Virus record (IMG/VR): IMGVR_UViG_3300048856_000015
Span: 1 to 41,207 of that record
Source of the DNA: a virus
Lineage: Duplodnaviria; Caudoviricetes
DNA: 41,207 nt
Direction: 5' to 3' (one strand)
Under the pieces are notes generated by a model. It saw only the letters and a program-made list of their open reading frames with translations, did not search any database and was not told the origin of the DNA. Shown piece by piece: positions 1 to 41,207 of the stretch. The translations under genes and the position numbers were made by a program. Every line of letters begins with the position of its first letter. Within the stretch, counting starts at the first letter, position 1.

Positions 1-625
1 TGAAGGTGTAGGCGACCACCCACGGGTCAGCGTCCGATGAGCCGGGGCCGTTGATGCTATCCCAGAGGGTCATGTAGGATGCGGATGGCGGGTAAATCCC
101 CGCGCTTTCCCTGCCATAGTGGCGCCACTTGCACTGACCGACCGGGTCGAGGCGCGGATTATATTCAATGCCTTCCGCTATAGCGTCGTCGTCGCTGATG
201 TCCTGTAGCCGTTCCACCCGCACGTCGGTGACGGTGAGGGTCAGGCGGCTATAGCCGCGCTTGAGGAATATGCTCGGCCGCCACTTCGAGAGCTCTGGCT
301 GCACGTCGTCGGCGCGGTAGTAGACCGGAACGCGCATGTCAAAACAGGCCTGCGCCTCGTCGCCAAGGTGGGGATTGTCGCCAACTATGGCGTGGGTTTC
401 TTTCACCCACAGGCGATCTCCCTTGTAGGCAAGCAGACGGGCTATATGCCAGTCAGCGGTAACATCGTGGTCACGGGTGAAGCCGTACAGCGGCGCGTCG
501 TACCAGCAATGGCGAACTATGCCCTCGGGTGGCTGCGGTTTGATGATCCGCCGCGTCTGCGTCTTCGTGCCGGCGAGCAGGGCGCGCACCATGGCGCCGG
601 AAAAGAGTATCGGCCGGTCAGCCAT
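1..625 (-). CDS. Conserved phage protein (ASCH/PUA-like), truncated by the window edge
   Basis: Not in ORF track. Read by hand from ATG 625: MADRPILFSGAMVRALLAGTKTQTRRIIKPQP...LWDSINGPGSSDADPWVVAYTF. The PILF..MV.A.L.G.KT.TRR and W..NPWV-type motifs are typical of this phage family. Confidence 0.8.
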   Translation of the reverse strand, partial: MADRPILFSGAMVRALLAGTKTQTRRIIKPQPPEGIVRHCWYDAPLYGFTRDHDVTADWHIARLLAYKGDRLWVKETHAIVGDNPHLGDEAQACFDMRVPVYYRADDVQPELSKWRPSIFLKRGYSRLTLTVTDVRVERLQDISDDDAIAEGIEYNPRLDPVGQCKWRHYGRESAGIYPPSASYMTLWDSINGPGSSDADPWVVAYTF

Positions 626-626
626 A

Positions 627-1772
627 TCAGCCCCCCAACTCTTCGACGGTGCAGTCGAGCCATTCGGCGAACTGCGTCAGCGCCTTCTCGCGAAGGTTCG
701 GGAAGACCTTGGGGTCGGCCTTTATCTGTGCCTTGGCCGACTCGAAGAAGCCGCGAATGTGGTCGTGCAACTCCTTTGGTAGGCGTCCTTTCCAGTCCTC
801 CTTACCGGCTTCAAGTACACCGAGCTTGGTCTGCGGGTTTAGGGAGCCATCCACTGGAATGGCCATCATCTTCCGGCAGCACTCAATCAGGTCGGCGCGG
901 TCGGTCGGGAATAAGGTGGAGGAGGCCGGTTCAGATGGGGGATCGCCGGCCTCCTCTCTGGCTGACGACTGCGGGGGAACATCGTCAGCATCAGACGTGC
1001 CGGGAGGGGATGCGGCATCGTCGGATTGGGTGTTGGTCAGTATCTCGCCCGTCAGGGCGTCATGCGGCTCATCGCGGGTGAAGGATGCGTCAAAGCCTTC
1101 GCTCTCGCCGGCGGGCTGCTGCGCGGCGTTCTGCTGCGCATTGAGGCGTTCCATAAGCGTCGGTCTCGGCGTGACGTCGCGCGCATTGTCGGGACCGCGG
1201 AACTGTTCGGCTTCCTCCGGGGTGTAAACGCCGAGGATGACTTCCGGCGTGTGCCGGCGCGCCCAACTCCTGATCGAAAAGTATCCGAGCTGCTGATCGG
1301 GGTCTGCCTTCCACAGCGGGGAGTTCTTGGTCGTGATCTTGCCGATTTCCGGGCTCTCGTATTCCTTCGTCGAGCCGTCGAGCATCTCGCAGGAGACAAT
1401 GCATTTGCGGGTATCACCGGAGCCCTCGTAGCGATAGACGGGGCGTTTCGCGATCGGTGCCCGGGTGTTGACCACGGCCGCAACCAGCTGGGCCTCGTAA
1501 GCGATCAGGTCCTTGACGTTGTAGGACTTCGCAGCGACGGCGAACGGGTCCATCTCCCATCGCAGCGCCTGCATCGTGACGGCCATGCACGCGCCGTCGT
1601 TCTCGCGAAGGTGCTTCGGGATAGCATGCTGGGACCGCGACATCATCGTAGCGAATGCCACGACCTCGCCGAAGGTCTGAGGAAGCAGCATCCCGCCGCC
1701 GCCCGCCTGGGCAATGCCGATGTTCTTGTAGGAGAGACCGCCCTTCGGCTCCTGAGTGGTGACCTGGTTCAT
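627..1772 (-). CDS. recT: RecT-family ssDNA annealing protein
   Basis: MNQVTTQE start with GGAG RBS; motifs MQALRWEMDPFAVAAKSY, AYEAQLVAAVV, WKADPDQQLGY, PEVILGVYTPEE; lies downstream of a RecE-like nuclease. Confidence 0.8.
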   Translation of the reverse strand: MNQVTTQEPKGGLSYKNIGIAQAGGGGMLLPQTFGEVVAFATMMSRSQHAIPKHLRENDGACMAVTMQALRWEMDPFAVAAKSYNVKDLIAYEAQLVAAVVNTRAPIAKRPVYRYEGSGDTRKCIVSCEMLDGSTKEYESPEIGKITTKNSPLWKADPDQQLGYFSIRSWARRHTPEVILGVYTPEEAEQFRGPDNARDVTPRPTLMERLNAQQNAAQQPAGESEGFDASFTRDEPHDALTGEILTNTQSDDAASPPGTSDADDVPPQSSAREEAGDPPSEPASSTLFPTDRADLIECCRKMMAIPVDGSLNPQTKLGVLEAGKEDWKGRLPKELHDHIRGFFESAKAQIKADPKVFPNLREKALTQFAEWLDCTVEELGG

Positions 1773-1774
1773 GG

Positions 1775-2467
1775 TTATCTCCCTCCGAGATAATGGCGTG
1801 CGGTGTGCTTCTCGTCGGCTCCGAGGTCTGACTTGCTTGCGACCCAGCTGAGATAGTCCCAAGGGAGCTCGGACCACTTGGACCCCTTGTGCTTGCCGAA
1901 GGTGACGTCCCGAAGCAGGACCGGCGCCGTCGTCAGCCGGACAAGCTCATCAACGCTGGCGAGCATGAGCAGCCGGGAAAGGATCAGCGCCGTGACGTAG
2001 GTGTCGGGACCGGCGCGGTGCGGCGGCATGGCGCGTTCGACGTCTTCCATCTGTTCGTCGAGGTTGAGCCAGTAGCGCAGCACCTGGTTGGAGAAGCCGG
2101 GTGCATCCGGGAAAAGATGCTTCGCCGCCTGCATCGTGCAGATCCAGCGCCGGCCGCCGCCACCGAAGAACGCCTGCTCGAACTTGCAATTGTGAGCCGC
2201 GAAGACGTCATCCGCCTCGATCCCGATCATCAGCGTGCGCAGAGCAACGCTCGGATCAACGCAACCGGCAACGTCAGCATCGGAAATATGATGCACGGCG
2301 CGTGTCTGGGGTGGGATCGGGTGGCCTGGGTTTACGAGGAACGCCGTGGTCGACGAAAGCTGCCAATCGGCCGACAGGTCGGTGAAACCAACCTCGCAGA
2401 TCGCGCGGACCGCATCTTCTGGCATCCCGGTCGTTTCGAAATCGATTACGCGAATTTTCTGCATCAC
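1775..2467 (-). CDS. DEDDh 3'-5' exonuclease (ExoX-like) with C-terminal FGKHKG domain
   Basis: Motifs IDFETTG, AHNCKFE, HRAGPDTYVT and FGKHKGSKWSELPWDYL. Confidence 0.88.
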   Translation of the reverse strand: MMQKIRVIDFETTGMPEDAVRAICEVGFTDLSADWQLSSTTAFLVNPGHPIPPQTRAVHHISDADVAGCVDPSVALRTLMIGIEADDVFAAHNCKFEQAFFGGGGRRWICTMQAAKHLFPDAPGFSNQVLRYWLNLDEQMEDVERAMPPHRAGPDTYVTALILSRLLMLASVDELVRLTTAPVLLRDVTFGKHKGSKWSELPWDYLSWVASKSDLGADEKHTARHYLGGR

Positions 2468-3543
2468 GCGGCCTCCTGGCGCTCTTCGGTGTCGAGGAAT
2501 TTGTCGAGGCGGTCCTTGGCCCAGATCTTCATCTGGATCCGACGCTCGCCATCATTGAAGGGTCTGGCGCCGGGCCACTCGCCGGCATCAAGGCATCGGC
2601 GGATCGTGCGCAGGCACCACCGGACGGCACGCTCGCCGCGGTCGATATCGAACTCGTCGATCTCCACATGCGCTGTGTCGGGCACGTCGTCGTTGAGGAC
2701 GTAGAGCAGGGTGAAGGTCTCGAAAGGCATGCCCAGGCCACGGCACACCATGCGGGTGATTGCCGCCTGCAGGTAATAGCCGGCATCAAAGACCTGCCGC
2801 TCGAGGAAGTCCTCGTCGAACTTGCCGGCCGTCTTGAGATCGGCATAGACGCCGTCGGCATTAGGAAGCGCGTCCGGCCTGGCGCGAAGCCAGATGCCGG
2901 TCTCCGGGTCCTTCCAGAACATCGATCGCTCAATGCGGCCATTCAGGAGCCCGGCGCGGATCAGCGGGTATTTGCTGGCGTCCCGGTGGATCCGGCGGAT
3001 GCGCTCGAACTGGTCCGGCGAGATCACCGTCTGCTTTTTCTTCTCAGCTTCTTTCAGGAAGGCGATACAGTCGTTCGCGTTGGCATTCCACTTCCGCCGC
3101 TTGTCCGCCGGCAGCGCGCCGTCTTCCGGCCGGTAATCAGGCCGGACGACGAACCGATCGTCGAACACCTCGTCGCCGAGAAGCAGGCTGTGGGTCGCCT
3201 TGCCGAAGTCTAGAGCGGCCGTCGTTTCCGGTTCGATGTGATCCGGGTTCCACTTCCACCGGCCCCAGAATGCTTTCGGAGAGCCGCCGTGCGCCGGCAG
3301 CAGCCATTTCAGCGCGCTCTTGGATACCGAGGCGCCGTCGAGCAGATCGCGCTTGCCGTGGTAGTCGTCGAGGCTGATATGCGAGTAGACGCCGTTCTGG
3401 CTGATCGTCCCGCCCATGTAGATGCGCTCGCCGTTCTTGGCGGCCTCTTCGACGAACTTGGCGCCGGCCTTGGCAACGATGTTGGGCATCTGCGTTCCGA
3501 CCGGGATTTCCGGGCCGGGTCGGTCAATGATGTTCGACATCAA
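2464..3543 (-). CDS. RecE/exonuclease VIII-like PD-(D/E)XK nuclease (DUF3799-like)
   Basis: Motifs S.S.LK, ALDFGKATHSLLL, IERSMFWKDPETGIWLRARPD, ADLKT and YYLQAA. Confidence 0.85.
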   Translation of the reverse strand: MMSNIIDRPGPEIPVGTQMPNIVAKAGAKFVEEAAKNGERIYMGGTISQNGVYSHISLDDYHGKRDLLDGASVSKSALKWLLPAHGGSPKAFWGRWKWNPDHIEPETTAALDFGKATHSLLLGDEVFDDRFVVRPDYRPEDGALPADKRRKWNANANDCIAFLKEAEKKKQTVISPDQFERIRRIHRDASKYPLIRAGLLNGRIERSMFWKDPETGIWLRARPDALPNADGVYADLKTAGKFDEDFLERQVFDAGYYLQAAITRMVCRGLGMPFETFTLLYVLNDDVPDTAHVEIDEFDIDRGERAVRWCLRTIRRCLDAGEWPGARPFNDGERRIQMKIWAKDRLDKFLDTEERQEAA

Positions 3544-3713
3544 ACTCTCCTGGAGATTTCACGCTGCTCCATCTGGCGCAGCTCGATAACGGTGAGGCCG
3601 ATCGCAAGAACGGCGATGAAAACTGCGAAAACGGCGAGGAAGTCTTTGGTCTTCGGTGCGAACGCGAGGGCGTGATCCGATGAGGCTTTGGGGAAGGTGC
3701 CGAGGTCACGCAC
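3540..3713 (-). CDS. Small single-TM membrane protein (57 aa)
   Basis: Not in ORF track. GTG start with GAAGGAG RBS; MRDLGTFPKASSDHALAFAPKTKDFLAVFAVFIAVLAIGLTVIELRQMEQREISRRV; overlaps both neighbours. Confidence 0.6.
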   Translation of the reverse strand: MRDLGTFPKASSDHALAFAPKTKDFLAVFAVFIAVLAIGLTVIELRQMEQREISRRV

Positions 3714-4068
3714 AGGCCTGCTCCTTCATCTCGCGAGCAGTCTGGCCAAGCTCTACGCATGCCTTTGCCGCCAACTGAGGAAGGATGACGCGGAGGCTTT
3801 CAATTTGGGCCACCGCAGCGTCAATTTTGTCGCGATACTCAGCTTCGACGGCAGCCACGCATTCGGCTTTGATGATCTCGTTCGCACGCTTGGCATGTTC
3901 GACGAGAGCATCCGGCACCTGCTGGTTCCCATACCTGTCAAAGCCGACACGGATTGAGAGGTAATATTCCGATGCGGAAGCCTTCTTTTGCTCAAGCGTC
4001 GGGATGCTGCTGATGAGCGCATGGATTTTAGAGAGCGTGCTGGAGAGTTCTATTCGTGCCTCGCTCAT
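3706..4068 (-). CDS. Hypothetical protein
   Basis: 120-aa ORF coupled to the upstream gene by an ATGA overlap. Confidence 0.65.
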   Translation of the reverse strand: MSEARIELSSTLSKIHALISSIPTLEQKKASASEYYLSIRVGFDRYGNQQVPDALVEHAKRANEIIKAECVAAVEAEYRDKIDAAVAQIESLRVILPQLAAKACVELGQTAREMKEQACA

Positions 4069-4340
4069 TCCGCAGCCTCCCGAACCGGGGCGGCAGCCAC
4101 TTCGGCTCCCTTCACCATCTCGACCCGTCGGGACGGGAGCGGCAGATACGACGGGAACCGCCGCTTCATGAGCAGATCGAACCGGGCGTCGAACGCCTTG
4201 TCCTGGCGGTGGCGGCGGAGCTTGAAAACGATCTCCGTCATCTTCCCGGCCACGAACTCGTGCCGGGTGCGGTCCATGAGCCTGTTGTAAGCCTCGACCG
4301 CGATGTCGATGTCAGATGCGGCGCGCATGATGATCCTCAT
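4065..4340 (-). CDS. Hypothetical protein
   Basis: MRIIMRAASD start at 4340; ATGA overlaps at both ends; ends in EAAE like neighbouring phage genes. Confidence 0.65.
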   Translation of the reverse strand: MRIIMRAASDIDIAVEAYNRLMDRTRHEFVAGKMTEIVFKLRRHRQDKAFDARFDLLMKRRFPSYLPLPSRRVEMVKGAEVAAAPVREAAE

Positions 4341-4678
4341 TCGGCGGCGATGGAAAAATGGGACGGGAGCGGCTTCGGAAACGGGAAGCGGTCGAACACG
4401 CCCTTCCATTCCAGAGCCTTGCGCTGCTCGGCCGTGTAGCCGACGAGCTGGTCGCGGTAGGGTGTCGGTGCGAGCTCGTCGAACAGCGGCCCGGTGCAAC
4501 CGAGGGAAAGACCGGCCTCGCGAAGCTCATGGCAGCGGCGGATGCGATCCGTGTACCGGCGAGCCCAGCCGCTTGCGTCCGTGCCGGCCAGATGCAGCCG
4601 ACGGACTTTGAAAATCGCCTCGTCCAGATCGGAGAGGTTGATGCGCAGCGCGCCGGAGACGAGTGGGGAGGTGTTCAT
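4337..4678 (-). CDS. Hypothetical protein
   Basis: 113-aa ORF with ATGA coupling at both ends. Confidence 0.65.
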   Translation of the reverse strand: MNTSPLVSGALRINLSDLDEAIFKVRRLHLAGTDASGWARRYTDRIRRCHELREAGLSLGCTGPLFDELAPTPYRDQLVGYTAEQRKALEWKGVFDRFPFPKPLPSHFSIAAE

Positions 4679-4968
4679 TGGGCACCTGCCTTCTCATCAG
4701 CCCAATGATGCGTGGTGCCGAAGTACTTGCTGCCTTCCTTGATCGGGAACGCGCCCAAGACGCCAGAAACCTTGGATTTCGGTATTTCGACCATCAGGCG
4801 GTTATTGCCTTCGATCGAAAATCTGCGGTTCGGTATGCCGTAGGCCATGAGAGCATCGGCGTGATCCCGGGCCGACTGATCGTCCAGATATCCGAGGTCC
4901 ACGATCACCGGCTTCGGTCCCGTCCCATGTTCGGCATAGACGGTCTTGAGCATCAAACTGCGAGGCAT
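4675..4968 (-). CDS. Hypothetical protein, first gene of the PL operon
   Basis: MPRSLMLK start preceded by GGGGAAGACC; alternative start at 4980. Confidence 0.6.
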   Translation of the reverse strand: MPRSLMLKTVYAEHGTGPKPVIVDLGYLDDQSARDHADALMAYGIPNRRFSIEGNNRLMVEIPKSKVSGVLGAFPIKEGSKYFGTTHHWADEKAGAQ

Positions 4969-5070
4969 GGTCTTCCCCATCCTGAAACTTCGCGGGACGC
5001 TGAACTTGCCCGCTGGCGCCTTCGGTTTCACTGCTTCCTTGCGGGGCTCATTCCGTCGGCTGATGAGGAT

Positions 5071-5099
5071 GTTGTATCGAAAATCGAAACGAGACGCAA
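5071..5099 (-). promoter_or_regulatory. PL-like sigma70 promoter
   Basis: Minus strand TTGCGT-N17-TACAAC, overlapping operator 5074-5090. Confidence 0.7.
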
Positions 5100-5146
5100 G
5101 GGGACGGTAGCGAAAATCGATACAAATTTGTTGCGGTTTCCGATAC
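5074..5146. promoter_or_regulatory. OL: three 17-bp repressor operators
   Basis: GTATCG-AAAAT-CGAAAC (5074-5090), GTAGCG-AAAAT-CGATAC (5107-5123), GTTGCG-GTTTC-CGATAC (5130-5146). Consensus palindrome GTATCG-N5-CGATAC is shared with OR. Confidence 0.85.
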
Positions 5147-5165
5147 AGAGGTTTATGCCTCTGGC

Positions 5166-5462
5166 ATGGATCAGCAGGTAAAGTTGGAAACGGGGAAGTG
5201 GCTCCGGCGCAGAGATGCGTGGATGCGGTCACTCGTCGGCAATGAATTTGTAACTCGAAACGCGAAGCTGGTCGGCTTCCACCTGGCGCTGCGCCTGAGT
5301 GCTAAGAAGCCCTATTGCTATCCGGCGATGAAGAGCATCGGCAAAGCGCTAGGCATATCAACGCGCCACGTCGCCCGTGCTTTGAAAGAGCTTGAGGATG
5401 AGGAATGGGTGAGGGTGCGCCGGCAGCCCGGACGATCGAGTGTCTACAGCCTTGACCTATGA
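5166..5462 (+). CDS. Stand-alone winged-HTH protein resembling the N-terminal domain of phage replication initiators (HTH_36-like)
   Basis: AKLVGFHLALRL...CYPAMKSIGKALGISTRHVARALKELEDEEWV.V.R..GRSSVY pattern. Confidence 0.7.
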   Translation: MDQQVKLETGKWLRRRDAWMRSLVGNEFVTRNAKLVGFHLALRLSAKKPYCYPAMKSIGKALGISTRHVARALKELEDEEWVRVRRQPGRSSVYSLDL

Positions 5463-5529
5463 CATGGCTGTCATACCCACCTATGACACCGCTGTCATAC
5501 GAGATACGGAAAGGCTGAGATACGGAAAG
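5458..5529. repeat. Iteron-like repeats
   Basis: Palindromic TATGACA-N4-TGTCATA twice (5458-5475, 5482-5499), then GAGATACGGAAAG twice (5501-5513, 5517-5529). Confidence 0.75.
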
Positions 5530-5583
5530 AGTCTATCTTTCCTTTGTTCTTGCTCTGAGAGGAGTAATTGGAAGGGTGGAGGC

Positions 5584-6000
5584 TCAGGGATTCCCGACTG
5601 TCAAACCGGCTAACCTGAATAGCTCAGGCCAACGCAAAACAATCGCAAGAAGTCCCCCGACAACGACCAAGAATTGCCAGAACCCAAGGGTTCCCTTCAT
5701 CTGGCCTGCTAGATCTGAAATTTTCGGCGCTAAATCGCTTCTAACCGCTTCTATGTCGGACTTCATCGCCACTGCGGACAACCGTCCCTTCACCTCGGAG
5801 CTGTCGATCAACAGTTTCTTGAGGTCGGACTTGATTTCCTTCATGTCCTCTTCGAGACGTTTTACGCGTTCTTCCATGGTATCAAATGTGCCACCTCCGC
5901 CGCCGCCGATCAAGCGGTCGCCGCTCTCTTCTGCGCGCTTAGAAAGAGCATTCAGTCGCTCCATAAGTTCAGTGCTGATATTACTGTCGGGAGTCATCAC
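5584..6000 (-). CDS. Coiled-coil protein with C-terminal transmembrane helix
   Basis: GGGGGGTFDTMEERVKRLEEDMKEIKSD coiled coil plus FWQFLVVVGGLLAIVL; lower GC; start codon uncertain. Confidence 0.7.
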   Translation of the reverse strand: MMTPDSNISTELMERLNALSKRAEESGDRLIGGGGGGTFDTMEERVKRLEEDMKEIKSDLKKLLIDSSEVKGRLSAVAMKSDIEAVRSDLAPKISDLAGQMKGTLGFWQFLVVVGGLLAIVLRWPELFRLAGLTVGNP

Positions 6001-6238
6001 GATGATCCCCGGCCCCAGTTCTTATATCCCCGATAACTTTGATAAGAATTTCACTCGATGTTCTAATCGACGCTGTCATCTTTAGGAGATCTTCTTTTGG
6101 GAGGCTGACATTTCTAGCCATCACCTCTGTCATGGTTAGCTGAGTATTGATGATGCTCTGCGATAACTCTACCACCTTGGTCAGTGCACTCAGTATTTGT
6201 AGATCGGTTAGCTTGTTGTTCGTAAGATCATCGCTCAA
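5981..6238 (-). CDS. Hypothetical protein in the cI operon
   Basis: TTG start with GGAGGG RBS; AT-rich codons. Confidence 0.6.
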   Translation of the reverse strand: MSDDLTNNKLTDLQILSALTKVVELSQSIINTQLTMTEVMARNVSLPKEDLLKMTASIRTSSEILIKVIGDIRTGAGDHRDDSRQ

Positions 6239-6253
6239 CGCGTAGTCCCTCCG

Positions 6254-6592
6254 CTAACGCTGGCCGAAAACAAAACGGCGCGTCTCGCCGGACGAAAGCT
6301 GCATAGTGCCTTCACCAGCGATCACGTTTGCCGGCGGCCTGGTCATCGTGACAGTGCCCGTCTTACCGTCGGTGCATGTAACCGGGAAGACGACCGTTAA
6401 GTTCGCCCAGGATGGAAACGATCCAGAGCAAGTCACGCCGCGGTCCGAGATCGAGAACTTTCCGTCGTTGAAGCTGACTGGGCCGCCGGTAAGGGTGCCT
6501 GTGCCGCGCTCACCGGTGGCGTCGACATATCGAACACCGATGCTGTTGCAGCCGGCCAAAGCCAAGAGCGCCAGGAGCGTGACGATCCTCAT
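6254..6592 (-). CDS. Lipoprotein translationally coupled to cI
   Basis: Lipobox MRIVTLLALLALAG-C; ATGA overlap with the cI stop codon. Confidence 0.8.
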   Translation of the reverse strand: MRIVTLLALLALAGCNSIGVRYVDATGERGTGTLTGGPVSFNDGKFSISDRGVTCSGSFPSWANLTVVFPVTCTDGKTGTVTMTRPPANVIAGEGTMQLSSGETRRFVFGQR

Positions 6593-7230
6593 GCCAGTCT
6601 CAAGCTCCCTTGTAGGCCACCGGATCGCTCTACCTTCTTGAGTTGCGTCCTTGGCATCACAGCGAAAATCTCACCAATCCAATCCAAGGCGATGTTTTCG
6701 ATCGGTGCGGCGTTGAAGGACATCAGCGTCACCGGTGAACCTTTCATGATCGTCTTCAGGAATCGCCGACCGTCCGTCGTGCGGACCGCGGCATCTTCGC
6801 CGTAAAATGAGGTCACCGGTTTTTTCTGATCCCGATAAACGATCACGACATGCCCGTCCTTGTAGACGGGGAGCATCGAATCCCCGCGCACCTCAAAAGC
6901 GATCATGTCACCAGGTAACGGGAAGGGTACGTGAATCTGGTCGAGCCCTTCAGGTGGCACCTGCTCGAATTCCGGCATGATCTCAGCGCCAGCGCCTATA
7001 TAACCGACGAGCGGAACCGATGCCTCGGCTACGATGCCGGCCGGGATCGGGTATCCAGTAGCCCGCGAGATATCGAACATCTCGTCGGCCTTTAGGTCAC
7101 GATCTCCCTTCACGATCTTGTTCAAGATCGACCGGTTATCTGACCACTTGAAATTTTCTGCTAGCTCGCGAGCCAGGTCGGCTTGGCTCATCCCAGAGTA
7201 CTGCAGCGCTGAAATTACCCAATCTTTCAT
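6589..7230 (-). CDS. cI: CI-like repressor (XRE HTH plus S24 peptidase)
   Basis: N-terminal HTH (MSQADLARELA...ILNKIVKGDRDL); S24 motif FEVRGDSMLP and FLK lysine; divergent from cro across the operators. Confidence 0.92.
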   Translation of the reverse strand: MKDWVISALQYSGMSQADLARELAENFKWSDNRSILNKIVKGDRDLKADEMFDISRATGYPIPAGIVAEASVPLVGYIGAGAEIMPEFEQVPPEGLDQIHVPFPLPGDMIAFEVRGDSMLPVYKDGHVVIVYRDQKKPVTSFYGEDAAVRTTDGRRFLKTIMKGSPVTLMSFNAAPIENIALDWIGEIFAVMPRTQLKKVERSGGLQGSLRLA

Positions 7231-7237
7231 GGGCTTG

Positions 7238-7266
7238 AATGTAGCGATAATCGAAACTCAAGTCTG
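7238..7266 (-). promoter_or_regulatory. PRM-like promoter for a leaderless cI mRNA
   Basis: Minus strand CAGACT-N17-TACATT; 7 nt separate the -10 box from the cI ATG; no SD. Confidence 0.5.
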
Positions 7267-7315
7267 TTTCTGTTATCGATACAATCCTCTTGCATGTAGT
7301 ATCGAAAATCGATAC
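7241..7315. promoter_or_regulatory. OR: three 17-bp repressor operators
   Basis: GTAGCG-ATAAT-CGAAAC (7241-7257), GTTTCT-GTTAT-CGATAC (7266-7282), perfect GTATCG-AAAAT-CGATAC (7299-7315). Confidence 0.85.
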
Positions 7316-7318
7316 AAA
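7290..7318 (+). promoter_or_regulatory. PR-like promoter
   Basis: TTGCAT-N17-TACAAA enclosing the perfect operator; mirrors the PL layout. Confidence 0.65.
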
Positions 7319-7323
7319 AGGCT

Positions 7324-7557
7324 ATGGAACCTGCAAAGCACATCATCTACGCCCTCGGTGGCCCATCGGAAGTGTCCCGGATCACCGGGGCGCATCGCAC
7401 CAGAGTTTCCAACTGGATGCGCCGCAAGGAAGACGGCGGCACTGGAGGGGTTATCCCGTTCAAGTACGCGCCTGCTTTGCTGGCCGCTGCCAAAGAGCGC
7501 GAAGTCGAGCTATCGGCAGACGATTTCCTCCCGAAGGTTGCGGAGGCTGCCGAATGA
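7324..7557 (+). CDS. cro: Cro-like repressor
   Basis: IIYALGGPSEVSRITGAHRTRVSNW...GGTGGVIP; divergent from cI. Confidence 0.85.
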   Translation: MEPAKHIIYALGGPSEVSRITGAHRTRVSNWMRRKEDGGTGGVIPFKYAPALLAAAKEREVELSADDFLPKVAEAAE

Positions 7558-7886
7558 GGAAGCTCCCGCCAAATGACAAGGTCTTCGAGCTTCGTGCCGG
7601 TGGTATGACCGTCAAGGAGATCGCCGAGCGGTACGACGTGGTTGTCGACATGGTCTACAACGCCATCCGCCGCCACAAGGGCAATCCGACGCACGCGGAT
7701 CAGCTCAAGGCGCCGAACGTCGATAGCCGCTTCACGCGAGCCAACTCGCAAGCGGTCGAGCACCGGGACACCGGCGACAACGTCGGCTTTCTCCAGCCTG
7801 TCAGCGTCTACAAGGTTCAGCGCACCAGCCTCCGAGAATGCGGCGATCTGCTGCGCGAGTGGGGTGTGGGGAGGGGCTTCGCATGA
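7554..7886 (+). CDS. HTH DNA-binding protein
   Basis: MRKLPPND start by ATGA overlap; LRAGGMTVKEIAERYDVVVDMVYNAIRR HTH. Confidence 0.7.
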   Translation: MRKLPPNDKVFELRAGGMTVKEIAERYDVVVDMVYNAIRRHKGNPTHADQLKAPNVDSRFTRANSQAVEHRDTGDNVGFLQPVSVYKVQRTSLRECGDLLREWGVGRGFA

Positions 7887-8134
7887 GCTGGAACCACGAC
7901 ATCACCTCTGCCCCACGCGACCGAAAGGTCTGGCTTGCATCTGAATGCGGGAAGGTCATCCCGACAACCTGGGACAAGAAGCGCGAGCAGTGGGCCGGCT
8001 TCGCGACGAACGGCAAGCCGCCTCTGGCCTGGCAGCCGTACATCGTGCCTGAGCATCCCGGCAACTCGGTCATCGTTCACCGGCATACCGAGATCAACCT
8101 CACACCATTCGATGATGTCGGAGGCTCCGTATGA
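7883..8134 (+). CDS. DUF551-like phage protein
   Basis: W.DITSAPRDRKV...PLAWQP pattern; ATGA coupling. Confidence 0.65.
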   Translation: MSWNHDITSAPRDRKVWLASECGKVIPTTWDKKREQWAGFATNGKPPLAWQPYIVPEHPGNSVIVHRHTEINLTPFDDVGGSV

Positions 8135-8241
8135 CCCCGATCCTCTCACCAAATTCCATAGACGCGGCGGCACAGCGGGCGATCGAGCATCGCACCGGCC
8201 ATGACCGCAAGCAGGTTTCCAGACCGGGGAGGTTGGCATGA
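8131..8241 (+). CDS. Small hypothetical peptide (36 aa)
   Basis: Not in ORF track. [36 protein letters not shown]; GGAGG RBS; ATGA overlaps at both ends. Confidence 0.45.
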   Translation: MTPILSPNSIDAAAQRAIEHRTGHDRKQVSRPGRLA

Positions 8242-8552
8242 ATGGCATCCATCTGGGTCAGAAGGTCGTGGTTGCGGTCCCTTATAGCGAAGCCGCTCAC
8301 TTCTCTGCATTTCTGAACGGCGACGTTCTTCCGGTTCCTGATGTTGTCTACACGGTGAGCGACATGGAGCTTCCGGACCAAAACGGGCTGGTATTCATTC
8401 GCCTGGCCGAGATCTCCAATCCTGTCCCGGATGGGATGGAGCGTGAGGCGGCATTCAATTCCGCGCGGTTTCGACCCGTCGTCGAGCGCAAGACCGATAT
8501 CAGCCAGTTCAAGGCAATGCTCACGCCCTCGAAGCAGGCGGTGCCGGCATGA
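8238..8552 (+). CDS. Hypothetical phage protein
   Basis: GGAGG RBS; VYTV...IRLAEISNP...FNSARFRP...TDIS.F motif. Confidence 0.7.
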
Positions 8553-8821
8553 TCACCTGCCCATGCTGCAATCACTCATTTGAGCCGCAGGTGCCGACGT
8601 CAGCCATGACCGCGAAGCAACGCGATCTGCTGGGCTTCATCCAATCCTACACAGCCGAGAACCAGGGCGTGGCGCCCACGATCCGCGAAATGCGCGATTG
8701 GTCGGGGCTGGCCTCCATGAGCGGGATCTACCGCCTCGTCTCGGCTCTTGAAGAGCGCGGTTTCATCCGCCGCCTTGAGAACCGGGCTCGTTCCATCGTC
8801 GTCGTAGGAGCCTCAGCATGA
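8549..8821 (+). CDS. LexA-type DNA-binding domain protein
   Basis: [15 protein letters not shown]...GVAPTIREM...[21 protein letters not shown]...RARSI. Confidence 0.85.
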
Positions 8822-8967
8822 TCTCGGCTTTCATCACGCTCTTCGTCATCTTCTGCCTTCTCTGCGTCTTCACGGCGGTCTTCTTCAACATCGCCGGGGC
8901 TCGCGTCGAGGACGCGGCCGATCAAGTCCATTTCAGCTTTGAGGAATGGAGAAATCCCTTCCTCTGA
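8818..8967 (+). CDS. Small membrane protein (49 aa)
   Basis: Not in ORF track. [27 protein letters not shown]...; AGGAG RBS; ATGA overlap. Confidence 0.55.
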
Positions 8968-9107
8968 AATCTCGGGAGCGTGGCGCGCCGGCCTGGCAGC
9001 ATGATCGCGCCGCTCTCCAATCGTTCAGTTTCCGTCTTCGGGCGGGCGCTGATCTCTCAACCACCACCCCTGTCGACAACGGATTAGTCGCACAGGGAAA
9101 ATCGAAA

Positions 9108-9482
9108 ATGTCCGAAAAAGCATCGGGAAAATCAGAAATGTCTAGCGTCGAGTATTTTTGCCAGGAAGCATTGAAGACCCAGATCGCGCCGCCGACCGTA
9201 GGTAGCGTGAAAGCACGGATTACCCATGCCGCTTGGAAGCTTGGGTGGTCCATCTCCCGAACAAAAGACGCTTGGTATGCCGACCCCCGCATCAGCATTG
9301 ACGGGGAGGAGCTGACGCGCGTCGAGGAAGTAAGTGGACTTGAATATGCAAAACGAGAACTGCGGTCGCTCGACGACCTTATCGCCAAAGCCGACGCGCT
9401 CTTGGACGGCCCGCAAGCGGACTACCATCGCCCGTTTGTGGATGCGTTTCGCGCGTTCATTGGCAGTCTTAATCGATCCTGA
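9108..9482 (+). CDS. Putative CII-like or HTH regulator
   Basis: SVKARITHAAWKLGWSISRTKDAWY HTH-like segment; position in the early right operon; start at 9108 or 9138. Confidence 0.55.
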   Translation: MSEKASGKSEMSSVEYFCQEALKTQIAPPTVGSVKARITHAAWKLGWSISRTKDAWYADPRISIDGEELTRVEEVSGLEYAKRELRSLDDLIAKADALLDGPQADYHRPFVDAFRAFIGSLNRS

Positions 9483-9562
9483 TCTCCGGTAGGGCGCCCG
9501 TCTGGCGTCCTTCTTTTTCTCCGAGCATTCGGAATTTTCCGACAACCACCGAGGCACCCGCA

Positions 9563-10090
9563 ATGGCGAAAGCAGCAACAGCGACAGTGAATGCAGGCCA
9601 CAACGTGCAGACCGAGCGCGAGCAGTGGCAAGAGCAGCAGTTTCTCAATGGTCTGGTCCAGATCAAGGAGCTGAAATCAGACATTGCCGGCCAGACGGGC
9701 GAGATTGGCCAGGTCTACAAGCGCGTGAAGGATTCGGCCGGCTTCACCAAGGCCGACTTCAAATGGGCGATGGAGCTCGAGGATAAGGATGCCGCCGAGA
9801 TCGTCGCCACGATGGAACGGCGGCTGCGGATCGCGCGCATGCTTGGCCACCGTGTCGCGCGTCAGTTCGACATGTTCGATACCGACCGGACGCCGGCCGA
9901 AGACGCTGCCTATGAAGCCGGCCTTGCCGCCGGGAAGCTCCGCAAGCCGAACAACAACCCTTACGACCATTCCAGCCCCCAGGGGCAGCGCTGGCAGGCC
10001 GGTTTCAACGATGGCACCGAGTTCATCAATAAGGAACTCGACGCGGCTGTGAACGGCGCTCCGGGCGCAACTCCCACTGAAGCCTGGTAA
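9563..10090 (+). CDS. Protein with GapR/DUF2312-like N-terminus and Rmf-like C-terminus
   Basis: LKSDIAGQTGEIGQVYKRVKDSAGF (GapR-like) and AYEAGLAAGKLRKPNNNPY...QRWQAGFNDG (Rmf-like). Confidence 0.55.
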   Translation: MAKAATATVNAGHNVQTEREQWQEQQFLNGLVQIKELKSDIAGQTGEIGQVYKRVKDSAGFTKADFKWAMELEDKDAAEIVATMERRLRIARMLGHRVARQFDMFDTDRTPAEDAAYEAGLAAGKLRKPNNNPYDHSSPQGQRWQAGFNDGTEFINKELDAAVNGAPGATPTEAW

Positions 10091-10097
10091 TTCTACC

Positions 10098-10439
10098 ATG
10101 AACGCGCACCCCCGCATCAAGACGTATTGCTGCCCATCATGCGGCAACTCCATTGGCGAGGCTTCGCCGGTGGAGCGCATCAGGGACGCCGACCTTACCC
10201 GCCAGCAGCGGGTCATCATCGAAGCCCTGTCCAACCCCGTGGGTGAATGGGTGCGCGTCACGGCGTTGGAGCAGGCGATCTATCAGAAGAACGAGACAGG
10301 GCGGGAACTCTCGGCGCATCGCCAGAGCATCTCGGTTCAGATCAGTAAGGTCCAGGCTCTCCTTCGTCCGCTTGGCTGGTTTATCGGGTCGGATCGGCGC
10401 GGGTGCTATCGACTTATTCCGACGGAGAAGAGCGCATGA
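10098..10439 (+). CDS. CxxC plus winged-HTH protein
   Basis: CPSCG; LT.QQ..I...L; SISVQISKVQALLRPLGW.I...RGCYRL (OmpR C-terminal-like). Confidence 0.7.
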   Translation: MNAHPRIKTYCCPSCGNSIGEASPVERIRDADLTRQQRVIIEALSNPVGEWVRVTALEQAIYQKNETGRELSAHRQSISVQISKVQALLRPLGWFIGSDRRGCYRLIPTEKSA

Positions 10440-11065
10440 CTCTCATTCTCGGCCTCGATGTCGCCACCGGTACCGGATGGGCGGTCTATGACACGGAACG
10501 CAGGGACGCGACCGTTTGCGGCGTGATCGATCTTCGCCTTGAAGATTCGAAAAAGATGACAGGCATGGAAAGGCGCAAGATTATGCGCCGCAATCTGGAT
10601 GAGGCGCTTTGCGAACTCATCAATAAGTGGCGCCCGGATGTGGCTTGCATTGAGCAACCTCTGAACTTTATTGGGGCAAATGAGCCTACCGAAAAGCCTA
10701 TGCCGCTTTTCAAGCGGGCTGAGGCTCCCTTGAAGGGGAAACCAAAGAGGCAGGGTGGCGGTCCGAATGCTGACACCGCTTTCATGCTGAACCAACTCTT
10801 CACCGTTGCCGACGTTGTTTGCCGCCACAAGACACGCGAGGTCATCGAGGTTGCGCCCACGACGTGGCAGACCCTGACAAAAGCCTTCTCCGGCGACACC
10901 AAAGAACGCTCAATCGCCTTTTGCAGAATGCACCGGATCGAAATCCCTGGTGGCCTAACGAAACCCCAGCGCGGCGATGCGGCCGACGCGGCGGTGATCG
11001 CATATTGGGCCGCAGGCAAGGCCCAGCAACTGAAGATGCAAGAGCGGGTAGGGGCTGCAGCATGA
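10436..11065 (+). CDS. RuvC-like Holliday junction resolvase
   Basis: ILGLDVATGTGWA, ACIEQP, VAPTTW and DAADAAVIA acidic motifs. Confidence 0.8.
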   Translation: MTLILGLDVATGTGWAVYDTERRDATVCGVIDLRLEDSKKMTGMERRKIMRRNLDEALCELINKWRPDVACIEQPLNFIGANEPTEKPMPLFKRAEAPLKGKPKRQGGGPNADTAFMLNQLFTVADVVCRHKTREVIEVAPTTWQTLTKAFSGDTKERSIAFCRMHRIEIPGGLTKPQRGDAADAAVIAYWAAGKAQQLKMQERVGAAA

Positions 11066-12315
11066 CGGGTGCCCGCTCTATCCTCGACGGGCGCTGCACG
11101 ATCCACGTCGGTGATTGTATCGACGTCATGCGGACCATGCCGACAGGCTCGGTCGATTGTGTGGTGACCAGTCCGCCCTATTGGGGACTTCGCGATTACG
11201 GCGTTGCTGGCCAGATCGGTCTTGAGCCGACGCTCGGCGAGCACCTCGAGGTGATGGTCCGTGTGTTCCGCGAGGTCTGGCGCGTCCTGAAGCCGCGCGG
11301 AACGCTCTGGCTGAACTATGGCGACTGCTACGCGGCTCAGCCCAACGGCAAGAGCGCAGCAGCCTACAAGGCTGACGGTACCGACGACAGGACGTTCCGG
11401 GACAAGCCATTCTCAACCGTCGGCCCGATCCTCCAGCCAGACACCCGCGGCCCACAGCGCGCCGGCGCAAAGGAAGAATATCGACCGGACAGCGGGAGAA
11501 CGATTCGGCCAGGTGGATACCTGAAGCCGAAAGACCTCTGCATGATCCCGAACCGCTTGGCGATCGCGCTGCAGGATGACGGCTGGTACGTGCGCTCGGA
11601 GATCATCTGGCACAAGCCGAACCCCATGCCGGAAAGCGTCTATGACCGGCCGACGACGGCGCATGAGAAGATCTGGCTTCTGACCAAGGGAGAAGATTAC
11701 TACTACGACCACGAGGCCATCCGGGAGCCGACGACAGGGACAGCGCACGCTCGCAAGCCTGGGCCAAACAGCCGGCAGAATGTCGATCGAGTGCCGGTAT
11801 CCAAGAAAACCGGGACCGGCGTTGGCTGGGGTAGGCTCGACAAGATCAATGCCGGCGAATCCGATCGAGGGCGGGACCGTATCAGCAAGGTAGCTGACGA
11901 GGCCGACCCGTTCCGCAAAGCAAAACCCTCGTTTGCGGCCGCGACTGGCGACCTGGTTGATACACGCAATGCTCGGAACGTGTGGTCGATCGCCCCCCGC
12001 GCGTTCCGTGATGCACACTTCGCCACGTTCCCCCCGGCGCTCGCCGAACGCTGCATGAAAGCCGGCACGCCCAGAACAGTCTGCGGATGCTGCGGGGCGA
12101 CAGAAGGCTGCGGCCCGATCTGTGAGATGTATGACCGGGTGCCCGGAACCGTCTTTGATCCCTTCGGCGGCGCCGGCACGGTCTCGCTCGTCGCCGAGCA
12201 GCTCGGTCTCCGCAGCATCATGATCGAGCTCAACCCCGAATACGCCGACATCGCAGAGCGCCGCATCACTGGCGCGCCTGTCGTCTCGATCGAGAATGAA
12301 GAGGAAGCGGCATGA
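11062..12315 (+). CDS. Orphan N4-cytosine/N6-adenine DNA methyltransferase (beta class)
   Basis: TSPPY catalytic motif, IIWHKPNPMPESV, HFATFP and DPFGGAGT SAM-binding motif. Confidence 0.92.
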   Translation: MTGARSILDGRCTIHVGDCIDVMRTMPTGSVDCVVTSPPYWGLRDYGVAGQIGLEPTLGEHLEVMVRVFREVWRVLKPRGTLWLNYGDCYAAQPNGKSAAAYKADGTDDRTFRDKPFSTVGPILQPDTRGPQRAGAKEEYRPDSGRTIRPGGYLKPKDLCMIPNRLAIALQDDGWYVRSEIIWHKPNPMPESVYDRPTTAHEKIWLLTKGEDYYYDHEAIREPTTGTAHARKPGPNSRQNVDRVPVSKKTGTGVGWGRLDKINAGESDRGRDRISKVADEADPFRKAKPSFAAATGDLVDTRNARNVWSIAPRAFRDAHFATFPPALAERCMKAGTPRTVCGCCGATEGCGPICEMYDRVPGTVFDPFGGAGTVSLVAEQLGLRSIMIELNPEYADIAERRITGAPVVSIENEEEAA

Positions 12316-13751
12316 ATATGCACACATCCCCCCCACCGCCGCAGCTCCCTGACGCCATCGAGGCGGAACAAGCCCTGCTTGGTGCCATCCTCATGAGGCC
12401 TGACGCTTATTGGAGCGTGGCGGGCTTCCTCCGGGAGTACCACTTCTCGGAAGAGATCCACGGCCAAATCTACGAGACGGCTGGCAAGATGATTGTCGAA
12501 GGCCGATCGGCCAACCCTGTCACCGTGAAGTCCTACCTGCCGCAGGATAAGAAGATCGGGGACCTCACGATATCGCAGTACCTAGCCAGACTGACGTCCG
12601 AGGCGGTATCGATCATCAATGCTTATGATTATGGGCGGGCGATCATCGAATCGTGGTGCCGTATTCAGTTGATCGGCTTAGCCGGTGACATGGATACCCT
12701 TGCCCGGTGCATGCCGGTCGACATGACGCCGGAGAAGATCATTGGCGAGATTGCCAACAGGCTAACCAAGATCGCCACTGAGGGTAATGAACGGGCAGGG
12801 GCCAGCAAATACGGCGTCATCCTCCCAGACGCCATGAACAAGGTCGCGAAGGCCAGCCTCGATACCTCCGGGCGCATCCCGTGGTTCATTGAGGATATCA
12901 CCCAAAAGCTTGGGTACATGCGGCGCGGTAACCTCGTCGGGCTCATGTCCGATTCTGGCGGCGGCAAGACAGCGATGTCCCTTCAGCAGTGCCGATATGC
13001 GGCCTCATGCGGGTTCAAGACGGCCTTCTTCTCCGTCGAAATCAGTGAGGAGGAGGCGGCACTTCAGGCTGCGGCCCAGCAGGCCCAGGTGCCTCTCTCA
13101 AGGTTGGACAGCTACACGCTCAATTCCAAGGAAGAAAGCGGGATGGAAGCGGAGATGATCAAGTCCGTCGACCTTCCGTTCTATATCGTCGGCTTCGGCG
13201 AATGCTCTCTGTCTGATATCCGCGTGAAGGCGGAATCAATGGTCAAGAGCTTGGGTATCGACCTGATCGTCATCGACCACGCCAAGATGATCACGCTGCC
13301 GAATCCGAAAGACATCTTCTCCGAGCGGGTAAACGCTCTGTATCGCGGCCTCAAGGCGCTGGCGAAATCGCTGAATGTGGCGATCGTCATTCTCATCCAG
13401 CGCAATGACGAGTGGAAAGCCCGCTGGCGGTCCGGTGGCTCCATCCGTCCGATGATGGGCGATGCCTACGGTGGCGGTTCGATCAAGCAGAACCTGGACG
13501 TCTGGTTCAGTCTCTATCGTCCTGAGCCACTTTACAAAGAACTGATCCCCCAGGTGCACGGGGAGGAGAAGCGCGGTGACCTTCTGCGCCGATACGAAGA
13601 CTCGCGCGGCAAGGCCTGGATCATCAACCACAAGCGCCGGCGAGGCGAGCCCGGCCAGTCAGCTGAGATCAGGTTCGAGGCCGAATACACAATGTTCGCC
13701 CCTCCATACGTCGAGAGAGAACCCGCCCTCCTTGGGTTCGAGGATTTCTAA
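12312..13751 (+). CDS. DnaB-like replicative helicase (divergent)
   Basis: N-terminal IEAEQALLGAIL; Walker A SDSGGGKT; FFSVE; LIVIDH; LKALAKSLNVAIVIL.Q; KRRRG. Confidence 0.85.
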   Translation: MNMHTSPPPPQLPDAIEAEQALLGAILMRPDAYWSVAGFLREYHFSEEIHGQIYETAGKMIVEGRSANPVTVKSYLPQDKKIGDLTISQYLARLTSEAVSIINAYDYGRAIIESWCRIQLIGLAGDMDTLARCMPVDMTPEKIIGEIANRLTKIATEGNERAGASKYGVILPDAMNKVAKASLDTSGRIPWFIEDITQKLGYMRRGNLVGLMSDSGGGKTAMSLQQCRYAASCGFKTAFFSVEISEEEAALQAAAQQAQVPLSRLDSYTLNSKEESGMEAEMIKSVDLPFYIVGFGECSLSDIRVKAESMVKSLGIDLIVIDHAKMITLPNPKDIFSERVNALYRGLKALAKSLNVAIVILIQRNDEWKARWRSGGSIRPMMGDAYGGGSIKQNLDVWFSLYRPEPLYKELIPQVHGEEKRGDLLRRYEDSRGKAWIINHKRRRGEPGQSAEIRFEAEYTMFAPPYVEREPALLGFEDF

Positions 13752-13821
13752 TGCGCCCCACCCCCGAATATACCCGCTACGTCTCACAGAAGCCGAAGCG
13801 CCAGCAGGAGGAGATGTTCTG

Positions 13822-14556
13822 ATGCAGCGCTCATTGCCTCTCATCATGCCAAGAACCAGCGCCACCCGCTCGCTCCGTGTTCTTGTGGCATGCGAGTTCA
13901 CCGGCACGGTTCGGAACGCCTTCCTCGATCTAGGGCATGACGCGTGGTCCTGCGATCTGCTGCCGGCGGAGAACGGCCATAACCGGCACATCCGCGGCGA
14001 CGTTCGCCATTACCTTGCCGACGGATGGGATATGCTCATCGTCGCCCATCCGCCTTGCACTCGGCTTTGCCGGTCTGGGCGCCGGTGGCTTTCAGGCCCC
14101 GGCAATATGACGCCGCCGAAGCAGCTGCCGAATGGCCGCACATGGGAGAGCATGAAGGCGGAGTTTGAAGACGGTGTCGACCTCTTTGTCTCGTGTTGGC
14201 GGGCTCCGGTAGATCGCGTGGCGATCGAGAACCCGGAAATGCACGATCTCGCCAAAGCCCGGATGCCGAAGGATCTCCCGCGTCCGCAGATTGTCCAGCC
14301 TTTCTGGTTTGGCCATCCCGAATACAAGGGCACAGGCTGGTATCTCCGCAACCTTCCCAGCCTGCAGGAAACTGCTCGCCTGCGCGAACCGGAGAAGGAC
14401 ACCGCCGAGTGGAAGGCGTGGAACCGGGTCTGGCGCATGTCGCCGGGCGCGGACCGCGGCAAGGAGCGCAGTCGGTTCTTCCCCGGCATGGCAGTAGCGA
14501 TGGCCGATCAGTGGGGAGGATACGCCCTCGATCAATTTCATTTGGAGGCAGCATGA
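13822..14556 (+). CDS. Phage DNA cytosine methyltransferase-like protein
   Basis: RVLVACEFTG, AWSCDL, AHPPC catalytic motif, AIENP, QPFWFGH, MADQW; AGGAGG RBS. Confidence 0.8.
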   Translation: MQRSLPLIMPRTSATRSLRVLVACEFTGTVRNAFLDLGHDAWSCDLLPAENGHNRHIRGDVRHYLADGWDMLIVAHPPCTRLCRSGRRWLSGPGNMTPPKQLPNGRTWESMKAEFEDGVDLFVSCWRAPVDRVAIENPEMHDLAKARMPKDLPRPQIVQPFWFGHPEYKGTGWYLRNLPSLQETARLREPEKDTAEWKAWNRVWRMSPGADRGKERSRFFPGMAVAMADQWGGYALDQFHLEAA

Positions 14557-14612
14557 ACGAGTTCTCCGGATACGCACATCCGATCCCGAGATGCTGCTGT
14601 TTAACTGGCGAC

Positions 14613-14840
14613 TTAGTGGCGAGTGCTCGCGACCGCCTGTTCCACTGCGGGTCTTGCTTCGTTGGCTGGCAATCTGCCGTCTCGGGCAGCCAGACACGTT
14701 CTCCAGGCTTTCCGAAAACTATCCCTGTCCCGGTTCGAAGCTTGCGAGAGCCAGGTCATCGCCTCTTCGGGCGATCCAATGGTTATCCGAAGGCCGTCAT
14801 CCTCAAAGACTACGGGCGTTTCCCAACGTGTGACGAGCAT
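14613..14840 (-). CDS. DUF982-family protein (antisense moron)
   Basis: W..PV......I.SPEEA..WL......F..A...C.AA.DG......AR.A pattern; AAGGA RBS. Confidence 0.75.
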   Translation of the reverse strand: MLVTRWETPVVFEDDGLRITIGSPEEAMTWLSQASNRDRDSFRKAWRTCLAARDGRLPANEARPAVEQAVASTRH

Positions 14841-14932
14841 GGTCCAATCCTTGGTGGAGAGTTGTTGATGCATACCTATTCCGCGGGCGCTGTCATAGTT
14901 CCTCAGATTTTCAGAAATGCAGGAGCGGAAGC

Positions 14933-15259
14933 ATGACCAACCGTTTTGATTTCGGCTCTATGCCAGTGCGCGGCGGTTTCGTTGCCTTCTACCGGATGGT
15001 CCACCATTCGAGCAATTTCATCCTACGGGATGGAAAGCACGACATCATCTTCGCGACTGCTGATGAAGCCGAGCGTGAGGCCGGCAAAGCATTCAAGGAA
15101 TATCTGAATAGCCCAATCAGCGGCATGACCGCGGCTGATGACGACAATTTCGACAAGGCCAACGGCCTGTTCAATCTGGAACCGACGGCGCGGCCGGCCA
15201 ACGTCCGTCAAAGGGGAAGCAACAGGCGAACGGAAGTCGAGCGGAGGGAGAGGGCATGA
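14933..15259 (+). CDS. Hypothetical phage protein
   Basis: AGGAG RBS; coupled in the operon. Confidence 0.65.
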   Translation: MTNRFDFGSMPVRGGFVAFYRMVHHSSNFILRDGKHDIIFATADEAEREAGKAFKEYLNSPISGMTAADDDNFDKANGLFNLEPTARPANVRQRGSNRRTEVERRERA

Positions 15260-15318
15260 GCAGCAAAGAAAAAGCCGCAGGCAGTGTGCCCGCGGCCTTT
15301 ATGGTGCAGCTTTATGGG

Positions 15319-15558
15319 TCAGTGCCGATGGCCGAGAGAGCCCTCAGCGGCAGGCTCCCCGACCGACATGGCCTTGAAGAACGGAATGATCTGGTACAGC
15401 GCCGAAAGGCCAACCAGAACATAGACGATCCTAGAAAGGGTGGCGTCTTGACCCCCGAAGATGGCAGCCACGAGGTCAAGCTGGAAAAGCCCGACCAGAA
15501 GCCAGTTGATGCCACCGATGATGATCAGCAGAAGGGTGATGAGGTTGAGTGCGCGCAT
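15319..15558 (-). CDS. DUF378-family small membrane protein (antisense moron)
   Basis: LLIIIGGINWLLVGLFQLDLVAAIFG...LSRIVYVLVGLSALY signature; AAGGAG RBS. Confidence 0.9.
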   Translation of the reverse strand: MRALNLITLLLIIIGGINWLLVGLFQLDLVAAIFGGQDATLSRIVYVLVGLSALYQIIPFFKAMSVGEPAAEGSLGHRH

Positions 15559-15590
15559 CCGATACTCCTTTTAGGTTTGCGTGTAGTTCG

Positions 15591-15615
15591 AACTGGCAAC
15601 TCAACGGCTGGTTCC
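15591..15615 (-). promoter_or_regulatory. EcfG/RpoE2-type general-stress promoter for the DUF378 gene
   Basis: Minus strand GGAAC-N18-TT (GGAACcagccgttgagttgccagTT). Confidence 0.6.
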
Positions 15616-15728
15616 ATGGCTAGTCGGCTGCGCCCCCGACTACTGCGTCACTGCCTCGGGTCGAGCAGGAACTCGCAGAGCGATTCTTCATTGACGAAGA
15701 ATTTCGTACCCTCAGTGAGGTTCCGTCC

Positions 15729-15932
15729 ATGACCACCTGCCCACTCACCCCCAGACAACTCGAATGCGTCAAGCTGTCCGCCGACGGCTATACGATGAAG
15801 AACATCGCATATGCGCTCGACCTGTCTTTTCATACAGTCAACGCCTACCTCCGTCGCGCCAAGGACCTGGTTGGCGTCGGTACGGAAACGGCCCTGGTGG
15901 CTGCGGCGCTGCGGAAAGGGTGGATAACTTGA
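15729..15932 (+). CDS. LuxR-type HTH protein
   Basis: LTPRQLECVKLSADGYTMKNIAYALDLSFHTVNAYLRRAKDLVG...LVAAALRKGWI. Confidence 0.9.
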   Translation: MTTCPLTPRQLECVKLSADGYTMKNIAYALDLSFHTVNAYLRRAKDLVGVGTETALVAAALRKGWIT

Positions 15933-16381
15933 ACCATGCCGGCACCCACCGCTGTGACATCTACAAGGTCGCTCGCCAGTGCGGCGTGAAGCTGTTCGAC
16001 GGCTCCAAACATAGCCCAACCAGCCGGAAGGCGTTCGAGTGCTACTGCAAGCCCACGGTGCGCGATATCGGCCGTGACCACGGCGAGGATCACCTCCGCC
16101 TCGTCTTCATGCTGATGACCGGCACAAGGGCCAATGCAGCGGAGCTGTTCGCGGATATGATCAAGGCGGTTTCGGCGCTGCTGATCGAGAACCCGGATCT
16201 CGTGAAGTCGCCAACGCTCACAAAGGACTTCGACGCGATCGACCTCGGCAGCCTGCGGCGCAAGATAAAGGCCATGCGGATGCCGGTCGAGAATTGGAAG
16301 GCGCTGTATGTGCTGATCTCGGTGCGCTTCTACAGGCCCATCCAGGGCGATCTTTTGGACATGATAGGAGAAGCGGCATGA
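15929..16381 (+). CDS. Hypothetical phage protein
   Basis: TTGA overlap start (MNHAGTHRCD); ends GEAA and is coupled to the next gene. Confidence 0.7.
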   Translation: MNHAGTHRCDIYKVARQCGVKLFDGSKHSPTSRKAFECYCKPTVRDIGRDHGEDHLRLVFMLMTGTRANAAELFADMIKAVSALLIENPDLVKSPTLTKDFDAIDLGSLRRKIKAMRMPVENWKALYVLISVRFYRPIQGDLLDMIGEAA

Positions 16382-17001
16382 ACATGGCAGTGTTTCAGGA
16401 CTGGACGTATGAGCAGGTGCGGGCGCGGATCGTAGAGGCTGCCGAGACGCTTCTCGCCACACCGGCATCTCTCGGTCCTCGCATGGCCGGCGGCGCCATG
16501 GGTGACGTCGTCCGCGAGATCGGAGAGAGCTACGGCTATGGCACCACCACCTACCGCCGCGTCCTCGCTCCCGGCGCTCTCTCTCGCATGGAGGAGACGT
16601 GGACATGGATCAACACCTACCTGGCCGAGATCGACCGCAAGTTGGTATACGATTACAGCTTCATCAAAACACGCAAGGGCATGTATCTTGAGCGGTATCT
16701 CGAACGAAACGACATGGTGCGCCGAACTTTCGAACGCAAGATTAATCGGTGCTGTCAAACAATTGCATTAGCTCTCAACCGTAAGCATTTGGTTCGGTTT
16801 GATAATCCCATAGACGGCGTGTCGCAAATCAGCGTAAAACACACGTCATCAACGGTATCGTCCGAGAAGTGCGCGACACACTGGATCGCACCGGACGGCA
16901 AGCCGCATATCGACCCTGATCTTCCCTCGGAAAGAACACTCGATCACCGGGCGATCCGGGCGCGGCATAGTGATCGAAATCGAAGCCTCGGCGTGCGGTA
17001 G
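16378..17001 (+). CDS. Putative late-gene regulator (Q-like position)
   Basis: WT.EQVRARIVEAAETL...ALSRMEETWTWI; last gene of the early right operon. Function inferred from position only. Confidence 0.55.
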   Translation: MNMAVFQDWTYEQVRARIVEAAETLLATPASLGPRMAGGAMGDVVREIGESYGYGTTTYRRVLAPGALSRMEETWTWINTYLAEIDRKLVYDYSFIKTRKGMYLERYLERNDMVRRTFERKINRCCQTIALALNRKHLVRFDNPIDGVSQISVKHTSSTVSSEKCATHWIAPDGKPHIDPDLPSERTLDHRAIRARHSDRNRSLGVR

Positions 17002-17009
17002 AATTCAAG

Positions 17010-17295
17010 CCGCGGGACCACATTGGCGCGGTCGCAGCGAGAATGCTGCCCTAATCGGGAAGGCGGACAGTCGTTCGTGAAGATCGGGAATGCTCGATCG
17101 TTCCTTCCCACTGTAGGCGACGGCCGCCGAAAATAGCCGTGGTCGGTTAAGGGTGGCTGCAAAGTCCTCGTGAGAGCCTCGCCCGAAAGGGTCCGACTAG
17201 GGCAATAATACGGCGCCAAGTCAGCGGTAACCCTCGGGAAACGTGGACTGACCCCTTCTGACGGCATACCTCAGAAGTAGTAGATCGGTCGCGAT
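17010..17295 (+). ncRNA. Candidate large structured non-coding RNA
   Basis: No credible CDS; several nested helices and GNRA-capped hairpins (see findings). Strand inferred from the GNRA loops. Confidence 0.55.
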
Positions 17296-17378
17296 ATTTG
17301 TCAAACGTGCATAATCCGTTCGGCGATCGTTCGGGTGTCGTTTAGAGGTCGCGAAAATATAGGTTTCAGCCCGTCGCC

Positions 17379-17837
17379 TCACCGCGGTGGGTTTTCTCGT
17401 GTCTGCCTCTTGGTGGTAATCCGGCCTCGGTACCATTCATCGAATGCAATCATCTCGGGTGAGATAAGCGCCAGTGGAAGCTTCCTGATAGCGCGGAAAA
17501 CGTAGAAGGGCGCATTGTCGAGATCGAGCGTGATCTCTGGCGGTATCTTTTCGGTGGCGGTTCTGTGTTTTAGCCAATTGCGCTCAAGGTTGACGATCTC
17601 GGGCCATTTGTAGGGCGCGAGTTCCTCGGCGCCTTTCGGTGGCGCCATTGCCTGCGTTGTCACTTCAACGCCAGGATCGCCGGTCAGCATCTCTTCTGCC
17701 GCACCAGCTAAGGTTATGGCGGCATCGTAATCACCAGCCAAAAGAGCTGAGATCGCTAATTGAGCTTGCCGAGCGGCGGCTTTCTCCTTGGTAAGGTGAA
17801 GGGGCCGGTCAACTGGATCGAAGGTAGGTAGCTGCAT
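17379..17837 (-). CDS. Hypothetical moron protein
   Basis: 152-aa ORF with AAGGA RBS; K..AA..Q...AI......Y.AAITLAGAAEE...RNWLKH motif; opposite to the phage operons. Confidence 0.7.
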   Translation of the reverse strand: MQLPTFDPVDRPLHLTKEKAAARQAQLAISALLAGDYDAAITLAGAAEEMLTGDPGVEVTTQAMAPPKGAEELAPYKWPEIVNLERNWLKHRTATEKIPPEITLDLDNAPFYVFRAIRKLPLALISPEMIAFDEWYRGRITTKRQTRENPPR

Positions 17838-17902
17838 TGCCAGTCCTTAGGAACGCACGGCATGAGAGGTTCCCCCAGGCGGTTGCTAAAGGCAAGACGA
17901 AC

Positions 17903-18148
17903 TTAAATTAGGCCGGAAAGCACCTTAATGAGTTCAAGACCCCCAGTGCGGTTCAAGGTGATTGAGGCTTGCTCGGTGTAAACGCCATCATCGCGTCTCT
18001 CATTGATCGTGATCCTTAAGGTCTCATCGTCTTCACTCAGCAGTGCCGCCAATTGTGACGTACTGTCGTGAGTGGGGTACCACGTGCACGTTTGGTTGAG
18101 GCCTTGGATATTCGTCGGGTTGATAACGGTGCGGCGTGGGTAAGCCAT
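17903..18148 (-). CDS. Hypothetical moron protein
   Basis: MAYPRRTVINP start, 81 aa, lower GC. Confidence 0.55.
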   Translation of the reverse strand: MAYPRRTVINPTNIQGLNQTCTWYPTHDSTSQLAALLSEDDETLRITINERRDDGVYTEQASITLNRTGGLELIKVLSGLI

Positions 18149-18228
18149 TGAATCTCTCTCTATGTCAGAGTGTAGCGACATCACCCACAATGTCAGGCGT
18201 CTGAATTTAATCAAACTGGAAATCAAAC

Positions 18229-18606
18229 ATGCGCGGTGGACCACGTAAGGGAGCAGGCCGCCCCAGGGGAGCCGCCACAAAGCGAACGCGAGCTGTCGCG
18301 GACCGGGAGTCCAAGAAGGGGCTGACGCCCCTGGAGGTCATGCTGAAGGCCATGCGCGTCCACGCCAACAAGAAGGATTGGGATGCTGCCGCCTCGATCG
18401 CGAAGGACGCAGCTCCTTACATGCACGCCAAGCTCGCCAGCGTTCAGCACTCCGGTCCTCGCGGCGGCCCCATTCAAACGATCGACCTGACCAACATGAG
18501 CGCTGATGACCTCGAACGCCTCGAAGCTATCTTCGGTCCGCTTGCCGGTGGACCCGGCGACGATGATGCGAGCGATCCGGGCGGAGAAGGCGAGGCGAGC
18601 CGCTGA
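18229..18606 (+). CDS. terS: Terminase small subunit (putative)
   Basis: MRGGPRKGAGRPRG, TPLEVML, AKDAAPYMHAKL; immediately upstream of TerL. Confidence 0.75.
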   Translation: MRGGPRKGAGRPRGAATKRTRAVADRESKKGLTPLEVMLKAMRVHANKKDWDAAASIAKDAAPYMHAKLASVQHSGPRGGPIQTIDLTNMSADDLERLEAIFGPLAGGPGDDDASDPGGEGEASR

Positions 18607-20032
18607 GGCGGAACGGCAAAGGATCGCCAAGGATGCGGAGCGCATACGGGCGCGCTGCCAGACATTGGCTGGTTTCGTTCGTGAGGCATGGCATGTGCTG
18701 GAGCCTCGCGCGCAATACGTCCACGGCTGGCATATCGATGCCATCTGCCAACATCTGGAGGCAGTGACCGACGGTCGGATCAATCGGCTGCTGATCAACG
18801 TCCCACCAGGCTCATCGAAGTCGCTGCTGGTCTCTGTCATGTGGCAGGCATGGGAGTGGGGACCTCGCGGTCTCTCGTCCATGCGATACCTGACCACGTC
18901 TTTCAACGATGGCCCGGTCAAGCGCGACACCCGCAAGTGCCGCGACCTGATGCTGTCGGACTGGTATCGCTCCCTCTGGCCTGAGGTTGAGTTGAACCGC
19001 ACCGGCGAGACGTCGTTCTCGAACACCAAGACCGGGACGCGTGAGGGCGTACCGTTCGGCTCCCTGACGTCCCAGCGCGGTGATAGGCTGGTAATCGACG
19101 ACCCGCACTCGACAGAGACGGCAGAGTCGGCAGCCGATCGACTGGCCACGACCCGCAAGTTCCGCGAGGGCGCGCAGAACCGATTGAACGACCAGGAGCG
19201 GTCGGCGATCGTGGTGATCATGCAGCGCCTGCACGAGGAAGACGTCTCGGGCGTCATCCATGACGTCGGGATGGAATATGTCCATCTCATGCTACCGATG
19301 GAGTTTGAACCGGACAGGGCTTGCGAAACCGAGATCGGGTTCAAGGATCCGCGCACCGAAGATGGCGAACTGCTGGACCCGGTGCGCTTTGGGCCTGAGG
19401 CGGTCGCCAAGCTAAAGCGCGATATGGGCAGTTATGCCTACGCCGGGCAATACCAGCAGCGGCCGGCGCCTCGCTCCGGCGGTATGTTCCAGCGTGGCGA
19501 CTTCGAGGTCGTCGATGCTGTGCCGGCCGGTGCCAAGCGGGTAAGGGCATGGGACTTCGCGGCATCCAAGGAGAAGCCAGGCAAGCAGCCCGACTGGACC
19601 GTCGGTCTGCGCATGGCCTACTTCAAGGGCACCTTCTATGTGGAGGATGTCGATCGCGGGCGGTGGTCGCCGAATGAGGTGAACACGAAGCTCAAGAACC
19701 ACGCCTCGCAGGACGGGCCAACAGTCACCATTCGGACACCGCAGGACCCGGGCGCCGCCGGTAAGGCCGACGCTGAGACGAAGGTGAAGATCCTCGCCGG
19801 CTATTCGGTGAAGGTCGTGCCGCCAACCGGTGACAAGGCCACGCGCGCCACACCGGCATCGGCCCAGGCTGAGGCCGGCAACGTGAAGCTGCTGCGGGGA
19901 TCGTGGAACAAAGAATTCTTGGACGAGGTCTGCTCGTTCCCCAACGGTCAATTCGATGACCAGGTCGACGCCTTCGCCGATGCTCTGAACGAGCTGGCGC
20001 TGGGCTCCTCCTTCACCTTCGATAACTTCTGA
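18563..20032 (+). CDS. terL: Terminase large subunit
   Basis: LLINVPPGSSKS Walker A, LVIDDPH Walker B, QYQQRP, RAWDFA, DDQVDA; start uncertain (frame open from 18506). Confidence 0.93.
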   Translation: MMRAIRAEKARRAAEAERQRIAKDAERIRARCQTLAGFVREAWHVLEPRAQYVHGWHIDAICQHLEAVTDGRINRLLINVPPGSSKSLLVSVMWQAWEWGPRGLSSMRYLTTSFNDGPVKRDTRKCRDLMLSDWYRSLWPEVELNRTGETSFSNTKTGTREGVPFGSLTSQRGDRLVIDDPHSTETAESAADRLATTRKFREGAQNRLNDQERSAIVVIMQRLHEEDVSGVIHDVGMEYVHLMLPMEFEPDRACETEIGFKDPRTEDGELLDPVRFGPEAVAKLKRDMGSYAYAGQYQQRPAPRSGGMFQRGDFEVVDAVPAGAKRVRAWDFAASKEKPGKQPDWTVGLRMAYFKGTFYVEDVDRGRWSPNEVNTKLKNHASQDGPTVTIRTPQDPGAAGKADAETKVKILAGYSVKVVPPTGDKATRATPASAQAEAGNVKLLRGSWNKEFLDEVCSFPNGQFDDQVDAFADALNELALGSSFTFDNF

Positions 20033-20040
20033 GGAATCCC

Positions 20041-21888
20041 ATGGGAAATGTCGTCTCAATGTTGAGGGACGGGCTGATGAGCCTTGCGTCCCGCATGGGG
20101 ACCGACAGGGACAAAGCGGCCACCACCTTCTATACCCAGCCTATGCTCAGCGACGAGCAGATCATCGCGGCCTATCGCGGATCCTGGCTGCCGCGGAAGA
20201 TCGTAGACATCCCGGCGCTCGACAGCTGCCGCAAGTGGCGCGACTGGCAGGCAAAGAAGCCCCAGATCGAAGCGATCGAGGACGAGGAGACGCGCCTCAA
20301 CGTCAAGGGCAAGATCCTCGAGGCGTCGAAGAAGGGCCGGCTGTTTGGCGGTGCTGCTGTCTATATCGGGACGGGGGACGCGAACCCGGCCGATCCGCTG
20401 GAGGTTGAGCGCGTCGGCAATGGTGGGCTGAAATACCTCACGGTCATGACGCGCCGGCAGTTGACCGCCGGGGAGATCGAGCGGGACCCGGCTTCGGAAT
20501 GGTACGGGCGGCCGAAGCTCTACACGCTCAGTGGCGCCAACGGCATGCAGATCGACATCCATCCGTCCCGACTGGTCATCTTCAACGGAGCGATGGCGCC
20601 GGATGAGGATTTCAACCAGGCGCTCAACCTCGGCTGGGGCGAGAGTGTGCTGACGTCGACGCTCGACGCCATCAAGAATGCGGACAGCACGGCAGGCAAC
20701 ATCGCTTCTCTGATCTTCGAGGCCAAGATCGATATCATCAAGGTCCCGCAGTTCTCGGCGAACATCGGCAACCAGGCATATGAGGACTCGGTGCTTCGCC
20801 GGTACACGCTGGCGAACACCATCAAGGGCATCAACGGCACACTCATCCTCGACAGCGAGGAGGAATACGAGAGCAAGAGCGCGCATCTCGGTGGGCTGAC
20901 CGACATCCTGATGGCGTTCATGCAGATCGTTTCGGGTGCTGCGGATATCCCGGTCACTCGCCTCCTCGGACAGTCGCCAGCCGGTATGAACTCGACCGGC
21001 ACGTCGGACATGAAGAACTATCACGACCGAATCCAGTCCATGCAGGAGCTGGAGATGCAGCCGGCGATGGTGCGGCTCGACGAATGCCTCGAACGATCCG
21101 CAGGCGTGGTCGACCCTGACGTCTATTATCAGTGGGCGCCGCTCGAGCAGATGAGCGAGAAGGAACGGGCCGAGATCTTCAAGACCACGGCGGACGCCGC
21201 CCGGCAATTGGTCGGCACGACAGCAGGCCAGGAGATCATCCCTCGCGAAGCCGTCTCCGATGCGCTGGTCAATCGTCTTGTTGAGGATGGCGTCTTGCCT
21301 GGCCTTGATGCCGCGATCGAGGAATATAGCAAGCTGAGCGAGCAGGAGCCCTCGGAAGAGGAGCTTGCCGCTGCTGCAGCCGCGTCCAACCAGAACCAGC
21401 CGCCGGCCAAGCAGAGGCAGGCAGCCAACGACGCAGCACCGCGGACGCTCTATGTGTCCCGCAAGGTGATCAACGCTGACGATCTTATCGAATGGGCCAA
21501 GGGGCAGGGGTTCAAGACCACGCTGCCGGCCGATGACCTGCGCGTTACGATCGCTTTGAGCCGTACCCCTGTGGACTGGATGAAGGTGGGAGAGAGCTGG
21601 GCCGCGGAACTCAAGATCGCCGCCGGCGGGCCTCGCCTGATGGAGAAGTTTGGCGAAGCCAAAGTCCTGCTGTTCAAGGCTGCCGAACTCGACTGGCGGC
21701 ATGACGACATCAAGCGCGCTGGCGCATCATGGGACCACCCAGAGTACCAGAGCCATATCACTATCAGCTACGATCCGGATGCCCCTGACCTGGCCGATGT
21801 CGAACCCTATCAGGGCGAAATCGTGCTGGGACCGGAGATCTTTGCCGAGGTCAATGAAGACTGGAAAGCAGGAGTGAGCGAGACATGA
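20041..21888 (+). CDS. Portal protein (DUF1073-like) fused to a C-terminal Acb1-like 2H-phosphoesterase domain
   Basis: Portal motifs YRGSWLPRKIVDIPA.D and AADIPVTRLLGQSPAGMN..G.SD..NY; C-terminal APRTLYVSR...DL(R)VTIALSR...YQSHITISY. Confidence 0.88.
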   Translation: MGNVVSMLRDGLMSLASRMGTDRDKAATTFYTQPMLSDEQIIAAYRGSWLPRKIVDIPALDSCRKWRDWQAKKPQIEAIEDEETRLNVKGKILEASKKGRLFGGAAVYIGTGDANPADPLEVERVGNGGLKYLTVMTRRQLTAGEIERDPASEWYGRPKLYTLSGANGMQIDIHPSRLVIFNGAMAPDEDFNQALNLGWGESVLTSTLDAIKNADSTAGNIASLIFEAKIDIIKVPQFSANIGNQAYEDSVLRRYTLANTIKGINGTLILDSEEEYESKSAHLGGLTDILMAFMQIVSGAADIPVTRLLGQSPAGMNSTGTSDMKNYHDRIQSMQELEMQPAMVRLDECLERSAGVVDPDVYYQWAPLEQMSEKERAEIFKTTADAARQLVGTTAGQEIIPREAVSDALVNRLVEDGVLPGLDAAIEEYSKLSEQEPSEEELAAAAAASNQNQPPAKQRQAANDAAPRTLYVSRKVINADDLIEWAKGQGFKTTLPADDLRVTIALSRTPVDWMKVGESWAAELKIAAGGPRLMEKFGEAKVLLFKAAELDWRHDDIKRAGASWDHPEYQSHITISYDPDAPDLADVEPYQGEIVLGPEIFAEVNEDWKAGVSET

Positions 21889-22172
21889 GCACGGTAGACA
21901 GCACGTCCGACGATCGCACGGTCAACAACACCATGCGCCACAAGTATCGCGTCCTTACGGATGCCGAGAAAGCCCAGATGCAGGCCTTGAAGGATAAGGA
22001 GCAAGAACTCCTTGATCTTATCGACAGCTTACGGACGGCACCTGAGCCTGTCCGGACTGAGCATGGCGATGACGTATTTGGAGCAGTCCAGACGTTCGAC
22101 CGCGAACTCAATATTGCCGCCGAGCGTGCCGAGGAAGCCGTCATGTGGGCGGTAAAGCACGTAACGGCTTAG
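21885..22172 (+). CDS. Acb2/Tad1-like putative cyclic-nucleotide sponge
   Basis: YRVLTDAEKAQMQALKDKEQELLDLI...RELNIAAERAEEAVMWAVKHV matches the helical-hairpin pattern of Acb2 and Tad1 as I recall it. Confidence 0.65.
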   Translation: MSTVDSTSDDRTVNNTMRHKYRVLTDAEKAQMQALKDKEQELLDLIDSLRTAPEPVRTEHGDDVFGAVQTFDRELNIAAERAEEAVMWAVKHVTA

Positions 22173-22372
22173 TCGACACACCGCGTGACGTTTTCGAGAA
22201 ACATGAAGCGTGCGACCGTCTCATGCTCCTCCGGAACTTCAACCAAGAACTCGAATTCGCCGTTCCATGTTTCATACGTGGGGCCAAGCTCAGCGTTAGA
22301 CGCCTTAGTCAGCTCCTCAACTTCCGCTCTTAGGCGAGCGGGAACTACGTAGCGCAGTACACCTGTCGACAA
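22169..22372 (-). CDS. Small antisense moron protein (67 aa)
   Basis: Strong AAGGAGG RBS before TTG; MSTGVLRYVVPARLRAEVEELTKASNAELGPTYETWNGEFEFLVEVPEEHETVARFMFLENVTRCVD; fills the intergenic gap. Confidence 0.6.
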   Translation of the reverse strand: MSTGVLRYVVPARLRAEVEELTKASNAELGPTYETWNGEFEFLVEVPEEHETVARFMFLENVTRCVD

Positions 22373-22399
22373 AGGCCCCTCCTTTATTGGACGAATAAC

Positions 22400-23539
22400 A
22401 TGCAATTCACCGACGCTGTAGCGGTGTCCGGCACGCGTCGGACGGCCGACGGATACCTTGTGGCCGAAGCACGGTCGGTGCGGACCGGCATCCAGCTCTA
22501 TACCGGCTCCGAAGTCGGCAAGCCCGATATGCCCGTGGTTCGGGTCTATCGCCCCGCCGATCAGGTGTTCTCGGCTGACAGCCTCCACAGCTTCACGCAC
22601 GCCCCGGTTACGATGGATCATCCTGCTGAGGCTGTGAACGCCGACAACTGGAAGCAGTTGGCGGTGGGGGAGGTAAGCACCGCGGCGAAAAAGGACGGGG
22701 AGTGGGTTCATCTCCCGCTCATCCTGAAGGACGCAGCGGCCATCCAGGCGGTCGAGACCGGCAAGCGTGAGCTTTCCGCCGGCTATGTCTGCGAACTGGT
22801 CTGGGGAGATGGCGTGGCGCCAGACGGGCAGCCGTTCAACGCCACCCAGACCAACATCAAGATCAACCACCTCGCGATCGTCGACAAGGCGAGAGCTGGT
22901 TCCAAGGCTCGGATCGGCGATGCCGCCTCCGAAGAGTGGGGCGCTGCCCCGATTAATGATCATCAACCCGCAAAGGAAAAGATCATGACCCTGAAGACGG
23001 TTACCGTCGATGGCATCCCGGTTGAGGTAACCGACCAGGGCGCCATCGTCATCACCACGCTGCAGACGCGGCTTGCGGATGCCAACTCCAAGATGGGCAC
23101 GGCCGATGCTGCTCACCTTGCGGCAATTGCCGCTAAGGACGGCGAGCTTGCCAAGAAGGACGCCGAGATCGACTCGCTCAAGGCGAAGGTCCTTTCCGAC
23201 GCCGACCTCGATAAGCGGGTCCAGGCTCGTGCCGATCTCATCTCCACCGCCAAGGCAATCGCCAAGGATGTTAAGACGGAAGGGCTGGCCGACGCTTCAA
23301 TCCGCAAGGCGGTCGTCGCTGCCAAGCTCGGTGACGCTGCTATTGCCGGCAAGGCGGAGGCATATATCGACGCTCGCTTCGATATCCTGGCCGAAGACGC
23401 GAAGAAGGCTGGAGGCTCCGATCCCTTCGCTCGGGTGGTCTCCGATGGCGTGAAGCCGACCGGCGATGCCCACACCCACGCCAACGACGCTTGGAACAAG
23501 AGCGTCAACGATCTCAACGCCTGGCGCAAGGAGGCTTAA
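22400..23539 (+). CDS. DUF2213 prohead protease/scaffold protein
   Basis: T.DGYL......RTGIQ.Y, PVTMDHP, GKRELSAGY, NHLAIVDKARAG..ARIGD. Confidence 0.9.
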   Translation: MQFTDAVAVSGTRRTADGYLVAEARSVRTGIQLYTGSEVGKPDMPVVRVYRPADQVFSADSLHSFTHAPVTMDHPAEAVNADNWKQLAVGEVSTAAKKDGEWVHLPLILKDAAAIQAVETGKRELSAGYVCELVWGDGVAPDGQPFNATQTNIKINHLAIVDKARAGSKARIGDAASEEWGAAPINDHQPAKEKIMTLKTVTVDGIPVEVTDQGAIVITTLQTRLADANSKMGTADAAHLAAIAAKDGELAKKDAEIDSLKAKVLSDADLDKRVQARADLISTAKAIAKDVKTEGLADASIRKAVVAAKLGDAAIAGKAEAYIDARFDILAEDAKKAGGSDPFARVVSDGVKPTGDAHTHANDAWNKSVNDLNAWRKEA

Positions 23540-23542
23540 GCC

Positions 23543-24016
23543 ATGCCCATTACCTATCGCGATACTCTCGCCGCCTACGCGGTGGGCCGCCGCGCCAACA
23601 TGGAAGAGTGGAATGCCATCACTCGGACCCTGGAAGGCGCCACCTCCCTTGGCTTTGGGGTTCCCGCCATTGCTGGCACCGGTGCGCATACCTGCGCTCC
23701 CTTGACCGCAGCAGCGCAGAACGTCCTGGGCATCACCGAGGCGAACCTCACGCTTCCACGCCCCGGCGACGAATACGACCAGTATGACAACGTGGCGATC
23801 TGCGAAAGCGGCGTCATCGGTGTGCTGCTCGGCGCCAACGTCACCAAGGGCGCGCAGGCCCGCTATGACGTCACCAACAAGGTTTGGACCGGTGCAGCCG
23901 CATCGGCGACCGTTCTTACCATCCCCGGCGCTCAGTTCGATGAAGCCGGATCGTCGGGTGCGGTCGGCATTGTCCGGTACCGCCGCCCGGTTCCCTCTGT
24001 CTCGGCAGGAGCATAA
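23543..24016 (+). CDS. Capsid decoration/cement protein
   Basis: Lies between DUF2213 and the capsid gene; LGFG and Y...DNVAI...GVI pattern. Confidence 0.75.
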   Translation: MPITYRDTLAAYAVGRRANMEEWNAITRTLEGATSLGFGVPAIAGTGAHTCAPLTAAAQNVLGITEANLTLPRPGDEYDQYDNVAICESGVIGVLLGANVTKGAQARYDVTNKVWTGAAASATVLTIPGAQFDEAGSSGAVGIVRYRRPVPSVSAGA

Positions 24017-24019
24017 CCT

Positions 24020-25003
24020 ATGAATATGATCGTCAATGACGCTCAGGCCTTGGCATTCGTCACGGGTCAGGCGTACCGCATCAATCAGACCGTCTATGAG
24101 ACGCGCTTCCCCGATTGGGACTTCGGGCGCCTCATCTATGTGGACACCACCGGTCCGGCATGGTCTCCCGGCATCCTCACCTACACGTCGGATCTGACCG
24201 GCGCCGCCAAGTGGCAGTCTGGATATGCGAAGGACATCCCGCTCGCGGACGTCTCCCAGGATATGCAGACCAAGACCTTCCATCTGGCAGCAATCGGCTA
24301 CCAGTACAACATCGAGGAGATCAACACCGCCATCCAGATCGGCAGCTCCCTCCCGAACCGTCGCGCCCGTGCAGCCAAGCTTGCTTACACCAAGTTCATG
24401 TACGACCTGACGCTCGCGGGGAACACCGAGAAGGGTCTCGGCGGCCTGATCAACTATCCGGGTGTCGTCACGGCGATTGTTCCGGCCGACGGTACGGGTT
24501 CCGCAACCTTCTGGGTCAACTCCGCTGGTGTCGGCATCAAGACGCCGGCTCAGATCGTGCGGGACATCAACCTCGCTCTGCAGGGCATCAGCCTCGCCAC
24601 CTTCGAAACCGAGCTGGCGGACACCATCCTTCTGCCGGTCGAGGCCTACAACTACATCGCTGCCACGCCCTACAGCGCGACGACGATGGAGACGATCCTG
24701 TCGTTCGTGATGCGGACCAACATCTACACGATGACCACGGGCCGGCCGTTGACGATCCGGACCGTCCGCGAGCTCGGCACTGCGGGCGTCGGCGGCGCTG
24801 CCGGCACTGGCCGTCTCGTCGCCTACAAGAACGACCAGGACTACGTGAAGCTTCATCTCCCGATGCCTCACCAGTTCCTGCCGGTCTATCAGGACGGCCC
24901 GCTCAACTGGCAGATCCCCGGTATCTTCCGCACCGGGGGCGTCGAGCTGCTCACCACGGTTGCTTTCCGTTATCTGGACGGCATTTCGCAGCCGCCGGCT
25001 TAA
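24020..25003 (+). CDS. Major capsid protein (DUF2184-like)
   Basis: VYETRFP, DIPLAD, IGYQYNIEEI, GLGGLINYP, TGGVEL motifs. Confidence 0.9.
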   Translation: MNMIVNDAQALAFVTGQAYRINQTVYETRFPDWDFGRLIYVDTTGPAWSPGILTYTSDLTGAAKWQSGYAKDIPLADVSQDMQTKTFHLAAIGYQYNIEEINTAIQIGSSLPNRRARAAKLAYTKFMYDLTLAGNTEKGLGGLINYPGVVTAIVPADGTGSATFWVNSAGVGIKTPAQIVRDINLALQGISLATFETELADTILLPVEAYNYIAATPYSATTMETILSFVMRTNIYTMTTGRPLTIRTVRELGTAGVGGAAGTGRLVAYKNDQDYVKLHLPMPHQFLPVYQDGPLNWQIPGIFRTGGVELLTTVAFRYLDGISQPPA

Positions 25004-25072
25004 TCACTGCTCCCAAGGCAGAAGCGGGCGGCATTCGTGCCGCTCGCCCCTCTATCGCGCGAGGAATTGCAC

Positions 25073-25396
25073 ATGGTCACTGTGAAGAACCTGACAAATA
25101 GCCCTTACGACCTTCAGGGGAAAGAAGGCATGATCCGTCTTCCCGCCTTCGGAGAGGCGGAAGGCGAGTTCAACGACGACTATCTGCAACTGCTCGAAGC
25201 CAGCATGGCTGTGAAGATCATCGACGCGCTGGATCACGACCAGGACGGCAAGGAGGGTGGATCGAAGGCCATCCAGGAAGACGACGAATTGACGAAGCTC
25301 CGCGCGGATTATCTCGAGGTGGTCGGCAAGCGGGCCTATCACGGATGGGGCGCAGAAGAGCTTCAGCAGAAGATCGACGCGAAGCTCGCAGAATAA
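25073..25396 (+). CDS. Hypothetical virion-associated protein
   Basis: MVTVKN start with GAGG RBS; C-terminal LRADY....GKR.YHGW....L..KI motif. Confidence 0.7.
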   Translation: MVTVKNLTNSPYDLQGKEGMIRLPAFGEAEGEFNDDYLQLLEASMAVKIIDALDHDQDGKEGGSKAIQEDDELTKLRADYLEVVGKRAYHGWGAEELQQKIDAKLAE

Positions 25397-25417
25397 TTTC
25401 CTCCCAAGGAGAATGAC

Positions 25418-25912
25418 ATGGCCGGATACGGTGACAACGCAGGCTTTACCGCTTACGCCGAAGCCGCCGGCTATGTCGTTCCTGACGGGACGACCGCTCC
25501 CCAGATAACCGCAGCACGTCAGCGCGGCTCTATGGTGATCGATCGGTATGAGAAGCATTTCAGCGGTCGCCGCACCGGCGGATGGCAGCAGGAGCGCGCC
25601 TGGCCGCGGACCGGGGCTACGACTTACTACGGCGAGACCATCCCGGATGACGTCATCCCAGCGGCGATCATCAACGCCTCCTATGAGGCAGCATTCCTCG
25701 AACTGACCAACCCTGGTAGCCTTTCGCCGGTGGTGACCGGCTCGGCCACGGTGAAGCGCGAGAAGATCGGCCAGCTTGAGGTCGAATACTCAGCGTCCTC
25801 GTCGACGAGCGTTGCCGATATGGTCGCCATGGCAACTCCGGTGGTCACGGCGATCGAGGGGCTGCTTTGGCCGTTCCTGATGCCGTGCCTGCCGGGAATA
25901 TTGGTGGTTTAG
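25418..25912 (+). CDS. Head-tail adaptor (DnaT-like family)
   Basis: F.GRR..G..Q.RAWPR, IP..I..A..E.A, VKREKIGQLEVEY. Confidence 0.8.
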   Translation: MAGYGDNAGFTAYAEAAGYVVPDGTTAPQITAARQRGSMVIDRYEKHFSGRRTGGWQQERAWPRTGATTYYGETIPDDVIPAAIINASYEAAFLELTNPGSLSPVVTGSATVKREKIGQLEVEYSASSSTSVADMVAMATPVVTAIEGLLWPFLMPCLPGILVV

Positions 25913-26049
25913 ACGTCGCCCTTGGGCAGATCGCCAGCAGCGTCTTTCATGCCCTTTTCGGCGGTCTTCACAAGTTCCTCGCGGTTCTTGTCGGCGTCCT
26001 TGCCGGTGCGAGCATCGTCGCTGGTCTTGTCTGGCTTCTTCTCTGTCAT
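25909..26049 (-). CDS. Small hydrophilic antisense moron peptide (46 aa)
   Basis: Not in ORF track. AGGAG RBS; MTEKKPDKTSDDARTGKDADKNREELVKTAEKGMKDAAGDLPKGDV. Confidence 0.65.
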   Translation of the reverse strand: MTEKKPDKTSDDARTGKDADKNREELVKTAEKGMKDAAGDLPKGDV

Positions 26050-26076
26050 CGCAATCTCCTGTGGTTTGCTCGTCAC

Positions 26077-26101
26077 AACAGAAGCTAGCAGTCATTGTTC
26101 C
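26077..26101 (-). promoter_or_regulatory. EcfG/RpoE2-type general-stress promoter
   Basis: Minus strand GGAACaatgactgctagcttctgTT (GGAAC-N18-TT), 27 nt upstream of the ATG at 26049. Confidence 0.6.
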
Positions 26102-26114
26102 TCGCGAGGTGCGA

Positions 26115-26480
26115 ATGCCTAACCCGATCTACGCCCGCCTGCAGGCCACCGCGAACCGCCTGATTGAGAAATACGGCCAGATCGGCGAGGTCACGCGGTT
26201 TGTTGCGCCTGACCCGGTCGAAGGCGGTGATCCGGTCCCGACCGAGTATCCGGCCAAGCTCGTGCCGATGACATATGACCAGCGGTACATCGACGGGACG
26301 ACAATCACGACGGCCGACCGGCAGGTTTACATCTCATCCGTCGGCCTCGCGATTGTGCCAGCGCCGGGCGACATCGTCACTGCCGGCGGCGTGACCTATC
26401 ACATCATTGCCGGTGATCCGAACAACTACGACGGCATCACGAATGTCGTCTTCATCGTCCAAGGAAGGATTGCGCCATGA
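26115..26480 (+). CDS. Head closure / head-tail joining protein
   Basis: Y.RLQATA.RLI.KYG and IDGT.I...DR; position in the neck module. Confidence 0.8.
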   Translation: MPNPIYARLQATANRLIEKYGQIGEVTRFVAPDPVEGGDPVPTEYPAKLVPMTYDQRYIDGTTITTADRQVYISSVGLAIVPAPGDIVTAGGVTYHIIAGDPNNYDGITNVVFIVQGRIAP

Positions 26481-26653
26481 ACGTTCTGCTCACGAAAGAC
26501 TACCGGGGCCAGAAGGCCGGCAAGCTGCTCACCGATATCACGGCATCCGAAGCCGGCGCGATCGAGCGGTTGGGCCTCGGCGAGATCCTGAAGGAAGAGA
26601 AGCCCAAGGCAGAGCCGGCGCGCAAGGGCGATAAGGCCTCCTCGGCTGAATAA
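26477..26653 (+). CDS. Small hypothetical protein (58 aa)
   Basis: Not in ORF track. MNVLLTKDYRGQKAGKLL...; overlaps both neighbours (ATGA, TAATG). Confidence 0.6.
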   Translation: MNVLLTKDYRGQKAGKLLTDITASEAGAIERLGLGEILKEEKPKAEPARKGDKASSAE

Positions 26654-27705
26654 TGGCCACCCTTCGCCAGCAGCTTCTTGAGCTGATTGAAAAGCTCGCC
26701 CCAGACGTCCAGAAGGCGTTCACGGAATCGGTTGACGACATCAAATCCGAGATCGTCTTGCGCGAGGTCGTGGAGAGGCTGGAGAGGCGAGACATCGAGG
26801 GGGCTATCGCAGCCCTGCATATCCAGCCATCGGCGTTCGGGCGGCTCGGTGAGGCGATACGGCAGGCGTTCAATGCCGGCGGCTCGCTCGTCGCGAGCGC
26901 CATGCCAAGGCTGTCCGACTTCCTCGGCGCTCGTGTTGTCTGGCGCTGGAATGTCAGCAACCAGCGGGCCGAAGCCAACATCCGCGAGCTTTCGTCCTCG
27001 CTCATCACCAACGTAACGGAGAGCACGATCGAGGCAGCCCGCGAGACCATCGTCTCCGGATACTCGCAAGGGCAGGGGCCGAACTCCATCGCTCTCGACC
27101 TCGTCGGCCGAAAGAGCGCAGTAACCGGCAAGCGGGAAGGCGGCGTCATCGGCCTCAACGGGCCTCAGGCAGAGCTTATCGCGCGGACGCGGATCAACCT
27201 GCTTTCCGGCGATCCGGCGCTGATGAAGAAGTACCTGGACCTGAAGACGCGAGACAAGCGACTGGACGGCGCCGTGAAGCGAGCAATCGCCTCGGGCAAG
27301 CCGTTGGACGCCGAGACGCTCAACAAGGTGCTCATGCGCCTCCGGGACCGCAATCTCCGCCTCAGAGGCGAGACGGTGGCGAGAACGGAGACCGGAACGT
27401 CGGTTATGGCTGCGAAGCATGAAGCCTACCTACAGGGCCTCGATGCATCCGGCCGAGATGAAAACCTCGTGACGCGCAAATGGCGCAGTTCGGGCAAGCC
27501 GACGGTGAGGCACACCCATCAGGTGCTTAACGGCCAAGAGGTCAAGGGGATGCGCCTTCCGTTCGTGTCTCCTTCAGGGGCGATGATGTGCTTCCCGATG
27601 GACACGTCACTCGGGGCGCCTGCGTCGGAGCGGATAAACTGCGAATGTGATGTGGATTATACGTTCGATTTCGCCGAGGCCTTCGCGCGGTCGCGGGGGC
27701 GGTAA
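26653..27705 (+). CDS. Mu gpF-like head morphogenesis / minor capsid protein
   Basis: RGETVARTET, RKW, VRHTH..LNGQ, F....G..M.FP.D, ERINCEC. Confidence 0.85.
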   Translation: MATLRQQLLELIEKLAPDVQKAFTESVDDIKSEIVLREVVERLERRDIEGAIAALHIQPSAFGRLGEAIRQAFNAGGSLVASAMPRLSDFLGARVVWRWNVSNQRAEANIRELSSSLITNVTESTIEAARETIVSGYSQGQGPNSIALDLVGRKSAVTGKREGGVIGLNGPQAELIARTRINLLSGDPALMKKYLDLKTRDKRLDGAVKRAIASGKPLDAETLNKVLMRLRDRNLRLRGETVARTETGTSVMAAKHEAYLQGLDASGRDENLVTRKWRSSGKPTVRHTHQVLNGQEVKGMRLPFVSPSGAMMCFPMDTSLGAPASERINCECDVDYTFDFAEAFARSRGR

Positions 27706-28172
27706 TGGGCTTCGCGGCGCAGATATCTGAATGGGCGCAGCAGACGGAAGGCGCACTTGAGGCAATCTTCCAAGCCTCAGCGCAAGAGGTCTACAACGCC
27801 GTGAGGCTGTCGGTCCACGATGGCGGGCGCATGCCGGTAAAGACGGGCAACCTTCGCCGGTCCTTCCTCGCCTCCACGGCGGCCATGCCATCGATCAAGG
27901 AAGGCAAAGCGGAGTTCTCGGATCTGGGTAGCGCTTCGGAGCTGACCATTGCCGGCGCCGCGCTCGGTTCGACGGTCTATATCGGCGCCCAGGCTGCCTA
28001 TGCGGCTCGGCTCAACTATGGATTTGTCGGCGAGGACTCGCTCGGCAGGACCTACAATCAGACGGGATATGGCTTCATCGAGGCCGTAAGCCAGCGGTGG
28101 CCGCAAATCGTGGCGGCCGAAGAGGCTAAGGTTCGAGGACGGTTTGAAGCGGGTCCCGGCCCTCGGTCATGA
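27705..28172 (+). CDS. HK97 gp10-like neck protein
   Basis: PVKTGNLRRS and YAARLNYG motifs. Confidence 0.8.
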   Translation: MGFAAQISEWAQQTEGALEAIFQASAQEVYNAVRLSVHDGGRMPVKTGNLRRSFLASTAAMPSIKEGKAEFSDLGSASELTIAGAALGSTVYIGAQAAYAARLNYGFVGEDSLGRTYNQTGYGFIEAVSQRWPQIVAAEEAKVRGRFEAGPGPRS

Positions 28173-28326
28173 TCAGCAACGCCTTCTGCAGGATATCGAG
28201 GTCCCGGATTGCTGTCTCAAGGACTTGCCGGCCGTTCTCAGTCCGGACGGTCTTGTTCACCAGCAGCGACATAGCGGCGTGCAGGAGGTCATACACCTCT
28301 TCATCGCTCAGCGGTTTATTGGCCAT
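28126..28326 (-). CDS. Small antisense moron protein
   Basis: 66-aa helical ORF MANKPLSDEEVYDLLHAAMSLL... filling the gap between neck genes. Confidence 0.6.
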   Translation of the reverse strand: MANKPLSDEEVYDLLHAAMSLLVNKTVRTENGRQVLETAIRDLDILQKALLIMTEGRDPLQTVLEP

Positions 28327-28342
28327 GGGAGAGACGTAGCAG

Positions 28343-28774
28343 ATGGCCGATAGCGTTGAAAAGAAGATTTACCAGGCGCTGTTGATCGCGGCCCAGGCGG
28401 TGACACTGCCATCGAGCGTGCAGCGCGCCGACCCGGGCGTCCCCTTCACGCCGACGGCCACCATGAAGTTCGTCAGCATCGAAATCCACTTCAACCGCCC
28501 GATCGAGACGGACCTGACGCTGGCTATGGACCCGATCCGGCAAGGCTTCATGCGCACGAACGTCATGTGGCCGAAAGGGCAGGCGATCGTGGATGGATAC
28601 GAACTGGCTGGGAAGCTTCGGGAAGCCTTCCGCCGCGGCACCAAACTGTTCCGCACCGACACGCAAGTTCGCATCGATGAGGATCCGGAGATCGGCGTCC
28701 TCGTCACCGGAGCCACCCACCACAACATCCCGGTCACCATCCGGTGGAATTGCCAGCCTCAAGTTCCGGCCTGA
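28343..28774 (+). CDS. Tail terminator-like protein
   Basis: QG.....V.WPKG......A..L...F..GT.L and IPVTIRW; precedes the tail tube gene. Confidence 0.75.
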   Translation: MADSVEKKIYQALLIAAQAVTLPSSVQRADPGVPFTPTATMKFVSIEIHFNRPIETDLTLAMDPIRQGFMRTNVMWPKGQAIVDGYELAGKLREAFRRGTKLFRTDTQVRIDEDPEIGVLVTGATHHNIPVTIRWNCQPQVPA

Positions 28775-28834
28775 TTGGCCTGCCGTCCCCTTCGCGCCTT
28801 CGGCAAGCGCAATCAGACATGAGAGGAAGACCCG

Positions 28835-29575
28835 ATGCCCCAGCTCTATCCTGTGGCCAAATCGAAGATCGCTATGGGCCCGGCGGTCACCACCGTCCCC
28901 GATGACGAGGATATCGACGTCACCGACTTCACCGGCATTTCCTTTACCGAGATCAAGGGCTGGCAGACGATGGGATCGGTCGGCGATGCCGCCGCGCTCA
29001 TCACTGAAGCGGTGATATCCTCTGGCCGCGACCTCAAGGCCAAGGGCACCCGCAACGCCGGCTCGATGCAGAACAATTTCATCATTCTGCCGGATGACCC
29101 CGGCCAGATCGCGCTCATCGCCGCCGAGGCCACGCCCTACAACTACCCGTTCAAGATCACCTTCGACGACGCTCCGCCGGCCGACAGTTCTGTGGTGACC
29201 ATGACCATTGCGGCTCCGGGTGTCATCTCGTGGACCGGCCACGGCCTCGAAGTCGATCAGCCGGTTCGGTTCTCCACCACGGGCGCGCTACCGACGGGCC
29301 TAGTCGCAGGCACGACCTACTATGTGAAGACCGTGCTCGACGCCAACACCTTCACGGTTGCCGCCACCGTTGGCGGCGCGGCCATCACCACGACTGGCAC
29401 TCAGTCCGGCGTGCACACGGCAACCACCGTTCCCAGCCCCACGACGAAGTACTTCTACGGCATCGTCATGTCGGCACAGGAGCAGGGCGGTGGCGCCAAT
29501 ACGGCTCGCCTGCTGGCCGGCAACGTCGAAATCAATAGCCCGGTCATCACCGTGGCTCCGGCTGGGGGCGCTTGA
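28835..29575 (+). CDS. Major tail tube protein with an inserted beta-rich domain
   Basis: K.KGTRNAG and DDPGQIAL.AA; insert TIAAPGVISWTGHGL...TTGALPTGL..GTTYYV. Confidence 0.8.
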   Translation: MPQLYPVAKSKIAMGPAVTTVPDDEDIDVTDFTGISFTEIKGWQTMGSVGDAAALITEAVISSGRDLKAKGTRNAGSMQNNFIILPDDPGQIALIAAEATPYNYPFKITFDDAPPADSSVVTMTIAAPGVISWTGHGLEVDQPVRFSTTGALPTGLVAGTTYYVKTVLDANTFTVAATVGGAAITTTGTQSGVHTATTVPSPTTKYFYGIVMSAQEQGGGANTARLLAGNVEINSPVITVAPAGGA

Positions 29576-29991
29576 TGGACGAGCCTGATTTCATCGACTT
29601 CGGTCTCTTCGACGCCAACCTCCGCCTTCAAGAGGAAGGGATCGCGGTCGAGATCGCGGGCCCGGACAACAAGCCGTCTGGGCTGCTGATCACCATCTGC
29701 GGCCCGGACAGCACTCGCGCCCAGGCGGCATCGATCGCCCTGCAGAAGGAAATCGAGCAGGAGGCCGCGAAAGAAGGGAATGCCGACATCGACAGTCCCG
29801 AAGCCCAGCGGCGCCGGCAGATCTCCTATCTCGCCAAGATCACCAAGGGGTGGAACAAGCCTCCGATGGTCGACGGCGAACGGCTATCGTTCTCGGAAGA
29901 GAATGCGGTCCGGCTCTATACCAAATACCCGATCATCGAGAACCAGGTCCGGTTCAAGGCTGATCGCCGCGGGTCTTTTATCGCAAGCTGA
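29572..29991 (+). CDS. Tail assembly chaperone (G-like)
   Basis: I.ICGPDS, LAKIT.GW, VDGE...FS.ENA..LY.KYP.I..QV; follows the tail tube gene. Confidence 0.8.
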   Translation: MMDEPDFIDFGLFDANLRLQEEGIAVEIAGPDNKPSGLLITICGPDSTRAQAASIALQKEIEQEAAKEGNADIDSPEAQRRRQISYLAKITKGWNKPPMVDGERLSFSEENAVRLYTKYPIIENQVRFKADRRGSFIAS

Positions 29992-30335
29992 TCGCCAAGC
30001 TCGACAGAGCCCTCGCTGATCAGCTCAGAGGCAAGAAGCCGCGCATCCCGGTCGCCGGGCGGCATGTCTGGGAATGGTTCTGGAAGATGGACCGGACGCG
30101 GGAGGGGACGGGCTTCGGCCTGAACCCTCTTCAACCGTCACAGATCGACGCTTGGTTCCGGCTCCGGCGGATAGTGCCGCAAGTTTGGCATTTGGACGCT
30201 ATCGATCGGCTCGATGCTACAAGACTGCGGGTCTATTTCGAGAAGAAGGACGACAAGGAGCCTGAAGCGCAGGTTTCGAGCCGTCCGCTGACGTCGAGGC
30301 TATTCGACGCCCTCTTTCCAGGAAGATCGAAATGA
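29964..30335 (+). CDS. Tail assembly chaperone (T-like), probably reached by -1 frameshift
   Basis: The -1 frame is open from 29964 and encodes HVWEWFW.M.RTR...GFG.NP.....I.AW.RL......W..DAI..LD; no good upstream start. Confidence 0.7.
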   Translation, partial: SPRVFYRKLIAKLDRALADQLRGKKPRIPVAGRHVWEWFWKMDRTREGTGFGLNPLQPSQIDAWFRLRRIVPQVWHLDAIDRLDATRLRVYFEKKDDKEPEAQVSSRPLTSRLFDALFPGRSK

Positions 30336-30338
30336 AAG

Positions 30339-30623
30339 CTAGTTCTGTTGATCTTTCGGAGGGACCGTCGCTTCCAATGCCGTGGCATACCGATGGAGTT
30401 GATCGGCAAGCTCGCGTGCCGCCTTGGGGCTCATCGCGACTTGTATCTGATTTGGTGAACGGTCGTGACGACGGGCCTTATCTAATTCTGCCTGAGACTT
30501 CGCGTAGCCTACTCGCAAGACAACGTGATGCGCTATTGTCGCTACGCCCCAATCGTAAAGCGAATCGGCCTTGAGGTCATTCTCAGACCTGAAGTGCCAC
30601 TTCGACCTGTCTTTGTCGGTCAT
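30339..30623 (-). CDS. Hypothetical protein coupled to the RHH gene
   Basis: 94-aa ORF with ATGA overlap. Confidence 0.65.
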   Translation of the reverse strand: MTDKDRSKWHFRSENDLKADSLYDWGVATIAHHVVLRVGYAKSQAELDKARRHDRSPNQIQVAMSPKAARELADQLHRYATALEATVPPKDQQN

Positions 30624-30835
30624 GGATCGGCCTTCAGATAGCCGTGACCAGTGAGCCAGTCCTTTAGGATGCGGCGGTTCATTTCGGATCGAGACGGTTT
30701 GTCGTCCTGATCTGCCGCAGCTTTATCCAGTGCCTCCCCGATTTCGGGGCGGATCATTGTGTTGAGCTGATCACCCTTGCCGATGGCGGGGCGACCGCGT
30801 TTGTTTTTTTCTAGATTTAATTCTTGACGGGTCAT
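30620..30835 (-). CDS. Ribbon-helix-helix (Arc/Mnt/CopG-like) repressor
   Basis: KRGRPAIGKG......IRPE...ALD..AA.Q.DKPSRSEM.RRIL..WL...GYL. Confidence 0.8.
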   Translation of the reverse strand: MTRQELNLEKNKRGRPAIGKGDQLNTMIRPEIGEALDKAAADQDDKPSRSEMNRRILKDWLTGHGYLKADP

Positions 30836-30858
30836 GCAATAAAGTCTAGAAGAAAAAA
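30805..30858 (+). promoter_or_regulatory. Promoter for the accessory operon with an inverted-repeat operator
   Basis: TTGACG-N17-TAGAAG (30824-30852) bracketed by TTTTTTCTAGATTTA and TAAAGTCTAGAAGAAAAA (two TCTAGA cores). Confidence 0.6.
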
Positions 30859-30928
30859 CAGGCCGAAGCAAGAGGTGGTGCTCTTGCAACGGCCCTAACC
30901 GAAACGAAGATCACTGGAGGATCATCGA

Positions 30929-31357
30929 ATGGCTCATTCCGCCATACCCCTTTCTGCGCTCTTTAGCGACCCTTTTGTGGCGGCGGCTTTCCGCCGCGCT
31001 GACCGGGACAGGGGCGCTGCCGTCGCCGTTCCTGTCCCACGTTCCCCGAACCTCTTCGGCGGAGCCGCCGAGGTCGAGCGAGGCTACGTGGAGAACTGCA
31101 TCGAAGGCTTGATTGCGATCCTCGACCAGATGGATGGCGACGAGAACCTTGAGCCCTATCTCGCCGGCCTTGACGAGTTCAGCCTCGATGACCGCGAGGA
31201 CGAAGACGAACACGGCGGCGATATCCAGGACGAGCCGCACGACGAGACAGACGAAGGGAACGACGAGCCAAGCCTTGGGTGGAGCAACCCGGAAGGTCTG
31301 CGTCGTTACGTGAAGGCAGAAGCTCTCCAGCTTATGGGCGGGGAGGACTGGGAATGA
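30929..31357 (+). CDS. Acidic hypothetical phage protein
   Basis: GGAGG RBS; IEGLIAILDQMDGDENLEP followed by D/E-rich repeats. Confidence 0.75.
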   Translation: MAHSAIPLSALFSDPFVAAAFRRADRDRGAAVAVPVPRSPNLFGGAAEVERGYVENCIEGLIAILDQMDGDENLEPYLAGLDEFSLDDREDEDEHGGDIQDEPHDETDEGNDEPSLGWSNPEGLRRYVKAEALQLMGGEDWE

Positions 31358-31602
31358 AGGAAGAGTGGGTTCTCAACGGATCGACCAACGTAATTCGGCT
31401 CCCTGTCGCTGCGGTGGTGAAAGCCAAGCAGATTTCTGTAGATGAGTTTCTTTCGCGGGCGCTGCCGGCGGAATTGGTTCGATACCATTCGAACGCCCTC
31501 ATTGAAGCGATGGCGGAAATACACCCTCACGAACGAGGTTGGCGCACCGAGATCAGCCATGATCCGGGAAGCGAATATGTGCTCATTGTGCCGCGCATTT
31601 AA
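31354..31602 (+). CDS. Hypothetical protein
   Basis: MKEEWVL start by ATGA overlap; GGAGG RBS. Confidence 0.6.
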   Translation: MKEEWVLNGSTNVIRLPVAAVVKAKQISVDEFLSRALPAELVRYHSNALIEAMAEIHPHERGWRTEISHDPGSEYVLIVPRI

Positions 31603-31736
31603 GACGACCTGAAACCAGATTCCCCGCTGCCATGGGGATGTAACGCGAACACAAAGCTTCATAGGCTCCGGTGTTCGTGAAAGCGAACCCCTGTGCGTTA
31701 CCGGGCTTGGCAGGCCGGACGCCTATGGAGACTGAC

Positions 31737-32396
31737 ATGGCTACTGCAAAACAAGACGTTGGTATCGAACTGCCGCCGCTGCAAATCCAACTGATGGAAG
31801 TTACTGTCGTCGGCGACAGCCCGCTGATCGTGCATGCATGGTCTGAGAAAGCCAAGAAGGAGATGCTTGGTAAGCAGATGAAGGCTGCGAAAATGGCGAA
31901 GGAGGCCAAAGACCCCCGCGCCGACTTCGAAAGCTCGCTATACCGTCTCGGGGACGGGTTCGGCTTCCCCTCGATTGGCTTCAAGGCTGCTGCTGTTACG
32001 GCTTGCACATCGGTTGCCGGGATCACGAAGGTTGCCGCTCGGCAGGCATTTCACATCCTGGGCGAAAACATCGACGTGAATGGCGCCTTCGAAGGGACAA
32101 AGGCTCGCGTTAATCTCGTCCGGATCAACGGCGGCGCGCCTTCGATGCGCGAAGACATGGTTCGCGTCGGGATGGGAACGGCCGACCTTCGCTATCGCGG
32201 CGAGTTCGCCGACTGGCACGCAAAGCTTCTCGTGCGCTACAATGCGAACGTCCTGAGCGAAAGCCAGATCCTCAACATCATCAACGTCGCCGGCTTCGCT
32301 GTCGGCGTAGGTGAATGGAGACCTGAAAAAGACGGCATGAACGGCATGTTCCATGTCGCGACGGAAGCAGAGCATAAGATGTTGGAGGCCGCGTGA
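31737..32396 (+). CDS. Stand-alone Cas7/RAMP-superfamily-like RNA-binding protein (Vipr-like)
   Basis: RAMP hallmarks: V.VVGDSPLIVH strand, FPSIGFKAA helix, thumb-like MVRVGMGTADLRYR, W...L.V.Y strand, glycine-rich loop AGFAVGVGEWRPEKDGMNGMFHV; GGAG RBS. Confidence 0.75.
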   Translation: MATAKQDVGIELPPLQIQLMEVTVVGDSPLIVHAWSEKAKKEMLGKQMKAAKMAKEAKDPRADFESSLYRLGDGFGFPSIGFKAAAVTACTSVAGITKVAARQAFHILGENIDVNGAFEGTKARVNLVRINGGAPSMREDMVRVGMGTADLRYRGEFADWHAKLLVRYNANVLSESQILNIINVAGFAVGVGEWRPEKDGMNGMFHVATEAEHKMLEAA

Positions 32397-32914
32397 TGAA
32401 GATCGCAGGTTTCGAGTTCGCGGAAGGCGCCCGCTTTCAGTCTGGCCAGCATGCCGATGCTAACGTTGTCGGCAACCACATCGAAATGCTCCGGAAGAGG
32501 TTCAAAGGGGAACTGACGCCGCAAGACATCCTCGATGATGCCCGCCACGACAACTCGCCACTACACTCGTTCTTCGAATGGGATGACAGCGCGGCGGCCG
32601 AGCACTACCGGCTGCAGCAGGCGCGGGGGCTCATCCGAAGCGTCGTGGCGATCTATACACGGCAGGACCTGCCGGCCGTGCGTACGAGGGCATACGTCCA
32701 TGTTCCAGAGCCGTCGGCACCGCATTACCGCGAGGCGTCGCATGCGATGTCGCAAACGAAGACCAGGAAGATGATCCTTGACCGGGCGATGAATGAGTTG
32801 AGAGCATGGAAAGCCAAGTACCGCGACCTTGAAGAGTTTGCGGCGTTGATTAAGATCATCGACACCGTTGAAGATGATTTCCCGCGGTCGCTGCGGGTCA
32901 TCGGCAAGAACTAA
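32393..32914 (+). CDS. Conserved partner protein of the Cas7-like gene
   Basis: GTGA overlap; motif LTP..ILD.AR...SPLHSFFEWDDS.AAE.YRLQQAR.LIRSV. Confidence 0.75.
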   Translation: MMKIAGFEFAEGARFQSGQHADANVVGNHIEMLRKRFKGELTPQDILDDARHDNSPLHSFFEWDDSAAAEHYRLQQARGLIRSVVAIYTRQDLPAVRTRAYVHVPEPSAPHYREASHAMSQTKTRKMILDRAMNELRAWKAKYRDLEEFAALIKIIDTVEDDFPRSLRVIGKN

Positions 32915-32935
32915 GTGCGGAGCTGGCGCCCAACT

Positions 32936-33264
32936 GGCTGGCAAGGATCATGGCAGGGCAGGCGCGGCTAGTTGTGGTCACGCATGATAAGGTTATGCCC
33001 GTTTCGGCAGGCATCAGGGTTATGGCGAGAGTTCCTTACAACCTCGCGTCCTTAAAGGATATCGTGGCAGGCGTGGCGAGTTCAGGTAAGTCGAGGTCTG
33101 GCGAGTTCTGTCATGGCAGGCGAGGCGGGGTACGTCGGGTCTAGGTGGGATATGGCAAGTCCCGGCAGGCTAGGCAAGGTCAGGTCTGTTGAGTTGCGTT
33201 TCGGTCTGGCTGGCGGGGTGCCGCATGTTGGGTCGTGGTGTGGCGCGCCAAGGTATGGTGTGGG
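32936..33264 (+). ncRNA. Array of putative guide RNAs: GGC(A/T)GGC-delimited units built of G(G/T)Y-NN pentamers
   Basis: Delimiters at 32936, 32952, 33006, 33066, 33115, 33164 and 33208; intact units are 44, 49, 49 and 54 nt (9+5n); strong G-rich strand skew; ends at a terminator. Confidence 0.8.
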
Positions 33265-33288
33265 AGGCCCGCTTCGGCGGGCCTTTTC
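33265..33288 (+). terminator. Rho-independent terminator closing the array
   Basis: AGGCCCGC-TTCG-GCGGGCCT-TTT. Confidence 0.9.
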
Positions 33289-33595
33289 ATTGACACTGGT
33301 TCGCACTTCGCAAATAGAACGTATCGGCGTAGATTATGAATGGCTCGAAATCAGATTTCATGCCGTATCTGTCTTCCATGCTTACAAAGCCGCAAATCGT
33401 GGTTTGGTCCATTGTTGCTCTTCGCATCCCTCGGATATAGACAGCGCGAGGGTGCGCGTTTTTGGGCTGCATAGCCGCGACAATCTGTTGGACCACTGCC
33501 GCATCAAAATCCTTGTCCGAACCGTCCATTACTTGCTGACCGTAGGCATTCGTCGCGAGCGCCAGCACTAAACCGAAAATCGAGAATCTTTTCAT
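33287..33595 (-). CDS. Exported moron protein
   Basis: Signal peptide MKRFSIFGLVLALATNAYG; ICGFVS...YG....F.PF motif; AAGGAG RBS. Confidence 0.75.
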   Translation of the reverse strand: MKRFSIFGLVLALATNAYGQQVMDGSDKDFDAAVVQQIVAAMQPKNAHPRAVYIRGMRRATMDQTTICGFVSMEDRYGMKSDFEPFIIYADTFYLRSANQCQ

Positions 33596-33649
33596 CGTTC
33601 GCTCCTTGAGTGATGCGACGATAATCCGCATCGCGGAAAGGTAAAGCCG

Positions 33650-36600
33650 ATGACCGTTGCCAATCTGGGCTTCGCTGTGGACAGCTCGCCGCTGGCGAGC
33701 GCCACCTCGGAACTCGACAAGCTCACTTCGTCAGCGACGAAGACAGAGCAGGCAGCGCAGCGCGTGGGAGCCGCCGGCACGCGCATGTCGCGCGGGTTCG
33801 CCGATCTCAACCCGGTGCTCGACAAGATTGTCGGCTCGCTTGGCCGCCTCGAAGGCATCACGTCCTCGATCGACAAGCGCCTGGACATGATGTCTTCGGC
33901 TGCCACCAGGGCCGCGAAGGCGAATAATGTCCTTGATCAATCGGCGATCGAAGCATCGACCAGTTACAAAGCCTTAGCCGCCAACCTCGCTGCGGTGACG
34001 GCGGCTCAGACAAAGGCGGATGCTGCTCAAGCCAAATCGCTCTCACAGATAATGAAGCAGAAGGACGCCATCGCTGCTCTGAATGCCGAGTTGCAGAAAC
34101 TTCGGTCTGCGCCGCCTATGCCGGCTGGCGGTCGGCCGTCCCCCGCGAACAATAACGGAGGTCAGGCGGGCGTTGGCAACATCGCTGCGCAGCTCTTCGA
34201 TACCTTCTCGACTGCTCCCTACATGAACGCCGGGCAAGTAGGTTTCCAGCAGGGGCCTCAGTTCGCACAGGCCTTCGCAGGTCAGTCGGCCAAACAGGCG
34301 CTCGCTGGTTTGGGCGCTGGTCTGGCGGCAATCGCGAGCCCGGTGTCTCTCATTGCTATCGGACTCACCACGGCGACTGCTGCCGCTGTGAGCTTCGGCG
34401 TTTCGGCGTTGAGCGGCATTGGCAAGGCCAGTGATGCGCTTGAAAAGCACGATGAAATACTGCACCGGATCAAGGAGCGTTATGACGCTGCCGCAGAATC
34501 TGGCGCACAGTTTGGTCAGCGCACTCAGTCGGCCACTGCCTTCGATGTCAATCAGGATCGAAACGCTCTGCAGAAGGCATTGCAGAACGGCCTAAGAACG
34601 TTCGCTATGCGCGCGACGCCGCAGGTCGATGCATCGCAGTTCCAGTATCCCGGCGCCGACCTAGCCGGCATCACCGAACAGATGCGCAATGACCAGTTCG
34701 GCCCGTTCGCGGAAACGCTGCGCAAAGTCGTTGATCTTGCTCGCGACGGTAAGGGCGACGTCCTCGATCTTAACCGGCAGATCCAGGATATCGCCAACGC
34801 TGACCCGAGCAATAAGCGGCTCCAGACAATCGCCACCGACATCCTGAAGATGACGGAAGAGGCCACCAAAGCCGCCGATGCTCTTGAGGAACTGCGGAGG
34901 AAGGAGCGCGAGGTTCGAGATACCTTCTCCCGCACCGACGCGGCGGCAAACGCGAACCGCTACAATGCGGACAACGACTATGCCCGTCTTGCGATGACGC
35001 GGCGCTACGACGCCGATGTTGCTGGAATAGGCGCAAGGAGTCCTGCCGAGCGCGCAGCCGCCGAACGTCGACGCCTTGAGGCTGAACCGATCGACCCGAA
35101 GGAAGCTCCGGCAAACCGGTCGCTCCGGATTGACCAGCAGGTCGATCTAATCGTTCGCCGGGCTCAACAGCAGGCATTAGAGGCTCAGCGCGAGCGCGCC
35201 TTGAACCTGCAGAAGATCCTCGAAGATCAGCGGACGGATATCGATCTCATCGGCAAGACGGGCGGCGCCGCAGCGGCTCTGCGCAAGGAGTATGAGCTGA
35301 TTTCAGACCTTCGCCTTGAAGCTGCGCGGAATGGAACCGCAGTTGATGAGGCGGAAATATCCCTTATCAAACAGAAGACTGCGGAATACGGGAAATATGT
35401 CGACGTGCTGAACCGTCGGCGGTTTGATTTCGAGATGAGCCAGCAGGCGGGAGATGCCCATCTTTCCCCGCGCGATCGGCAGATCACGACCACGCTGCGC
35501 CAGTACGGCCTTCCTGAAGACCTCAAGGGCACCAACGCGGCCCGCATCGGGCAGCAGCTCGACTGGTCCGAGAGCAAGGACATGTTTAAGGGCTTCTTCT
35601 CCAGTTTCGAGGCAGCAGCGTGGGAGAACGGCGGCAAGATCGGGGATGCACTCGGCAAAGCCGCGCTCAGCTCGCTCCAGAAGACGACTGAGAAGCTCTG
35701 GGACAACATCTTCGATCGCCTCGCAACGGGTCTGGCGGATGTTTTGATGGGCGCGCGTGGCGGCAACACCGGATCCGGCGTCGGTGGCGTGATCGGTTCG
35801 GCTGCTGCTGCGCTCGGTGGGCGTGCTTCCAACGACAATCGTGCGCCGGTCATTCCGGTCACCCGGTCCGCGCTTGGTCCTGTCTCAGGTTCTGGTGATG
35901 CTCTCGCATGGAACTTCTGGAAGAGCAAAGGCCTCCCCGATCATCAGGTGGCCGGCATCCTTGGTAACATCAAAGGAGAGAGCGCCTTCAACCCCGCCGC
36001 CATAGGTGACGGTGGCGCGGCAAAGGGGCTTTATCAGTGGAACGATCGGGCACCCAAAATGCTCGCCTCCGTCGGTTCGGACTGGAAGAATAACCCTCTT
36101 GCTCAGCACGATTTTGCCTACAAGGAGCTGATGGGCCCTGAAAATAAAGCGTGGAAAGCCCTCACGTCAGCTAGTACCACGCGTGAGGCTACGGCGGCAT
36201 TCGCCGGTTTCGAGCGTCCCCAGGGATTCTCGTGGAAGAACCCCGAAGGTGCTCACAACTTCTCCGGTCGGCTGAACGGTGCCGAAGAAGCTCTTTCAAA
36301 ATTCAGTGGAACGGCATCACAGGCCACTGAAGGACTAGGACAGCTTGGCACGGGGTTGGGCAAAGTAGGGCAGTCTCTGTCCACTAGCTTCTTCCCGGCG
36401 GCACCTTCCGCTCCCTCTGGTGGCGGTGGTGGCCTGTTCTCCTGGCTTGGCGGGCTGTTCGGCGGCGGTGGCGGTAACCTGTCTAAATACGCTGGCGGGA
36501 TCGGCCTCTATGCCGACGGCACGAACTATGCGCCGGGCGGCATGGCGATCGTCGGCGAGCGTGGCCCGGAACTGGTCGATCTTCCGCAGGGGTCTAAGGT

Positions 36601-36838
36601 GTTCAACACCAACAAGAGCGCACAGATGATGGCCGGCGCTGGCAATGACAATGGGGGCGGTGTCGCTGGTATCCGCGTCTTCGTCGACCAGGACGGCAAT
36701 TGGCAGGCAAAGGTCGAGAGCATCGCGTCCCGCACAGCACAGCGGTCGAACCAGGTCGGCTTGGCCGATCAGCAGGAACAGATGCGCCGCGGTGGATTCG
36801 GCGACATGCAGCGCCGCTACGCGAACCAGAAGGGCTGA
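33650..36838 (+). CDS. Tail tape measure protein with a phage-tail lysozyme domain
   Basis: 1062 aa, Ala-rich; NIAAQL.D...QQGPQ; AGILGNIKGESAFNP...GLYQW lysozyme motif; YADG...GGMAIVGERGPELV. Confidence 0.93.
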   Translation: MTVANLGFAVDSSPLASATSELDKLTSSATKTEQAAQRVGAAGTRMSRGFADLNPVLDKIVGSLGRLEGITSSIDKRLDMMSSAATRAAKANNVLDQSAIEASTSYKALAANLAAVTAAQTKADAAQAKSLSQIMKQKDAIAALNAELQKLRSAPPMPAGGRPSPANNNGGQAGVGNIAAQLFDTFSTAPYMNAGQVGFQQGPQFAQAFAGQSAKQALAGLGAGLAAIASPVSLIAIGLTTATAAAVSFGVSALSGIGKASDALEKHDEILHRIKERYDAAAESGAQFGQRTQSATAFDVNQDRNALQKALQNGLRTFAMRATPQVDASQFQYPGADLAGITEQMRNDQFGPFAETLRKVVDLARDGKGDVLDLNRQIQDIANADPSNKRLQTIATDILKMTEEATKAADALEELRRKEREVRDTFSRTDAAANANRYNADNDYARLAMTRRYDADVAGIGARSPAERAAAERRRLEAEPIDPKEAPANRSLRIDQQVDLIVRRAQQQALEAQRERALNLQKILEDQRTDIDLIGKTGGAAAALRKEYELISDLRLEAARNGTAVDEAEISLIKQKTAEYGKYVDVLNRRRFDFEMSQQAGDAHLSPRDRQITTTLRQYGLPEDLKGTNAARIGQQLDWSESKDMFKGFFSSFEAAAWENGGKIGDALGKAALSSLQKTTEKLWDNIFDRLATGLADVLMGARGGNTGSGVGGVIGSAAAALGGRASNDNRAPVIPVTRSALGPVSGSGDALAWNFWKSKGLPDHQVAGILGNIKGESAFNPAAIGDGGAAKGLYQWNDRAPKMLASVGSDWKNNPLAQHDFAYKELMGPENKAWKALTSASTTREATAAFAGFERPQGFSWKNPEGAHNFSGRLNGAEEALSKFSGTASQATEGLGQLGTGLGKVGQSLSTSFFPAAPSAPSGGGGGLFSWLGGLFGGGGGNLSKYAGGIGLYADGTNYAPGGMAIVGERGPELVDLPQGSKVFNTNKSAQMMAGAGNDNGGGVAGIRVFVDQDGNWQAKVESIASRTAQRSNQVGLADQQEQMRRGGFGDMQRRYANQKG

Positions 36839-36840
36839 TC

Positions 36841-37626
36841 GTGTCCCGATACCTCAATCAGCCCATGCTCTTTGTCGATTTCCTGCGCCCCTCGCGCATG
36901 AGCTTCGACAACCCGGGCAATGGCATCGGTGGCGGCCGCAACGCCTATGGGGAGGCGGTTTCGACCGACTTCTCAGGCGGTGGCATCATCACCGGCACCT
37001 ATGAGCGCTGCATCATCTTCGGCCAGGACTTCGGCGACGACGAGCGGCACGAATATATCAACCAGCTCGGCGCCCGGCTGAACGGCGGGTTTCGCTTCAT
37101 CAACGTCCCGATCGTCAACGACGGCATTGGGCCGTTTCCGGTGATCAACGGCAAGCGCCGGCCGATCATCAAGGGTATCCAGCACTCCGACGGCTCGTTC
37201 TTCTCGGACAGCTCTGGTTACAGCCAGGCGACGGTATGGTCGAAGCTGTTGGAGGATGCGGCGCTGAATGCCGGCCAGATCCGCATTCGCATCTACGGTG
37301 CATCGCGCGACCTCCGTTGGTCCGACTGGTTCTCGATCTATCACGATCAGAACGGGGACACGTCGAAGGGCTGGAGGGCCTATCGGTATTGGGAAAGCGA
37401 CAAGACCGACGAGGGGAATGAGACCGTCGGCGGTGTCGACCTCACGTTCAAGGACTACACGCTCGGCATCGTCCCACCGCTTCGGGAGGCAACGGTCGCC
37501 GGGACTCGCATCGAGTTCGCCCGGCCAACTTGCGTCATGAAGCTTCCGGACGGCGTGACCCTGCCTTTTTCATACGACGGTTATTACCAGTCGAGACCCA
37601 CCTTGCAGTTCACGGAGGCCTTCTGA
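36841..37626 (+). CDS. Minor tail protein (distal-tail-like)
   Basis: GTG start after the TMP stop; HSDGSFFSDSSGY, I.PPLREA...G, F.EAF. Confidence 0.75.
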   Translation: MSRYLNQPMLFVDFLRPSRMSFDNPGNGIGGGRNAYGEAVSTDFSGGGIITGTYERCIIFGQDFGDDERHEYINQLGARLNGGFRFINVPIVNDGIGPFPVINGKRRPIIKGIQHSDGSFFSDSSGYSQATVWSKLLEDAALNAGQIRIRIYGASRDLRWSDWFSIYHDQNGDTSKGWRAYRYWESDKTDEGNETVGGVDLTFKDYTLGIVPPLREATVAGTRIEFARPTCVMKLPDGVTLPFSYDGYYQSRPTLQFTEAF

Positions 37627-37629
37627 TCG

Positions 37630-38232
37630 ATGGGATACGTTCCTGACGCGGTTGTTGAGCGATTGGGCTCAAGCAACCAGGTAGGGATATTCCTGCTCGT
37701 CAACACTGACCCGGCACTGCACCTGTATTTCGGCGCCAACGACATTCCGGCGAACTTCGACGGGATTGATCCGGACGGCACGGTCTATCTCGGTGGCGGC
37801 CGCCTCAACGGCATCCCAACGCTCGAGGTGCTGGTGAATGGCACCGCCGACAGCGTGCAGTTCACGCTTTCCGGTGTCGATCCTGCCACCGGGACGAAGG
37901 TGCTCGACAGCATTCCGGAGGTCCGCGGCGCTGACATCATGCTCGGTCTGACGACGCTGGATGACTATTACCAGCCGATGACGAGCCCGGTCCCGATCTG
38001 GTCCGGCATGGCATCGCACGTCAGCGAGGCGAGCGGAGTCGTGATGGTGGGGGAGAAGCCGAGCCTGGATCTCGCGCTGTCGGCCGTTGCGGGTGAGGCG
38101 ACCAGATCACGGGCCGCTCGCGTCTTGTGGTCCTCTGCGCATCAGAAGGCGCTCTCGCCGACCGACAAATTCTGTGACGAGACGTCCCGCCTTTCACGCG
38201 GCGTCAATCCTACCTGGGGCCTCGGCTACTGA
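37630..38232 (+). CDS. Minor tail protein
   Basis: Y.GGG.L..IP.LE..VNG.A....FTLSG and Q...SPTD.FC; tail tip module. Confidence 0.75.
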   Translation: MGYVPDAVVERLGSSNQVGIFLLVNTDPALHLYFGANDIPANFDGIDPDGTVYLGGGRLNGIPTLEVLVNGTADSVQFTLSGVDPATGTKVLDSIPEVRGADIMLGLTTLDDYYQPMTSPVPIWSGMASHVSEASGVVMVGEKPSLDLALSAVAGEATRSRAARVLWSSAHQKALSPTDKFCDETSRLSRGVNPTWGLGY

Positions 38233-38234
38233 TC

Positions 38235-38675
38235 ATGGACATTCATGAATTCGTTCACCTGCCGCATCGGTTCATGTGGGGCGGGGACGGGAGAGCGCAT
38301 CCTGCTGACCCGCAGGGCAGGGTCTATAACGACTGCACGACGATCTGCGCTTCCTGGGTTGAGGTTCTGACCGGTGTGGACCCGGCCGCCGATCTGCGAG
38401 GCACCTATCGGACAGCCGAAGGCGCGCACGCCATCATCACGGCCGCCGGCGGGCATGTGGCCTTCATGCAGGCTCGGCTTGCCCCTCTGGGCTTCAAGCG
38501 CGTCCATCACCCAATCGACGGCGATGTCGGCTGTGTGCGGGCACCGTCGGGAATGGAAGGTGGATTCTCAGAGGTCGGGGCGGTTCGCTTCGGGCCGCTG
38601 TGGGCCTCGCTTGGACCGATGGGCATCGTTGCGAAGCCGCTGGAGATGATCGCCGCTTGGAGGCTCAGTAGATGA
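38235..38675 (+). CDS. NlpC/P60-like tail tip protein (lambda K position)
   Basis: F.WG...DC....A.WV...TG.DPA...RG.Y and GDVG. Confidence 0.75.
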   Translation: MDIHEFVHLPHRFMWGGDGRAHPADPQGRVYNDCTTICASWVEVLTGVDPAADLRGTYRTAEGAHAIITAAGGHVAFMQARLAPLGFKRVHHPIDGDVGCVRAPSGMEGGFSEVGAVRFGPLWASLGPMGIVAKPLEMIAAWRLSR

Positions 38676-40879
38676 GTCTCCGCAAGGATTATGAAAACCT
38701 GCCGAGCCTGGAGATCATCGTTCGGGTTCAGCAATGGGACTTCTATTCCAGCGTCAGCATCCCGGCCGTCGCCCGCGATCCGATCTTCACGCCGCTGTTC
38801 ACCGCGATCCTCGGCTCCGGCGGGTTCACGATCGGCAGCGCGTTCATCAGCTACGCCTCGATCGCGGCCGCTATCGCCACGACTGCCCTGACAATCGGCC
38901 TGCAAGCTCTCATGGCGCCGAAACCGCCAAAGGCGGAGGATGGAAAGTTCCCCCTCCGCCAACCAATCCCGTATCGGATCTGGGGCGTGGGCCGGAACCG
39001 AACGTCCGGGGCCTTCATGCTGTGGGAAAGCAACGGCCCAAGTCTCTACGCCGTCCAAGCGCTTCGAGGACACCGCATCAAGTCTGTCAATCGGTTCTGG
39101 CTACATGACGACGAGGTGACGGTTCCTCCTGGCGGCGGCACGGCCTCGTCTGGAAATGAGCGTTACGGCGGCAACGTCGGGATTTTCTACCGTCTCGGCC
39201 TGCCCACTGAGACCGCATACGCCTTTGTTGTCGCGGCTTTCGGTGGCTCCGGTCTCTGGACGAATGATCATCGCGGCGACGGGCAAGCGTCTCTTGCCAT
39301 GTATGCCTCCGCCGAGAAGCAGAAGGAGCAGAACAAGCGCTTTCCCTATGGTGTCCCAATGCTCTCCGTGGAGAGCGACGATGCGGCGTGCTGGGACCCG
39401 CGGGACCCTGCGCAGGACCCTGGCGACCCCGACACATGGGAGTGGACGCAGAACACCGCGCTGCAGATCATCTGGTGGTTGTGCTTTTCTGAGTTCGGAT
39501 TCCGTCTCGATTATCATACTGCCATCCTTCCGGTCCTCGATATGTGGATCGAAGAGGCTGACATCTGCGACGAGGATGTCGCACTGGCTGGCGGCGGCAC
39601 CGAGAAGCGCTACGAGAGTAATCTCTGGGACACGACCGAGAACGACCCCAAGGCCGCGCTGAACGCGCTCCTGGCCGCCTGTGACGGGCATCTGGTCAAT
39701 CGTGGGGACGGCGCTCGCATCCTGACGGTCGGCAAGTTCCGGGAGAGCCGCTGCGTTACCCTGACCGATCGGGATATCGTTGGGCACCGCATCGACTATG
39801 ACGTCCTGTTCGAGGACGAGGTCAACCGGCTCGTGCCGAAGTTCAACTATCCAGAGACCGATTACACGACGACGGACACGGACTTTTTCGAGGACACCTT
39901 CGCCCAGATCAAAGCCGGGCGCATCCTCTCCGCCGAAGCTGATTATCGAGCCGTCCAGCAATGGCGCCAAGCGCGCCGGCTCGGAAAGCGCGAATGGCTG
40001 CGGGCGCGCGAAAAGGCGAGGGGGCAGCTCGATATCCGGCTCTCCGGCATCAATGCCATCTATGCCCGCTGGGCAAGGATGGAAACGCCTATTCGGTTGC
40101 CGCGCCTCAATGGCAAGATCATCGAAAACCGCCGCTCGATCCTCGCGATCACTAAGGGCGGCTTCACCATGGATATCATCCAGCACCCGGATGATATCGA
40201 CGCATGGAACCCGCCGGTCGACGAAGGGCAGCAACCGCCCGTTCCCGGGAAGCCGACACCTACCGGGGTGCTGACGCCTGTAATCAACTTGGTTCAGTCG
40301 AAGTCGAATGCGGGTTCCGTGTACCTGCGGGTGGTCATCATTGACCCTGAAGACGGCAGCCTGACGCCGACGGTTCGGTACCGTCTGGCTGACAATGGGA
40401 CGGGAAACCCGGGTGCGTGGGTGGAGCAGCAGTTTTCGGACGCCGCGCCATCCGGCGGGTTTGTCGAGCTCAACACCAATGTGGTGCCCTCCGATCAGTT
40501 GCTCGATGTCCAAGTGGCTTTCGTGTCGTCGCAAGGCGCCTATGGCAACTGGTCTATCACCGCCAACATCACATCGACGATCGACTCCGTCGCTCCGGGC
40601 ACGCCGACGAACATGACGGCGCCGAACAGCGTCACGACCGTCCCGGTCAGCGCCAAGGCCGCTCTCGATAACACCCGATACCTGGTCTTCAAGCGTGGAA
40701 CGACCGTCCAGTCATTCGCCGCTGCAACGCTGATCGGCCGTTATACGGTGACTGCGGGGCAGACCATCAACTTCACGGATACGCCAGGTGCCGGCACTTG
40801 GAAGTACTGGTGTGGCGCCGAGAATATCTCTGGCGTCCCATCGGCGGCCCAAGCATCGGCGACCTCGATCGTCACCTAA
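38672..40879 (+). CDS. Tail tip / central tail fibre protein (J-like)
   Basis: P.R.WG.GR.R.SG, WDPRDP.Q....P.TWEW..N.AL, ADICDE.V, QARRL.K; C-terminal FN3-like region. Confidence 0.85.
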   Translation: MSLRKDYENLPSLEIIVRVQQWDFYSSVSIPAVARDPIFTPLFTAILGSGGFTIGSAFISYASIAAAIATTALTIGLQALMAPKPPKAEDGKFPLRQPIPYRIWGVGRNRTSGAFMLWESNGPSLYAVQALRGHRIKSVNRFWLHDDEVTVPPGGGTASSGNERYGGNVGIFYRLGLPTETAYAFVVAAFGGSGLWTNDHRGDGQASLAMYASAEKQKEQNKRFPYGVPMLSVESDDAACWDPRDPAQDPGDPDTWEWTQNTALQIIWWLCFSEFGFRLDYHTAILPVLDMWIEEADICDEDVALAGGGTEKRYESNLWDTTENDPKAALNALLAACDGHLVNRGDGARILTVGKFRESRCVTLTDRDIVGHRIDYDVLFEDEVNRLVPKFNYPETDYTTTDTDFFEDTFAQIKAGRILSAEADYRAVQQWRQARRLGKREWLRAREKARGQLDIRLSGINAIYARWARMETPIRLPRLNGKIIENRRSILAITKGGFTMDIIQHPDDIDAWNPPVDEGQQPPVPGKPTPTGVLTPVINLVQSKSNAGSVYLRVVIIDPEDGSLTPTVRYRLADNGTGNPGAWVEQQFSDAAPSGGFVELNTNVVPSDQLLDVQVAFVSSQGAYGNWSITANITSTIDSVAPGTPTNMTAPNSVTTVPVSAKAALDNTRYLVFKRGTTVQSFAAATLIGRYTVTAGQTINFTDTPGAGTWKYWCGAENISGVPSAAQASATSIVT

Positions 40880-40942
40880 CCCTAAAGCGCATCTCAAACT
40901 CGACTCTGGTCAAAAGCTGGAGCGACTTCTCATGAGGTTATC

Positions 40943-41207
40943 ATGCCTGAACTTGGCGCTATCATTTTTGCGGATGGGCCGGCAGCCAACCCGGTCGAGC
41001 CGGACAAGCGGAAGATCCGCGAATGGTTGACTTGGGTCGAAGGCATCATCGCGGCTTTCGTTGCGACCGGCGGGAAGATTTACCAGACCAGAACCGCGCT
41101 CTACGCTGATCTCGTCCCTGCTGCGAATAGCATGGCATGGGTCATGGAAGACCCGATTGTCGCTAACAATGGTGTGTATCGGAAGGTAGGCGGGACCGGT
41201 ACGGGCT
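40943..41207 (+). CDS. Tail fibre / receptor-binding protein, truncated by the window edge
   Basis: GAGG RBS; MPELGAIIFADGP....EPDKRKIREWLTWVE...DPIVANNGVYRKVGGTGTG, open to the window end. Confidence 0.7.
   Translation, partial: MPELGAIIFADGPAANPVEPDKRKIREWLTWVEGIIAAFVATGGKIYQTRTALYADLVPAANSMAWVMEDPIVANNGVYRKVGGTGTG

Follow-up and report, generated by a model that had tools for sequence, protein, structure and literature searches.

The question raised by this locus is why a phage should carry a guide that spells out, almost but not quite, a part of one of its own tail genes. The DNA analysed here (the window, 41.2 kb in full length) is the record of a temperate tailed phage from soil, with PHROG matches to repressor, helicase, terminase, portal, capsid, tail and tape-measure proteins. 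A sequence-only reading had noticed that one array unit, U4, when its dinucleotides are taken as the first two letters of codons and the third letter is skipped, closely resembles a segment of the tail chaperone gene. The features around that segment are:

29572 to 29991, plus strand: first part of the tail assembly chaperone (PHROG 313).
29964 to 30335, plus strand: open -1 frame, extension of the tail assembly chaperone, with an ATG at 30087.
30102 to 30128, plus strand: resident copy of the U4 target, 16/18, encoding EGTGFGLNP (EGTGYGINP in kin).

Among twelve homologues of the chaperone extension, PF23812 was found in five, and three are named tail assembly chaperone. The extension is likely translated through a frameshift from the upstream chaperone, which would take place at the CTTTTA run in their overlap, a conserved run that the window shares with 6 of the 7 kin displayed. 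At 30102-30127 on the plus strand, 16 of the 18 letters read by U4 matched, in frame and with the skipped letters at third codon positions, as had been proposed. This was the sole U4 site in the window with at most three mismatches, and with skips of 0 or 2 the best match in the window was 13/18. The two mismatches lie in guide units 5 and 7 (matches per unit 222212122, with both guide ends intact) and oppose a guide A to A and a guide A to G, neither of which is a wobble pair. Such a match, which the earlier reading had estimated to be rare by chance, was also rare in three controls: out of 100 windows with shuffled dinucleotides, 2 gave a match with three mismatches or fewer, and 16/18 was reached by 6 of 5000 order shuffles of U4 and by 20 of 5000 codon-aware random guides, which corresponds to 0.1-0.4% per guide.

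U4 stands in an array downstream of the chaperone gene. The genes in front of the array, its parts, and the resident target copies in the tape-measure gene are:

31737 to 32396, plus strand: vipr gene, RAMP fold, profile match to SUSP1 Vipr (E 5e-14), start after GGAG.
32393 to 32914, plus strand: vap accessory gene (PHROG 15946), in which the window's own U1 site starts at 32690 (14/18).
32915 to 32963, plus strand: conserved non-guide leader of the array.
32964 to 33005, plus strand: guide U1, 9 units, 17/18 on the vap gene of two related VIPR phages.
33013 to 33065, plus strand: conserved non-guide pseudoknot-like element inside the array.
33073 to 33114, plus strand: guide U3, 9 units, 18/18 on tape-measure genes of kin (VDQKELDLI).
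33122 to 33163, plus strand: guide U4, 9 units, 18/18 on the tail-chaperone extension of kin.
33171 to 33207, plus strand: guide U5, 8 units, 16/16 on tape-measure genes of kin (YKQLEASL).
33215 to 33261, plus strand: guide U6, 10 units, no target found.
33262 to 33290, plus strand: GC-rich hairpin and T run ending the array, terminator-like by eye and absent from the scan calls.
33965 to 33988, plus strand: U5 site of the window's own tape-measure gene, 10/16 (YKALAANL).
35342 to 35368, plus strand: U3 site of the window's own tape-measure gene, 12/18 (VDEAEISLI).

The locus is a VIPR system. The window Vipr matched SUSP1 Vipr with E 2.6e-4 as a single sequence, and the profile match covered residues 3-191 of 202. 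A model built from a 109-row alignment had a pLDDT of 95.5 (only 33 in single-sequence prediction) and resembled Csm3/Cas7-type RAMPs (Foldseek E down to 3.5e-6, TM about 0.4-0.5); the protein combines a RAMP fold with a G-loop and homology to SUSP1 Vipr. The overlapping vipr and vap ORFs are followed by the array within the phage tail region, and in most of those among the 21 related viral loci that are long enough, vap likewise comes after vipr. Pfam gave no name for vipr or vap, and the search for a PDB relative of vap gave nothing convincing (best E 0.48). Rfam returned nothing at gathering level on 31550-33400, a promoter scan gave nothing above shuffles, and no direct-repeat array of the CRISPR-Cas kind was among the repeats listed for the window. 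Between the chaperone and the tape measure there is an insertion (30339-33631) made up of the VIPR cassette and several small genes; in L006, L004 and the kin phage G004 the chaperone and the tape measure are adjacent.

Two observations concern regulatory regions. A leader upstream of vipr (31660-31730), conserved in 7 of 12 aligned loci, has a compensating outer stem beside the ribosome site and a GGCAGGC motif, and autoregulation by Vipr is possible there. Elsewhere in the window, the repressor region is flanked on both sides by repeated operator-like boxes (5069-5130 and 7241-7330).

The array consists of five guides of 8-10 units with GGC-A/T-GGC joints, plus two non-guide elements. Five tracts show the alternation of GGY and NN, or a related consensus, that defines VIPR guides, and the nine U4 dinucleotides are present at a period of 5 (18/18). 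Half of the scaffold trimers (20/40) are GGY, 34/40 are G[G/T]Y and all 40 end in a pyrimidine. In type II VIPR (SUSP1, P. fulva), guides of 9-16 repeats each carry a conserved pseudoknot tail of about 40 nt (10.64898/2026.04.26.720920). Unlike these, the window guides abut at 7-nt junctions, and U3 to U6 have no tail between them. In staggered VIPR arrays, adjacent guides are offset by one base and the end of one is the start of the next, according to the accessible legend of fig. S18 (10.64898/2026.04.26.720920). The GGC-A/T-GGC junctions agree with the wording of that legend, the part of the figure that was compared, and the window VIPR is probably of the staggered-array kind. The array would presumably be expressed and processed at these junctions.

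The pseudoknot-like element is frequently the first in the array and was also found in L010, L013, L014, L019, L021, L022, L026 and L028. Its stem and pseudoknot covary: 96% of cells are paired, both partners have changed in 5 of 12 pairs, and slid controls gave about 50%. Where this element often stands, L023 and L024 have what we take to be a hammerhead-like core. The element may be an unclassified ribozyme or a processing signal. The array leader, a third alternative at the array front, recurs in L008, L009, L011, L013, L015 and L016. Its first hairpin was supported, with an invariant GCCC loop complementary to the first junction; of a proposed three-helix structure two helices were mis-registered and only this hairpin stands. 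The layout of the leader presumably resembles that of twister ribozymes (no Rfam match). MFE folds of both non-guide elements were no better than those of shuffles.

Perfect targets of the guides were found in related phages. Exact U4 matches numbered 7 in IMG/VR, with 6 in the orthologous chaperone frame, and 19 in GTDB, where 4 lie in the orthologous gene (Rhizobium, Neorhizobium and Allorhizobium) and the remaining 15 are unrelated (11 in one Bacillus-type ORF and 4 in other genes). For other guides of 18-20 letters the background of exact matches was 0-1 unrelated. All 12 exact matches of U3 were in tape-measure orthologues, as were 4 of the 20 exact matches of U5. The three guides converge on the same phages: G004 is perfect for U3, U4 and U5 (at 38478, 36549 and 37098), all inside a 1.9-kb stretch of a single tail operon, and the Neorhizobium locus L104 scored 18/18, 18/18 and 15/16. 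The proposal that U4 aims at the orthologous gene of a related phage was thereby supported, since perfect matches to its pattern, sought in tail chaperones of Rhizobiaceae, were found in phages as well as prophages. G002 and G004 (100% and 97% complete) showed no vipr, and neither did four host genomes searched with the window Vipr as the query; some targets of U3 own a VIPR (G014, G033). U1 had no perfect related target and its single exact match was unrelated, while U6 had 0 exact matches in IMG/VR and one one-mismatch match in 401 Rhizobiaceae genomes.

The perfect in-frame matches of U3, U4 and U5 in kin agree with a skip of 1 nt. The coding-strand sense first noted for U4 is common to all four placed guides (U1, U3, U4 and U5), and in each the skip falls on the wobble base. 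Skipping had been expected to make targeting resistant to synonymous escape. This held in so far as the skipped bases vary at perfect sites: for U4, with 9 distinct sites from 10 records, 6 of 8 positions vary, and for U3 all 8 do. It did not hold throughout: G002 keeps the U5 peptide and yet scores 13/16, and kin with the same peptide score 13/16 or 15/16. Synonymous escape is still possible for U5 because of amino acids with six codons (AGC-Ser and TTG-Leu codons).

We consider it probable that U4 is a VIPR guide which matches the chaperone of close kin 18/18, and that two derived changes in the carrier's own orthologue likely prevent its silencing. The scores of the four guides on the carrier's own orthologues were 16/18 for U4, 14/18 for U1, 12/18 for U3 and 10/16 for U5. 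EGTGYGINP was present in 10 of 10 close homologues covering the site, all found without the use of the guide (of 13 homologue proteins, one was the window's own, one lacked the site and one was distant), and EGTGFGLNP was present in the window alone. In a 65-row tree of 125 columns, which includes several rows found through the guide and does not resolve the window's exact sister, the window is nested in a 100/97 clade of 19 rows, the other 18 of which share EGTGYGINP; therefore the F and the L are derived.

At residues invariant in kin, private changes amounted to 2 of 9 in the U4 site versus 4 of 203 across the chaperone, major tail and terminator proteins (p 0.022), and to 3 of 8 in the U5 site versus 2 of 70 (p 0.007), or versus 5 of 84 with kin not picked by U5 (p 0.02). 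Pooled for U4 and U5, the counts were 5 of 17 versus 6 of 273 (p 1.4e-4). Within the chaperone extension alone, with unselected homologues, the U4 comparison (2/9 versus 1/35) was not significant (p 0.10), and one kin sequence had four private changes in an 8-residue window elsewhere.

Judging from the sequences, the cassette likely silences rival kin and probably spares its carrier. According to the published VIPR model, Vipr would coat the guide, each NN would pair with one DNA strand while the third base is skipped, and the guide-coated Vipr filament, which needs no PAM, would block transcription on the template strand. Three such roadblocks in the late operon of kin would lower the amount of chaperone and tape measure in a shared host, so that a co-resident or co-infecting kin phage would run short of tail components. 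U1, by way of vap, would put a rival cassette out of action. We propose that the carrier is spared because the bases that are read set the amino acids, and its own proteins differ there; as there is no PAM and wobble bases are not read, amino-acid differences would be the main cue that separates self from kin. The chief doubt about this sparing comes from the SUSP1 system, in which matches of 89%, the level of the resident U4 site, are functional. The carrier may be spared through central mismatches in particular: in a post hoc comparison, self mismatches affected 12 of 19 central units versus 1 of 16 among the two units at either end (p 6e-4). This pattern is a lead only, because the guides of relatives do not all follow it.

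The relatives were examined for similar relations. We parsed 17 of 21 related loci, leaving out two duplicates and two truncated ones, and 16 loci yielded 44 guide rows, including one that was parsed wrongly. No row matched its own record perfectly; four reached 80-86% and none 89%, with six of the own records being short fragments (several of 6-17 kb). L026 has two guides with 18/18 and 20/22 on tail genes of kin, and its own orthologues are altered under the guide. In an out-of-sample test, an L014 guide with 15/18 on self had its sole exact IMG/VR match in an orthologue of the L014 gene that holds this self match (47% identity, E 6e-35). Guides of L013 and L016 aim at a second vap segment (17/20 on L022), with own copies at 14/20 and 17/24, and vap is a recurring target within the VIPR clade of the window.

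A stronger version of the preferred reading is that the phage rewrote essential tail residues of its own for immunity to its own guides, with units 3-7 as a PAM-free checkpoint and a linked block of weapon and antidote. We regard this version as tentative and somewhat doubtful. The cassette does sit between the two sites whose alleles would be resistant (30102 and 33965), and if the version is true, guides and resistant alleles would travel together as one block through a recombining phage population.

It is quite possible, if short of an even chance, that the order of events was the opposite, with no evolved escape: the carrier's own residues changed first by drift, and guides directed at the differing spots survived. 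The function against kin would be the same. Selection against self-targeting guides would yield the same clustering of private changes. At the U3 site two kin differ from the guide too (VDEKEIELI and VDQKEIELI), and the window's vap peptide under U1 is common to three relatives. The own states at U3 and U1 may predate the guide, because they are partly or wholly shared with other phages. F and L are also present at the U4 site of more distant homologues. However, both U4 changes are private to the carrier in a clade that is otherwise invariant.

Alternatively, the resident site may be partly bound, and U4 would then be a brake on the carrier's own late tail genes, e.g. in the lysogen, and would act more strongly on kin. 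We consider this unlikely. Natural SUSP1 targets average 89.2% of read bases, and REP decoy sites are counted from 83%, in the accessible text of the SUSP1 study (10.64898/2026.10.15.759431). Since matches of 89% are functional in that system, a 16/18 site, equal to this mean and matched at both guide ends, may still be bound; the self match also exceeds the 80% line, which none reached in the sets checked in the discovery paper, that is, the P. fulva clade and types III and V (10.64898/2026.04.26.720920). On the other hand, the own sites of U1, U3 and U5 score only 14/18, 12/18 and 10/16, and the own allele moved away from the guide and not towards it.

The resident allele could also be an escape from the guide of another phage on the same conserved site, which seems quite improbable. 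Related VIPR phages do target the group of the window: guide L015_g3 matches 16/16 at 36521 in the tape-measure gene, and L028_g1 (L028:7228) matches the pseudoknot-like element 20/20 in L013 and L019 and 19/20 at 33019 in the window, with diverging copies in L028 itself. However, no second guide against the U4 site was present in the 44 guide rows or in further arrays of relatives. A guide of L015 also matches the window's major tail gene in antisense (29306-29328, 14/16), and L015 and the window appear as a case of reciprocal targeting, with the caveat that 16-letter guides easily match conserved motifs. Chance is refuted as the origin of the resident U4 match, for although five guides and a GC-rich genome raise its expectation to about 0.6-2%, and two-mismatch matches of U4 in 31 of 401 Rhizobiaceae genomes are at background level barring one known prophage (reversed control, about 40), the perfect matches lie in orthologues of precisely the gene in question, and further guides match these phages too.

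The reading we prefer, a guide against kin that the carrier's own allele likely resists, can be set beside the known systems. Class 1 CRISPR RAMPs (Csm3, Cas7) share the fold, but they rely on contiguous pairing and repeats, whereas the window shows gapped pairing and no CRISPR repeats were found. With the VIPR of the discovery paper (10.64898/2026.04.26.720920) the locus shares the vipr RAMP gene with vap, guides of 5-nt repeats, the 1-nt skip on the wobble base, and the targeting of phage competitors and of VIPR genes in rivals. It differs from the tested systems, which are of type II and whose guides each end in a 3' pseudoknot tail, in that its guides abut and half of its trimers are not GGY. 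In the accessible text of the VIPR cryo-EM study (10.64898/2026.04.26.720927), the GGY-reading residues are H17, R138, W178 and R179, which align with H, R157, W197 and R198 of the window Vipr, and D177 is E; mismatch tolerance is not covered in the accessible main text.

The accessible text on SUSP1 VIPR (10.64898/2026.10.15.759431) likewise reports that escape requires amino-acid changes, and that guides against parts of rival VIPR score lower on self, which is read there as avoidance of autoimmunity. That self-avoidance, as described in the same text, concerns guides against the vrRNA locus in phages of Enterobacteriaceae, whereas the genes concerned in the window are essential tail genes, targeted in temperate kin phages of Rhizobiaceae, and the tree indicates that the own allele is derived. 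VIPR works without a PAM and does not read wobble bases, which makes it of interest how a carrier attacks near-identical kin and avoids silencing itself; mismatch tolerance is not covered in the accessible text of the three preprints. The locus offers natural pairs of alleles, 16/18, 14/18, 12/18 and 10/16 versus perfect or near-perfect sites in kin, which would give a direct gauge of the specificity threshold of VIPR in what is probably a staggered-array type, a point relevant for VIPR as a tool. The skip code, the wobble logic, pairing with the template strand, and targeting of rival phages and of VIPR itself are already published for VIPR. What appears new in relation to the accessible VIPR preprint texts, whose supplementary tables may list such cases, is a self match above 80% (89% for U4) and, in a probably staggered array, the choice of targets: unlike those of the discovery paper (10.64898/2026.04.26.720920), they are kin genes orthologous to structural genes of the carrier, paired with a derived and possibly resistant own allele.
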